This document shows positions 1 through 64,000 of a stretch of DNA of 64,000 nt, piece by piece (positions within the stretch are counted from its first letter, which is position 1; each line of letters opens with the position of its first letter). The notes below the pieces were generated by a model that made no database searches, was not told the DNA's origin, and was given only the letters and a program-made list of their open reading frames with translations. Location: IMG/VR virus record IMGVR_UViG_3300025410_000009; one strand, given 5' to 3'. The translations under genes and the position numbers were made by a program. This stretch comes from a virus (lineage: Duplodnaviria > Caudoviricetes).

Positions 1-285
1 ACGAGATTCACCTGCAAAAGTTGGCGGTGTTAACGGTCCATGGGGATCTAGAATCAATCGGTCGCCGGGTGACACTTTATGGATAGGAGTTGCCAAACTA
101 ACCACAGTAGTTTTTAATGCAACCACATTGAGATTTCCAGCAGCAACATCGCTTGATGTTATGTTTGAACAATTAACTACTGAAAAGAATCCGGTGTTGA
201 CCATGTCGGCAAAAACGTCAAGCATCACATCAGACACTCTGGTGTAGCCCATACGTTCAACCGAGTAAAAATTTTCTATTGCCAT
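1..285 (-). CDS. Hypothetical (probably virion) protein, 3'-truncated by the window edge
   Basis: Not in the ORF track. Manual translation from the ATG at 285 (MAIENFYSVERMGYTRVSDVMLDVFADMV...) stays open to position 1. Strong SD AAGGAGA upstream. Confidence 0.8.
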   Translation of the reverse strand, partial: MAIENFYSVERMGYTRVSDVMLDVFADMVNTGFFSVVNCSNITSSDVAAGNLNVVALKTTVVSLATPIHKVSPGDRLILDPHGPLTPPTFAGESR

Positions 286-349
286 TCTATATTCTCCTTG
301 CTTATTTTAAAATAAGGCATAATGTTATTTATCCGTTGCAACAAGTTAC

Positions 350-1249
350 TCAACTTGTTGGATTCCATACTGCGTTATACCAAACATACATTTTATGATC
401 TGTTGTCAGCACCACTGTTTGACCGGTGTAGCCCGATATTGGTAATACATCAACTACATTTGCATCGTAAATTTTTGCTGAATTGTCGGTTACTGCAGCA
501 AAATAAGTCAAACTCAAGCTCACATTGCCGGATACACCATCAATATTGGTAACACGAGCATACACTTGCGGCTTGGGCGGTACATCTTGATTGGCAAAAA
601 TGCTGTATTGACGTTGCTGAATAATGCTACCGTCATCGAGCAGTACACTACCATCGTCGGTCAAATGATCAGCTGTGGCCAAAAATGTATAAGGATTTGG
701 TTCGTTTATATACTGATTTGAAAATACTTCGACTAAAACTGGTCTATTTACAGTTAAACCGTAAACAATGTTGGCAAGTCCGATATCCATTACAAAAAGT
801 TCATTTGCGCCTGATGGTAGATTTTCAATGAAGTGATGAAATTGTCTACGATTGATAGTGACTGTGTTGGGGGCCCAATTGGCACTGCCAGCGCCATCAG
901 ATATGATGGTATACCCCTGTTCGCCAGGCTCAACCGGCAACGAGTACGAATTGCCAGTAAATTCACTAGTAATCGACACTGTGCCAGTGATGGCAGCATT
1001 ACCAATGATCGCAGTATTACCGCCAATTGTGGTATTGCCGCTGATGGCCATGGTGCCACCAATTGTGGTATTGCCGCTGATATTGGTGTTGCCAACAACA
1101 TCAAGCTCAACTTGGGGACTGCTGTTGTTTATACCAACACGCAATCGGTTGACATCAAAGTATATTAAGTTACCCTGTATTGATAAATCCAAACCCTCTC
1201 GTTCCAGGTTTGAAAATAGCATTGGGCCCGATATGCGTCCTATTGCCAT
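350..1249 (-). CDS. Putative virion/fibre protein with hexapeptide I-x-G-x-x-x beta-helix-like repeats
   Basis: 299 aa; repeats VVGNTN/ISGNTT/IGGTMA/ISGNTT/IGGNTA/IIGNAA/ITGTVS; lies in a structural gene run. Confidence 0.6.
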   Translation of the reverse strand: MAIGRISGPMLFSNLEREGLDLSIQGNLIYFDVNRLRVGINNSSPQVELDVVGNTNISGNTTIGGTMAISGNTTIGGNTAIIGNAAITGTVSITSEFTGNSYSLPVEPGEQGYTIISDGAGSANWAPNTVTINRRQFHHFIENLPSGANELFVMDIGLANIVYGLTVNRPVLVEVFSNQYINEPNPYTFLATADHLTDDGSVLLDDGSIIQQRQYSIFANQDVPPKPQVYARVTNIDGVSGNVSLSLTYFAAVTDNSAKIYDANVVDVLPISGYTGQTVVLTTDHKMYVWYNAVWNPTS

Positions 1250-1259
1250 GGTGTGTTAA

Positions 1260-1679
1260 TTATAATGTAATGGCTGTGCTGGCGTATCCATGCAAAACAA
1301 TAATTGGTTGTCCTGAATTTGGTGGTGCAGTAAAAGTCAGTGTGTTGCCAGCAACCGTGTACACTACACCGGGATTTTGAAAAACATTACCAACAAAAAT
1401 TATCATGTTGGCTTCTTGTCCTGCAGAGTATGCAATCGAAATAGTGTACGAAGTGGTTGAACCATCACCCATAAAAGAGTCTTTGGTTATAGCTGTGGTT
1501 CCTTCTATGCTGACCACACGCCAACTGCCATGAGTATAATACTCAAACTTGCCAGTGGTGGAATTCAATCTGAATAGCCCGTCAACTGGCGAGCTTGGCC
1601 CAACAGCACTGGATCCATATGGAGCTCGTATGCTGTAGCTAGCAGATCGCAATTCACGATTCTTTATAAATCTTCCCAT
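1260..1679 (-). CDS. Putative virion structural protein (beta-rich)
   Basis: 139 aa; F(M)GDGSTTSYT and VFQNPGVVYTV-type beta-sandwich segments similar to those in phage fibre/baseplate proteins; tight operon spacing. Confidence 0.55.
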   Translation of the reverse strand: MGRFIKNRELRSASYSIRAPYGSSAVGPSSPVDGLFRLNSTTGKFEYYTHGSWRVVSIEGTTAITKDSFMGDGSTTSYTISIAYSAGQEANMIIFVGNVFQNPGVVYTVAGNTLTFTAPPNSGQPIIVLHGYASTAITL

Positions 1680-1681
1680 GG

Positions 1682-1990
1682 TTACACGCTAATTGTGTTA
1701 ATTGTTGCAACTACTACACCGGGAGTGGTTGCTGATGCCCACAAACTGTCACCGTCATCTAAAATAATTTTTTCAGTATCGATCAAGTAAGTGTCTTGGC
1801 CAGTCAAATTAATTTGATTGTAAATTAAATTTGTTGCCGATGCTGTGTTGCCACTGCTGACTGCATGTACATTGACCATGGTGGCATTGCTGTCAGTGTT
1901 ACAAAAATAGCCAACTACTAGTGCGTTGACACCAGTACTGGTAAAAATTGCTGTTGGGGCTGTGCCCAGCATGGTTGTTGTTATTGCCAT
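1682..1990 (-). CDS. Small putative virion protein
   Basis: 102 aa, beta-rich; 2-10 nt spacing to neighbouring genes. Confidence 0.55.
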   Translation of the reverse strand: MAITTTMLGTAPTAIFTSTGVNALVVGYFCNTDSNATMVNVHAVSSGNTASATNLIYNQINLTGQDTYLIDTEKIILDDGDSLWASATTPGVVVATINTISV

Positions 1991-2000
1991 GGTATTCCTA

Positions 2001-2618
2001 TTATAATATCAATGAATATATCAGTGCCTTGCGACGAGTAATCAACTCATCAGCTGGGCTTTGTGTGTTTCTAATAAACAATCCCGAACCACCGCCACTG
2101 GGCACTTTGGCATACACCGTGGTGTACCCTGTGACTGGATCAGAATCTGTAGTTTCGTGTCTAACTCGTAAAATGGTCTGCAAATTCAATGCACTTGACT
2201 CAGGTGTGTGTATTGTGATGTCACGGTCTTGATCACAATAAATCATGTAGCCATTTGTGTTTAAATCGCCACCAAGATGTGGGTCAGTGTCAGTGACCAA
2301 TTTTGTACCTGATAGTTCGCGCCAATTGGTTCCAGAATTGATTTCCCAAACCAGCGAGTGCTCGTTCCAGCGTATACCAGCCTGCGGGCTATCACCGCGA
2401 TTGACTTCGATGCCAGCATTGAGAGTTGGTGCCCCAGTTACCCCAGCATTTAAAGTTATGAAATTATCATAAACCAAAGTGTTAGCTGATTCAAGAGCTG
2501 TTGACGACCCAAGCACAAACAAATTGCCGTTGATGGTAAGATTATTTGTATCTATTGCTATGTTGCCGTTGGCAGCAACTAGGTTATAATCTCCGGATAT
2601 TCTTTTGGTAACAGACAT
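2001..2618 (-). CDS. Putative virion structural protein
   Basis: 205 aa; preceded by an exact TATAAATA late promoter; DNFITLNAG...AGIEVNRG...IRWNE segment resembles phage fibre-associated proteins. Confidence 0.6.
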   Translation of the reverse strand: MSVTKRISGDYNLVAANGNIAIDTNNLTINGNLFVLGSSTALESANTLVYDNFITLNAGVTGAPTLNAGIEVNRGDSPQAGIRWNEHSLVWEINSGTNWRELSGTKLVTDTDPHLGGDLNTNGYMIYCDQDRDITIHTPESSALNLQTILRVRHETTDSDPVTGYTTVYAKVPSGGGSGLFIRNTQSPADELITRRKALIYSLIL

Positions 2619-2637
2619 CGTATTTCCCGCTTTAACA

Positions 2638-2645
2638 TATTTATA
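2638..2645 (-). promoter_or_regulatory. T4-type late promoter TATAAATA
   Basis: Exact T4 gp55 consensus upstream of the 2618 start; gp55 is encoded in this window. Confidence 0.75.
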
Positions 2646-2661
2646 TCAAAAGTCTAGATAA

Positions 2662-2689
2662 AAAAATAGCTGCCGAAGCAGCTATTTTT
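2662..2689 (-). terminator. Intrinsic terminator (possibly bidirectional)
   Basis: AAAAATAGCTGC-TTCG-GCAGCTATTTTTT on the - strand: perfect stem, UUCG tetraloop and U-tract just after the stop at 2707. Confidence 0.9.
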
Positions 2690-2706
2690 AATTGCCAAGT
2701 TGATTC

Positions 2707-4374
2707 TTAACCGTAATAGGCCAAAATGTCAAAGTTTTGGATCCATACTAGGCTATCAGCAGTTTGTTCGGTCACTTTAGAATAGTCCAAAGTCCAAGCA
2801 GCTGATTTGTATTCACCTGCAGGCCAGTCGCTACCATCAGTAGCACCCGAATTTGGTGCAAAGATCCAAGCATCGTTAAACGCTGACATTGGCACTAACA
2901 GAGCACGGTGAGCAGTTAGCTTGGTCACAAAGTACAAAGATGAAGTGTAGTCCATGGCCAAAATAGCAATTTCGCCAGGATTTTGTGGCCAGTGGCCAAC
3001 CAACTGTGCTGACTGTTCAATTAGTGGACGATTTGCTACTTCTTCAGACAAAATAACAGCACCGTCGATTTGACCAGCCACAGTAGTAAGATCGCCATGG
3101 ACATTTTTCAATGTAAATGTGCTGGTACCATTTGTGGCAGTAACTTCGTAATAACAACCGCTATAATATCCGCCAATGGATCCTGCACCAGTCAAGTTAC
3201 CGTGAATAACCACATAGCTACCAACTGCAAATGTACCAGCTGGCTGCGGAATACTGATACTAAAAGCACCGTGTGTGTTTGTAGCAGTTAATACACCATA
3301 TTGTGCAGATGTCAAACTGGCAAATTGGCGTTCACGAGTTTTATATCTACGGCTCGAAACTTGCTTGATGATGTTAACTGGCAAGTAGGGAACTGCGCTT
3401 AACAATTCTACAGGGCTATAACCATAAACAGTGATAGCGCGAGATACATCAGTAAAACTATAACTTTCTGGAGCAACAGCATACACATCGTAACTGGCGT
3501 TGGCATCAGGAGTAAAGCTCACCAATGGGCCACCTGTAACAATGTAAGCACCTTCGCTTACAGCAATTTCATAGCCATCGCCTGGATTGGTAACATCAAA
3601 GCCCAATAGACCCAAGGTGATAGTGGCTTTAGCGCCAGTACCACTGCCAGTTATAGTATCCAACACACCGGCTGCACCAGTGCTAGGGAACACAGTATAG
3701 TTGCCAGGCACTGAAGGAGCACCAAAACTGTAAGCACCCCATACTAGATTGTCTAGTACCAAACCAGCACCGTTGTTGTCGATTGGGCCATCATGACATG
3801 TTGCTGTAAAACCGTTGGATCCACCTGCAATGGTAGTCGGGGGAGCACCAGTACCAGTCCATACACCTGGGTTGACAACCACAATACTTGTTGCGTGACC
3901 GCTGGTGCCAGCAGTGACTTTGACTGTTAAGGGTGTAGAGAAATTGCTGTGTGAATATGTGACTTGGTCACCGTTGGTGCCATTGCCAGGATCCAAATTG
4001 TTACCGCCGTTATTGATATGAGGAGTGCCAATGATAGTAATGGCGCTAACTGGGGCACGAGCTTTTGTGCTGGCTGTACCAGTATGCACTTCAACTACAT
4101 CACCCACTCGATATCCTGTACCATTTGCTGTTGTTGCAAACGACAAGGCTTGATAGTGTGCTACCACCTGAGCGGTGATACCATCAGCCATCTGTGGGGC
4201 TTCAACAACATACGTAGGTTGCACTGTCCAACCGTCGCCAGTACCGTTTACTGTAATGCTTTCAATACCAGCGCCGCCTAGACCAGCATCACCTGCTGTG
4301 TTGGCTGCACCGTAGTTGCCATCCCGACCTGGATTGCGACTACCAAAATATTTTTTACTTAAAGGACGTCCCAT
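2707..4374 (-). CDS. Gly/Thr-rich putative virion protein (555 aa)
   Basis: Start revised to MGRPLSKKYFG at 4374 (SD AAGGAGA); has its own late promoter and terminator; GxGY beta-repeat segments. Confidence 0.7.
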   Translation of the reverse strand: MGRPLSKKYFGSRNPGRDGNYGAANTAGDAGLGGAGIESITVNGTGDGWTVQPTYVVEAPQMADGITAQVVAHYQALSFATTANGTGYRVGDVVEVHTGTASTKARAPVSAITIIGTPHINNGGNNLDPGNGTNGDQVTYSHSNFSTPLTVKVTAGTSGHATSIVVVNPGVWTGTGAPPTTIAGGSNGFTATCHDGPIDNNGAGLVLDNLVWGAYSFGAPSVPGNYTVFPSTGAAGVLDTITGSGTGAKATITLGLLGFDVTNPGDGYEIAVSEGAYIVTGGPLVSFTPDANASYDVYAVAPESYSFTDVSRAITVYGYSPVELLSAVPYLPVNIIKQVSSRRYKTRERQFASLTSAQYGVLTATNTHGAFSISIPQPAGTFAVGSYVVIHGNLTGAGSIGGYYSGCYYEVTATNGTSTFTLKNVHGDLTTVAGQIDGAVILSEEVANRPLIEQSAQLVGHWPQNPGEIAILAMDYTSSLYFVTKLTAHRALLVPMSAFNDAWIFAPNSGATDGSDWPAGEYKSAAWTLDYSKVTEQTADSLVWIQNFDILAYYG

Positions 4375-4395
4375 TTTATTTTCTCCTTGTGAAAC

Positions 4396-4453
4396 ACGGC
4401 GTTCTAGGCCGTACGCGGTTGGATTTCCGCATAAAACTTGCACCATGCAAGTC
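4396..4453 (-). promoter_or_regulatory. Structured 5' leader with three tandem hairpins
   Basis: ACTTGCA/TGCAAGT (4436-4452), GCGG/CCGC (4415-4430) and ACGGC/GCCGT (4396-4412) lie between the late promoter and the SD. Confidence 0.55.
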
Positions 4454-4461
4454 GTATAAGA

Positions 4462-4467
4462 TATTTA
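4462..4467 (-). promoter_or_regulatory. Late promoter core TAAATA for the 4374 gene
   Basis: CATAAATAT in the divergent intergenic region. Confidence 0.6.
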
Positions 4468-4498
4468 TGAAAATTTGTTTTAGCATACCCAGTCATCC

Positions 4499-4505
4499 AT
4501 AAATA
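4499..4505 (+). promoter_or_regulatory. Late promoter ATAAATA for the 4511 operon
   Basis: ATAAATA ends 5 nt before the ATG at 4511; no SD. Confidence 0.6.
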
Positions 4506-4510
4506 TTGGC

Positions 4511-5125
4511 ATGAAATATTTTATTTTTGACTCCAGCAACGACGGTGTTGTCTGGATGGGCAATCAACTGTCTATAGCCAACCGACTGTGTCACGGTTTA
4601 CTTGACTGTGAAATCAGCATGGTTTGGCCAAATAGCAAATCATATCAGGTGCTAACAACAGCGAATGGTGCCAACTTGCATTGGAACTATGCAACAAAAC
4701 AAATGCTACCGCTACCAGAATCGGCTATTAATTCATTATTTGTTGAAAAGAAACGCCTAGCCGGCATACGACATCCTGCTATGTCAAAATTATTTGTTCT
4801 TGGTAGCCATATGATTAGAAAAATTTACACAACAACGGTGCCCACAATTGAAAATGATCTATCATTTGCGCTCGACAATTCAGACCCCAGTAAAGATCAA
4901 TACGACTATTCGGTCACTGAGTACGCACAAATTACTGGGATCACCGACCGTGATGCCTACAAAGAACTTACGCTGTATGTTGAGAACATGCGGACACAAA
5001 AAATCAGAACATTTAGTTACACTGAATATTTTTCTAAAAAAATTAATTCAGCTACTACCCAAGAAGAAATTGCCATAATCATTGAAGATATTGAGAAAAA
5101 ATTTATTACAGATAGTCAAATATGA
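4511..5125 (+). CDS. Hypothetical protein, translationally coupled to the PP-loop enzyme
   Basis: 204 aa; ATGA overlap with the next gene; helical C-terminal half. Confidence 0.75.
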   Translation: MKYFIFDSSNDGVVWMGNQLSIANRLCHGLLDCEISMVWPNSKSYQVLTTANGANLHWNYATKQMLPLPESAINSLFVEKKRLAGIRHPAMSKLFVLGSHMIRKIYTTTVPTIENDLSFALDNSDPSKDQYDYSVTEYAQITGITDRDAYKELTLYVENMRTQKIRTFSYTEYFSKKINSATTQEEIAIIIEDIEKKFITDSQI

Positions 5126-6210
5126 TGCGTTGTAATGCATACAATCCCTTGGTTTTTAGAACTATGCAAGGTCCAGACTGGGATCGCTGGCGTTCGTTGT
5201 ACAAATTAATAAATGCAGCCGTGTCAATGAATGACCGTACTGGCTATATTAAAACTCCGGTCAACTCAAATGTGCCAGATGCATTGGCCATGCCCGAGTA
5301 CGATCCTAATTTTGGTTTGAGCTATCAAGACTGCTGTCATAAAAAAGTCAACGAATTGGTTGCGCTGCAAGATCAACTTGGTGTACCCATCAGAGTCATG
5401 TATTCAGGCGGTATCGACAGTAGTCTAATCTTGAGCAGTTTCATTGATGTTCTAGGAGTCAGCGAAACTGCGCGACGCATTGAAGTACTAATGGATCAGG
5501 AGAGTATACACGAAAACCCCTGGATGTGGGATCGATTTATTCGTAGCAATTTCACTGTATGCGACAGTGACAAACATGGTGCATATTACACCAAAGACAA
5601 TATCTTAATCGGTGGCGAAGGAAATGATCAATTACTAGGAACCGACATGTATCGTGACATAGTACGTCGTAACGGCGATGGCATACTCAATGTGAGATGG
5701 ACTGAGGCCAATATTAAATCTCATATGATTGATAGGGGCATGACCAATGCTGAAGCTGACATGTGGTTTGAATTATATATCCAGCAGATGTCCCGAACAC
5801 AAGCACCCATTGACACCATTGGTGATTTTTGGTGGTGGGTTAATTTTAGCTGCAAGTGGACCACAGTGTTTCACAGAATGATGTTTTATGTGCAGAACCC
5901 ACAAGACATCAACCAGGAGTACATGAACACATATTACCAACAATTTTTCAACACAGTTGAATTTCAAAAGTGGAGTTTACGGGATCGAGATCACAAGCAC
6001 CAGGGCAACTATATTACCTATAAGTTTCATGCTAGGGAGTTAGTGGCCAAGACCATGGGTGCGCCCGAATATCTCAACAAGATCAAACGTCCCAGCTTGT
6101 CACATGTGACACGCTTTAAACATGCATGCGATATAATTGACGATTCGTACCAGTTTCACTACAATGTGAATCCCATGGACTGGTACAACCCCGATAACTC
6201 ATTTGTCTGA
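5122..6210 (+). CDS. Asparagine-synthetase-like ATP pyrophosphatase (synthetase domain only)
   Basis: PP-loop VMYSGGIDSS and ILIGGEGNDQLLG (AsnB SGEGADE-like). No N-terminal Cys/Ntn glutaminase domain is evident. Confidence 0.75.
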   Translation: MMRCNAYNPLVFRTMQGPDWDRWRSLYKLINAAVSMNDRTGYIKTPVNSNVPDALAMPEYDPNFGLSYQDCCHKKVNELVALQDQLGVPIRVMYSGGIDSSLILSSFIDVLGVSETARRIEVLMDQESIHENPWMWDRFIRSNFTVCDSDKHGAYYTKDNILIGGEGNDQLLGTDMYRDIVRRNGDGILNVRWTEANIKSHMIDRGMTNAEADMWFELYIQQMSRTQAPIDTIGDFWWWVNFSCKWTTVFHRMMFYVQNPQDINQEYMNTYYQQFFNTVEFQKWSLRDRDHKHQGNYITYKFHARELVAKTMGAPEYLNKIKRPSLSHVTRFKHACDIIDDSYQFHYNVNPMDWYNPDNSFV

Positions 6211-6858
6211 CAGATAAGTTCGATTCAGCATGGTGTGGTTGTGATCAGTTGGGCCCCAATCGCCATCGGGGTGAAATGCGATCACTGTCATTGAAGAATC
6301 TGCAGTCCTAAATCTATGTCGCTCGTGCTCCTGCAAGCAAAAGCTAACACCCACTGTTAACGCATCTTCTTGTTCAGCACCAGGATTGCCGTGTTGACTA
6401 TATCCTGATCCAGCAATAACACAGCCTAGTCTGATGCTGGGGTGTGTATGAAATGATTGGCTGATACCAGGCGGGAAATACAACAAGTTTAAACTGCTAT
6501 CGCCTAGTCGTGCAGGATACACTAATAAACTGTCGCTACAGCCATCAATATAACTCAATCGCCCTTTTGCCTCGACCCAGCCAATTTGGTTAGGTACTCG
6601 ATATCCAAGTCGTACAATCAAGAATAATTGATCTGATACTATAGCTGACATGTTGTTATTAACTGTAAGCCCAAAATATTGCCCGGCTTCAAGAGCAATT
6701 GTTTTACCGTCGACAGTTAATTGGCTGGCACCATAGCTATAACCATATATGGAACAGTGCTGGCAAAAGTCAGGCAATACAAAATTACCAGCAGTCAGCA
6801 TGTAGCCTGATGATGGGTACATGGTGTCCCAAAGATTTAGTTGATTTGAAATTATCAT
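6199..6858 (-). CDS. Cupin-domain protein (219 aa)
   Basis: Cupin motifs FHTHPSIRLGCVIAGSG and LQEHERHRFRT. Start revised to 6858 because the track's longer start runs through the MCP terminator. Confidence 0.75.
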   Translation of the reverse strand: MIISNQLNLWDTMYPSSGYMLTAGNFVLPDFCQHCSIYGYSYGASQLTVDGKTIALEAGQYFGLTVNNNMSAIVSDQLFLIVRLGYRVPNQIGWVEAKGRLSYIDGCSDSLLVYPARLGDSSLNLLYFPPGISQSFHTHPSIRLGCVIAGSGYSQHGNPGAEQEDALTVGVSFCLQEHERHRFRTADSSMTVIAFHPDGDWGPTDHNHTMLNRTYLSDK

Positions 6859-6877
6859 CTTGATGCCCTTTATACAA

Positions 6878-6883
6878 TATTTA
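6878..6883 (-). promoter_or_regulatory. Late promoter core TAAATA for the cupin gene
   Basis: Sits immediately downstream of the MCP terminator. Confidence 0.55.
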
Positions 6884-6890
6884 GTCAACA

Positions 6891-6912
6891 AAAAAGGGCC
6901 TTGCGGCCCTTT
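6891..6912 (-). terminator. Intrinsic terminator of the capsid operon
   Basis: AAAGGGCC-GCAA-GGCCCTTTTT: GNRA loop and U-tract after the MCP stop. Confidence 0.9.
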
Positions 6913-6955
6913 AATGTAACTTCCCATCCCAAGGGTTGTAAGTTTGCTTGTGTTA

Positions 6956-8140
6956 TTATTGGAAAGACAAGTTCTGAATAGCGATTTCAGAAACGTAGTC
7001 ACCAGCATTGCCAAGAGACGATGCGGTGTTTGTCAACTCTACATAACCATAACGTGTCATAAAGCCCACGACTGGTTCGAAAGTTTGTGGATCCAATACA
7101 ACTCCAGAGCTCATTAGAGGAATATATGGGCAATAGAACGCTGCAGCATCTGCCTCGCTAGAACCTTTATATCCAACCAATACTGGTGTAGAATCGTTAG
7201 CATAGCTGTTTACATAGATACGCATTGCACCGTTCAAAGTACCAACAAACTTGGTGTTTGTAGGAGCTTCAAATGTACCTTCTGTAGTGCGAGCAAAAGC
7301 AGAAGTAGTAGCAGATTGCAACACTGTCAATGCAGCTGGAGAAACGATAGCCCAGTTACCAGCACCACGACGTGTACGTTGTGCGATCAAGTTAGCAGCA
7401 CGGTTGATAAGAACAGCTAGAGCAGCGTGTTCGTCACCAACGAATGTAGCTGTACCAGATACATTGGCTTGGTTGTATGTGAACTCTTGAGCAGCCAAAG
7501 CGCTCAAGCTGTTGATAATTTCTTGGTCAATTTCAACAGTGATTTCTTGTGCCAAAGCAGCCATGATTTCTGCTTCAACGTCCAAACCGTGCATGGCTTG
7601 TGCGTCTTGAGCAGCTTCAAATGTCCAACGTGCAGACATTTTACGTGTTTTAGCTTCAACAACTTGTTTCATGATTTGTACGTTGATACGGTTACCAGGT
7701 ACGCCTTCAAGAGCGCTTGTAGAAGAAGCACGGCCAGTTGCTGGGTCACCAGAATAAGCCTGAGCAATTTTGAATGGGCTCAATGCTTCATCACCAGCTG
7801 TAACTGAAGTTGCATATGGTGTGCCGCTTGTGTCAGCCACGCTGTCAGCATAACGTACACGTAGTGTGTGGATCTGAGAAACAGGTCCAGTCATTGGTTG
7901 AACACCAATGATTTCGTTAGCGATAACGGTAGGCATTACACGACGGATAACTGGTAGAATCACACGGTTTAGTGTGGCAACGTTAGCAGCTTGTGTGCCA
8001 CCGGTGGTTGCATTTTCTGACAAGTATTTACGGGTGTTTTCTAAGATAACAGCCATTGAAGTGCGGCGTGAACCTTGTAGTCCTTCTAACAGGGCATCTT
8101 TAGTTTCGCCCCAACGGCTTTCTAGTAGTTCTGTAGTCAT
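6956..8140 (-). CDS. gp23: Major capsid protein
   Basis: T4-type MCP motifs GVQPMTGP, KTRKMSARWTFEAAQD, EIMAALAQEITVEIDQEI, FYCPYIPL, F(E)PVVGFMTRYG. Confidence 0.97.
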   Translation of the reverse strand: MTTELLESRWGETKDALLEGLQGSRRTSMAVILENTRKYLSENATTGGTQAANVATLNRVILPVIRRVMPTVIANEIIGVQPMTGPVSQIHTLRVRYADSVADTSGTPYATSVTAGDEALSPFKIAQAYSGDPATGRASSTSALEGVPGNRINVQIMKQVVEAKTRKMSARWTFEAAQDAQAMHGLDVEAEIMAALAQEITVEIDQEIINSLSALAAQEFTYNQANVSGTATFVGDEHAALAVLINRAANLIAQRTRRGAGNWAIVSPAALTVLQSATTSAFARTTEGTFEAPTNTKFVGTLNGAMRIYVNSYANDSTPVLVGYKGSSEADAAAFYCPYIPLMSSGVVLDPQTFEPVVGFMTRYGYVELTNTASSLGNAGDYVSEIAIQNLSFQ

Positions 8141-8170
8141 TTTCTTTTTCCTTTAAGGTTTAACTATTTT

Positions 8171-9268
8171 TTATTTTAGCCCTGCCAAACGCTTCAAATC
8201 AATAACATTTGCATTATTGGCTTGTGTAGTTAATTTAGCAGTCTTATCTCCTGTGACTTCAACATGCGATTCGCTAAGAATAGCCTTTTCAGACTTCTTA
8301 ACAACCGAATTGTTCAAGACAGCTGGAAGATACTTTTCATATGCACTCTGCAATTTAGCAGTTTGCACATTTTCTAGAAGCTCTGTCATAACAGTAGCTT
8401 TTTCACGATTTAAGGGTTTCAACAGGTCAGTCATGATGTCACGACGTTGTGCTGATTCCTTGATGATACGGATTTCACGTTCTTTGCTTTCAACTAGTTT
8501 TTCTGTTGATTCAACAGACTCTTTGATGGCAGCAATAGTACGTTGTTGTTCTTCGATAGTTTTGTGCAACTGACGAATTTCTTTGTTCTCATTTAAGTGA
8601 GTCAAACTAAATTCGCTAGCAAAAGCTTCGAATAAACGACGTCCAAACATGTTCTCACGAGCACTTTGGATATCTTCTTTCAATTGCGATAGTTCTGACT
8701 TTAGATTTTTAGTAACTGTCTCTTGAACAAGTGCCGAACTGCGAGCAATAAATCGGCTCTTCAATTCTTCTAATTTGTGTTTAGCAGTAGCAACTAAGCG
8801 AACTTTTGTTTCTACCACTTGACGCTTGTCATGAGCAAACTCTTGGATTTCTTCAGCGAGTGCACCAACTACGAATTTTTCTAAACGTTCAAAATTTTCT
8901 TTCTGAACTTTACGATCTGTACGTAGCTCTTGAATTTCTTCAGCTAATTTCTTAACTAGGAATTCATTGAAGCGATTTGCGCTTTCCATCATGTGACCTT
9001 TAAACTTCACACGATCTTCCACCATAGCTTGTTTCTCACTGGCGAATTCTTGAATTTCGGCAGTAAGACCTTCGGTTACCATCTTGTCTAAAGCTTCTAC
9101 CATTACTTTTTTGTCATGTTCATAACGACTAGCCATCTCCTCGCGCAATTCTGCACGAATGGTTTCACGGGCTTCGGAAAGTTTGCTTTCCCAAGCTTCG
9201 TTGATTGCACCACGAGTTTCCTCGTTGATAATGCCGCTGTCCAATAACGGTTTGATAACGTCAAACAT
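8171..9268 (-). CDS. gp22: Prohead core scaffolding protein
   Basis: 365-aa coiled coil between protease and MCP; GRRLFEAFASEF motif. Confidence 0.85.
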   Translation of the reverse strand: MFDVIKPLLDSGIINEETRGAINEAWESKLSEARETIRAELREEMASRYEHDKKVMVEALDKMVTEGLTAEIQEFASEKQAMVEDRVKFKGHMMESANRFNEFLVKKLAEEIQELRTDRKVQKENFERLEKFVVGALAEEIQEFAHDKRQVVETKVRLVATAKHKLEELKSRFIARSSALVQETVTKNLKSELSQLKEDIQSARENMFGRRLFEAFASEFSLTHLNENKEIRQLHKTIEEQQRTIAAIKESVESTEKLVESKEREIRIIKESAQRRDIMTDLLKPLNREKATVMTELLENVQTAKLQSAYEKYLPAVLNNSVVKKSEKAILSESHVEVTGDKTAKLTTQANNANVIDLKRLAGLK

Positions 9269-9280
9269 TTGCGGTTCTCC

Positions 9281-9916
9281 TTATATTTTCAAGTCTCTAA
9301 TCAAGCGAGTTACCTGCTCTCTTAGATACTTTTGTACTTTTTGATTGTCTTTGGCTTCACCAGCCATTTCTAGAACCCTATGTCCTCCCCGCATATTCAT
9401 CAAGCCTTCATAGATGGCAGTTGGATATGCATGGGGTGCACTAGGCTGTGCTACAATATCTACAGTGACGATTTCAAAGTCACTAACATGTCCGTTAGAC
9501 TCGTTAACGTTACCGCTACCGCGACTAGACACGCCCAATTTAACACCACTTTCCAACATAGTTTTAACTAAGTGGCCCATTGGTGTTGGTAGAATCTTTA
9601 GTTTACCGTGTCCGGCAGGGCCGTCCATCCACATTTGTTCAATCATGTGACTCACACGGTCTAAATTAATTTTCAAATCATCGGGGTGGTCAACTTCGCC
9701 TAGGACTGAGTAGCCACCTTTAACTTGTTCATTAATAGATTTAACAGCTTGTTCAATTTCGTTCACAGGGTAAACACGCTGGTTAGCGTTCTTTACCCCG
9801 CCTTCGATGAATACACCCTTCATGTAAAGATCTTTGCTCTTGCCGTCTTTGGAATCCTCGGAGAGGATTTCCATGCGAGCATGATCAAATGTTAGGTGTT
9901 CTTTTAAGTAAGCCAT
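9281..9916 (-). CDS. gp21: Prohead core protease
   Basis: KNANQRVYP, LGEVDHP, LDRVSH, KLGVSSRGSG, DIVAQPSAP motifs. Confidence 0.95.
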   Translation of the reverse strand: MAYLKEHLTFDHARMEILSEDSKDGKSKDLYMKGVFIEGGVKNANQRVYPVNEIEQAVKSINEQVKGGYSVLGEVDHPDDLKINLDRVSHMIEQMWMDGPAGHGKLKILPTPMGHLVKTMLESGVKLGVSSRGSGNVNESNGHVSDFEIVTVDIVAQPSAPHAYPTAIYEGLMNMRGGHRVLEMAGEAKDNQKVQKYLREQVTRLIRDLKI

Positions 9917-9928
9917 TTTTAGTTAATA

Positions 9929-10840
9929 TTAACGAATTTTTCCGCCGATTTCGCTCTTGGTGTTTACAGGAACTTTACCACTGGTAGTTTGTCCTTCAGC
10001 ACCACGTGCTTTTTCATAGCTGGTAGATTTGTTTGTGTAACCTTTAGTTTTAGCGCCAGGAACGTTTTGGAAGTTGTTAGCACCTTTCAATTCGCCACGG
10101 CCTTTGGTGTATTGGTTGTTGGGTGTTGGAACTGGTTTGCCATCAGCAGACTGTTCTGTGCCACCGTGAACGATGTTGGCTGCAGAGCCGCCCATGTCGT
10201 TCTTTTTAGCTACAATGCTTTGTTTGTTAACTACAGGAGCATCGCCGCCTTTGCCAACTGTTTTGCCTTCGCCAGCAGCTGGTTCTTGTTTGTAAACTTG
10301 GCCGTGATCTTCAACATATTCACGAACCATGCTTTCTTCAGTGTGCTCTTCGCCGCCGAATTCCATTTCGCCTTCGTCGCCCATTTCTTCGCCGCCGAAT
10401 TCTTCTTCGCCGTGTTCATGACCGCCCATTAGTTTTTCAAATTCAGCTTTAAGATCGTCAAGAGCCAATTCGATGTCTTGAATTTTGCTTTCAACGCCTT
10501 CTTCGCCTGGTTCCATGCCCATACCGTCAACGTCGTCAAAAGAGTCATCAGATGGTAGTTCGTTGCCGTCTACATCGCTGTGCTCTTCTTCGCCGCCCAT
10601 GGGACTCATGTCCATTTCGCCGTCTTCTTCGGCTTCGTGCATGCCGGACTCGTCGGATTCGACTTCGTGCATTAGGCTTGTAACTTCGTTACCGCCCATG
10701 TCTTCTTCAAAATCTTCTTCGTCAATGAGTGATTCATAGATATCGCGGCTTTTCTCGATCACCAATTGGTGAAACAATTCGCGAGCTTTATCTTCATTCT
10801 CATTGATAATAAATTCAATCAGCTGTTCGTACTTGTTCAT
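9929..10840 (-). CDS. Acidic prohead core-type protein
   Basis: 303 aa with a very Glu/Asp-rich centre; position upstream of gp21 matches T4 core genes 67/68; late promoter and SD. Confidence 0.6.
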   Translation of the reverse strand: MNKYEQLIEFIINENEDKARELFHQLVIEKSRDIYESLIDEEDFEEDMGGNEVTSLMHEVESDESGMHEAEEDGEMDMSPMGGEEEHSDVDGNELPSDDSFDDVDGMGMEPGEEGVESKIQDIELALDDLKAEFEKLMGGHEHGEEEFGGEEMGDEGEMEFGGEEHTEESMVREYVEDHGQVYKQEPAAGEGKTVGKGGDAPVVNKQSIVAKKNDMGGSAANIVHGGTEQSADGKPVPTPNNQYTKGRGELKGANNFQNVPGAKTKGYTNKSTSYEKARGAEGQTTSGKVPVNTKSEIGGKIR

Positions 10841-10871
10841 AAGAACTCCTTTTTTAGTATAGCTTGTAACT

Positions 10872-10877
10872 TATTTA
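10872..10877 (-). promoter_or_regulatory. Late promoter core TAAATA (head operon)
   Basis: GTAAATAAG upstream of the AAGGAG SD of the 10840 gene. Confidence 0.6.
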
Positions 10878-10930
10878 CAATATATGCAAATATTTCTAGT
10901 TATATAGGTGTTTTTGAGGGGGATTTTAGA

Positions 10931-11155
10931 TTATACGCCGGACGCTTCAGGTTCAGCGGTGTTGTATTGTTTAGAAACTGAGTCTAGTTTCTTTTCGTGC
11001 TCAAACTTACGCACATCGTTCATGATCCGTAAACGATTAAGCTGCTCAAGACTCAGACGTGATTTGCGGAGGTCAGACAGCTTTAAAGGAGTATGGTCTT
11101 CCTTTTCGGTGTAGTACCCTTCGGGTGCAGAATCAAACATTTCAGCAATTAACAT
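10931..11155 (-). CDS. Small hypothetical head-module protein
   Basis: 74 aa; TAAATA (11162-11167) ends 6 nt before the ATG; N-terminal LIAE resembles a gp21 (I/L)xE cleavage site. Confidence 0.7.
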   Translation of the reverse strand: MLIAEMFDSAPEGYYTEKEDHTPLKLSDLRKSRLSLEQLNRLRIMNDVRKFEHEKKLDSVSKQYNTAEPEASGV

Positions 11156-11180
11156 ATACGTTATTTAACCCAAATGTAAA

Positions 11181-12902
11181 TTATGCTGGGTTCGGTACCG
11201 GATTGGCGCCTACACCACCACCGCCGGGAACACCACCTGCGCCAACTCCCACGGGGCCGCCTGAGCTACCAGGAGCTGCTTCACTGCCATCGCCAAGGTC
11301 AGGTGGTGTGGCTGCAGCCAAGTCAGTGTCCAAGCCGCCAGGAGTAATGCCCACGCTGCGTAGACCCAGGGGATCGGCTGCAGCATTTTCCTTGTCGCCT
11401 TTTTCTTCTAGCCACATGGTTTCGTTTTCGCTCATCTCTTGTTCGTTCAAGCCCAAGTAGCGTTGCATCAAGAAACGTTTACTGAAATATGGGAAACCTT
11501 CTAGCTGTGTAAATGTACCAATTCTAGCACCGTCAACTTCGGCCTGGCGATATTGTGCAAAGTTTTGCGGTTCATTGAACACCAAGTCAAACAGTTGGCC
11601 ATCGATATTGATACCGCGCCAGCGCATGAACATCTTGAACTCTTGGTCCAGTTTGTCAATGATCATCTTTTGCAAACGCTTGCAGTACTGGTTAAAACGC
11701 CATTCTTGGATCAAGGCAGTGCCTACACGCCCGTCAGTCACAGCCTGTGTGCCATCTTCCATGCCAGTGGGCAGGTAACTACTGGGGATACGTAGACCAC
11801 GGAACAACTTGTTGGTAAAGAATTTCAAGTCAGTGATCTCGCCCAAGTTGCTGCCGCCGGGCAGCACTTCAACCTTGCTGCCACGACCTTCAGCAGTTTG
11901 CGGGAAGAAAAAGTCTTCGTTTGTGCTCAAGGGATTATAGGTAGCGTCCATCATGTTGGCACCACCACCTGACTGTGTGGGTATTCTGCGCTGTGCAATT
12001 TCGTTTTTGACACGGTCCACAAAGGCCATGGCCATGTGACTTGGCATGCTACCAACGTCAATATAGAATGCTCTACGTTCAGGTGCACGCTGTACACGAT
12101 AGATAATGATGGCATCTTCCAGCAGTTCTTTTTGTTTGAACACCTTGAAAATGTTCTCTAACACGCTGCTGCCAAACGGATAAAACACGTCTAGGCCTTC
12201 GGTCAAGCTGCAATGCACAATGTGCTCAGCATTGATCACGCTTTCGTTTGTGGCATGTGTAAATCTGCTGCCGCCGCTGTAGGGGCTTCTTGGCTGCACA
12301 TAGCTGCCTTGTGGGCCACCCACTTGGGGACTGTTGGTGTAAGTGTCTGTGGTGCTGACTGCTGTGGCAGTTAGATTTTGAAAATTAGGTTGCAGGTCCT
12401 TGATCACATACTGCTCGGGCTTTTTGCCTTCGGCTTCATTGACAATGACCTTGACTATTTTGCTGGATTCAGTCCAGTACAGTTTGAATGTTTCAGGGTC
12501 GCGAATAAAAACTTGATCGCCATATTTGATGGTATTACGCACAATTTTAAACATGCGTTTGTTAAAGTCGTTCAAGTTGACCCACTGTAACAGTTGTTCT
12601 TTGATGATTTTAACTTCGTTGTCAGTGGGCTTTTCTTTAAAGTGCAAGTCCAAAGGCATTTGTGTTTCCAACTTGGGCTGTGTGCAGAACTCGGCCAAAA
12701 TATCCAGCGCAGCATTAACTTCACTGTCTTGATCCATTTGCTCGTACTGATTGTAGCGCTCTAAACGATTGGGGTGACCCACGTAGATATCCGGCAATTG
12801 GCTTTGATAATTGCGATAAGACATGCTGCCCTCGCCACCACTGCCAACAGGGCTCATGGATCCAGACGTATTTGCAGCTCTAAAGTATTTTTTCCACGAC
12901 AT
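11181..12902 (-). CDS. gp20: Portal vertex protein
   Basis: EDAIIIYRVQRAPERRAFYIDVG, EDFFFPQTAEGRGSKVEVLPGG, LFRGLRIPSS motifs; late promoter core at 12925-12930. Confidence 0.96.
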   Translation of the reverse strand: MSWKKYFRAANTSGSMSPVGSGGEGSMSYRNYQSQLPDIYVGHPNRLERYNQYEQMDQDSEVNAALDILAEFCTQPKLETQMPLDLHFKEKPTDNEVKIIKEQLLQWVNLNDFNKRMFKIVRNTIKYGDQVFIRDPETFKLYWTESSKIVKVIVNEAEGKKPEQYVIKDLQPNFQNLTATAVSTTDTYTNSPQVGGPQGSYVQPRSPYSGGSRFTHATNESVINAEHIVHCSLTEGLDVFYPFGSSVLENIFKVFKQKELLEDAIIIYRVQRAPERRAFYIDVGSMPSHMAMAFVDRVKNEIAQRRIPTQSGGGANMMDATYNPLSTNEDFFFPQTAEGRGSKVEVLPGGSNLGEITDLKFFTNKLFRGLRIPSSYLPTGMEDGTQAVTDGRVGTALIQEWRFNQYCKRLQKMIIDKLDQEFKMFMRWRGINIDGQLFDLVFNEPQNFAQYRQAEVDGARIGTFTQLEGFPYFSKRFLMQRYLGLNEQEMSENETMWLEEKGDKENAAADPLGLRSVGITPGGLDTDLAAATPPDLGDGSEAAPGSSGGPVGVGAGGVPGGGGVGANPVPNPA

Positions 12903-12935
12903 ATATGGTGTTCTCAGTTAGTAGTATTTAACCAA

Positions 12936-15900
12936 TTAATAGGAGTTATCAAGTAATCTTTGCTGTAAATCGCGGGTAGAAGATTGCATATCCACTTGAT
13001 CTCCAGCTTTGCTGACCAGCTGTCTTAGCAAATCCAGCTGTTGCTTCATTAAATCATTTAATTCTGCACCGGCAGCAGCAGATTTTACGTTGCGATCGCT
13101 GCCAGGTGCAACTATGCTTTGATTTGAGTCAGTGTCTCGGTTGTCTTTTGAACCACCAAATAATCCACCAGTTTTTATTTTAAAGTTATTATCAGACTGT
13201 ATTGAAGAAATAAGACCGTTGATGTCGGGTGTGTTAAGGCCTGGTTGACCGGTATTGTTAATACCATATGGCATTAAATCTTTAAAACTATCTTCTATAG
13301 TGGCACCAATACTCTTACTGGTATCATCTTTTTTATCGTTGGCTCCAACAAAATTATCAAGCATGCCACTGCCCAACACACCGCCAACTATGGTACCGAC
13401 TCCAGGCAATATCATTGACCCAAGTGCTGCGCCAATGGCTGCATTACCCATTGTATCAAGCACGCTGGGTCGTTCTTTGTTTTTGTCGGCTGCTTGGTTA
13501 GCTGTCATTTGATCAACTATTTTTTGATTTTGATCAAATAATCCACTAGTACCCAGCATCTTGCCAAGATCCAATTTGGAGGTGCCGAATCCCATATCTT
13601 TAAAAGCACGCCCTAGATCGTTATTGGATTTTACGAGTTCGCTAGTGGAGCTTTCCCATACGCCCATGTCCGGGCCGTTATCTTTAGTATCCTGTGTTAA
13701 CCCGCCCAGCAAGCCGCCAAGCGCAGTACCAATGCCAGGAAGTATCGCAGTACCAATTGCAGCGCCCATTGCAGCACCGCCCCAATTGGTTGATTTAGAG
13801 TCGTTGGATTGACCCATGCTGTTGCGAGTAAAATCGCCCATGTCCAATTTAACTGGAATAGTCTTGCCGTCAGGTAAAGGCACTATGGCTTCAGTACCGT
13901 GCAACAATTGCTGATAACCCGAGGTGGGACCAGTACTGACACCGCCCATGGCATAGCCTTCTTCTTTTTTCCCAGATGTCCAGTTACTGAATTTGTCAAC
14001 ACCTTTACCAATGGCGCCGCCAATTGCGTCACCCACTGCGCCAGCGGTTAATCCACCGAGTATTGTACCTGCTATACCACCAAGTTCGGTGCCAATTACA
14101 GTCCCAACACCGGGAGCAATAGCTGTACCAATTGCGCCACCAATTACTTCACCAAAACCTAAACCCACTGCACTACCAGCAATATCACCAGTGATACCAC
14201 CAGCGGTTGATCCAAATTCTTCTTCTTTACCTTTTTTCTTGGTACCTAACCCCATATCGTTGAGCATGTCCTGCACTGCGCCCAGCATCTCTTTAGATAC
14301 TTCGGCAAATTTTGCAATAGCCGGCGTTAATTCTTTTTCTAATGCCAGTTTTAAATCTTGTGCTGCCTGCTCAGCTGATAGTACACCATCGGTTAATTTA
14401 TCGTTAGTTTCTTTTTGTTTTTTTGCAGCTTCCTGTGCACTCTTTACTGACTCTTCAGTGACTTTATCAGTATTGTCAACTACTCCGCTAATTCCTCGAT
14501 TTAGATCTTCTAATCCACCGGCACCGGCCATGCCTGCAATACCTATGTCATTGAGATTCCCAAAGTTTGCACGCATCTTGTCATTGGTTTTACCCTGCAG
14601 ACGTTGTGCTTCGTCAACTGAGAATTGCCCGCTTTTTGCTAAATCCACCATGCCGTCGATTTGTTCAGACATACCCGGCAATTGTTGCATTAAAATATTG
14701 GCATTTTTATCAACCACATTACCCATGGTTAGTTTTTCCATGAACGCTTTTTTACTAGTTTCGTCCATGGTGTTCATGCTCTGTATTATTTTATTCATTA
14801 CACCGGGCTGTTTCTTTTCCAATTCCTGCAATTTGTTTCGGAACGCCACCTGTGTTGCAGCCTTGCGGTTTTCTTCCATTTTACGTTTTGCATCTTCGCC
14901 GGTTATTGCTGCAATAGTACGTAGATTAGTGGCATATGATGCAGTTTCTTGAGCAATTTGTTTATCGCTCATGTTTTTCAACTGGTTGCCTTTACGCAAA
15001 TCTGCCATGACTTCAGCTGTTAATGCTGCTTGATCTTCAAAACTGTACCCCAGCTGTAGCATTTCTCGCTGCAATGATTTGCCGCTGGATCCTATTAATT
15101 TTGACGATTCAGCACTGACCGCACCCATCTTGCGTGAAGCCTCACCAACACCCAAACCGCTTTCTGCTAGAGTACTTGAGTTAGCCGACACCACTTTTGA
15201 GAATTGTTCGACAGTTAAACCGGCACTGTTTGCTGCTTGCCGCATACCAGTCATGCCATTGGCAAACAAGGCTCCAGACGAACTCATGCTATTGAAAGCA
15301 TTGACTGTTTTTTCTACTTCCTTGGATAAAACCTCGATGCCAAATTTGGCCAGTTTGCTTGCCCCGCCAGCAAACGATTGTAGAGCGCCACCAAATAGAT
15401 CAAGTGCAATACCTGCGTAGCCAGCTTTGCCTTTAAGGTGCGACATGGCACTGCCAACACCTTGCATGGCTCCACCAAGCATGCCAGCTGATCCGGCTGC
15501 AAGATCAACTGCACCATTCATTAGCGTGCTACTTAAATCAGTGGAGCTGGCACCCGATTGTAGGGATTTTACAAAACTACCGGTAGTGGCAGAAATCTGA
15601 CTAACAGCAGTTTTACTAAAGGTTTTAATAAACTCAGACGTAGCTTGCTGAGTTTGCACCAATCTTAAATTTGATGCTACGGTTTCTCGTTGTTTTTGTA
15701 ATGCTTCCTTGTGGCTGTCGTCGGTTGTGTTTTTAATTGCAGCATCAAGATCTTTAAGACTTTTATTAAAGTCTTTCATGGTGTCGGCAAAATTCTCGCG
15801 ACCTATAGAAGTAAAGCCCTTGATGAATTTGCCCATTACACCATCGCTAGCGGCCTGCTTGATTTTGGCGTTTAATTCGAGCGTGGATCGGTATTGTTCT

Positions 15901-16055
15901 CGTTTGGCTAGATCTTCTTTCTTTTGCTGGGCTTGTCGTGCGGCAGCCGATTGATTTTCTTTTTTATACTGTTTTAAAATTTCAGCCAGTTCAGGTTTCA
16001 ATTTAGCAAACAGCTCAATCACAGCATTGAGATCTTGGTCATTCATTTCAGCCAT
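12936..16055 (-). CDS. Tape-measure-like protein
   Basis: 1039 aa, Ala/Gly/Lys-rich and helical; three glycine-zipper segments; YAMGG...HGTEAIVPLPDG motif common near TMP C-termini. Confidence 0.75.
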   Translation of the reverse strand: MAEMNDQDLNAVIELFAKLKPELAEILKQYKKENQSAAARQAQQKKEDLAKREQYRSTLELNAKIKQAASDGVMGKFIKGFTSIGRENFADTMKDFNKSLKDLDAAIKNTTDDSHKEALQKQRETVASNLRLVQTQQATSEFIKTFSKTAVSQISATTGSFVKSLQSGASSTDLSSTLMNGAVDLAAGSAGMLGGAMQGVGSAMSHLKGKAGYAGIALDLFGGALQSFAGGASKLAKFGIEVLSKEVEKTVNAFNSMSSSGALFANGMTGMRQAANSAGLTVEQFSKVVSANSSTLAESGLGVGEASRKMGAVSAESSKLIGSSGKSLQREMLQLGYSFEDQAALTAEVMADLRKGNQLKNMSDKQIAQETASYATNLRTIAAITGEDAKRKMEENRKAATQVAFRNKLQELEKKQPGVMNKIIQSMNTMDETSKKAFMEKLTMGNVVDKNANILMQQLPGMSEQIDGMVDLAKSGQFSVDEAQRLQGKTNDKMRANFGNLNDIGIAGMAGAGGLEDLNRGISGVVDNTDKVTEESVKSAQEAAKKQKETNDKLTDGVLSAEQAAQDLKLALEKELTPAIAKFAEVSKEMLGAVQDMLNDMGLGTKKKGKEEEFGSTAGGITGDIAGSAVGLGFGEVIGGAIGTAIAPGVGTVIGTELGGIAGTILGGLTAGAVGDAIGGAIGKGVDKFSNWTSGKKEEGYAMGGVSTGPTSGYQQLLHGTEAIVPLPDGKTIPVKLDMGDFTRNSMGQSNDSKSTNWGGAAMGAAIGTAILPGIGTALGGLLGGLTQDTKDNGPDMGVWESSTSELVKSNNDLGRAFKDMGFGTSKLDLGKMLGTSGLFDQNQKIVDQMTANQAADKNKERPSVLDTMGNAAIGAALGSMILPGVGTIVGGVLGSGMLDNFVGANDKKDDTSKSIGATIEDSFKDLMPYGINNTGQPGLNTPDINGLISSIQSDNNFKIKTGGLFGGSKDNRDTDSNQSIVAPGSDRNVKSAAAGAELNDLMKQQLDLLRQLVSKAGDQVDMQSSTRDLQQRLLDNSY

Positions 16056-16064
16056 GTTTTTTTA

Positions 16065-16095
16065 CCATAAATAAGTACATATCAATTATTTATGG
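16065..16095. promoter_or_regulatory. Inverted pair of late promoters (TAAATA + at 16068-16073, - at 16087-16092)
   Basis: Perfect 10-bp inverted repeat CCATAAATAA-N11-TTATTTATGG between divergent genes. Confidence 0.7.
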
Positions 16096-16104
16096 AGATC
16101 AAAT

Positions 16105-16944
16105 ATGGCTTCAAACCCCAACAATCCCTTGGCCAAACACTTCAGACAGCCAGCAATTTACCTTAAACTGCCCAGCGGCGGCACCTATTGGCCCGACGAT
16201 GCCATAAAGTTGCCCTTGAACGGCGAAGTTGCCATCTACCCAATGACCACCAAAGATGAAATCACACTAAAGACGCCAGACGCACTCATGAACGGTGCTG
16301 GTGTAATCAGTGTGATTCAAAGCTGCTGCCCTGATATCTTAGACGCTTGGCGCATGCCCAGTATTGATGTTGATGCTGTCATAATTGCCATTAGAATTGC
16401 CAGCTTTGGGCATGAGATGCCGTTCAACGCTAGATGCCCAGCATGCGACAACTTTGATGACTATGCTATCGATTTGCGTATGGTGTTAGACAACATTAGA
16501 ATGCCCAGTTACGATGATCCAGTTGCAGTTGACTCCCTAAAGATCAAACTGTATCCACAGCCGTATTTTAGTCTAAACAAAACCAATCAAGCTCAGTTTG
16601 AAGAACAAAAGCTATTACAAGCCATTGAAAACACCAGCATGGACGAGACTGAACGCAGCGTAATGATCAATGATCAAATGGCCAAAATTGTCAACATTGG
16701 GTTGCAAACACTGGTAGACAGCACCGAATACATCGAAACCGATGATGGCACACAGGTACGAGATAAAACTTTTATAAATGAATTCTATACAAATTCAAGT
16801 ACTACTGTCACAAAAGCAGTACAAGCCAAGCTAGCTAATTTGAACACAGAGGGTGCTGTCAAACCAGTACATGTCAATTGTGCCGAGTGCAGCAAACCGT
16901 TTGATATCCAAATCACGTTTGACTACGCAGCTTTTTTCGGTTAA
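16105..16944 (+). CDS. gp26: Baseplate hub assembly protein (T4 gp26-like) / tail chaperone
   Basis: NPLAKHFRQP..YLKLPSGG, PMTTKDEITLKTPDALMNG, two CxxC pairs (CPAC, CAEC); SD GGAG. Confidence 0.8.
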   Translation: MASNPNNPLAKHFRQPAIYLKLPSGGTYWPDDAIKLPLNGEVAIYPMTTKDEITLKTPDALMNGAGVISVIQSCCPDILDAWRMPSIDVDAVIIAIRIASFGHEMPFNARCPACDNFDDYAIDLRMVLDNIRMPSYDDPVAVDSLKIKLYPQPYFSLNKTNQAQFEEQKLLQAIENTSMDETERSVMINDQMAKIVNIGLQTLVDSTEYIETDDGTQVRDKTFINEFYTNSSTTVTKAVQAKLANLNTEGAVKPVHVNCAECSKPFDIQITFDYAAFFG

Positions 16945-16949
16945 GGCTT

Positions 16950-17168
16950 TTGACTCTTGATAATGAGGGTATCGTCAAGCTAATTGAGGGATACGACAAA
17001 GAGTCAAAAGCCTTACGAGACGAAGCACTAAGACTCAGCTGGTACATGCGGGGTGGACTCACCTATGATGATGCCATGATGTTGAGTCATGGCGAACGTG
17101 AAATCATTGGCAAAATAATCAAAGACAACATCGAAGTTACCAAGAAAACTGGTGTTCCTTTCTTCTAA
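16950..17168 (+). CDS. Short gp51-like ORF, probably the -1 frameshift extension of the upstream gene
   Basis: Only a TTG start with no SD; its frame is open from 16923 across the slippery T TTT TTC (16932-16938). Confidence 0.7.
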   Translation: MTLDNEGIVKLIEGYDKESKALRDEALRLSWYMRGGLTYDDAMMLSHGEREIIGKIIKDNIEVTKKTGVPFF

Positions 17169-17197
17169 GTCGTTATTGTCCTTTATAGTTCACCATC

Positions 17198-17600
17198 ATA
17201 TTAAGACTTGCAAGCAAGTCTGTTGTTTCGCTAGCGCTCACAACATTTTTTTAATATCTATTGACTTCAGTATCATCCAGATTAATTGGTCATAATTCAC
17301 CGTAAGCACGGTGAATTGATCTGGCATCATCCGAGTAGCACAGTCATCTATTCTAATGAGATTGCCTTGCGGCGCGGAGGCGGTTGACCGGTACCCCCTA
17401 CTCAAGCTTCACAAATCAACGGAACCCTAGTGATCCGGAATAGACCCAAATCCTATGAGCTGAGGTTGTATCTTTTTCACAGCGCCTCAATCATTTATTA
17501 CCTTAAGTTAGTAATTGTCTTTGGCATCCAAGATCCAGACCGGGTATTTCACCGTTCTTCAATGGAGCATGACCTAGCCATGCACAGCGCCTATGATGTA
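17198..17600 (-). ncRNA. Candidate large structured ncRNA downstream of the GIY-YIG gene
   Basis: About 430 nt without a credible gene. Stems include AATTCACCGT/ACGGTGAATT (10 bp), CCAGAT/ATCTGG, GAGTAG/CTACTC, GCC-GCAA-GGC, CGG-TCAA-CCG, TGAGG/CCTCA, ATTAC/GTAAT, GCATG/CATGC, GACTTG/CAAGTC. Confidence 0.6.
17221..17252 (+). terminator. Probable intrinsic terminator of the gp26 operon
   Basis: TGTTGT...ACAACA hairpin followed by T7. Confidence 0.65.
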
Positions 17601-17603
17601 AAT

Positions 17604-25894: not shown

Positions 25895-28101
25895 CAACAG
25901 ATAGACGAGTAGGTAAACAAGCGCCCGATCAATTCCGCCGTGAGGAAACAGCCACCAGGCTTGATACCGGGCCCTATATTGGTAAAGTGATGAACAACAT
26001 AGACCCCACTAGATCGGGTCGGTTGCAGGTCTATATACCTGATTTGAGCAGCGGTGACGAAACATCGCAAGGCAATTGGCGAACTGTGGCCTACGCCAGC
26101 CCATTCTTTGGCAGTACCACACAGCCTGACTCTAACAAGCAGAACGCATTCAGCAAGGTACGTCACACCTATGGTTTTTGGGCAGTGCCGCCCGACATTG
26201 GCAACTTTGTGTTATGCACATTTGTTGCTGGTGATCCTGCACGTGGATTTTGGTTTGCCTGTATTCCCAATCAGCTGGGACACATGATGGTACCGGGTAT
26301 TGCTGGCACTTACAAAGTTGATGATGCCACCATCGAAGATGCCAACGTGGCAGCTGCCTACGATTTTGGCCCTACAGTAACATCAGAATTCAATGAAAAC
26401 ACCGGCGATCTTGATTGGTATAAATTTGCATTGCTCAAAAAGCCCATACACGAAGAAATCTTCAAAGTCTTGCTCGAGCAAGGTCTAGAAACCGATTATA
26501 TTCGAGGCATCATATCCAGTAGCAGCCAACGCGAAACTCCCAGCACAGTATTTGGTATGAGTACTCCCGGCAGACCACTCAATGATCCAGCTGGTTCCAG
26601 TACACAGGAAAGCAAAATAGCATCAGGCGACATTGCGCCCGGCGAGTATAAAATTGGTGCTAGAAAAGGTGGCCACACGTTTGTTATGGACGACGGTAAC
26701 TGGCAAGGCAAGGATCAGCTGATACGTCTTCGTACCGCCGGCGGTCACCAGCTGTTGATGAACGACAGCGAGCACATACTTTATATTGGCAACAGCGATG
26801 GCAGTGTCTGGGTTGAAATGACCGGCCCGGGTCACCTGAACATTTTTGCTGCCGCCAGCGTTAATGTGCGAGCACAGGGCGATTTGAATTTCCACGCCGA
26901 CAACGATATAAATTTTCACGCTGGTGGATCATTTAATGTACATGCAGCCAACAGTTTAAATCTACAGAGCACTAAGATAGCAGTAAACTCTGCTCAAGAA
27001 TTGACTTTGTTTGGTGGCAAAGTTGGTGTTGGCAGTAGTGGCGCCATGGATCTCAATGCTTCAGGTCCTGCCAGCTATACCAGTAGCGGAGATAATTTAA
27101 GATTTACTGGCAAGTTGGTAACACTCAATGAAGGTTCCGGGCCTGCTGTTCGTCGCCCTATGGCAATAAAGATGAATGCCTTAAGCGACACCGGCAAAGA
27201 CGGCCTAGTTTGGAAAAGTGTAGACGGAGCTCTAGATACTATTGTACCAATCGCACCCACACACGAACCCTGGAGTTATCATTTGTCAACCAAACTGGCT
27301 GGGTCAGTGAGTGTGACTGCAAAACCACCAGTGGCTCTCCCTGAAGGCGGTACATCCGGCAACACCGCTACGGCCAGTGATGGAGTTACCACTCGCTCGC
27401 TACGCAGCAACAACGTGACATCGGGTGCAGCACCCGCTAAAGACTTGCCGGTTGTGGAGTGTAAGGGTGGCAAACCAGTGGGCGCAGGCCCCGAAGCTGC
27501 ACAGAATCAGGGAGTAAAAAATCCTGTAAACCAGAGTTATCTAAATAGAAATGATAATCCAGCTCCGCCAGGTCCGGTGGGACCACTGACACAAACACAG
27601 ACCAAGGCCTTAATGACACAGCTGGGTTGGAACGAAAGCAGCTTCAACTACGGCGTGGCCAACCAGTACAATTATCTAGGCAAATATCAAGTGGGTGCAC
27701 CGGTGCTGGCTGATCAAGGCTATATCAAACGTGATGCAGTACAATTGTACGGCAACAAAGCAGTTAACTATCCCAACTCATGGACTGGCAAAGACGGAAT
27801 AACCAGCAGGGAAAGTTTCTTGAGCAGTACTGATACACAAGAAAAAGTAATGTATGCCCTGCTAAACTCTAACTACAAGACACTGACTAGAATTGGTGCC
27901 TTGCAGTCAGGAGATGATCTCTGTGCAGTGGCCGGTATGTTGGCAGCCAGCCACTTGATTGGTGCTGGCGGCGCCAAGAACTGGCGCGACACTGGTGGCG
28001 GCAGCGACGCAAACGGCACAACAGGTACTCAGTACTACAACATGGGTCGCTATGCAGTTGATGTGCTGGCAGCTAACAATACCAATAATCAGCAGGCTTA
28101 A
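25891..28101 (+). CDS. gp5: Baseplate central spike with C-terminal lysozyme-like domain
   Basis: N-terminal OB-fold (DPTRSGRLQVYIP, WAVPPDIG), beta-helix (GGHQLLMND), APTHEPW, then NESSFNY...LGKYQ lysozyme-like domain. Confidence 0.85.
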   Translation: MTTDRRVGKQAPDQFRREETATRLDTGPYIGKVMNNIDPTRSGRLQVYIPDLSSGDETSQGNWRTVAYASPFFGSTTQPDSNKQNAFSKVRHTYGFWAVPPDIGNFVLCTFVAGDPARGFWFACIPNQLGHMMVPGIAGTYKVDDATIEDANVAAAYDFGPTVTSEFNENTGDLDWYKFALLKKPIHEEIFKVLLEQGLETDYIRGIISSSSQRETPSTVFGMSTPGRPLNDPAGSSTQESKIASGDIAPGEYKIGARKGGHTFVMDDGNWQGKDQLIRLRTAGGHQLLMNDSEHILYIGNSDGSVWVEMTGPGHLNIFAAASVNVRAQGDLNFHADNDINFHAGGSFNVHAANSLNLQSTKIAVNSAQELTLFGGKVGVGSSGAMDLNASGPASYTSSGDNLRFTGKLVTLNEGSGPAVRRPMAIKMNALSDTGKDGLVWKSVDGALDTIVPIAPTHEPWSYHLSTKLAGSVSVTAKPPVALPEGGTSGNTATASDGVTTRSLRSNNVTSGAAPAKDLPVVECKGGKPVGAGPEAAQNQGVKNPVNQSYLNRNDNPAPPGPVGPLTQTQTKALMTQLGWNESSFNYGVANQYNYLGKYQVGAPVLADQGYIKRDAVQLYGNKAVNYPNSWTGKDGITSRESFLSSTDTQEKVMYALLNSNYKTLTRIGALQSGDDLCAVAGMLAASHLIGAGGAKNWRDTGGGSDANGTTGTQYYNMGRYAVDVLAANNTNNQQA

Positions 28102-28108
28102 ATACAGT

Positions 28109-28483
28109 ATGACTACTACGTACAAGGGATTTAGCACCTACAACCGAATTAATAAATTTCGTTTGACCGATTTTGCCTTGGTCAAACAAGATTTGTTCAA
28201 CAGTTTTCAAATCCGTCAGGGTGAAAAACTAATGAATCCCAGCTTCGGCACCATTATCTGGAACATGATATTTGAGCCATTTACACCAGATGTACGGCAA
28301 GCCATCATCAAAGACATCAAGCGTTTGGCGTCATATGATCCACGCTTGGCAGTGAATTCTGTTGTTGTCACCGAATACGAACAAGGTATACAAATCTCTT
28401 TGGACTTGACCTATATACCAACAAATCAGACCGAACGCATGAACCTGCAGTTTGATCAAAAAACTGGATTACATGCCGGCTGA
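28109..28483 (+). CDS. gp25: Baseplate wedge subunit
   Basis: GEKLMNPSFGTIIW..IFEP, YDPRL motifs. Start revised to 28109, 4 nt after TAAATA (28099-28104). Confidence 0.9.
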   Translation: MTTTYKGFSTYNRINKFRLTDFALVKQDLFNSFQIRQGEKLMNPSFGTIIWNMIFEPFTPDVRQAIIKDIKRLASYDPRLAVNSVVVTEYEQGIQISLDLTYIPTNQTERMNLQFDQKTGLHAG

Positions 28484-28535
28484 TAAACAGCGCATATTTT
28501 AATACAAATAAATACTAGATACTGGGCGTAACCGA

Positions 28536-31500
28536 ATGGCAATCAACACACGACAAAATAGTTTACTGGTAACAGAAAATTGGAAGAAGATCTATCAAAC
28601 CTTCCAAGAAGCTGATTTTACCAGCTATGACTTTGAGACCTTGCGTAAGAGCATGATTGACTACTTGCGCCTGTACTATCCTGAAGATTTCAACGACTTC
28701 ATTGAAAGCAGCGAATTTGTTGCCTTGATTGACCTAATAGCTTTCATGGGTCAAAGTCTTGCCTTCCGGACCGACTTGAATGCTCGTGAAAACTTTATTG
28801 ACACCGCTGAACGTCGCGACAGTATTCTTAAACTGGCACGCTTAATCAGTTACAACCCCAAACGCAACATAGCCGCCAGCGGATTGTTAAAAATACAAAG
28901 CATAAACACCACAGAAACCTTGTACGACAGCAATGGTTTGAATCTCAGTGGCCTAGTGGTCAACTGGAACGATCAAAGCAACGACAATTGGCTAGAGCAA
29001 TTTACCACAATTCTTAATGCTGCCTTGGTCACTAGCCAAGTGGTGGGCAAGCCCGGTAATTCACAAACCATCAATGGCATACTCACTGAAGAATATGCAC
29101 TGAATCTTATACCTAATGTGTTGGGTGTGTATGCGTTTAGAAGTCAAGTTGAAGACAGCACATTTGACTTTGAAGCAGTCAGTGCAACCAGTGCTGGTCA
29201 ACCCTACATTTACGAAGTTCCTCCCAGCTCATCGTCGATATTTAATTTGTTGTATCGCAACGACAACTACGGCAATGGATCAACCAATACTGGATTTTTT
29301 GTATACTTCAAGCAAGGTACATTGACCAGCAAAGATTTTAATTTAGCAGACTCGCTACCGAATCGTGTGGTGCCGTTTACCGACGGCGATGTAAATAACT
29401 CTGATGTTTGGTTGTATAGCCTAGATACCAACAACAACATACAAAATTTGTGGACTCAAGTGCCAGCCGTGAGTGGCACCGGCATCAATGTGATTTACAA
29501 CAAACAAAGCCAGCGCAACCTGTATCAAGTCAACACCAAGGTTGGAGATCAAATTGATCTAGTGTTTGGTGATGGCAGTTTTGCCAACATCCCAATTGGA
29601 CCATTTAGAACTTACTACAGAACCAGCAATGGTCTGTCGTACAAGATCACTCCAGCTGAGATGTCAAACATCATTATAACATTCACCTATGTCAGTAGAA
29701 CCGGGCGTAGTGAAACACTGTCTATCACTGCCAGTTTGCAGTACACAGTGAACAATGCTGCATCTAGAGAAACTGCAGCCGACATAAAACAAAACGCACC
29801 GCAGCAGTACTATACTCAAAACCGCATGATCACCGGGGAAGATTACAATATTCTTCCTTTTACCAGTTTTACCACTGTGGTCAAGGCCAAAGGCATCAAT
29901 AGAACCAGCTCGGGTATCAGTCGTTATCTTGATACCTTAGATCCCAGCGGCAAGTACTCTAGTACAAATATTTTTGCTGCTGACGGCCTTCTGTATCAGG
30001 ATGATGGTATCAAGACTTTTAGTTTTACAGTATCGTCGTTTACCAATGTCATGAACATTGTGAACCAGCAAGTGGCCAAGGACATTGTGGCCTCCACCGA
30101 ACTGCAGCAATTCTATTATTCATATATTGTAAAACCCAATCAGTCTGAATATTTGCCCACTGGCTACACCTGGCATTTGAGCACAGTGGGCAGTAATGCT
30201 GCCACTGGTTATTTTGTGTTCAATAATAGACCTGCACAAATTGGTTCAATTGTGCAAAACAATGCCAAGTACTTGGCCAAAGGCGCCATAGTTAGATTTG
30301 CAGCACAGGATGGTTATCATTTTGATGCCACCAATAACATGCTGCCTGGATCAGTTTTGTCGGTTACTGACAAAAAATATATCTATGCTGCTGTGGTTGA
30401 GGTGCTGGGCGATGGTACCAACTCGGGTGCTGGTAACTTTGCCAACGGTCAAGGGCCTGTGACTTTGAACATCAAAGTGCCTGCAGGTGCTGTAATTGAT
30501 GCAGTATATCCAGTTTGGAAAAACAATTTCAGCAATACATTTGTGAGTCAAGTAGTTGGCTTGATCAACGGATTTAAAAACTTTGGCATTGGTTATGACA
30601 GCATGACCCAGACCTGGAGAATCATCACCAGCGACAATTTAAACATCACTGGCACATTTGGCAACTACGAAGGTGACACCAGTGGCACTGGACTAGATGA
30701 CAATTGGCTGATACGCTTCTCGTTTGATGGAGCCACTTATACAGCGTTTTATCGCGGCTTGTCGTACATTTTCCAAAGTGCTGGTGAAACCACATTCTAC
30801 TATGATCCCAAACTAAAAGTTTACGATCCCAAGTCGGGTACTGTGCTACAAGATCAAATCACTGTGCTAAAAACCAATTCGTCGGCTGCAGCACCAACAC
30901 CCATTGGCAGTGATTACACTTGGTATGTGTACAAAAACTTAATTGCCGATGACGGTTTTGTAAACCAAGACAAAGTTTTTGTAACCTATGCTGACACCAA
31001 CAATGATGGCATTCCTGACAATCCTGATCTGTTTGGTGACATTGTTGACGCTCCTGCACAATATGTTTATTTTAAATCAGTCACTGGCTACAACAGATTT
31101 AACGATCTAGTGGCAGTGGACAATACCACAGTATGCAGTCTTTATCCGACTCTGATCGCCATTGGCAATCATGTAAATTTATTCACCAATGGTCAGTTGT
31201 TTTATGCCACTGCAGAAGATGCATTCTACCAATTGTCAAGCGGCACGCTGGTGGCATTGAGCAATTACCAAATGCGAGTGGGACGACAAAACTTGATGTT
31301 CCAGTATCGCCATAACAGTCCTGATTATCGCAGAATTGATCCTAGCTCGACCAATATTGTCAATTTGTATCTTTTGACTTCGACCTATTCAACCGATTAC
31401 TTCAACTGGATACGCGACACCAGCAATACCATTGCCATGCCCAGTCAGCCAACTCCGCAAGAACTAAGCGACAGTTATGGTGCAACACTGACCAATCTAC

Positions 31501-31937
31501 GCAGCATAAGCGACACCATAGTGTTTAATAGTGCAGTCTTTAAACCCATCTTTGGATACAAAGCCGACTATGCTTTGCAGGCAAAATTCCAAGTGATTAA
31601 AAACCCTAGCATTTCTACCAGCGATAACGATATTAAAACATCAGTGATCAATGCTATCAATGCTTACTTTGATATCAGCAACTGGGACTTTGGCGAAACA
31701 TTCTACTTTAGTGAATTGAGCGCTTACTTGCACCAGGCCCTAGTACCCAGCATAGCATCTATCATCATGGTGCCCATGGACAGCTCGGCCACATTTGGCA
31801 GTCTGTATCAAATAAATGCCGAACCCAACGAAATTATTGTTAGTGCAGCCACAGTAGAAAATGTGGAAATAATCACTGCAATCACTGCAAGTCAATTGAA
31901 CGTAAATCTTTCAAACATAAACAACAGCGTGTTTTAA
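28536..31937 (+). CDS. gp6: Baseplate wedge subunit, enlarged (1133 aa)
   Basis: DFTSYDFETLR, ENFIDTAERRDSILKLA..ISYNPKR, LVFGDG, QNRMITGEDY motifs; late promoter core at 28509-28514. Confidence 0.88.
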   Translation: MAINTRQNSLLVTENWKKIYQTFQEADFTSYDFETLRKSMIDYLRLYYPEDFNDFIESSEFVALIDLIAFMGQSLAFRTDLNARENFIDTAERRDSILKLARLISYNPKRNIAASGLLKIQSINTTETLYDSNGLNLSGLVVNWNDQSNDNWLEQFTTILNAALVTSQVVGKPGNSQTINGILTEEYALNLIPNVLGVYAFRSQVEDSTFDFEAVSATSAGQPYIYEVPPSSSSIFNLLYRNDNYGNGSTNTGFFVYFKQGTLTSKDFNLADSLPNRVVPFTDGDVNNSDVWLYSLDTNNNIQNLWTQVPAVSGTGINVIYNKQSQRNLYQVNTKVGDQIDLVFGDGSFANIPIGPFRTYYRTSNGLSYKITPAEMSNIIITFTYVSRTGRSETLSITASLQYTVNNAASRETAADIKQNAPQQYYTQNRMITGEDYNILPFTSFTTVVKAKGINRTSSGISRYLDTLDPSGKYSSTNIFAADGLLYQDDGIKTFSFTVSSFTNVMNIVNQQVAKDIVASTELQQFYYSYIVKPNQSEYLPTGYTWHLSTVGSNAATGYFVFNNRPAQIGSIVQNNAKYLAKGAIVRFAAQDGYHFDATNNMLPGSVLSVTDKKYIYAAVVEVLGDGTNSGAGNFANGQGPVTLNIKVPAGAVIDAVYPVWKNNFSNTFVSQVVGLINGFKNFGIGYDSMTQTWRIITSDNLNITGTFGNYEGDTSGTGLDDNWLIRFSFDGATYTAFYRGLSYIFQSAGETTFYYDPKLKVYDPKSGTVLQDQITVLKTNSSAAAPTPIGSDYTWYVYKNLIADDGFVNQDKVFVTYADTNNDGIPDNPDLFGDIVDAPAQYVYFKSVTGYNRFNDLVAVDNTTVCSLYPTLIAIGNHVNLFTNGQLFYATAEDAFYQLSSGTLVALSNYQMRVGRQNLMFQYRHNSPDYRRIDPSSTNIVNLYLLTSTYSTDYFNWIRDTSNTIAMPSQPTPQELSDSYGATLTNLRSISDTIVFNSAVFKPIFGYKADYALQAKFQVIKNPSISTSDNDIKTSVINAINAYFDISNWDFGETFYFSELSAYLHQALVPSIASIIMVPMDSSATFGSLYQINAEPNEIIVSAATVENVEIITAITASQLNVNLSNINNSVF

Positions 31938-34900
31938 ATGCCAATAACAAGAACCCTAGATTTTTTACCTGGTATATTTCGTACCGAAACAAACAAAAAG
32001 TTTCTTTCGGCCACACTAGATCAGCTGGTCAGCGAACCCGAATTCACCAGACTTAACGGTTACATTGGCAGAAAGTTTGCGCCCACCTACCAAGCCGGCG
32101 ACAGTTACATTGCTGAAGTCAACAGCGACCGCCAGAACTATCAACTTGAGCCCAGTGTGGTTGTGAAAGATAGTTCGAATCAAATCACATACTACAGCAG
32201 TTATACTGATTTAATCAATATTGTTTCCTACTACGGCGGCAAAACCACCAATCACGACCGACTGTTTGAGTCTGAGTATTACAGCTATGACGGCAAATTT
32301 GACTATGACAAGTTTGTAAACTTTGGTCAATACTACTGGTTGCCCAATGGCCCTGACCCTATTGCTATCAAATCAACCTTGGTTGCCAGCCAAGAAACGT
32401 TTGGGGTAACTCGCAACACCGGCACAAACGAATTTGTATTGTCGGGTCAGCCAGTGCCCAATCCTGACATTACTCTGCTGCGTGGTGGTCTTTATAAATT
32501 TCAAGTCAGCTCGCCCGGTACTGGATTTTGGATTCAGACCGAACCCGGGGTCGCCGGCTTTAAAAAGTCTGCACCCACAGTTTCAAGCCGCGTGATTGCT
32601 GGAGTCACCAACAACGGTCGCGACAACGGCACAATCGAATTTTCAGTACCAGCCAGCGACTCACAAGATTTGTATCTTAAAATGCCAGTGGTTGGTTCAA
32701 TTGATTATGCCATCGATGTTCCATTTGCTGCGCTTGACAATCTTGATTGGGGAGACGTAGTTCAAAATTACAACGGACTAGATGGCATGACCATCAGCCC
32801 AGTTAACAAGTTGGTTATATTTTTAAACATCAACGGCGATGATGCTGAATGGACTAGACAGGATGGTTCCATAGTCCCAGCAAATCAACGCCGCGGTGTT
32901 TGGCGTGTGCATCTTGTTGACAATAGATTTACTCTACAGTATGTTAGAGACATACCAGTTAATTCTAAAGTATATGTTCGTAGTGGTCGCACACATGCCG
33001 ACATTGAATACTATCACGACATCATCAATGAATTTATTCCGGTGCCGGCCCTAACTGCACAGCTTGATACCTTGTACTATCAAGATGCTGCCGATCCTGG
33101 CATGTATGGTCGTATTCGTATTGTTGATGAAATACTGGATGCTATCAATGTCACTGAATTTATCCTAGGCAAGCCACGCTACACCAGCCCAAGTGGTGTA
33201 GTATTCTCTAATGGCATGTTGGTGACTTTTGACAGCAACACTATGCCAGCCCAGTACGCCAATAACACCTTTGTTGTTGAAGGTGTAGGGACTGGTATTA
33301 CTCTGACTGAATTTAGCCGCCTGGTGACTCCTGAGGTCAAACAAGAAGGCGAAACTGTATTGCAACCTGACTATTTTGTTTGCAATCGTGGTAGCTTGGA
33401 TTTAAATGCATGGGCTCGAGGAAATCGTTGGTTCCACAGTGACATCATTATTGCCAGTGCTGCAGCCAATGGTACTGTACCATTGTTTGATCAAACCGCT
33501 CGAGCCAAACGACCCATCATTGAATTTGAAACAAACTTGCAATTGTTTAACAATGGTAGAATTGGCAAACGTCCAGTTGATCAAATCGTCACCAGTATCA
33601 CAGATGCATTTAACCAAGTTGAACACTACAATAAATTGACTGTGGGTGATGTTGTTTTCAACGTTGGTGATAGAGTTTTATTTGTCAATGACATTGATCC
33701 GGTGGTACGTGGCCAAGTGTATGTTGTGGCCTACGGCATTAAGCCCGACCCAACATATCAGTCAATATATGACGGCACTGGCACTGGTACCATTTCAGTT
33801 GTGGGTACTGCAGTGACCGGAACTGACACCGCATTTGTTGCCGAATTACAAGTAGGTAGTTGTTTGTACTCACCTGATTCGGGTATAGTTATCGGTGTTG
33901 TGGCCGAAATTGCTAGCGATACCGAACTAACTTTGGTTTCAGCTGGCACAGCAACTGACTCGGCATTTTTGTATCGCAATCCCAAATTGCAACTATTGGT
34001 ATCGCCTGATGCTGATGATTCCTTGTTGGAATTTGACACCATAGTGGCCACCAGCGGCAGCAATGCCGGTGTCACATATTGGTATAATGGCACCGTATGG
34101 CATGTGGCGCAACAAAAAACAGCAATAAATCAAGCACCGCAATTTGATGCTTATGACTACAACAATAACAGTTACAGTACTTACCTGTCATCAAATTTCA
34201 CAGGAACATCAATTTTTTCTTATGGTGTTGGTAGCGGTGTTACTGATACTGTATTGGGTTTTCCACTGGCCTATAGCAATGGCACTGGTACCATTGCTGA
34301 CATCAGCTTTGTCAATAACTTTGATGTTGACACGTTCCAATACACAGTTGGCAAGTCTTTGGTGAAAAAATCTATCAATCTAGGTTACATAAGAAAAAAT
34401 CTAGATCGTTATAACTTTGTTAAAGAGAATGTTTGGAATACTGTAAAAGAAAATACCAAACAGTATCAAATTATCAGCAATACTTTTTCTACAACCAACT
34501 ACTTTGAAATAGATGTGTTGCCCAATACCGCAGCAACCATTCCCTATATCAAAGTATTTGTAAACAATGTATTACAAGACACCGCTAACTATCGTGTGAC
34601 CACAGTTGAATCTATTAATGCTGTGGAAATCTTGACCACTCTTGCAGTTGGCGACAAAATTGATATTTTGATTTATAGCGATAGTACCAGCACACTGGGC
34701 TATTATCAAATTCCAAGTAACTTGGATTACAACAGTGAAAATCAAAGTTTACCCACTATAACACTGGGTCAAATACGTAACCATATGACCACATTGGCCC
34801 AAAACAGTTTTGGGTTAAACGGTGCAGCGCCTGGAATCCACAATTTTAGAGATCTAAACATTAAATTGCAAGGCGGCGATTTACTGCAGCACTCGGCACC

Positions 34901-37900
34901 CACAATATATGCCAGCTTGTTCTTGATTGACAATCAAGCAAATTTTGTCAACGGCGTTGACTATGCACGCCGTGAGTATACCAAATTTAAAAACAAATTT
35001 GTAGAGCTAGCAACCACAATGTCAGGCCTAGATCACAACAATGTTTCGGCCAGCGTGGACCAAATTTTAACAACCATTAATCAGGTTAAAAACAATTCGT
35101 TTCCATGGTACTACAGCGACATGGTACCATACGGACAATACACAAGTACCGCGTATACTGTTGTGACCTTGTTAAGCAAACAATACAAGATCAGTGCAAT
35201 TTACGATCAGACACTACTACAAAGTCGTGCAGTCTTGGTTTATTTGAACAATCGGCTGTTGACAAAAGATCGCGACTACACATTCGATCCAGCTAAACCA
35301 GCTATATACATATCCGATTCAGTTGAATTGACCATTGGCGCAAAATTAGAAATTCGTGAATACAACACCGACGGAAACTACATTCCTGAAACTCCCACCA
35401 AGTTGGGTCTATATCCCAAATTCTTACCACAAATTGTTGAGGATGACACCTACCGTACCACAATCAATGTGATACAGGGACATGACGGCAGTTTAACTCC
35501 GGTGTTTGGTGACTATCGTGATGACTTTTTACTAGAACTTGAAACTAGAATCTACAACAACATCAAGGCCAACCATGATATTGCTGCTGTAGATGTTAGA
35601 TCGTATGTGCCCGGACGATTTAGAACCACCGACTATTCATTGGCTGAATTCAGTGACATTATTGGATCTGCATTTTTAAAATGGGCCGGCGTAAACTCAG
35701 TTGACTACACTTCAAATTCCTATTTCTCTAGTAGCGATCCGTTTACCTATAACTATCAGTCGGCCACTGACAAAATTTATAATCAAACTCTGCCTGGATA
35801 CTGGAGAGGCATTTATAGATATTTCTACGACACTGATAGACCGCACACTCATCCCTGGGAAATGTTGGGCTTTAGTCAAATGCCCACGTGGTGGACTGAT
35901 CAATATGGTCCTGCACCGTACACATCGGGCAACTTGCCGCTATGGTCCGACCTAGAACTTGGTATCATACAAGCAGGCGAACGTGCTGGCATTGACCCAG
36001 TGTATGCTAGACCCGGCTTGTCTAAAGTATTACCAGTTGATGACCAAGGCAACTTGTTGCCACCTTTGGGTACACTGACACTACAATTTAGTACCGGCAA
36101 AGCCAGTCAAGCGTTTGCTATTGGCGATGGTGGTCCTGCAGAATCTGCATGGCGCAGATCCAGTGAGTATCCTTATGCATTGCAACAGGCTGTAGCCCTA
36201 ATGAAACCGGCAAGATACTTTGCCACAATGTACAATACCAACGAGTATTATAGACATCCCACTATCAATCAGTTTGTGACCACAGACACAAATCGTAGAG
36301 TGACACCAGCTGATATAACACTCAATGGCGAACCAGTCAACGGCACAGTCACTCGTGCCAATGGATATGTTAACTACGTGCTAGATTATTTGACCAGTTT
36401 AGGCATATCGGCCACGACAAAAGTACGTGCCATGTTGGACAACTTGTCGGTGCAGCTCACTTACAAAGTTGCTGGCTATACTGACACTGGGTATTTGACT
36501 GTGCTGGCCGAACAATACAGTCCCACCAGCACCAATGCATCAGTGGTAATACCAGATCAAAATTACAACATCTACTTGAACAAAGGTGTACCGACACGCC
36601 GTGTTGCCTACAGCGCAATCATTGTTGAAAAGACCACTACTGGTTATAGTGTGCGTGGTTACAACACTGATAATCCTTATTTTATCATGATACCCAGCGA
36701 GACCGCTGGGCCCAGTTACACCATTACATCCGGTACTGTTTCTGCAGTCATATACCAAAATTTTGTGCCCATCACAGTAAGAGTGCCGTATGGTCAACAG
36801 TTTGCCACCAAGCAACAATTGGTTGACTTCTTGATCAGCTATCAACGCTATTTGATATATCAAGGATTTGTATTTGAAGATTATAGTTCAGATCTTGGCC
36901 AAACACAAGATTGGGCCTTGAGCGCTCTAGAATTCCTGGGTTGGACTCTACAGGGCTGGCGTCCTGGCAGCATACTAGTGTTGAGTCCATGTGAGACTAA
37001 ACTTACAATCAACACCAGCTTTGCATCAATTGACGAGATCACCAACAGTGCCAATAACAGTCGAGTACTGGACACCAATTTCAATGTGATCCGCACCACT
37101 GAATTAACAGTCATGCGTGACTTTGATATCAATCAAACTGTAATACAGTCAGTGACTGGACGTACCATTGCATTTGCTGAATTGAATTTGGTACAATTTG
37201 AACATGTGTTGGTGTTTGACAACATTGATATCTTTGGTGATGTTATATACCAACCACAGTCGGGCAGCAGACAATTTAGATTGAAGCTGATTGGTGACAA
37301 AACTGCAAACTGGGCCGGGGCATTGAACCCACCAGGATTCATCTATAACAGTAACCGTGTTGACAGTTGGCAGCAAGGGTTGGACTATCTCAAAGGAGAT
37401 GTAGTAACTTACAAGAATTACTACTATGTGGCCACACAAGATATACCAGCCGAAACCAGTTTTACAATTGCGTATTGGAAACTGATCAACAAGACCGATA
37501 TCAAGACAGGCCTGTTGCCCAACTTTGCCAACAATGCTGGTCGCTTCATTGATTTTTATGATGTTGATGCTACAACACTAAACAAACAGTTTAACCAATA
37601 CAGTTCGGGCCTAATAGGATTTAGACCCAGAGCTTATCTAGATGATTTGAGTGTTGACCATAATAGCCAAATCAAGTTCTATCAAGGCTATATCAAAGAC
37701 AAAGGTACCAAGAACGCAGTCAATGCGCTACTAAATGCCGAGTTCAACAACTTGTCGAGCGATGTTTCATACTATGAAGAATGGGCTGTGCGTGTGGGCG
37801 AGTACGGTGCACAGAATACCAATCAGCTGGTGTCCATGATCATCGACGAGTCCATGGTCAAATCCAATCCTGTTGGCTTGGCCATACTCGCCCCGGGCCA

Positions 37901-40900
37901 AACCGACTCTCATTATGGTTTGATCAACATCGCAGATCGCGCCCTATATGATAGACCCCTTGGATCAGCGCCAGTTAGATTCCTAACACGCAACCCCGGG
38001 ACCAATATCGAGAACGATATCGAAACTGCAGGCTATGTCAACATCAATGATGTAGATGCCACATTGTTTGATGCATCAGTATCGTTTGCTGGTTTAAGCG
38101 CCAGCTTGGCCGACATTGTCAGCGGCTACAACATTTGGGTCGCTAAAGACATAAACACCGACTGGCAAGTGTATCGAGCCAACGAGACCGACAACGTGGT
38201 ACTGTCAATTGCCTACAATCTAGACTCGACTGCCAAAATAACCACAAGAAATCCACATGGGTTTGTGGCCAACGACACCATTGTCATTAAACAATTCAAC
38301 AGCCTATACGACGGATTTTACTCAGTCTCATCAGTGTTGGATTCTTGGTCGTTCTCGGTCTCGGTGTCTAGTACGATTTCGGCAGCACTAAAACCAAAAC
38401 CAGTTACTGGCACCGGCATCTTGTTCCAACTATCATCGGTACGCTTCAACAACCCTGGCAATATTGCTAGAGCAGTTCCCAAACATGGCTGGAAAGATGG
38501 CGACCGCGCCTGGGTTGATCGTGACGAGCAGGATCACTGGGCCGTATACCAAAAATCCAATCCTTGGAGTTATACCAATGCAGTATCAATCAGCCATGGT
38601 GCTAGAACCACTGGTGGCTTGTTTGGCGCATCATTGCGTATAGATCCTGCACAGCGTTATTTGATAGTGGGACAACCATACGGTAATGATTATGGGCGTG
38701 TTCGTGTGTTTGATACCACACAGAATTATCGTGAAGTATCAGTCTTGGATCCTTTAATCACACGCATTGGCGGCCTAGGCACCAGCGTTGACATAGCCAA
38801 CAATCAGCTGGTTGCTGGCGCACCAGGCACCAACTACTCGGTTGGTATGGCTGTGTTGTATCAGCTCAATGATAAATTTAGTTTTACTGCTGCACAAGCA
38901 ATTGTGAACCCCGACGGTGGCGGTGGTGCAAACTTTGGCTATTGTGTGACCATGAGCTTGGATGCTCAGTGGTTGTACATTGGTTGCCCAGGACTAAATG
39001 CTGTTTACACTTATAAATTTACCAATGTTGCTGACAACAACACTCCAGATCAATTCAGTATTGATGCAGCCCTGGCTGGATACAATCTAGTTTACAACAT
39101 CACTGATGATCCTGATGCATTGGCAGTTTACAACAACAATATCCTGTTGGTGCGTGATCGTGATTATGCCACTGACGGACATACCATAACACTATTTGGT
39201 GGTGCGCTTTCTAGTGAGTCTGGCAATTTCAATTTGCTGAGCGAAGACAACGATGAAATCGTAACCGAAGCTACTACAGGAGCACCAGGATTCCTAACAG
39301 TATATGCTAGACCCTACTTTAAATATATCAGCAAAATACAAGGCCCAGCTGGTACACAATTTGGTACCAGTATAAAAACCACCACCAATGGTGGAACAGT
39401 GGTAATTGGTCAACCAGCTGCCACAGTTAATGGATTAGTTGGCGCTGGTCGTGTGTCGGTGTACACCAACAACAATGGTACTTTTACACTTAGACATGTG
39501 CTTGCAGAAGAACAGCCCACTTATGCAGCCCACTTTGGAACCAGTGTGGACATCACTCATGACAATGCCAGCATCATTGTTGGCGCACCTGGATACTCAG
39601 ACCTAACTACTTCAGGTGGCGCAGTATATCGATTTGCCGTGTCAAGCCAATTTGAGCTAATACAAAAACTAACCAAACCCCTGCAGACACAGGGTGAAAA
39701 TTTTGGTTATCGAGTTCGTGTGAGCCCCAGCAACAATACCTTGCTGGTGTCAAGCACCACTGGCACTGTTGAAACCTACGGCACATTTGATGCTGGTAAA
39801 ACCACATTTGACCGTGCTGTAACTAGAACGCTGGATCTTGTGTACGGAAGCGGTGCAGTTTACATTCACGACTATTTGCCTAATCCAGCCGACAGCACCA
39901 ATCCCCATGGTGACTTTGTGTTCTCCAATGAATTCAATGCACCAAACATGCACCTTGGTGATCGATTCGGTAGCGATGTAGATATTTCTCAAAATACATT
40001 GGTGATCAGTTCAGCCTACAACAGCGAATACGGTGCCAATTCTGGTCAAGTGTATCACTATTCAAACCCCGCTGGTACAGCTGGTTGGAACAAAATTAGA
40101 AGTCAAAACCCCACTGTGGATGTGACCAGTATCAATCGTGTGTTCTTGTACAGCAATCAGGACAAGAGTACACTGGCCATGTTGGATTACATAGATCCTG
40201 CCAAGGGCAAATTGTTGGGCATTGTGGATCAGGACATTGATTTTAAATCCAGTCGCGACCCTGCCAATTACAATAATGGTACCGGTACTGACAAAACCAT
40301 TACAGCTGACTATTTCTGGGGGCCGTTGCATGTGGGTCTGGTCTGGTGGAATCTAGACACTGTACGCTATATCAATTACGAGCAGGCTGACCTAAGTTAT
40401 AGATTAAACAACTGGGGACGTTTGTTCCCGGGCAGCACAGTATCGGTCTACGAGTGGGTTGAGAGTTCAGTGCCGCCCAATCAGTATGCCAAATCGGGTG
40501 CCATGGGAACACCGCTGTACAGCAACAACGAATACTTTGTAGAAACCACCACGGTTGATCCAGCGACCGGCATCATTGTTACAAAATACTATTACTGGGT
40601 ACAAGGAATCACCACAGTGCCTGCAGGATCTAAGCGAGTCATGAGTGCCAGCAGCTTGGAGGCAACCATACGTGACCCAGCAGCACAGGGTGTGCCGTTT
40701 GCAGCAATACTGTCCGACAACTCAATTGGCCTTTTCAACTGTCAAAGCTATCTAAGCGGTACTAATACTGTATTACAGATCGATTATGATACTGTGTTGA
40801 ACAGCAATCTCTTGCACTCAGAATTTGAATTGGTGCAACAAGGCAACGGCGACAGTGTGATGCCCGAACGCATCATCAACAAGTTGGTAGACAGTATCTC

Positions 40901-43739
40901 GGGAGCAGATGCTCAAAGCAATCTGGTGCCAGATGTGCATCTACGCCCATCACAGAAAACTGGCTTGGCCATACGTCCTAGACAGACTGTGATACATGAT
41001 CAATTTGCAGCGTTAAAAAATGTTGTTCAATATGTAAATGCGGTATTTGCAACCACAACTGCAGCCAGCAAGATACAAAATGTGCAACAATACAGCAATG
41101 CCAGTTTCTATTTTAAAGATCCCTTACCCAGTGCTGCTGCATACGATTATGTTGCAGCCAATATAACCGAACTTGGGTATGTGCCGCTGGTGGCTGGTAC
41201 TCGTGTGCTGGTTGAGTCGGACAGCAATCATGATGATATTTGGACTGTGTATGAAATACAGGATGATTTGTCTTATAAATTGATTTACAATCAATCATAT
41301 GATACCACTAAACTTTGGAATTTTGCCACATGGTATGCCACTGACTATGATCCAGCAACCAAAATCACATATGTGGTCAGCACATATGCCGATCTTGAAA
41401 AAATAAATATTGTTGCCGGTGACATTGTCAAGATTGTAAATGCCGGCAGCAGCGGTTTTGAAATATTAAAATTCATTGATTCATCTACGACCCAGCTGGT
41501 TGCAATAGAAAATGGTACCCTACAACTGAATCGAAATTTATGGGACCTGTCAACCAACAATGTGGGATTAGACAACAGCCCATATGACTCTGTGACGTTT
41601 GACTACAACTTCTCGATTGAAGTTAGAAACATCATGCATGGTCTTGCCAACGATGTCTTGATCGATGATCTAAAAACCAATTACAATCAATTGTTGTTTG
41701 TGATAATCAACTACATCTTGTCCGAGCAAGTCAATGTGGATTGGATCTTTAAGACCAGTTTTATAAATGTTTTACACAAGATACGTCAATTGATCCAATA
41801 CCCAAGTTATGTCAAAGACAACACCGAGTACTATCTTGATTACATCAACGAAGTTAAACCATATAGAACTCAGGTGCGCGAGTATGTGATCAACTATGAC
41901 GGCATTGACAATGCCTACAGCGGCTTGTCGGACTTTGATTTGCCGGGATACTATGATACTGCATTGGCAGTATATCGCAGCCCAGATGGCACACAACCAG
42001 CAACCGACAGTGCGCTGTTCTTGCAACCACCATGGTCGGCTTGGGCAAACAATTTCTTGTTCTCTATATCAAGCATTGATCTAATCGCAGGCGGTAGTGG
42101 CTACACCATTACTCCACAAGTTATTATTCTCAGTACCGACAATTCAGGCAGCGGTGCCACTGCCACCTGCACCATAAACAATGCTGGCGCAGTGACCAGT
42201 ATTACAGTGACCAATGGTGGGCAAGGCTATCGTGATGCTCCGTTAATGATAATCAACGGTAACGGTACTGGTGCTCGAGCAGTGGCTCGTATGACCAATG
42301 GAAAAATACGCGGAATCACAACAACATTGAAGTTTGACCGTGTCAGTTATGATACTGCGGTGACCGAATGGTTGCCCGGGCACAATTATGCAGCCGGCAG
42401 CAAAGTCAGCTACTTGCACGAAGGTTATGTTGCTACCGAAGACTTACCAGGCACCGTGACCAGCTATATAACAGCCACAAATGATCAAACTGTGTTTAGA
42501 GTGCCCAACGGCTATTACACCAGCGGTGTTGCAATCAACGGTGTTGCAGTTGGTGGTATACAATCAGTCACAGTTAATGGCACACTGGTCACAGCCAACA
42601 ACTATACAGCCACTGACGGAGTATCTGTGGTGTTAACAACACCAACCTATTATGGTGACAATGTGACCATTGTTGCTTACAAAAATGTCAATTCTGCGTT
42701 TAATTTTCATGTGTTTAGCAAGATCAACAACAGCGATTACACCAGTGCAAACGATCGAATTGCTGCTTTGTACAATCCATTGCCGTCACAGATACCCAAA
42801 GAAGTTGATGCCGATGGTCGCATTGATCTAACTAGATTGATTGACGGTGTGAAATTCACCGGACATAACATAGACAGTGATCTTGTGGTCAATAACGATA
42901 CCAACTTGGTGACTTATACATTGTATGACAACAACAGCAACGGCGCTGGCAATATAAATCTAGATGGCGGCTCACTAAATTCAACTGTGCATGCTCCTGA
43001 AGAACTAGTTCCAGGGACCACATACGACAATTTAAACATGCGTGTGTACACCAATTTGAGTAATGGTACTACCGTGGCCTACAGAATAAGTTATGACTCA
43101 CGTCAGCAAACTAGATACAATGTCATTGCAAGAACAAAAACTACATATTTGTTAACAGACTTGAATTGGGACGACACCAGTTTTGAAGTTTCTACCGGAT
43201 CGGCATTGTCCATGCCGCAGCCACAAAAATCAATTCCTGGCTTGATATACATCAATGGCGAAGCGATATCATTTTGGAAAATAGTCGGTGGTGTTATCAG
43301 TAGAATCACTCGCGGCGTGGGCGGCACAGGAACTCCTGCAGTACATCTTGCAGGATCTGTGGTAGAAGATGCTGGTAGCACAACAGTGGTACCTGGTACA
43401 CCGCAAACACTTACAACCAAATATACATTTGATCCTGCAGTTGGGGTAGCTACCACCAGCTACACAGTAGCAACCAATTTAAACGAAGTCAAGCATCTTT
43501 TGTCGGTCATGATCAATATCAACAAATTGCCCATTAATGAATATTATACTGTCAGTATCCATAATGGTCATGCCATGATCACTTTCAGTGATCTTGCCAA
43601 ACAGGTGATTCCAGCAGGTACGGTGCTGATGCTAAATTATTACCAGGACCATGTGTGGATCAATTTGGGATCTCATGGCGGCTTGGCCACCAGCACTACC
43701 GATCAAGCAGTATTTTTGAAGAACAACCCATACAATTAA
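31938..43739 (+). CDS. Giant baseplate/adsorption protein (3933 aa) with an FG-GAP beta-propeller
   Basis: Uninterrupted ORF in the gp7 position after gp6; seven FG...GAP-like blades at about 38610-40030; GxGY...P repeats near 42080-42300. Confidence 0.7.
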   Translation: MPITRTLDFLPGIFRTETNKKFLSATLDQLVSEPEFTRLNGYIGRKFAPTYQAGDSYIAEVNSDRQNYQLEPSVVVKDSSNQITYYSSYTDLINIVSYYGGKTTNHDRLFESEYYSYDGKFDYDKFVNFGQYYWLPNGPDPIAIKSTLVASQETFGVTRNTGTNEFVLSGQPVPNPDITLLRGGLYKFQVSSPGTGFWIQTEPGVAGFKKSAPTVSSRVIAGVTNNGRDNGTIEFSVPASDSQDLYLKMPVVGSIDYAIDVPFAALDNLDWGDVVQNYNGLDGMTISPVNKLVIFLNINGDDAEWTRQDGSIVPANQRRGVWRVHLVDNRFTLQYVRDIPVNSKVYVRSGRTHADIEYYHDIINEFIPVPALTAQLDTLYYQDAADPGMYGRIRIVDEILDAINVTEFILGKPRYTSPSGVVFSNGMLVTFDSNTMPAQYANNTFVVEGVGTGITLTEFSRLVTPEVKQEGETVLQPDYFVCNRGSLDLNAWARGNRWFHSDIIIASAAANGTVPLFDQTARAKRPIIEFETNLQLFNNGRIGKRPVDQIVTSITDAFNQVEHYNKLTVGDVVFNVGDRVLFVNDIDPVVRGQVYVVAYGIKPDPTYQSIYDGTGTGTISVVGTAVTGTDTAFVAELQVGSCLYSPDSGIVIGVVAEIASDTELTLVSAGTATDSAFLYRNPKLQLLVSPDADDSLLEFDTIVATSGSNAGVTYWYNGTVWHVAQQKTAINQAPQFDAYDYNNNSYSTYLSSNFTGTSIFSYGVGSGVTDTVLGFPLAYSNGTGTIADISFVNNFDVDTFQYTVGKSLVKKSINLGYIRKNLDRYNFVKENVWNTVKENTKQYQIISNTFSTTNYFEIDVLPNTAATIPYIKVFVNNVLQDTANYRVTTVESINAVEILTTLAVGDKIDILIYSDSTSTLGYYQIPSNLDYNSENQSLPTITLGQIRNHMTTLAQNSFGLNGAAPGIHNFRDLNIKLQGGDLLQHSAPTIYASLFLIDNQANFVNGVDYARREYTKFKNKFVELATTMSGLDHNNVSASVDQILTTINQVKNNSFPWYYSDMVPYGQYTSTAYTVVTLLSKQYKISAIYDQTLLQSRAVLVYLNNRLLTKDRDYTFDPAKPAIYISDSVELTIGAKLEIREYNTDGNYIPETPTKLGLYPKFLPQIVEDDTYRTTINVIQGHDGSLTPVFGDYRDDFLLELETRIYNNIKANHDIAAVDVRSYVPGRFRTTDYSLAEFSDIIGSAFLKWAGVNSVDYTSNSYFSSSDPFTYNYQSATDKIYNQTLPGYWRGIYRYFYDTDRPHTHPWEMLGFSQMPTWWTDQYGPAPYTSGNLPLWSDLELGIIQAGERAGIDPVYARPGLSKVLPVDDQGNLLPPLGTLTLQFSTGKASQAFAIGDGGPAESAWRRSSEYPYALQQAVALMKPARYFATMYNTNEYYRHPTINQFVTTDTNRRVTPADITLNGEPVNGTVTRANGYVNYVLDYLTSLGISATTKVRAMLDNLSVQLTYKVAGYTDTGYLTVLAEQYSPTSTNASVVIPDQNYNIYLNKGVPTRRVAYSAIIVEKTTTGYSVRGYNTDNPYFIMIPSETAGPSYTITSGTVSAVIYQNFVPITVRVPYGQQFATKQQLVDFLISYQRYLIYQGFVFEDYSSDLGQTQDWALSALEFLGWTLQGWRPGSILVLSPCETKLTINTSFASIDEITNSANNSRVLDTNFNVIRTTELTVMRDFDINQTVIQSVTGRTIAFAELNLVQFEHVLVFDNIDIFGDVIYQPQSGSRQFRLKLIGDKTANWAGALNPPGFIYNSNRVDSWQQGLDYLKGDVVTYKNYYYVATQDIPAETSFTIAYWKLINKTDIKTGLLPNFANNAGRFIDFYDVDATTLNKQFNQYSSGLIGFRPRAYLDDLSVDHNSQIKFYQGYIKDKGTKNAVNALLNAEFNNLSSDVSYYEEWAVRVGEYGAQNTNQLVSMIIDESMVKSNPVGLAILAPGQTDSHYGLINIADRALYDRPLGSAPVRFLTRNPGTNIENDIETAGYVNINDVDATLFDASVSFAGLSASLADIVSGYNIWVAKDINTDWQVYRANETDNVVLSIAYNLDSTAKITTRNPHGFVANDTIVIKQFNSLYDGFYSVSSVLDSWSFSVSVSSTISAALKPKPVTGTGILFQLSSVRFNNPGNIARAVPKHGWKDGDRAWVDRDEQDHWAVYQKSNPWSYTNAVSISHGARTTGGLFGASLRIDPAQRYLIVGQPYGNDYGRVRVFDTTQNYREVSVLDPLITRIGGLGTSVDIANNQLVAGAPGTNYSVGMAVLYQLNDKFSFTAAQAIVNPDGGGGANFGYCVTMSLDAQWLYIGCPGLNAVYTYKFTNVADNNTPDQFSIDAALAGYNLVYNITDDPDALAVYNNNILLVRDRDYATDGHTITLFGGALSSESGNFNLLSEDNDEIVTEATTGAPGFLTVYARPYFKYISKIQGPAGTQFGTSIKTTTNGGTVVIGQPAATVNGLVGAGRVSVYTNNNGTFTLRHVLAEEQPTYAAHFGTSVDITHDNASIIVGAPGYSDLTTSGGAVYRFAVSSQFELIQKLTKPLQTQGENFGYRVRVSPSNNTLLVSSTTGTVETYGTFDAGKTTFDRAVTRTLDLVYGSGAVYIHDYLPNPADSTNPHGDFVFSNEFNAPNMHLGDRFGSDVDISQNTLVISSAYNSEYGANSGQVYHYSNPAGTAGWNKIRSQNPTVDVTSINRVFLYSNQDKSTLAMLDYIDPAKGKLLGIVDQDIDFKSSRDPANYNNGTGTDKTITADYFWGPLHVGLVWWNLDTVRYINYEQADLSYRLNNWGRLFPGSTVSVYEWVESSVPPNQYAKSGAMGTPLYSNNEYFVETTTVDPATGIIVTKYYYWVQGITTVPAGSKRVMSASSLEATIRDPAAQGVPFAAILSDNSIGLFNCQSYLSGTNTVLQIDYDTVLNSNLLHSEFELVQQGNGDSVMPERIINKLVDSISGADAQSNLVPDVHLRPSQKTGLAIRPRQTVIHDQFAALKNVVQYVNAVFATTTAASKIQNVQQYSNASFYFKDPLPSAAAYDYVAANITELGYVPLVAGTRVLVESDSNHDDIWTVYEIQDDLSYKLIYNQSYDTTKLWNFATWYATDYDPATKITYVVSTYADLEKINIVAGDIVKIVNAGSSGFEILKFIDSSTTQLVAIENGTLQLNRNLWDLSTNNVGLDNSPYDSVTFDYNFSIEVRNIMHGLANDVLIDDLKTNYNQLLFVIINYILSEQVNVDWIFKTSFINVLHKIRQLIQYPSYVKDNTEYYLDYINEVKPYRTQVREYVINYDGIDNAYSGLSDFDLPGYYDTALAVYRSPDGTQPATDSALFLQPPWSAWANNFLFSISSIDLIAGGSGYTITPQVIILSTDNSGSGATATCTINNAGAVTSITVTNGGQGYRDAPLMIINGNGTGARAVARMTNGKIRGITTTLKFDRVSYDTAVTEWLPGHNYAAGSKVSYLHEGYVATEDLPGTVTSYITATNDQTVFRVPNGYYTSGVAINGVAVGGIQSVTVNGTLVTANNYTATDGVSVVLTTPTYYGDNVTIVAYKNVNSAFNFHVFSKINNSDYTSANDRIAALYNPLPSQIPKEVDADGRIDLTRLIDGVKFTGHNIDSDLVVNNDTNLVTYTLYDNNSNGAGNINLDGGSLNSTVHAPEELVPGTTYDNLNMRVYTNLSNGTTVAYRISYDSRQQTRYNVIARTKTTYLLTDLNWDDTSFEVSTGSALSMPQPQKSIPGLIYINGEAISFWKIVGGVISRITRGVGGTGTPAVHLAGSVVEDAGSTTVVPGTPQTLTTKYTFDPAVGVATTSYTVATNLNEVKHLLSVMININKLPINEYYTVSIHNGHAMITFSDLAKQVIPAGTVLMLNYYQDHVWINLGSHGGLATSTTDQAVFLKNNPYN

Positions 43740-43756
43740 TCATGATAAATAATAAC

Positions 43757-44416
43757 ATGAATGAAAATCCCAAATTTGAACAACCGGTTGAAACCAAACC
43801 CGCACCTGTGCCCGATGAAAAAACAGGCACTTACATTCGCGGGCATATCAAAATCACCGACCCCGACACCGGGGAAGTTCTAATAGACAAGCCCAATGCA
43901 ATTCATTATGAAAATATAAGTCAGGCTATGGCCTATAGTTTGGCCAACAAGGGACAGAATTTTATATTCGAAATGCACTTTGGTAACGGTGGTACCACAG
44001 TTGATCCCACAGGAGTCATTAACTATTTGCCACCCAATGTTAATACTCAAAACAGCGACTTATACAATCCCACCTACTACAAAACAGTAGATGACACCAG
44101 TACTACCAATCCTGACCCTATCAATAACAAGATGCAAGTCATGCATGTACCAGGAACCACTTACACTGATATCTTGGTAACTTGTTTGCTGGATTACAAT
44201 GAACCCAGTGGTCAAGCCACATTTGACAACAGCTCAAATCTAGCAGGAACTTATGTTTTTGACGAGTTGGGCCTTAAAGGATATACCAGCGCTGGCCCAG
44301 GACTAGGGCAGTTACTGACTCATGTTATTTTTAGCCCTGTTCAAAAAAGTTTAAATCGTAAAATTCAAGTTGATTATACTGTGCGTATACAGTCATTGAC
44401 AAACCTAACAGGATAA
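43757..44416 (+). CDS. Baseplate/collar structural protein (219 aa)
   Basis: Start revised to MNENPK (TAAATA at 43746-43751); YVFDELGL and LLTHVIFSPVQKSLNR resemble tail-collar fibre attachment proteins. Confidence 0.6.
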   Translation: MNENPKFEQPVETKPAPVPDEKTGTYIRGHIKITDPDTGEVLIDKPNAIHYENISQAMAYSLANKGQNFIFEMHFGNGGTTVDPTGVINYLPPNVNTQNSDLYNPTYYKTVDDTSTTNPDPINNKMQVMHVPGTTYTDILVTCLLDYNEPSGQATFDNSSNLAGTYVFDELGLKGYTSAGPGLGQLLTHVIFSPVQKSLNRKIQVDYTVRIQSLTNLTG

Positions 44417-44420
44417 TACA

Positions 44421-45287
44421 ATGCCTTACGTAATTCGAAAGACCAATGGCACAAATTTACTCACAATACAAGACGGCTTGGTAGATAATTCTACCGCACT
44501 CAGTCTAATTGGTCGCAGCTATACCAACTACGGCGATCTCATTGCCGACAACTTTGTGCGCCTGATGGAACATTTTGCCAATACCACAGCACCTCAAAAC
44601 CCCATCGAAGGCCAACTTTGGTACAATACCTCCATGGGTTATTTTCAGTACTGGCACATAGACCCATCAACACAAAACGGGTCTTGGCAAACGATTTCGC
44701 GTATCGGATATACTGGCAGCGCGGGTGCCACTGGGCTTACAGGCTATGCTGGCAGCACGGGTGCCACTGGTGCAATTGGCTATACAGGATCAATTGGCAT
44801 TGGCTATACTGGATCTGCAAGTACAGCAGCAGGTTACACTGGTTCAACCGGTGCTACTGGCCCTATAGGTTACACTGGATCAGCTGGTCAAGCACAATTT
44901 GGTAATCTAAGCGCCCGCGGTCCCAAAGGACAAACAATAACAGGTCAACTCAACGGCGATATTGCAATCTCGCCCATAGGTGGCGGCAGAGTCGTTGTCA
45001 CCAGTGATTTATTCCCAAGCCTTGATCGACAAATAAACATAGGAAATGCTGGATTACAATTCAGTACTGTTTTCCTTAGCCGTGTTAGATTCACTGATGG
45101 ATCTGAAATGACCACAGCCAAGTCTATACCAGGCACTACACCACCCACCAGCTGTTATGGTAAAGACTTTGACCTACAGGGATGGATAGCAATTGATGCT
45201 AACTATCTGTATTATTGTGTAGCTGATTACACTGACGGCACTGAAAAAATTTGGGTAAGAATACCTTGGAATCACGACACCTGGTAA
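44421..45287 (+). CDS. Fibre protein with gp9/gp10-like anchor and collagen-like Gly-X-Y region
   Basis: N-terminal YG..I..NF..L.EHF..P.NPIEGQLWY; GYTGS/GATG triplets at 44706-44888. Confidence 0.75.
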   Translation: MPYVIRKTNGTNLLTIQDGLVDNSTALSLIGRSYTNYGDLIADNFVRLMEHFANTTAPQNPIEGQLWYNTSMGYFQYWHIDPSTQNGSWQTISRIGYTGSAGATGLTGYAGSTGATGAIGYTGSIGIGYTGSASTAAGYTGSTGATGPIGYTGSAGQAQFGNLSARGPKGQTITGQLNGDIAISPIGGGRVVVTSDLFPSLDRQINIGNAGLQFSTVFLSRVRFTDGSEMTTAKSIPGTTPPTSCYGKDFDLQGWIAIDANYLYYCVADYTDGTEKIWVRIPWNHDTW

Positions 45288-45351
45288 GAATTTACACTGA
45301 CCCACAGTCAGTAATACTAGCATAAATAAGTTTAAATGCGGAGCAAAAAGA

Positions 45352-46590
45352 ATGGCATATAATATACAACTATCTAATGGGACAGCACTAGTCACCATAG
45401 CCGATGGTACAGTTGATGTAAACAACACAAGTTTATCCCTAATAGGTAAAAATTTCGCTGGCTACGGCGCACTGATGAACGAAAACTTTGTTTACTTGCT
45501 GGAAAACTTTTCAGGAGCAGCACAACCAGCCAATCCTTTAACTGGGCAACTTTGGTACGATGCACAAAATCGTGTGATGAATCTGCGTACTGCCAATGGT
45601 AACTGGAAATCTCTTTGCTCGTCTACTGCATCCGCAAGCAGCCCGCCAGTTCCAGCCATTGGCGATCAGTGGTGGGATACCACAAATCAACAATTGTTTA
45701 CTTGGACCAGTACACAATGGAAGCTGGTTGGACCCCTAAATAGTTCAAAGACTGGATTAACCGGCGCCATTCCCGATGTTATCACCAGCACCTCAAACAT
45801 CGACAATCCTGTTATTAAATTTTATGTCAACGGCGTTATTGTTGCGATCTGGAGCAACATCGCAGCATATACTGCCAGCACCACATTGCCTGGATTCGAT
45901 GCCACAATTGCTCCTGGTTTGACCATGGCCAGTTTGTCGCCTTTGACCAACAACTTGAACGGTACTGCTGCCAATGCACTGGCCTTGGGCGGTGCTCTAG
46001 CTCATTATTTTGTACGCAACGATGATATTGACGTGCAAAACATTTTGGGAACACTATCGTTCCAAAATACCACTGCAGCCATTGAGCTTGCAGGTCCTGT
46101 GGCCATTGTTGATGACAACACATACGACATTGGCGGCCCCAGCAACCGTGTACGCACAGTATATGCAACCAACTTCCATGGTCTTGCCAGTAGTGCATCG
46201 TATGCTGACTTGGCTGAACGTTTCCATGCTGATGCTGAATATCCAGCTGGTACAGTGGTGGCTCTAGGCGGCGATAAAGAAATTACTCGTGTGGTTGATG
46301 AATTGAGCGATGATGTGTTTGGTGTTATCAGTACCAATGCAGCGTATTTGATGAACGCCGATGCTGGCAACAATGCCACTCACCCACCTATTGCTGTGAG
46401 CGGACGTGTTCCAGTTCAAGTGATTGGACCAGTTAAAAAAGGCGATCGTCTAGTCAGTGCTGGCGACGGTATGGCTCGTGCTGCTAATAAAAACGAAATT
46501 ACACCTTGGAATGTGATTGGTCGTGCACTAGCGCATAAAAAAGATGCCGGCGTTGGCACTGTTGAAGCAATTGTAAAATTAAGTTCTTAA
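45352..46590 (+). CDS. Fibre protein with the same anchor and a C-terminal intramolecular-chaperone (peptidase G2-like) domain
   Basis: N-terminus paralogous to the 44421 gene; YADLAERF...GTVV...VFGVIS...IAVSGRVPVQV..PVKKGDRLV; late promoter core at 45323-45328. Confidence 0.75.
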   Translation: MAYNIQLSNGTALVTIADGTVDVNNTSLSLIGKNFAGYGALMNENFVYLLENFSGAAQPANPLTGQLWYDAQNRVMNLRTANGNWKSLCSSTASASSPPVPAIGDQWWDTTNQQLFTWTSTQWKLVGPLNSSKTGLTGAIPDVITSTSNIDNPVIKFYVNGVIVAIWSNIAAYTASTTLPGFDATIAPGLTMASLSPLTNNLNGTAANALALGGALAHYFVRNDDIDVQNILGTLSFQNTTAAIELAGPVAIVDDNTYDIGGPSNRVRTVYATNFHGLASSASYADLAERFHADAEYPAGTVVALGGDKEITRVVDELSDDVFGVISTNAAYLMNADAGNNATHPPIAVSGRVPVQVIGPVKKGDRLVSAGDGMARAANKNEITPWNVIGRALAHKKDAGVGTVEAIVKLSS

Positions 46591-46602
46591 AGAGATAACA
46601 GC

Positions 46603-47649
46603 ATGACGTATGCAACTGGACAGGTAATCCGCGCAGCCGATTACAATCAATTGGTAATTGGCGCAGACACAGCCCCGCTCAACACCGCAGCACCCAGCAT
46701 AGGCTTGGTATGGGGCAACGGATTTGGCGCCCATGGGGTTGGCCAAGACGCCAGTTTTATACATCCAGTTTCGACAGGTGATGTAATTAGAGCCACTGAG
46801 TGGGACAACTTGACCGGTGTTCTACAGGCCATACGTGAACATCAAAGTGGGCCTGGTGCCTATACTGGCCCCGGCGCAGTTTCGGTAGGCAACGTAATTT
46901 CACCGCTACCTGGTCTAGGCCCAATCATACAATCAGCATACAACACTACAGGTACAGCATATGCCAACTCAGATGGCACAGCAAATACCACCAGCTACAG
47001 CGGCATATGGGGCTCAACTGGCTCTAGATCGTTGCACTTTACACAGACTGTTACATTTGCCAGTCCGGACCATGCAAGATATTTTTTCAATGCTGGTGGA
47101 CGAGTTAAGTTGTCATTCTCGCATGGATCTGGCGCTGCAACAGCAAGAAATTCTTTTTGGAACAACTTGGCTGCAGCGGCTGGTACTGTTATTGTAGGTT
47201 ACAACACCACCAGCAAAACTGGTGGCAATGGCACATTAGTGGGCATCCCAGGGCACCCCAGCGTGAACAGTTACGGCGGCTATGGCGGCTATTACTCTGG
47301 CGGTAACGGTAACTACTCGTTACCAGGTGCAGGATTTTGGTCCAACACCGCTGGTGTTTCCAGTATGCATTTTAAACAATACGGAACAACTGGTGGATAC
47401 AGCGACACAGCCGATTACATTGCAGTATATCTAACAGTTTCGGGTCCAACTGAATCATCGGGCGGCCTAGGTACCGCATTGAATTTTACCACAGTGTTCA
47501 CTAACGGATTGGTAGAAACACCATCATCGCAGGATGAAATCTCAGGTACTTCATCGGTGTCTTTGGTATTGAGTAACCCAGTGGCTACCCACTTACCAAC
47601 CGCTCCTTGGACATCAAATACTTTTAGTGGATCAGTGGCACCAGTCTGA
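46603..47649 (+). CDS. Gly/Ser/Thr-rich putative fibre/virion protein
   Basis: 348 aa; MTYATGQVIRAADYN, FASPDHARYFFNAGG motifs; last gene of the fibre run. Confidence 0.6.
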   Translation: MTYATGQVIRAADYNQLVIGADTAPLNTAAPSIGLVWGNGFGAHGVGQDASFIHPVSTGDVIRATEWDNLTGVLQAIREHQSGPGAYTGPGAVSVGNVISPLPGLGPIIQSAYNTTGTAYANSDGTANTTSYSGIWGSTGSRSLHFTQTVTFASPDHARYFFNAGGRVKLSFSHGSGAATARNSFWNNLAAAAGTVIVGYNTTSKTGGNGTLVGIPGHPSVNSYGGYGGYYSGGNGNYSLPGAGFWSNTAGVSSMHFKQYGTTGGYSDTADYIAVYLTVSGPTESSGGLGTALNFTTVFTNGLVETPSSQDEISGTSSVSLVLSNPVATHLPTAPWTSNTFSGSVAPV

Positions 47650-47650
47650 T

Positions 47651-47656
47651 TAAATA
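47651..47656 (+). promoter_or_regulatory. Late promoter core TAAATA heading the glycosyltransferase operon
   Basis: TTAAATAC directly after the fibre gene stop; followed by the TACTGC-TATA-GCAGTA inverted repeat. Confidence 0.6.
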
Positions 47657-47680
47657 CTGCTATAGCAGTAATCGACTACC

Positions 47681-48001
47681 ATGAATCCTCAAGAACTCAA
47701 ATCTCTCGCAGATTTTCAATTTGAACGTGCAACATATCTTAAGAATCTCAAAGATTCAATTGATGCTAGACTGACTCTAGTACATCAAGGTGGCATGTTT
47801 CAGGTCACACCCGAATTCATTGCATTTTTATCTGCGTTTGCAGATGAAACCATGATTGTGGCCGACATCTACAACAACCCAGTAGAAGTCACACGCGAAA
47901 CATTACTGGCAACTGCGCTAGATGTTTATCGCACAGTCACCGCCGAGTGGTACGCAGAATTTAACAAAGCATCACGTATACGACGAGCCAGTAATGTCTA
48001 A
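47681..48001 (+). CDS. Hypothetical protein
   Basis: 106 aa; overlaps the next start; first gene of the GT operon. Confidence 0.75.
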   Translation: MNPQELKSLADFQFERATYLKNLKDSIDARLTLVHQGGMFQVTPEFIAFLSAFADETMIVADIYNNPVEVTRETLLATALDVYRTVTAEWYAEFNKASRIRRASNV

Positions 48002-48827
48002 AGGCGTACTTATTTTTGCCTACAATTCTAAGTTAGACTACACCAGTATTGCATGCCTTGCAGCCCAGCTGGTGCGTAAGCATTTAGATTTGCCAGTCAC
48101 CTTGGTAACTGATTCAGATCTTGACCGTGACTACTCGATGTTTGAGCAGGTGATTGTACAGCCCAAAACAGGCACCAGTTATGAACGAGTATTTGAGTTT
48201 CCGGGTGGTAGCCAAGTGGTGCCGTGGCACAACCAAAATCGCAGTAATGCATACGATCTAAGCCCCTATGATCAAACATTATTAATTGATGCAGACTATT
48301 TGATTTTTAACAGCAGTCTGAAATCGTTGTTTGATACCAATTTGGAATTTGCTTGTCATGATAAAGTCAGTGAATTAACTCAGCAAGGCACGGGTTTAAC
48401 CAATGCCAGGGTTGGTATTCCGGGCATTCCCATGCAGTGGGCCACAGTGGTTTATTTTACTCGAAATAAACTGGCTGAAAGTATTTTTGGCTTTATGCAA
48501 ACAATCAAACAAAACTATTTGTACTATGCTGGTGCATACAATTTCAGTACCGCACTATTCAGAAACGATTACACCTTGAGCATTGCCCTGCAGGCACTAA
48601 CTGGTTATAACAACAGGAATTGGACTCCAATACCCGGCCAGCTATTGACCGCAAACACTCTAGTGGAAATACACCAAGCTAGGCCCAACGGCGAAATAGT
48701 GTTCACCTGGTGGCACCATGATCGACAGCAAGTGACTAAAATACGCAACACCAATGTACATGTCATGAACAAAGAGACCATAACCAATCCTGATGTTATA
48801 TCGCAACTATTGGAGTTGGCTGTATGA
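47994..48827 (+). CDS. GT-A fold glycosyltransferase (GT8-like), copy 1
   Basis: Start revised to MSKGVLIFAYN; SPYDQTLLIDADYLI with DxD motif. Confidence 0.7.
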   Translation: MSKGVLIFAYNSKLDYTSIACLAAQLVRKHLDLPVTLVTDSDLDRDYSMFEQVIVQPKTGTSYERVFEFPGGSQVVPWHNQNRSNAYDLSPYDQTLLIDADYLIFNSSLKSLFDTNLEFACHDKVSELTQQGTGLTNARVGIPGIPMQWATVVYFTRNKLAESIFGFMQTIKQNYLYYAGAYNFSTALFRNDYTLSIALQALTGYNNRNWTPIPGQLLTANTLVEIHQARPNGEIVFTWWHHDRQQVTKIRNTNVHVMNKETITNPDVISQLLELAV

Positions 48828-49663
48828 CACGTGGCTATCTTACCTTTGCACAAAACAGTGGCGATTGCGATTATCTTACTATGGCCTATGCTCAAGCCTT
48901 GAGTATCAAAACCACATGCAAGATCAATCAATATGCAGTGGTAGTAGATGCCTATACCGAATCCTTGATCACTGATCGTCATCGTGCAGTATTTGATCAT
49001 GTAATACCAATTCCGGGCACGGACGAAGCAGCCGGAGATACGTGGAAACTACGCAACGAGTGGAAAGCTCTTGCAGCAACACCGTTTGATGAAACTGTCA
49101 AACTGGAAGCCGACATGCTGATCACCACCAATATTGACTCGTGGTGGGACATAATGGCACAGCGCGATGTTTGTTTTACCACCACAGTATTGGACTATAC
49201 CGGGCAGGTGTCCCATGACAGATCCTATAGAAAAGTATTTGATGACAACAATCTCGTGAATGTCTACACCGGATTCTTTTATTTTAATCGCAGCGACACT
49301 GCCCGCGAGCTGTTTGAGCATGCACGCCTGGTGTATGCCAATTGGCCCTTGTTTAGGGATCAAGTGTTGACCAACTGTAGAGAAAGTGAACCCAATACTG
49401 ATTTGGTTTTCGCGATCGCAGCTCAGCTGATTGGGCCAGAACGTTGCTACGATCCTGCTGTGGCAGTACCGCGGTTCGCACACATGAAAGGTGCCATCAA
49501 CGGGTGGGACATGAATGCCAATTGGATGGATTACGTATTGTACCAATTTGACAACACTGATCTTACAGTGGGATTTACACGACAACAAGCGCCGTTTCAT
49601 TACTACCAAAAAAACTTTATCACACCTGAGATATTAAAAAATTATGAATCGTCCCTCGTTTAA
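48824..49663 (+). CDS. GT-A fold glycosyltransferase (GT8-like), copy 2
   Basis: Paralogous to the previous gene (RGYLTFAQN, TPFDETVKLEADMLI); ExD in place of DxD; ATGA coupling. Confidence 0.65.
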   Translation: MTRGYLTFAQNSGDCDYLTMAYAQALSIKTTCKINQYAVVVDAYTESLITDRHRAVFDHVIPIPGTDEAAGDTWKLRNEWKALAATPFDETVKLEADMLITTNIDSWWDIMAQRDVCFTTTVLDYTGQVSHDRSYRKVFDDNNLVNVYTGFFYFNRSDTARELFEHARLVYANWPLFRDQVLTNCRESEPNTDLVFAIAAQLIGPERCYDPAVAVPRFAHMKGAINGWDMNANWMDYVLYQFDNTDLTVGFTRQQAPFHYYQKNFITPEILKNYESSLV

Positions 49664-49982
49664 ACGACAGTCGGTGGTCCACGAATATCGTGTGTACTAT
49701 GATCCCGTCAGCAAGGTGTGCACTGAGAAATCAGTGACCGAATTGCCCGATAACTCCAACTATGTCATAATTGATAAAACACTATATGACAGCATTGAAT
49801 TTTGCAGCAAGTATCGAGTAATTGACGGCCGAGTAGAAAAAGCCGTTACCTATCCATCCAACATACGTTTAACCAAACAAGACACAGGACAGTTCCGTAC
49901 AATAAAAAACAACATGATATTTGTGGTCGGTGACGCATACACCGATCCTGTAGACCGTTGGGAGTATACTACAAATGACTAA
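49644..49982 (+). CDS. Hypothetical protein
   Basis: 112 aa; overlaps both neighbours within the operon. Confidence 0.7.
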   Translation: MNRPSFKRQSVVHEYRVYYDPVSKVCTEKSVTELPDNSNYVIIDKTLYDSIEFCSKYRVIDGRVEKAVTYPSNIRLTKQDTGQFRTIKNNMIFVVGDAYTDPVDRWEYTTND

Positions 49983-50868
49983 GTTAGCTATAGAAGAATT
50001 AGATTGCGTTTACCTAAGTTACGACGAACCACAAAAAGAAGAATTTTGGGTTAGAATCAAAAACATGGTGCCATGGGCTGTGCGTGTTGATGGAGTCAAA
50101 GGTAGCGATGCGGCTCATAAAGCCGCAGCAGCAGCCAGCCAAACTGAACGATTTGTGCTAATAGATGGTGACAATATCCCCGATCCGGAATTTTTCAATC
50201 AATCGTTAACACTCACAGACAGCAATGAAGATCATGTGTTCCGCTGGCGTGCTAGAAACCATATCAACGGGCTAGTATACGGCAACGGTGGTATCAGCTG
50301 CTGGACTCGCGAGTTTGTTAACAGCATGCGTACTCATGAAGCCACTGATGGTAGAAGCCAAACACAAATAGAGTTTTGTTTTGATCCTAAGTATACAGCA
50401 TTGCACAATTGTTACAGCACAACCTATCCCAACGGCACAGCGTTTCAAGCATGGAGAGCCGGGTTCCGCGAAGGTGTAAAAATGTGTACCGACCAAGGTG
50501 CCCGTGTTTCTCTAACCGAGTTTGAAAATCGTTTGTGGCACGGTAATCTTAAAAACTTGTATGTATGGCACAATGTGGGAGCCGATGTTGACCATGGTCC
50601 GGATGCCATTGCTGGTGCTAGATTGGGTACATATTTGACCATGTGCACTGACTGGGATTATAGGCAAGTGCAATCGTTTGATACCTTGCAGGCATTATAC
50701 GACCAAGTCAACCAATATGACATGAACGAGGTATCCACCATACTCAAGAAAAAGCTATCCTTACCGATAGCCAATATGGATGCTGATACCAGCAAATTCT
50801 TTAAATCATATACACTTACACAGCACAAGAACGCAGACATAATGACACCGGCATTTTACGACGTCTAA
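49975..50868 (+). CDS. Glycosyltransferase-like protein (GT-A, DGD motif), copy 1
   Basis: LDCVYLSYDEP, RVDGVKG, FVLIDGDN, YGNGG, AWRAGFREGVK. Confidence 0.6.
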   Translation: MTKLAIEELDCVYLSYDEPQKEEFWVRIKNMVPWAVRVDGVKGSDAAHKAAAAASQTERFVLIDGDNIPDPEFFNQSLTLTDSNEDHVFRWRARNHINGLVYGNGGISCWTREFVNSMRTHEATDGRSQTQIEFCFDPKYTALHNCYSTTYPNGTAFQAWRAGFREGVKMCTDQGARVSLTEFENRLWHGNLKNLYVWHNVGADVDHGPDAIAGARLGTYLTMCTDWDYRQVQSFDTLQALYDQVNQYDMNEVSTILKKKLSLPIANMDADTSKFFKSYTLTQHKNADIMTPAFYDV

Positions 50869-50885
50869 GGTGTAAAAATCAGCAA

Positions 50886-51440
50886 TTACTTGGTGCCGAT
50901 TAGCATGAATCTTGTGAAAGACCAGTCGGGATATACAAAGTCCTTGGCGCCAACAAAATCCACTGTAGATAAATTGTAATCAGCTGCAAACTCTGCGGCT
51001 GTGTTGTAACTGACACAGTGATCCTCGTGCGGCATGTTGTTTGATTGCAGGACCACTCGAGTGCCTGAGGGAATACTGTCAAACCAAGCACGTGAATCAA
51101 AGTGTTCGGTACTGGTATTGATCACTATATCCACACCGTCGGGAAATATCATGGTGTTACAATCTCCAGTGAACGCTTTGAATTTCCACTGTTGCCAAAC
51201 CCATAAATTGTTAATGTCGTCAGCTATGGCCTGGCATTCGGGATCTTGATCGATACTGCGTATGCTGTTTACTTTGAAATTCCCGCGACTCAACAACAAG
51301 AATGCAGTTAATCCATACCAGCCGCCGCAGATGTAGGTTTGATTGGACGCCCATCCCAGGCGTTCTAGCTCTTCGCACAACCAAATCTTACTACCAATTT
51401 GGCCACTGCTAAACGCATCACTGTTTAAATTGCTGATCAT
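50886..51440 (-). CDS. Class I SAM-dependent methyltransferase-like protein
   Basis: ICGGWYG (motif I-like), IRSIDQDP, VINTSTEH, VVLQSNN. Confidence 0.65.
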   Translation of the reverse strand: MISNLNSDAFSSGQIGSKIWLCEELERLGWASNQTYICGGWYGLTAFLLLSRGNFKVNSIRSIDQDPECQAIADDINNLWVWQQWKFKAFTGDCNTMIFPDGVDIVINTSTEHFDSRAWFDSIPSGTRVVLQSNNMPHEDHCVSYNTAAEFAADYNLSTVDFVGAKDFVYPDWSFTRFMLIGTK

Positions 51441-52320
51441 AAATTTCCTTTAACCACGCACGATCGTTGATTAATTTTAATTTTTCGGGATCATCGCGAT
51501 GAGTGCGACCATACTCTTCGCCCAGTTTGGCTCCAGCAATGGCATCAGCGCCGTAAGGTTGTTCTTGCCCAAAAGTCTGCCAGGATCTCAATCTAAATGC
51601 ATTGTCGCTGCCGATTGAATTTTCAATTATGGCTGCTGCCAACTTGGCACACTCCCTAAAGGCACTGCGCCAAGTGCTGAACGAATCAGTATTGAATGCT
51701 GTGATGTTACTGACTTGATCAATAGGTATCAATCCCGATGCCACCGACGAAGTGATATCTACATTGTTGGTATCGCTGTACATGACTTGTTGCTTGGGTA
51801 ATACCTTAACACCGCCATATCCGTATGACAATCGATTAATGGGATTGATTGACCGGTAAACATACGCCGAGTTCCTGTTGAATATGTCTGGTGAAAAAGT
51901 GAAATCAAATTCATCCACTAGGTATGCATCGCCATCGACTACAAAAAACATGTCGGTCTCGGCCAACTCGGCTGCAGCTCGATGTGCATTTAAAATACCA
52001 GCAACACCATCAACTCGTTTGGCATTGGGTGCTTTTTGTAAAACTCTTTGCCAATTTTCCTCGGCATTGGATTCGTGATAACTGATAAACACCACATCCA
52101 ACACTCGAGCACATCGTGGGGCGACCGAGCCCATGTCTTTGGTTCCTGCACATGGGCCCTGAGACGGCACATGCCATACCCAAATTCGATCGGGCGAGCT
52201 GGTAAATGCCGGATCTAGGTACCAAACATGATCATACTTGGCATCCCATTCAGGCACAACATAATTGGGAATGTCAAATAATCTTGGCAAACTGTCATTG
52301 AGTTCAAATGTTATTATCAT
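51418..52320 (-). CDS. Glycosyltransferase-like protein (GT-A, DGD motif), copy 2
   Basis: Paralog of the 49975 gene (LDVVFISYHE, RVDGVAG, FVVDGDA, YGYGGVK, WRSAFRE); start revised to 52320. Confidence 0.62.
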   Translation of the reverse strand: MIITFELNDSLPRLFDIPNYVVPEWDAKYDHVWYLDPAFTSSPDRIWVWHVPSQGPCAGTKDMGSVAPRCARVLDVVFISYHESNAEENWQRVLQKAPNAKRVDGVAGILNAHRAAAELAETDMFFVVDGDAYLVDEFDFTFSPDIFNRNSAYVYRSINPINRLSYGYGGVKVLPKQQVMYSDTNNVDITSSVASGLIPIDQVSNITAFNTDSFSTWRSAFRECAKLAAAIIENSIGSDNAFRLRSWQTFGQEQPYGADAIAGAKLGEEYGRTHRDDPEKLKLINDRAWLKEIYDQQFKQ

Positions 52321-53281
52321 TGATGCGACTCGACCAAAATGGGCTGGTTTTAAACCAGTTGTGGTATCTGCGGAAACCTTCTGCAACATCAACCTGGGGA
52401 TTGAAATCAAAGTCCCTACGGGCAGCATCAATGTTTAATGCACCACGGCTAGGGAAATCTAGATCGCGATTGCCGACTTCAATTGATCCTGAACCGGCAA
52501 TGGACACAGCCAGTTCGGCAGCCTGTAATAGGGTAGTACTGTTGCTCTTGGTAATGTTATAAATTTTGTTTCGTGCTTGATCATTCGTGGAAGCAGCAGC
52601 AATACCGTGAGCTGCATCTTCAACATAGGTAAAGTCTAATTTTTCGTACGCACCATTGACCTTGAGCACTTGTCCGCGCATGGCTGCTAGCATGAATTTA
52701 CTGATCACACGATCTTCAACATCAAGCTCGCCATATACTGCACTGGGGCGAACAATCACATGATCAAAACATCTACGACGAGTGTAGTCTTGTACCAGGC
52801 GTTCGCCCATGAGTTTCATGATACCGTACTGTCCTTGTGGGCGGCATTCAAAATCTTCACCAACATCGCTAACAAAATCTCCATACACCATACTGCTACT
52901 GACGTAGATGAATTTTTGTATTGCGTATTTTTTGCTGACTTCCAGCAGGTTAATCAAGCCAGTGCACATGACTTCACTAGCTTCAGCTGGATTAACATTG
53001 ACCACTTTTTGTCTAGGAAAGCTGGCCAAATGTATCACTATGTTGGGCTTGAATTTGGCAAAAGTATCGTCTAAACGCCCGGCATCTCTGATGTCGTAAG
53101 TGACCAAGGTGCCAGTAAAGGTTTTAAGACGTTCGTCAACCAAGTAGCGCAACTCGTCAGAATTGACAAAACCGTAATCGGTCAAGCTGTCTACTACACA
53201 GCAATCGTGTCCTTGTTCGGTTAGAATACGTGTGACATGGTGCCCGATAAAACCTGCACCACCAGTTAAAAGAATTTTCAT
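52304..53281 (-). CDS. NAD-dependent NDP-sugar epimerase/dehydratase (extended SDR)
   Basis: ILLTGGAGFIG, HLAS, YVSSSMVYG, YGIMK (YxxxK), RPSAVYG, LDFTYVEDAA. Confidence 0.93.
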   Translation of the reverse strand: MKILLTGGAGFIGHHVTRILTEQGHDCCVVDSLTDYGFVNSDELRYLVDERLKTFTGTLVTYDIRDAGRLDDTFAKFKPNIVIHLASFPRQKVVNVNPAEASEVMCTGLINLLEVSKKYAIQKFIYVSSSMVYGDFVSDVGEDFECRPQGQYGIMKLMGERLVQDYTRRRCFDHVIVRPSAVYGELDVEDRVISKFMLAAMRGQVLKVNGAYEKLDFTYVEDAAHGIAAASTNDQARNKIYNITKSNSTTLLQAAELAVSIAGSGSIEVGNRDLDFPSRGALNIDAARRDFDFNPQVDVAEGFRRYHNWFKTSPFWSSRINDNNI

Positions 53282-54180
53282 ACAGCCATCCTTGCATCAA
53301 TTTTAGACCAGCTGGTGTAGCCGTCTAGGCGTATATCCGCCATGGTAAATTTAGTAATATCTCGAATTTCGGGGTTAAGCCAAAGTCGTGGGGCAGGTAA
53401 GGGTTCACGCCTTAATTGCTCTTTTACCTGCTCTATGTGATTCAAATATATATGGGCGTCGCCGAGTACGTGAACGAACTCGCCTACATCAAGATCGCAC
53501 ACTTGAGCGATCATGGCCGTTAGCAAACTGTAGCTGGCTATGTTAAAGGGTACACCCAAAAACATATCGCAGGACCTTTGATACATTTGACACGACAACC
53601 GATTACCGGCCACATAAAACTGAGCAAGAACATGACACGGTGGGAGAGCCATCTGATCTAACTCTCCAGGATTCCATGCTGATAAGATATGTCTTCGTCC
53701 GTATGGGTCCTGCTTAATGCCCTCAATCAGGGCCAACAACTGATCAACTTCTTTGTAAAAAGGATCAAACCAAGTCTTGCCGTAATCGTCGTCGATGTCA
53801 GCAGGTGCATTGGGCACATGTGTACGCCAGTGGCGCCATTGCACTCCATAAATCCTGCCTAAATCGCCTGAGTATTTAGCCTTACTGGCCCAATATGGCG
53901 CTGTGGCATTGTCGGACCAAATGGTTGTCTTGCTAGACTCGGCGCTACCATGTAAGATCTCTCGCAGCCGCTTTTCGTCCCCGGACCCTTCAATGAACCA
54001 CAGCAATTCTGAAACAACACTACGCCAGGCCAGTTGCTTGGTGGTAACTGCTGGGAAGCCTTGTTGCAAATCATATCTCTGTTGCCGACCAAACACACTG
54101 ATGGTACCAGTCCCGGTCCGATCGTCGCGTTGTTGGCCGTTGTCTAATACATCTTGCAACAATTCTAAATATTGTTTCAT
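53278..54180 (-). CDS. thyA: Thymidylate synthase
   Basis: DRTGTGT, MALPPCH, YQRSCDMFLGVPFNIASY, GDAHIYLNH; no intron. Confidence 0.97.
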   Translation of the reverse strand: MKQYLELLQDVLDNGQQRDDRTGTGTISVFGRQQRYDLQQGFPAVTTKQLAWRSVVSELLWFIEGSGDEKRLREILHGSAESSKTTIWSDNATAPYWASKAKYSGDLGRIYGVQWRHWRTHVPNAPADIDDDYGKTWFDPFYKEVDQLLALIEGIKQDPYGRRHILSAWNPGELDQMALPPCHVLAQFYVAGNRLSCQMYQRSCDMFLGVPFNIASYSLLTAMIAQVCDLDVGEFVHVLGDAHIYLNHIEQVKEQLRREPLPAPRLWLNPEIRDITKFTMADIRLDGYTSWSKIDARMAV

Positions 54181-54521
54181 AAGTCTTTTAAAAAGTTATC
54201 AGTTATCGGCTGTAACACTTTGGCCACATCATCAACACTGACATAAAAGTCAACATCTTGAATATACTGATCCAGTTGTTCAAGTTTGTCATTAAGGAAC
54301 TCTTGCACTTCAATCTCGGTATTGCCCGAGGACAACAATTCCTTGATGTCAATACTCACCTGAGTGCCGTCAATTAAATTGACTGTGAGTGATTCCAATA
54401 CACCGATTGGAACCTCAACTTTTTTGACACTCCTGATTATCTTTTCCCACTTGTCGCGGGAATTGACATTAAGCCGCCGGCGCTTTGGCTTTTTTGGTTT
54501 TGGCAGCTCTTGGTTTGACAT
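54177..54521 (-). CDS. Hypothetical protein
   Basis: 114 aa; ATGA-coupled to thyA. Confidence 0.7.
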   Translation of the reverse strand: MSNQELPKPKKPKRRRLNVNSRDKWEKIIRSVKKVEVPIGVLESLTVNLIDGTQVSIDIKELLSSGNTEIEVQEFLNDKLEQLDQYIQDVDFYVSVDDVAKVLQPITDNFLKDL

Positions 54522-55137
54522 TTGATGTAGGATCTAAAGTTGCTGCCTCTTTAATCAATCTTTCAGCCTCAAGAAGCAACTGTGCGGCATTGGCTTTCAT
54601 TGCTTCAGCTTGTGATAAACGGCTACGAGCCAAGTCGGCATCTGTTAATACATCACCGACGCTATCAACTTCAGCTGGAAGCGATCTACTTGCTGGGCTT
54701 ACACCCAATTCCTTGGGTTCAGCTTTTCTTTTCTTGTTGGTAAATCCGCTGTTCTTGTCAAGTTCAGCTAGACGTCGAATTGCTTCTTCGCCTTGAGCCA
54801 TTTCGTTAAGGATACTGTTTAATTCATCCAAACGAATTTTGCTTGCTGGAGTTGGAGTCACAATGACTTGATTGGTTGGGATCTTCTTCATGAGACGATC
54901 TTTATGCAATGCTTCTAGGCAATTGCGACCATCCGGCATCATGTTTCTGAACAAGGCATCGCTAAAGTTTTCGGCCTGTTGACCCACTGGGCTTTCTAGT
55001 ACTTTCATGACTGCATCGTGATACAGTCTTGGCAGTAGATCACTATATACCACCAGGCACATATGATCCTCGCCGGGAACTTCTCTAAATAAAATTACAA
55101 TTTTTTTATCGCCGTGTCGGCCTATGTGCTTTAACAT
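54469..55137 (-). CDS. Hypothetical protein
   Basis: 222 aa; SD AAGGA; helical C-terminus. Confidence 0.75.
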   Translation of the reverse strand: MLKHIGRHGDKKIVILFREVPGEDHMCLVVYSDLLPRLYHDAVMKVLESPVGQQAENFSDALFRNMMPDGRNCLEALHKDRLMKKIPTNQVIVTPTPASKIRLDELNSILNEMAQGEEAIRRLAELDKNSGFTNKKRKAEPKELGVSPASRSLPAEVDSVGDVLTDADLARSRLSQAEAMKANAAQLLLEAERLIKEAATLDPTSNVKPRAAKTKKAKAPAA

Positions 55138-55146
55138 ACGATGTCC

Positions 55147-55377
55147 TTATTCGGTTGTTGGTGTGCTGTCGGGTTTCTTTAGTGCACCGGTCGAATCCAA
55201 GAAAGCATACAAGCGATCGTACAAACCGCCGACGCCGCTTAATTCCTCGGCTCTAAATGCACCGCGCTGACTGCAAGTGCTGATGATTTGAATCACGTTG
55301 ACTAAATCTTGTAGATTTAGCGAAGGCTTCTGAGCTTCTTCGGGTGTTTCGGATTGAAGGTTAACATTATCGGTCAT
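55147..55377 (-). CDS. Hypothetical protein (76 aa)
   Basis: Start revised to MTDNV, after the GGAG SD; TAAATA at 55405-55410 upstream. Confidence 0.7.
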   Translation of the reverse strand: MTDNVNLQSETPEEAQKPSLNLQDLVNVIQIISTCSQRGAFRAEELSGVGGLYDRLYAFLDSTGALKKPDSTPTTE

Positions 55378-55439
55378 TGATATCTCCATATTAGACTCTA
55401 ACTATATTTACATATAGTTAAGCATGGAGATAATTTTTC

Positions 55440-55739
55440 TTACCAGACCGGACCGGTATCGCGGTTGATTTGATCCAACATGAGTGCAAAGTAGCTGGCC
55501 TCGCTGTGCCGCTCAAACGCCACACAGAACTGCATGTCAATGCCAGACCGATTATTAGATGACACATATACTGTGCCAAGATAAAATCTACCTTCTAGAT
55601 TGGTGTACACCCAATCAGAAATTTCCTTGGAATCAACACGTAGATCAAAATACACCCGCTCAAAATGAGGAGGACAATGTGCAACTGTCCTCAATCCAAA
55701 AACATTTAACGGGTTGACTTCACCGTGTGCCAGCATCAC
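55440..55739 (-). CDS. Hypothetical protein
   Basis: 99 aa; GTGA overlap with the upstream gene. Confidence 0.7.
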   Translation of the reverse strand: MMLAHGEVNPLNVFGLRTVAHCPPHFERVYFDLRVDSKEISDWVYTNLEGRFYLGTVYVSSNNRSGIDMQFCVAFERHSEASYFALMLDQINRDTGPVW

Positions 55740-55990
55740 TCAAAAATTCTAACTTTGAGATCTTGGTTCTCACCTGGCACTGGTATCACCAAACGATCCA
55801 CCAACTGCTCGTTTGCGGCAATACGGAAATTCTCTACCAGCTGATACTGTCCGCTAAATTGTGCAATTTCTATTGCACGTGCCAAGTCGTCAAGTGCCTG
55901 TTCTCGATTGAGCAACCGCTCTTGTAGCTCGGCAATGATTTTACGTGCCTCGGTAACTTTTCTTAGAGTGGATGGGTCAATTAGGTCCAT
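55736..55990 (-). CDS. Hypothetical coiled-coil protein
   Basis: 84 aa; SD AGGA. Confidence 0.7.
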   Translation of the reverse strand: MDLIDPSTLRKVTEARKIIAELQERLLNREQALDDLARAIEIAQFSGQYQLVENFRIAANEQLVDRLVIPVPGENQDLKVRIFE

Positions 55991-56002
55991 GATGTTTCCT
56001 GT

Positions 56003-57268
56003 TTAGTTTGTTTTCTTGTTGTCGTAGTGAGCCCAAATACCAAACTCGGGTTCGGCACTGGGATTGTCTTTGATGATCCAAACTGTATCGCAGTAGTCCT
56101 GAACTTCTTCAGGACTCCAACCATAAAAGCAGTAGTCAGTGAACATGATCAACTTGTTGGGTTGCATGTCGTTTTCTTGTAGCCAACGCCATACACAATG
56201 TGGGTCAGTGCCACCACCGCCTCCGGGCACATACTCGGTGATGTCTTCGCCGGTGTCGCTGGTAAACAATTTGGGATTATACACTTCGGTATCCCAAGTC
56301 ATAATGTGTACACGATAGTCTTGGTAAGTGTCCATGATACCTTTGACTTCGCTAAGGAACAAGCGCAAGTCATCGTCAGAGATACTGCCTGATGTGTCAA
56401 TAGCCACACATACGTCAATGGTGTTCTCGGGCTTCATGCCGGGCATGACAGCGTCCATGTGCCAACCGCGACGGCTGGGGCGAGCCCAAGTGTAATCACT
56501 TTTGATGGTGCTTTGAATTTGTTGTTGCAACAGTTCACGCCAGTTCACTACAGGAGCAGTCAAGTCCTTGATCATGCGCTGAACATTGCCGGGCACATTG
56601 CCGGCACCTGCGGCATTGGCTGCTGCCAGTACAGCTTCTTTGACTTCATCACGAATGGCCTTGCGTTCTTCTTTGGTGAGTTTGGGCCGACCATTGCCTT
56701 TGTCGTTGCCGTCACCATCGCCGTCGCCTTCGTCATCATCACCAAGGTGATCGTCCAACACCTGTTGTGCCAATTTCTTGATGTCAATCTTGTCGGCATT
56801 CTTGTAAAGATCGTCGTAGACTTCTTCGGCACTCCAGCCATTGTATTTGGTGTTATGCAAAATACCAACCTTGGTGATCTTGTCACCAATGCGTTGAGAG
56901 ATTAGGTCACTGTTGACACAATAGTCATCGGCAATGTTCCACAATTGTGGATCGCGATCACCCCGGCGTCCCATGTGATCATATACCACATGCAACACTT
57001 CGTGACCAAACAAGAATTCAGTTTCTTTAACACTTAGGCTGGCAATGAACTCGCTGTTGTAATAGAAGTGACGCCCTTCAGTGGCTGCGGTGGGACACCA
57101 TGCATCAGCATTGGTAATGATAAGACGAGTAGCCAAGTTACCAAAAAACGGAGCACGTAACAGCAATCCAATACGTGCCGTAATCAGTTTTTCACGACTG
57201 GCAGCATCAGTTTTGGGATTGGTTACAGTGACTACTTTTGTCTTTTCGGATAAGGTGGTATCGCTCAT
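56003..57268 (-). CDS. Metallopeptidase-like + vWA domain protein (DUF2201-type)
   Basis: HEVLH zincin motif, acidic linker, MIDAS VAIDTSGSI, GGGGTD, MFTD. Confidence 0.88.
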   Translation of the reverse strand: MSDTTLSEKTKVVTVTNPKTDAASREKLITARIGLLLRAPFFGNLATRLIITNADAWCPTAATEGRHFYYNSEFIASLSVKETEFLFGHEVLHVVYDHMGRRGDRDPQLWNIADDYCVNSDLISQRIGDKITKVGILHNTKYNGWSAEEVYDDLYKNADKIDIKKLAQQVLDDHLGDDDEGDGDGDGNDKGNGRPKLTKEERKAIRDEVKEAVLAAANAAGAGNVPGNVQRMIKDLTAPVVNWRELLQQQIQSTIKSDYTWARPSRRGWHMDAVMPGMKPENTIDVCVAIDTSGSISDDDLRLFLSEVKGIMDTYQDYRVHIMTWDTEVYNPKLFTSDTGEDITEYVPGGGGGTDPHCVWRWLQENDMQPNKLIMFTDYCFYGWSPEEVQDYCDTVWIIKDNPSAEPEFGIWAHYDNKKTN

Positions 57269-57289
57269 GTGTGTTCCTTGTTAGCCTTT

Positions 57290-57318
57290 ATTATAGCACA
57301 AAACAATAACCCGGTCAA
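57290..57318 (-). promoter_or_regulatory. sigma70 early promoter
   Basis: TTGACC-N17-TATAAT; the -35 lies inside the inverted repeat AATAACCCGG/CCGGGTTATT (57305-57331). Confidence 0.85.
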
Positions 57319-57336
57319 GTGCCGGGTTATTGCTGT

Positions 57337-58443
57337 TTACTTGGCGCTAGCAGCCAAAATATACTTGCCAAATCGTTTGTGGAACTCGGCAAAACTAGAA
57401 ATCTTGCCAGGCACAAACGGTAAGCCGTATGTGGTAAGTGCAACACGAGCACCCATAACCACAAGCTCGGTAGTAAAGTTATCCATCATGAAACGGAAGA
57501 AGTTGTCGGCTTGTGGGTGCCAGTCAGCCAGCTTGCCTTCAGCATTGAGTTTGGTGTACGAATCTTGCAATTCGTAGCACAGGCTAATGGTCAAACTGTA
57601 GCAGGCACTGACTTCTTTGGTCTTGAGTTCTTTGACCTTGCCGCTCAAGACATCACGGGGCTCGGGCATCTGATCAGACACTTTGCGGTGTGCCATGAAC
57701 TTGACAGCAAGACCTTCGCCAATTGTGCCAGCAATAAGGTCCATGTTGGTGCTGTCGTTGTTGCCATCTTCCAACAACTCGCTCACAAAGGTCCATGAGC
57801 GTGGTGTAGCAAAACTACGACCTGAACTACGTGGGTCAAAGTCGTACAAGTCTTGCTTGGCAAAACTCAAGTAACCCACCACGTCTTTGTGGATCTTGTT
57901 GTTGACAGCCCACACTTGCCAAGAATCAAAGTCGGGACGCATTTCTAAGTGAACAAAACGATTTGCCAACGGAGTAGGCATACGGTAGCTGATGCCCTTG
58001 TCACTCTCGCGATTGCCTGCGGCCACGATGACAACATTGTCAGGCAACTTGTACTTACCGACTCGGCGATTCAAAATCAATTGAAACGCGGCACCTTGTA
58101 CAGCTGGTGCGGCTTGGTTCATTTCGTCCAAGAACAAGATCACAATGGGATGCTGAGCAGCCATCTCTTCGTCAGGCAGTTCCACAGGAGGAGCCCAATC
58201 CATCTTGCCGCTGTCGCGATTGAAAAACGGAATACCACGGATGTCAGTGGGCTCCATTTGACCCAGGCGCAAGTCGATAGTGATACCGCCCAGTTCTTCG
58301 CCAATGCCGGCCACCAACTCACTCTTGCCAATGCCGGGAGGGCCCCACAAGAACAAGGGACGCTGTTTCTTAAAACAGCGCAAGATGCCGTTGCGGGCAT
58401 CAACTGCGGTGACTGTACGGGTTTCACTGATTGCTGTAGACAT
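57337..58443 (-). CDS. MoxR/dynein-related AAA+ ATPase
   Basis: Walker A GPPGIGKS, Walker B ILFLDEMN, AAGN, LANRF, TPRSW. Confidence 0.92.
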   Translation of the reverse strand: MSTAISETRTVTAVDARNGILRCFKKQRPLFLWGPPGIGKSELVAGIGEELGGITIDLRLGQMEPTDIRGIPFFNRDSGKMDWAPPVELPDEEMAAQHPIVILFLDEMNQAAPAVQGAAFQLILNRRVGKYKLPDNVVIVAAGNRESDKGISYRMPTPLANRFVHLEMRPDFDSWQVWAVNNKIHKDVVGYLSFAKQDLYDFDPRSSGRSFATPRSWTFVSELLEDGNNDSTNMDLIAGTIGEGLAVKFMAHRKVSDQMPEPRDVLSGKVKELKTKEVSACYSLTISLCYELQDSYTKLNAEGKLADWHPQADNFFRFMMDNFTTELVVMGARVALTTYGLPFVPGKISSFAEFHKRFGKYILAASAK

Positions 58444-58473
58444 TAAATACTCCTGGGTTTAAAACAATAACGT

Positions 58474-58502
58474 ATTATACGACAAATACAAAACCCTGTC
58501 AA
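58474..58502 (-). promoter_or_regulatory. sigma70 early promoter
   Basis: Perfect TTGACA-N17-TATAAT; the -35 is enclosed by AACCCT/AGGGTT. Confidence 0.9.
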
Positions 58503-58536
58503 TCGTAGGGTTATTGGTGTTGTATTTTTGCAACAC

Positions 58537-58722
58537 TTATGAATTCACAGTACGGAATGGATCAAAGTCATCGGGGAAGGCATTGTTCCATTCCAAGTTG
58601 ATGCTTTCAACCCATTCATACACGGTGCCAACACTACAGCCCAGCTCGCCGGCAATTTGCTCGGGGCGATAGCCTTCGATGTAGAGTTGTTCAATATCGT
58701 AGCTGAAGTTTTGGGTTTTCAT
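58537..58722 (-). CDS. Small hypothetical protein (possible HTH)
   Basis: 61 aa; YRPEQIAGELGCSVGTVYEW resembles a helix-turn-helix. Confidence 0.65.
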   Translation of the reverse strand: MKTQNFSYDIEQLYIEGYRPEQIAGELGCSVGTVYEWVESINLEWNNAFPDDFDPFRTVNS

Positions 58723-59186
58723 GCTGCCTCCAATTTGGCGTCTTGAGTCACAGCATCGGCCAACAAGGTCAAAGTCTTGTTGTCGTGATACATGCTACCA
58801 TAATACCAAACACCGTCACGCATGATGTAGTAGTACTCGGCGCCGGAATTTTCACACTGATCAACAAACTCTTTGAATGTGTTTGCCACCTTCCACTCGG
58901 TATCAATCTCGTCTCGATCGCGACCATAAAAGGTGCACATGTCGCCGTAGAGCTTGTCATATTCTTCGCTGGTCAAGTCAGTGCCAAATTGACTAAAGGC
59001 GTGCTTTTTGCCAATGTTGGGACGCAGGCTGCTCAAGTCACCCAACGACACCAGTTCGTTGGCCTTGGCACTGTCATAGTGCTCCAACAAGATAGCACCG
59101 TTGTGTTCCACATAACCGTCCCAATGACAGTAAACTGATTTAACCTTGTCACCGTGCATGACGCCAATACGTGAACGAGTTGCCAT
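58719..59186 (-). CDS. Hypothetical early protein
   Basis: 155 aa; YCHWDGY motif; SD GGAG; perfect promoter upstream. Confidence 0.8.
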   Translation of the reverse strand: MATRSRIGVMHGDKVKSVYCHWDGYVEHNGAILLEHYDSAKANELVSLGDLSSLRPNIGKKHAFSQFGTDLTSEEYDKLYGDMCTFYGRDRDEIDTEWKVANTFKEFVDQCENSGAEYYYIMRDGVWYYGSMYHDNKTLTLLADAVTQDAKLEAA

Positions 59187-59219
59187 TTTTAGAGCTCCGT
59201 TTAGTTAAACAATACGTAA

Positions 59220-59248
59220 ATTATAACTGATTTTGGGCAAGTTGTCAA
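59220..59248 (-). promoter_or_regulatory. sigma70 early promoter
   Basis: Perfect TTGACA-N17-TATAAT. Confidence 0.9.
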
Positions 59249-59256
59249 CCAAAATT

Positions 59257-59397
59257 TCAACGTTTTTGGGGTCGAGTGCCTTCTTTTTGTGCAATTTTAC
59301 CTGAGTATGCACCGTTTTTTGCAGTATGGCGCAACACGCCCGGGGCTGGGAAAGTGATAATGCCGCCAGTGCTAGAAGGAATCGAAACGTTTTTCAT
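59257..59397 (-). CDS. 46-aa basic early peptide (below the ORF-track cutoff)
   Basis: MKNVSIPSSTGGIITFPAPGVLRHTAKNGAYSGKIAQKEGTRPQKR; SD GGAG and its own perfect promoter. Confidence 0.7.
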   Translation of the reverse strand: MKNVSIPSSTGGIITFPAPGVLRHTAKNGAYSGKIAQKEGTRPQKR

Positions 59398-59424
59398 AGT
59401 GTGCTCCAGTGTGTGTAAGTGTTT

Positions 59425-59453
59425 ATTATAACAGCTTTCGGGCTAGCTGTCAA
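59425..59453 (-). promoter_or_regulatory. sigma70 early promoter
   Basis: Perfect TTGACA-N17-TATAAT. Confidence 0.9.
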
Positions 59454-59456
59454 GAG

Positions 59457-59479
59457 AAACCCTACATGATGTAGGGTTT
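59457..59479 (-). terminator. Hairpin/terminator closing the nuclease cassette
   Basis: AAACCCTACA-TCA-TGTAGGGTTT 10-bp stem 6 nt after the stop at 59486; short U-tract. Confidence 0.65.
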
Positions 59480-59485
59480 TCTTTA

Positions 59486-60040
59486 TTACACTATGTTGAA
59501 ATAGTTGTAGTGATCTTGCAAAGTCCAGGTGCCTAAATCAATTGCATCTCCCTGATGTGTTTCGATTTTGACACCTAAGTCTGCATACCGTTTAAAAAAG
59601 TAAGCAATGTCGGGGGTAGTGGATCCCAGACGAGTCGAGTTCAACTTTTTGTGTTTGGCCTTGCTCAATCTGCAGGTTGGAATATTCAGTGCTTCATCAA
59701 CAGTGATGCGTCCAGCCAACAACAGGGCACGAGCCACTGCCGCAGGAGTCACATGCTCAAACTCAGTTTTGTCACTGGCTTTTAGGCCAGTTTCAAAATA
59801 ATGTGCACCAATATTTTCTTTGATACAGTAACCGTGATATCTGCGTAACCAAACATCAATACCGTCACGTATCAACCTGGCTGTTTGATCTTCAACACCC
59901 AATTGGCGATACATTTCTACCAATCGTTCAATTTCTGCTCGGCAAAAATTGTATGTGGCATCATAGCTGGGACCACCACGTTTGACTGTGGGTGGCTTCT
60001 TTTGCACAAAGCCGTCTACACGCTCGTTAATGGTTTTCAT
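59486..60040 (-). CDS. HNH-like (His-Me finger) nuclease-family protein (184 aa)
   Basis: Start revised to MKTINERVDG, 1 nt after the upstream stop; FEHVTP...TCRLSKAKHKKLN resembles EHxxP...N beta-beta-alpha motifs. Confidence 0.55.
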   Translation of the reverse strand: MKTINERVDGFVQKKPPTVKRGGPSYDATYNFCRAEIERLVEMYRQLGVEDQTARLIRDGIDVWLRRYHGYCIKENIGAHYFETGLKASDKTEFEHVTPAAVARALLLAGRITVDEALNIPTCRLSKAKHKKLNSTRLGSTTPDIAYFFKRYADLGVKIETHQGDAIDLGTWTLQDHYNYFNIV

Positions 60041-60041
60041 T

Positions 60042-61229
60042 TTAGAACAAGTCCTTCGCATCAGGTGTGTACACGCTAAACGGTTGTTTAGGGAAGCGGA
60101 AGCCAGCGCCTTTTGTAGGCACCCAAGTGTTGGCCAGCTGGTGCCAGAAAAATGCAATACCTTGTGGGGTGTTCTTGCTGTTGCGTGGAGCATCGGGCCA
60201 CCTGTGCTTGGGGATGCCTTGGTTGGCTTTGTTGTAAGCATTAAGGTTGGCTTGGTGCGCGGTACTCCAAAACACACCCTTGGCATCAAAGTTTGCGCCA
60301 AACATGTCAATACAATGTTGTGCCAAATCTTCGATATCGGCATCACTGTACACAATGTCCTGCTGTTCACACAAGTTTAAAAACTCAATAATGATGGGAA
60401 TTTCCTTTGTGTTGATTGGACGTTGTTGGTATCCAACAACATACTTTCCGTATACTGCAAACTGTCGTACCACCTCAACACTGGCATCATCCAGTTCGTT
60501 AAGACGACTAATAGCACCAATTTGGTCGGTGTCGCCGAACTTCTCAGCTGTTAGAAACATGCCAGCGTTGGCAATGTGCTTCCATTTGCTGTGTGCATTA
60601 ACCCACTCGGGTTCGTTAACGCCATCAACCTCAACACCGTAGATCTTTTGCATAAAGATATCAATGATATCCAGGGGCTTTTTGCCTGCATTCTTGCCCA
60701 CTGTGGTGTTGTTGTTAATGAAGTTGCTACGAAGTTCGCCACGACTTGCAATGTCGTAGATGTTGATGGGAACCTCAACATCGTCAAAGTTCTCGCCCAG
60801 TCCCAATGTAGCAATTAGGTACAGAGCAATCGAGGTGTGTTGACCATCCCATCCACCCCACTGGTCACCGGCAGCGTACACTTGAATGGGCTGTGCCTGA
60901 TATGCACGGAAGTTGGTAATGATGGTAATGATCCAATCCAGGTTGGGCTCTCGTTGCATTGTGGTATCAATCACAATGTCTTTGAGCTTGCCAACCAAGC
61001 TCTTGCAAAGACGAAAACGTGAACGATCGTTGATGCTCTTTAAGCCAGGATGGTTCTTTTTAAATGTTGCCAGGGCCTTGGCAAGTTTACTTTGCCAATT
61101 GCGTCGAGCCTGCAGGGGCAAGGCAGCAACGGTGTCGTTGTAGCGTTGAACTAGGTCAACAAGATTGGAGGCTGTATTTGTGTAGCGGGCGTTTTTTGTG
61201 GCCGCGTAAGAAGTGTTAAGTGTTGCCAT
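60042..61229 (-). CDS. ParB/Srx-fold protein of the DUF262/DGQHR type
   Basis: IDTTMQRE..LDW..I..NF....QPIQV...WDGQHT matches the QR...P...DGQ(H/Q)R signature, with T in place of R. Confidence 0.7.
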   Translation of the reverse strand: MATLNTSYAATKNARYTNTASNLVDLVQRYNDTVAALPLQARRNWQSKLAKALATFKKNHPGLKSINDRSRFRLCKSLVGKLKDIVIDTTMQREPNLDWIITIITNFRAYQAQPIQVYAAGDQWGGWDGQHTSIALYLIATLGLGENFDDVEVPINIYDIASRGELRSNFINNNTTVGKNAGKKPLDIIDIFMQKIYGVEVDGVNEPEWVNAHSKWKHIANAGMFLTAEKFGDTDQIGAISRLNELDDASVEVVRQFAVYGKYVVGYQQRPINTKEIPIIIEFLNLCEQQDIVYSDADIEDLAQHCIDMFGANFDAKGVFWSTAHQANLNAYNKANQGIPKHRWPDAPRNSKNTPQGIAFFWHQLANTWVPTKGAGFRFPKQPFSVYTPDAKDLF

Positions 61230-61240
61230 GATTGTTTCCT

Positions 61241-61636
61241 TTACGCCACGTGGCGTTGATTATTGAAGTCACCGTTGAGTTGGCCTTTGAGCTTGTGGCA
61301 AATAGGGCATAGCTCGTCAAGGTTGGTTTTGCGATTATCGCTGTAATTGCCATTTTTATGATCAATTTCAGTCATGCCCTTGGCCCATGCAGGAACCTTG
61401 GTCCATTTGATCATGCAGTCAAAACCTAGATGTCCATCGGTGTTACTACATTTACCAGTTTTAAAAGGAGTTACGCCTTCTGCATGTGGGTGGCGCCCGT
61501 AACTGGCTTTTTGACAGTGTCCACAATGTATTCGCCAGCGACGATTGCCATATTCGTCTTTGTGGCTGTATGCCACAGGTTTGCTGCAACCGTGATTGAT
61601 ACACGTTGGTCGCGCAAATTCGTAAATTTTGCTCAA
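61241..61636 (-). CDS. Zn-binding HNH endonuclease
   Basis: CxxxxC and CGHC, then EIDHKNGNYSDNRKTNLDELCPICH; TTG start after AAGGA. Confidence 0.88.
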   Translation of the reverse strand: MSKIYEFARPTCINHGCSKPVAYSHKDEYGNRRWRIHCGHCQKASYGRHPHAEGVTPFKTGKCSNTDGHLGFDCMIKWTKVPAWAKGMTEIDHKNGNYSDNRKTNLDELCPICHKLKGQLNGDFNNQRHVA

Positions 61637-61732
61637 TTTGATTTCCTTGGTTCGTAACTTTTACAACTCGGTGACCCCGTGTCACGTTGTTGTGTATTAA
61701 GTTAGCCGGTAATAATCTTCTACCGTAAGCCA

Positions 61733-61761
61733 ATTATAACAAAGAATAGTACCACAGTCAA
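61733..61761 (-). promoter_or_regulatory. sigma70 early promoter of the nuclease cassette
   Basis: TTGACT-N17-TATAAT. Confidence 0.85.
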
Positions 61762-61812
61762 GTGTTTTTTTTGAATTATTTTGTTGTATTTTTACAACAC
61801 TTAAATAATTGA

Positions 61813-62430
61813 ATGAATGAAACCAGCAAAGCAGCCGCAAGAAGATTGAAAAATACCAAATTTGCCACCACATATTTTGTGGGCAACGGCATCGACATCG
61901 GGTGCGGTCCTGATCCAGTTAGTAAATTTGCCGAGGAATTTCCGGCCATGGGCACAGTAAAACCATGGGACTTGGATGATGGTGATGCACAAGTTATGGC
62001 TGGAGTTCCGGATGAAGCTTATGATTTTGTTCACAGCAGTCATTGCCTAGAGCACATGCGAGACCCCACTGAGGCTTTTGCCAATTGGTTGCGTATCTGT
62101 AGGCCCGGTGGTTATGTAATTATCACCATTCCCGACGAAGACCTATACGAGCAAGGTCGTTTCCCCAGCACGTTTAACCGAGATCATAAGACCACATGGA
62201 CCATTTCAAAGAGTCAGAGTTGGAGTCCGGTCAGCATCAACTTGTTTAACTTCCTGGGACAATTCGGCAATCAAATTGAAATACTAAAGGTAGAGTTGAT
62301 CAACGATGCTTTTGTGTATGATCAACGCCGGCACGATCAAACTTTGTTGGCAGCAGAATGTGCCATTGAATTTGTGGTAAGAAAACGCCCTGCAGACGAA
62401 CTGGCTCGTTGCGGGCGGTTACCGTTATAA
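61813..62430 (+). CDS. Class I SAM-dependent methyltransferase
   Basis: GIDIGCGPDP (motif I), GDAQ, YDFVHSSHCLEHM; TAAATA (61802-61807) ends 5 nt before the ATG. Confidence 0.9.
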   Translation: MNETSKAAARRLKNTKFATTYFVGNGIDIGCGPDPVSKFAEEFPAMGTVKPWDLDDGDAQVMAGVPDEAYDFVHSSHCLEHMRDPTEAFANWLRICRPGGYVIITIPDEDLYEQGRFPSTFNRDHKTTWTISKSQSWSPVSINLFNFLGQFGNQIEILKVELINDAFVYDQRRHDQTLLAAECAIEFVVRKRPADELARCGRLPL

Positions 62431-63171
62431 CACTCGAACAGCGACTTTTTGATGTCGGCTCACACGGCCAATGTATTCGTATTTGACACCATACGAACTC
62501 ACATACTCTTGCCAAGCACGGAACTCATCCAGTTGCCATCCTGGGTAATTCATGTACTCGTCAAATATGATGACAGTCCCGGGCACGATGTTGGTTTTTA
62601 GTGCATTCAACACAGTTTTTGCGCTCGAGTACAAATCGCAATCGATGTGCAGTAGGGCAATATCAGTGTATCTGTGTTTGTTGGGAGTCAGGAACTTGTC
62701 TAGGGTTTCATCAAACCAGCCCACCACAAGCTCGCAATTTTTTCTCACACGCGGCAGAGCCTTGCGAGCAAAGAACCCACGACGCATACGGCTGGTCCAG
62801 TCTTCGGGAAGACCTTGGAAACCATCAAATCCATATATGGTGTGCTCAGGCAGCAGTCTAGCAAAGTGATTCAGTGTACGGCCAGTGGCAACACCAAATT
62901 CAAGTACCATACCGCATTTCAGTAGATCGGGATCCAGCTGTGTACGCACCACCCACTCGTGCAAATCATAGTCGGTGTCAAAGTTGGGCACAGTACGCAT
63001 GTTGTCTAACACATACTGTGCTGACTCTTCGCTGGCCAGCCGTATGGCAGTGAATTCAGTGTCAATCACATCGGTATAGAGACCCAACAACCTTTTCTCT
63101 GTACGACTGGGTTGCGGATAACGCCACCACTCTTCAATGCGATCTTTGACGCGATACCAGCTGTCAAGCAT
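62425..63171 (-). CDS. TylF/MycF/NovP-like sugar O-methyltransferase
   Basis: VLEFGVATG, YGFDGFQGLPE, VVGWFDETL, IALLHIDCDLYSS, VIIFDEY. Confidence 0.87.
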   Translation of the reverse strand: MLDSWYRVKDRIEEWWRYPQPSRTEKRLLGLYTDVIDTEFTAIRLASEESAQYVLDNMRTVPNFDTDYDLHEWVVRTQLDPDLLKCGMVLEFGVATGRTLNHFARLLPEHTIYGFDGFQGLPEDWTSRMRRGFFARKALPRVRKNCELVVGWFDETLDKFLTPNKHRYTDIALLHIDCDLYSSAKTVLNALKTNIVPGTVIIFDEYMNYPGWQLDEFRAWQEYVSSYGVKYEYIGRVSRHQKVAVRVL

Positions 63172-63394
63172 GACTCAACTCCTCACTAGGAAACTCGTTT
63201 TCTAAATAGTAACGCAATAGCTCTTTTTGTGTATAAGACGGAATGCTCAGTCCGTTGGGAGCATAGAACAACACCGGCGAGTGCGACCACGAAAAGGTTC
63301 GCAAATACTCGGCCACATATTGTCTGTGATCGGCATTCTCAACGTTGAATGGTACAACTGGTTTGCGATGCATGTCAAGTACAGTATTGTTCAC
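63164..63394 (-). CDS. Hypothetical protein
   Basis: 76 aa; GTG start after AAGGAG. Confidence 0.72.
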   Translation of the reverse strand: MNNTVLDMHRKPVVPFNVENADHRQYVAEYLRTFSWSHSPVLFYAPNGLSIPSYTQKELLRYYLENEFPSEELSHA

Positions 63395-63415
63395 TTCAGC
63401 TCCTTTGTAAAAATA

Positions 63416-63871
63416 TCAATTATACGACATTTGATCATAGTGGTCAATCTCGTATCTGCCCGCACGTTCGAGACCGTCAATGAGTTGGTTTACCGGCACC
63501 GCATGTTGACGATAGCCTTCAAACAACATTTCTCGATAGTGCTGGCTGGGCATACACAGCGGGTTACCCGGAGTCATGACATAGACCCAGGCACGGTACA
63601 GGTCACCCTGACACTCAATGGTGACTTTTTTACGATCGTAATAGCGTGGATAACCTTCTAGCACATCCAAGGCTACTAGCCCAGCCCGGTCCACAGTCCA
63701 TAATACACCGTCAACCACATTGCCAATATCGGGTACCACATCAGCATGATAAGCAAATCTAAATTGATAATTACGCAATTGTGCACGGCCCAAACTGGTG
63801 CTGGCTGGACTGCGGTGGCGCATGCTGTCATTGTTGGTATTCATGCCGTAAGCAAAGTAATACTGTGTCAT
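63416..63871 (-). CDS. Gamma-glutamylcyclotransferase (GGCT/AIG2-like)
   Basis: YYFAYGMNTN, VDGVLW, LDVLEGYPRYYDR. Confidence 0.9.
   Translation of the reverse strand: MTQYYFAYGMNTNNDSMRHRSPASTSLGRAQLRNYQFRFAYHADVVPDIGNVVDGVLWTVDRAGLVALDVLEGYPRYYDRKKVTIECQGDLYRAWVYVMTPGNPLCMPSQHYREMLFEGYRQHAVPVNQLIDGLERAGRYEIDHYDQMSYN
63419..63447 (-). promoter_or_regulatory. sigma70 promoter inside the 3' end of the GGCT gene
   Basis: TTGACC-N17-TATAAT. Confidence 0.75.
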
Positions 63872-64000
63872 GTGTGGCTTTCTAAATCGTCTAGGTATTT
63901 CTGTAAATTATTGGCATTAAGCGCCAACATTAGTGCAGTTTCTTCATCAAAAACTGCAATTGTGGTAAGGTTTTTTATGTAGTAGGGATATTCTATGTAA
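63868..64000 (-). CDS. Hypothetical protein, 5'-truncated by the window edge
   Basis: Manual translation ...YIEYPYYIKNLTTIAVFDEETALMLALNANNLQKYLDDLESHT*; ATGA overlap with GGCT. Confidence 0.7.
   Translation of the reverse strand, partial: YIEYPYYIKNLTTIAVFDEETALMLALNANNLQKYLDDLESHT

What the first reader, a model, noticed from the sequence alone, without database searches (positions are those of the whole stretch)
16920..17168. Candidate programmed -1 frameshift fusing gp26-like and gp51-like ORFs (lambda G/GT-type chaperone logic in a T4-like phage)
Seen: ORF1 ends GCT TTT TTC GGT TAA, giving the X XXY YYZ heptamer T TTT TTC (16932-16938). The -1 frame opens just upstream (TGA at 16920) and runs into ORF2, which has only a TTG start and no SD. 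A possible TTGAC/GTCAA stem starts about 11 nt downstream. The predicted fusion is about 354 aa (278+76). The pair adjoins the tape-measure gene. Established: tail assembly chaperones of lambda (G/GT) and P2 (E/E', T-run slippery site) use this mechanism. Inference: what is normally annotated as two T4-type hub genes is a single frameshifted tail chaperone.
Basis: partly seen in the sequence, partly recalled or inferred. Interest (0 to 1): 0.68.

Follow-up and report, generated by a model that had tools for sequence, protein, structure and literature searches.

The report
Hairpin-backed frameshift in phage tail chaperone
One tail-assembly gene of this uncultured freshwater giant phage very probably makes a short and a long protein, because some ribosomes slip back one base; the slip has already been proposed in print for T4-like phages, and what this analysis adds is a conserved RNA stem just behind the slip site.

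Summary
Observation confirmed. ORF1 (16105-16944; PF12322, gp26/gp51 family) ends in T TTT TTC; the -1 frame gives a 354-aa fusion. All 192 distinct environmental homologs (30-70% identity) keep T TTT TTC G, a -1 ORF of 76-77 codons and no conserved start, while the ORF1 stop moves. So do 17 cultured jumbo phages (3 with T7) and 71 cyanophage-type loci. T4 has gp26 plus a naturally fused gp51 instead.

The mechanism is not new: Vladimirov, Gautam and Davidson 2022 (pmid 34826709; not held, seen only through citing papers) predicted chaperone frameshifts in T4-like phages. This scan found the site before in other genomes.

The real structure is a 17-bp long-range helix (16942-16958 with 16999-17015, z -4.1). 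Its conserved core starts 6 nt after the heptamer, shows repeated compensatory changes and recurs in Atu_ph07 and Phosso, but not in enterobacterial Rak2-like phages. The tape-measure-like gene is adjacent but divergent. ORF2 is gp51-like by position, barely by sequence.

Frameshifting, the stem's stimulatory role and chaperone function remain inferred; no RNA or protein data exist here.

The parts
16105..16944 (+). ORF1, short form (TAC-N candidate), 279 aa, gp26/gp51 family with two CxxC pairs
   Evidence: PF12322 E 7e-14; phrog_150 E 1e-16; invariant C111/C114/C259/C262 and F277/F278; predicted fold matches T4-type hub assembly proteins in BFVD
16932..16938 (+). slippery heptamer T TTT TTC, followed by an invariant G at 16939
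   Evidence: 192/192 distinct homologs; 14 TTTTTTC and 3 TTTTTTT among 17 cultured jumbo phages
16938..17168 (+). -1 frame C-terminal extension (TAC-C candidate), 76 aa after the slip; long form 354 aa
   Evidence: length 76-77 in all 192; conserved RxRLL directly after the slip, upstream of any start; helical model pLDDT 88
16942..16958 (+). 5' arm of the long-range stem (conserved core 16945-16952); covers the ORF1 stop and the TTG at 16950
   Evidence: MFE -32.6 kcal/mol, z -4.1; covariation
16999..17015 (+). 3' arm of the long-range stem (conserved core 17005-17012)
16969..16994 (+). inner hairpin inside the loop; position not conserved
   Evidence: weak diagonals
16066..16094 (.). back-to-back CATAAATA late-promoter-like boxes (plus at 16066, minus at 16094) for ORF1 and the tape-measure-like gene
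   Evidence: both boxes in 36 of 45 homologs; function inferred from the T4 late promoter (own knowledge)
12936..16055 (-). probable tape measure protein, 1039 aa, divergent from ORF1
   Evidence: phrog_167 E 4e-8, phrog_794 E 3e-6; divergent ORF over 400 aa in 45/45 homologs; RaK2 counterpart annotated as similar to a tape measure protein

Best explanation
A programmed -1 ribosomal frameshift makes two tail assembly chaperones from one late gene. Most ribosomes stop at TAA 16942 (279 aa). A minority, paused by a stem whose conserved core begins 6 nt after the heptamer, slip by tandem re-pairing of two tRNA-Phe from UUU UUC onto UUU UUU and add 76 residues (354 aa). By analogy with lambda gpG/gpGT, the short form coats the tape measure and the long form links it to tail tube assembly, at a fixed ratio. 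Shown: the conserved signal, frame and stem. Inferred: the slip itself (about 0.92), the stem acting as stimulator (about 0.65), tape-measure chaperone role (about 0.75).
For: 192/192 environmental homologs keep T TTT TTC G in frame and a -1 ORF of 76-77 codons while the ORF1 stop lies 1-6 codons downstream; 39 have no ATG/GTG/TTG in the first 25 codons of that frame, yet the first residues are conserved. No SD before the first start in 43 of 44. 17/17 cultured jumbo phages and 71 cyanophage-type loci agree. T4 has no such overlap but has gp26 plus gp51 = phrog_150 + phrog_634. Stem: mean z -3.9 against synonymous-codon shuffles versus -0.1 to -0.5 in six control windows; the three top covarying pairs of 3741 lie on the helix; 9 and 8 parsimony double changes at 16949/17008 and 16952/17005; same helix in Atu_ph07 (z -6.5) and Phosso (z -3.6) at about 30% protein identity. 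Spacer fits the usual 5-9 nt (PMC5009743). In the virion proteome of phage CBB the divergent gene product CBB_251 is listed and the ORF1 homolog CBB_250 is not (PMC5259590).
Against: No fusion peptide, reporter or ribosome data. Some relatives have a start near the junction: ATG within 8 codons in 22/192 and in 52/71 cyanophage-type loci; ATGA/TAATG overlaps in Atu_ph07, Phosso, 121Q, BF, Yen9-04, XbC2. The long stem is missing in enterobacterial Rak2-like phages and weak in about 30% of the clade (52 of 178 form 5 or fewer of 8 core pairs), so it is not required everywhere. On well-supported branches only about 4 independent concordant changes per pair were counted, p 0.125. The gene is not upstream of and co-oriented with the tape measure, and in Atu_ph07 not beside it. 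A review notes genetic support for gp26 being in the T4 hub (PMC3004832).
Confidence: 0.85

Rival explanations
1. Two separate genes: ORF2 is translated on its own by re-initiation or coupling at a TTG/ATG near the ORF1 stop, and the T run only encodes a required Phe-Phe.
For: TTG 16950 lies 5 nt after the stop; several relatives have ATGA/TAATG overlaps; F277/F278 are invariant.
Against: Phe-Phe does not need TTT-TTC or a T before it, yet 192/192 have it; 73 have no start in the first 13 codons and 39 none in the first 25; the TTG is buried in the stem. It could be a secondary route in some phages.
Confidence: 0.05
2. The frameshift is real but the products are baseplate-hub assembly factors (classical gp26/gp51 role) and do not bind the tape measure as lambda G/GT do.
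For: T4 gp26 and gp51 are listed as hub assembly chaperones (PMC3004832); the gene is divergent from the tape measure.
Against: T4's tape measure gp29 is itself a hub component, so the two readings overlap; short/long architecture and adjacency to a tape-measure-like gene in 45/45 homologs.
Confidence: 0.2
3. The stem is not a frameshift stimulator: it hides the TTG to block independent ORF2 initiation, or stabilises the mRNA.
For: The 5' arm covers the ORF1 stop and TTG 16950; phages without it keep the heptamer.
Against: The core starts at a fixed 6 nt from the heptamer whether or not a start codon lies in it, the usual stimulator distance.
Confidence: 0.25
4. The -1 frame is reached by transcriptional slippage (an added U in the T run), not by the ribosome.
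For: Six T in a row; three cultured relatives have seven or more.
Against: Six is short for polymerase slippage (own knowledge); the run is locked to the codon phase; a stem 3' of the run is not yet transcribed when polymerase is on it (inference).
Confidence: 0.04
5. Assembly error or decaying gene: an indel split one ORF.
For: Homopolymer runs are error-prone (general knowledge).
Against: Same split in 280 other loci; no indel in contigs of four other runs.
Confidence: 0.01

Closest known systems
Predicted TAC genes of T4-like phages (Vladimirov, Gautam, Davidson 2022, Virology 566:9, pmid 34826709; known here only from its title and from paraphrases in PMC12846349 and PMC10885494)
   Same: poly-T -1 slip site at the end of a TAC-N gene in T4-like phages; some members encode short and long forms as two genes
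   Different: I could not check whether this jumbo clade or any stem was covered; here the gene is divergent from the tape measure and a covarying long-range stem follows the site
Lambda gpG/gpGT (PMC5009743)
   Same: -1 shift near the 3' end gives a short form and a C-terminally extended form in tail assembly
   Different: no sequence similarity was tested or found; lambda G is much shorter and lies before the tape measure in one operon (own knowledge); ratio 30:1 is measured there, unknown here
P2 E/E+E' (PMC3091744)
   Same: six-T slip run, contractile tail
   Different: TTTTTTG rather than TTTTTTC; no downstream hairpin in P2 or three relatives, such structure described as rare
T4 gp26 and gp51 (PF12322, phrog_150, phrog_634)
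   Same: ORF1 is in the same family; gp51 has the N+C architecture of the predicted long form
   Different: T4 uses two divergent genes and no frameshift; ORF2 shows only trace similarity to phrog_634
Cyanophage gp26 + small 'gp51' (P-SSM4, Kyanoviridae)
   Same: same T TTT TTC G and -1 phase
   Different: co-oriented with the downstream long gene; 58-68 aa extension; a short local hairpin instead of the long stem; often an ATG near the junction

Membership tests
G/GT-type frameshifted tail assembly chaperone pair | two overlapping ORFs, second in the -1 frame, joined by a conserved slippery site | tested here: met
G/GT-type frameshifted tail assembly chaperone pair | second ORF lacks its own conserved start and SD | tested here: met
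   exceptions with ATG overlaps in some relatives
G/GT-type frameshifted tail assembly chaperone pair | located between major tail gene and tape measure gene, co-oriented | tested here: not met
   adjacent to the tape-measure-like gene but head-to-head; flanked on the other side by an ncRNA, GIY-YIG gene and gp46
G/GT-type frameshifted tail assembly chaperone pair | products absent from the mature virion | tested here: inconclusive
   homolog not listed in the CBB virion proteome and not MS-tagged in PA5oct; absence from MS lists is weak, and these are distant relatives
G/GT-type frameshifted tail assembly chaperone pair | TAC-N fold of solved chaperones | tested here: inconclusive
   PDB-wide search returned only generic helical hairpins, Z 8.4 or less
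G/GT-type frameshifted tail assembly chaperone pair | fusion protein made at a low fixed ratio; binds tape measure and tail tube protein | not testable with these tools
   needs MS, reporter and binding assays
T4 gp26/gp51 family (PF12322, phrog_150) | profile match above cut-off for ORF1 | tested here: met
   52.4 bits against cut-off 24.5; phrog_150; fold matches
gp51 C-terminal domain (phrog_634) | profile match for ORF2 | tested here: inconclusive
   no hit for 32 members; hhalign E 0.016 over 27 columns, best single homolog E 2e-4 against a cyanophage profile
Structure-stimulated -1 ribosomal frameshift | X XXY YYZ heptamer with a 3' structure 5-9 nt downstream | tested here: met
   core stem at 6 nt with covariation; spacer range from PMC5009743
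Structure-stimulated -1 ribosomal frameshift | structure raises frameshift efficiency | not testable with these tools
   needs a reporter with disrupting and compensating changes

The most novel reading that the evidence does not exclude
The long-loop stem is a tunable element rather than a fixed roadblock: because its arms are about 55 nt apart and enclose a variable inner hairpin, a trailing ribosome or a protein (for example the chaperone itself) could open or hold it and so adjust the short:long ratio during infection. That would be a regulated tail-chaperone frameshift, gained in one jumbo-phage lineage. Nothing here shows regulation.
Probability: 0.08. Interest if true: 0.7.

Novelty: new member of a known kind. 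Interest (0 to 1): 0.32.

Why it matters
It corrects annotation across a large group of giant phages: the small 'hypothetical' or unannotated ORF after the gp26-like gene is the second half of one protein. It supports the published but, as far as I could find, untested proposal that gp26/gp51 are the G/GT pair of T4-like phages. The covarying stem, shared with two cultured phages (Atu_ph07, Phosso) and absent from Rak2-like ones, gives a ready natural comparison for how a tail-chaperone ratio is set; downstream structure is described as rare at such sites.

Tried and rejected
RNAalifold on 31 junctions gave no consensus structure, because flanking pairs and some lineages break; the named helix was then supported by pair counts. 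Rfam: no family for the stem. ORF2: no Pfam or PHROG family, no clear fold match, no match to T4 or P-SSM4 gp51 singly. ORF1 against the PDB: only generic helical hairpins. Homo-oligomer prediction of ORF1, 3 copies: no answer, score 0.22. No RNA holder listed, so expression and transcriptional slippage were not tested. No SD-like sequence upstream of the heptamer is visible in the alignment. Vladimirov 2022, Christie 2002 and Xu 2013 are not held. No paper held all of gp26, gp51, frameshift and jumbo phage. The fusion was not folded, as it cannot be given by reference.

Full report
Setting. The window lies in a 210-kb contig of 45% GC, held by freshwater metagenomes. It carries T4-type portal, late sigma factor and baseplate genes. 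The closest cultured relatives of ORF1 are jumbo phages Phosso, Atu_ph07 and the Rak2-like group at 24-33% identity.

Observation. ORF1 (16105-16944, 279 aa) ends GCT TTT TTC GGT TAA, so T TTT TTC sits at 16932-38 in frame. The -1 frame is open from 16923 to 17168; its only early start is TTG 16950, with no SD. Tandem slippage gives 278 + 76 = 354 aa. Contigs from four other runs cover the slip site without differences. Within one genome such a pattern arises in 4 of 224 ORFs, so the single case proves little.

Conservation. Four scans gave 274 usable loci and 192 distinct junctions, with ORF1 identity 30-70%. All have T TTT TTC followed by G, all have the ORF2 homolog in the -1 frame, and the frame is 76 or 77 codons long. 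The ORF1 stop lies 1, 2, 3, 4 or 6 codons later. The codon before Phe-Phe takes eight forms, all ending in T, and Phe codons elsewhere are 1263 TTT to 439 TTC. Starts are not conserved: 73 have none in the first 13 codons and 39 none in the first 25, yet the residues right after the slip are conserved. All 17 cultured jumbo phages examined keep the site and phase; in RaK2, PA5oct and RsoM2USA the second ORF is not annotated. Cyanophage P-SSM4 and 71 related loci have the same heptamer before their small 'gp51'. Against this, an ATG lies near the junction in 22 of 192, in 52 of 71 cyanophage-type loci, and overlaps the stop in several cultured phages, so some free second domain may be made there.

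Protein identity. ORF1 belongs to PF12322 / phrog_150, aligns weakly to T4 gp26, the N-part of T4 gp51 and P-SSM4 gp26, and its model (pLDDT 86) matches T4-type hub assembly proteins. T4 gp51 is phrog_150 plus a C-terminal phrog_634, the family of the small cyanophage 'gp51': T4 encodes the long form as its own gene. ORF2 has no family hit and only trace similarity to that domain, so 'gp51-like' rests on position and size. T4 gp26 and gp51 are listed as hub assembly chaperones and the tape measure gp29 is a hub part (PMC3004832). In phage CBB the divergent neighbour is in the virion list and the ORF1 homolog is not (PMC5259590).

The stem. Folding further downstream shows a perfect 17-bp helix, 16942-58 with 16999-17015, -32.6 kcal/mol, z -4.1. 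In 180 homologs, aligned without gaps from the heptamer, one pairing register dominates (8.1 expected pairs against 1.7 for the next), the core runs from +7 to +14, and the three highest covariation scores lie on it, with G-C/A-T and T-A/C-G swaps. Against synonymous-codon shuffles the mean z is -3.9 there and -0.1 to -0.5 in six control windows. On an ORF1 tree, parsimony gives 9 and 8 double Watson-Crick changes for the two main pairs, ranks 1 and joint 2 of 3741 column pairs. The stricter count on supported branches gives about 4 concordant and 0-0.2 discordant changes per pair, not significant alone. 114 of 178 form all 8 core pairs. Atu_ph07 and Phosso have the same helix; RaK2, GAP32, BF, Yen9-04, 7t3 and XbC2 do not. 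Cyanophage-type loci favour a short local hairpin. A 6-nt spacer fits the usual 5-9 nt (PMC5009743); P2 and relatives lack such structure and it is called rare (PMC3091744). That the stem stimulates the slip is an inference.

Gene order. The probable tape measure gene (12936-16055) is on the opposite strand, 49 bp away, with back-to-back CATAAATA boxes. A long divergent ORF is present in 45 of 45 homologs with enough flank and both boxes in 36. This differs from the lambda order.

Prior knowledge. Lambda G/GT and its wide conservation 'except T4' are reviewed in PMC5009743. [quoted passage not shown] I could not read the paper, so coverage of this clade is unknown. Earlier notes of this scan report the same site in at least 14 other genomes, one with an RNA helix; two say no published report was found, which these citations contradict.

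Verdict. A real, very probably functional -1 frameshift of a known kind. The added value is the covarying long-range stem and its patchy distribution. Interest 0.32.

Noticed in passing
window 17190-17600, minus strand: ORF-free stretch of about 410 nt after the small GIY-YIG gene (17604-18065). Folds with z -3.2, no Rfam hit, homologs in 206 fetched loci, 145 with the GIY-YIG gene in the flank, 15 pairs with double changes. A structured ncRNA; already followed up in other notes of this scan.
   Followed up: partly
window 16066-16094 and 4469-4498: Back-to-back CATAAATA late-promoter-like boxes between divergent gene pairs, twice in the window.
   Followed up: partly
window 4372-4452, minus strand: Rfam freshwater-2 RNA, 71.7 bits, in the leader of the ORF at 2707-4446.
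   Followed up: no
window 16939: The base after the heptamer is G in 192/192 homologs, giving Arg as first -1 residue; not universal (PA5oct, Xoo-sp13, RAS14 have A). Protein or recoding constraint not resolved.
   Followed up: no
L317-L396 (cyanophage-type loci): A short hairpin about +12 to +30 after the same heptamer and an in-frame ATG in 52 of 71: possibly a different stimulator or a real second start.
   Followed up: partly
L069 707-1582 (Yersinia phage fHe-Yen9-04): The ORF1 homolog is annotated as a heavy-metal transporting ATPase, evidently wrongly.
   Followed up: no
window about 54190, minus strand: T TTA AAA near the end of ORF 54177-54521 with a long open -1 frame, probably just an overlap with the next gene.
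   Followed up: no
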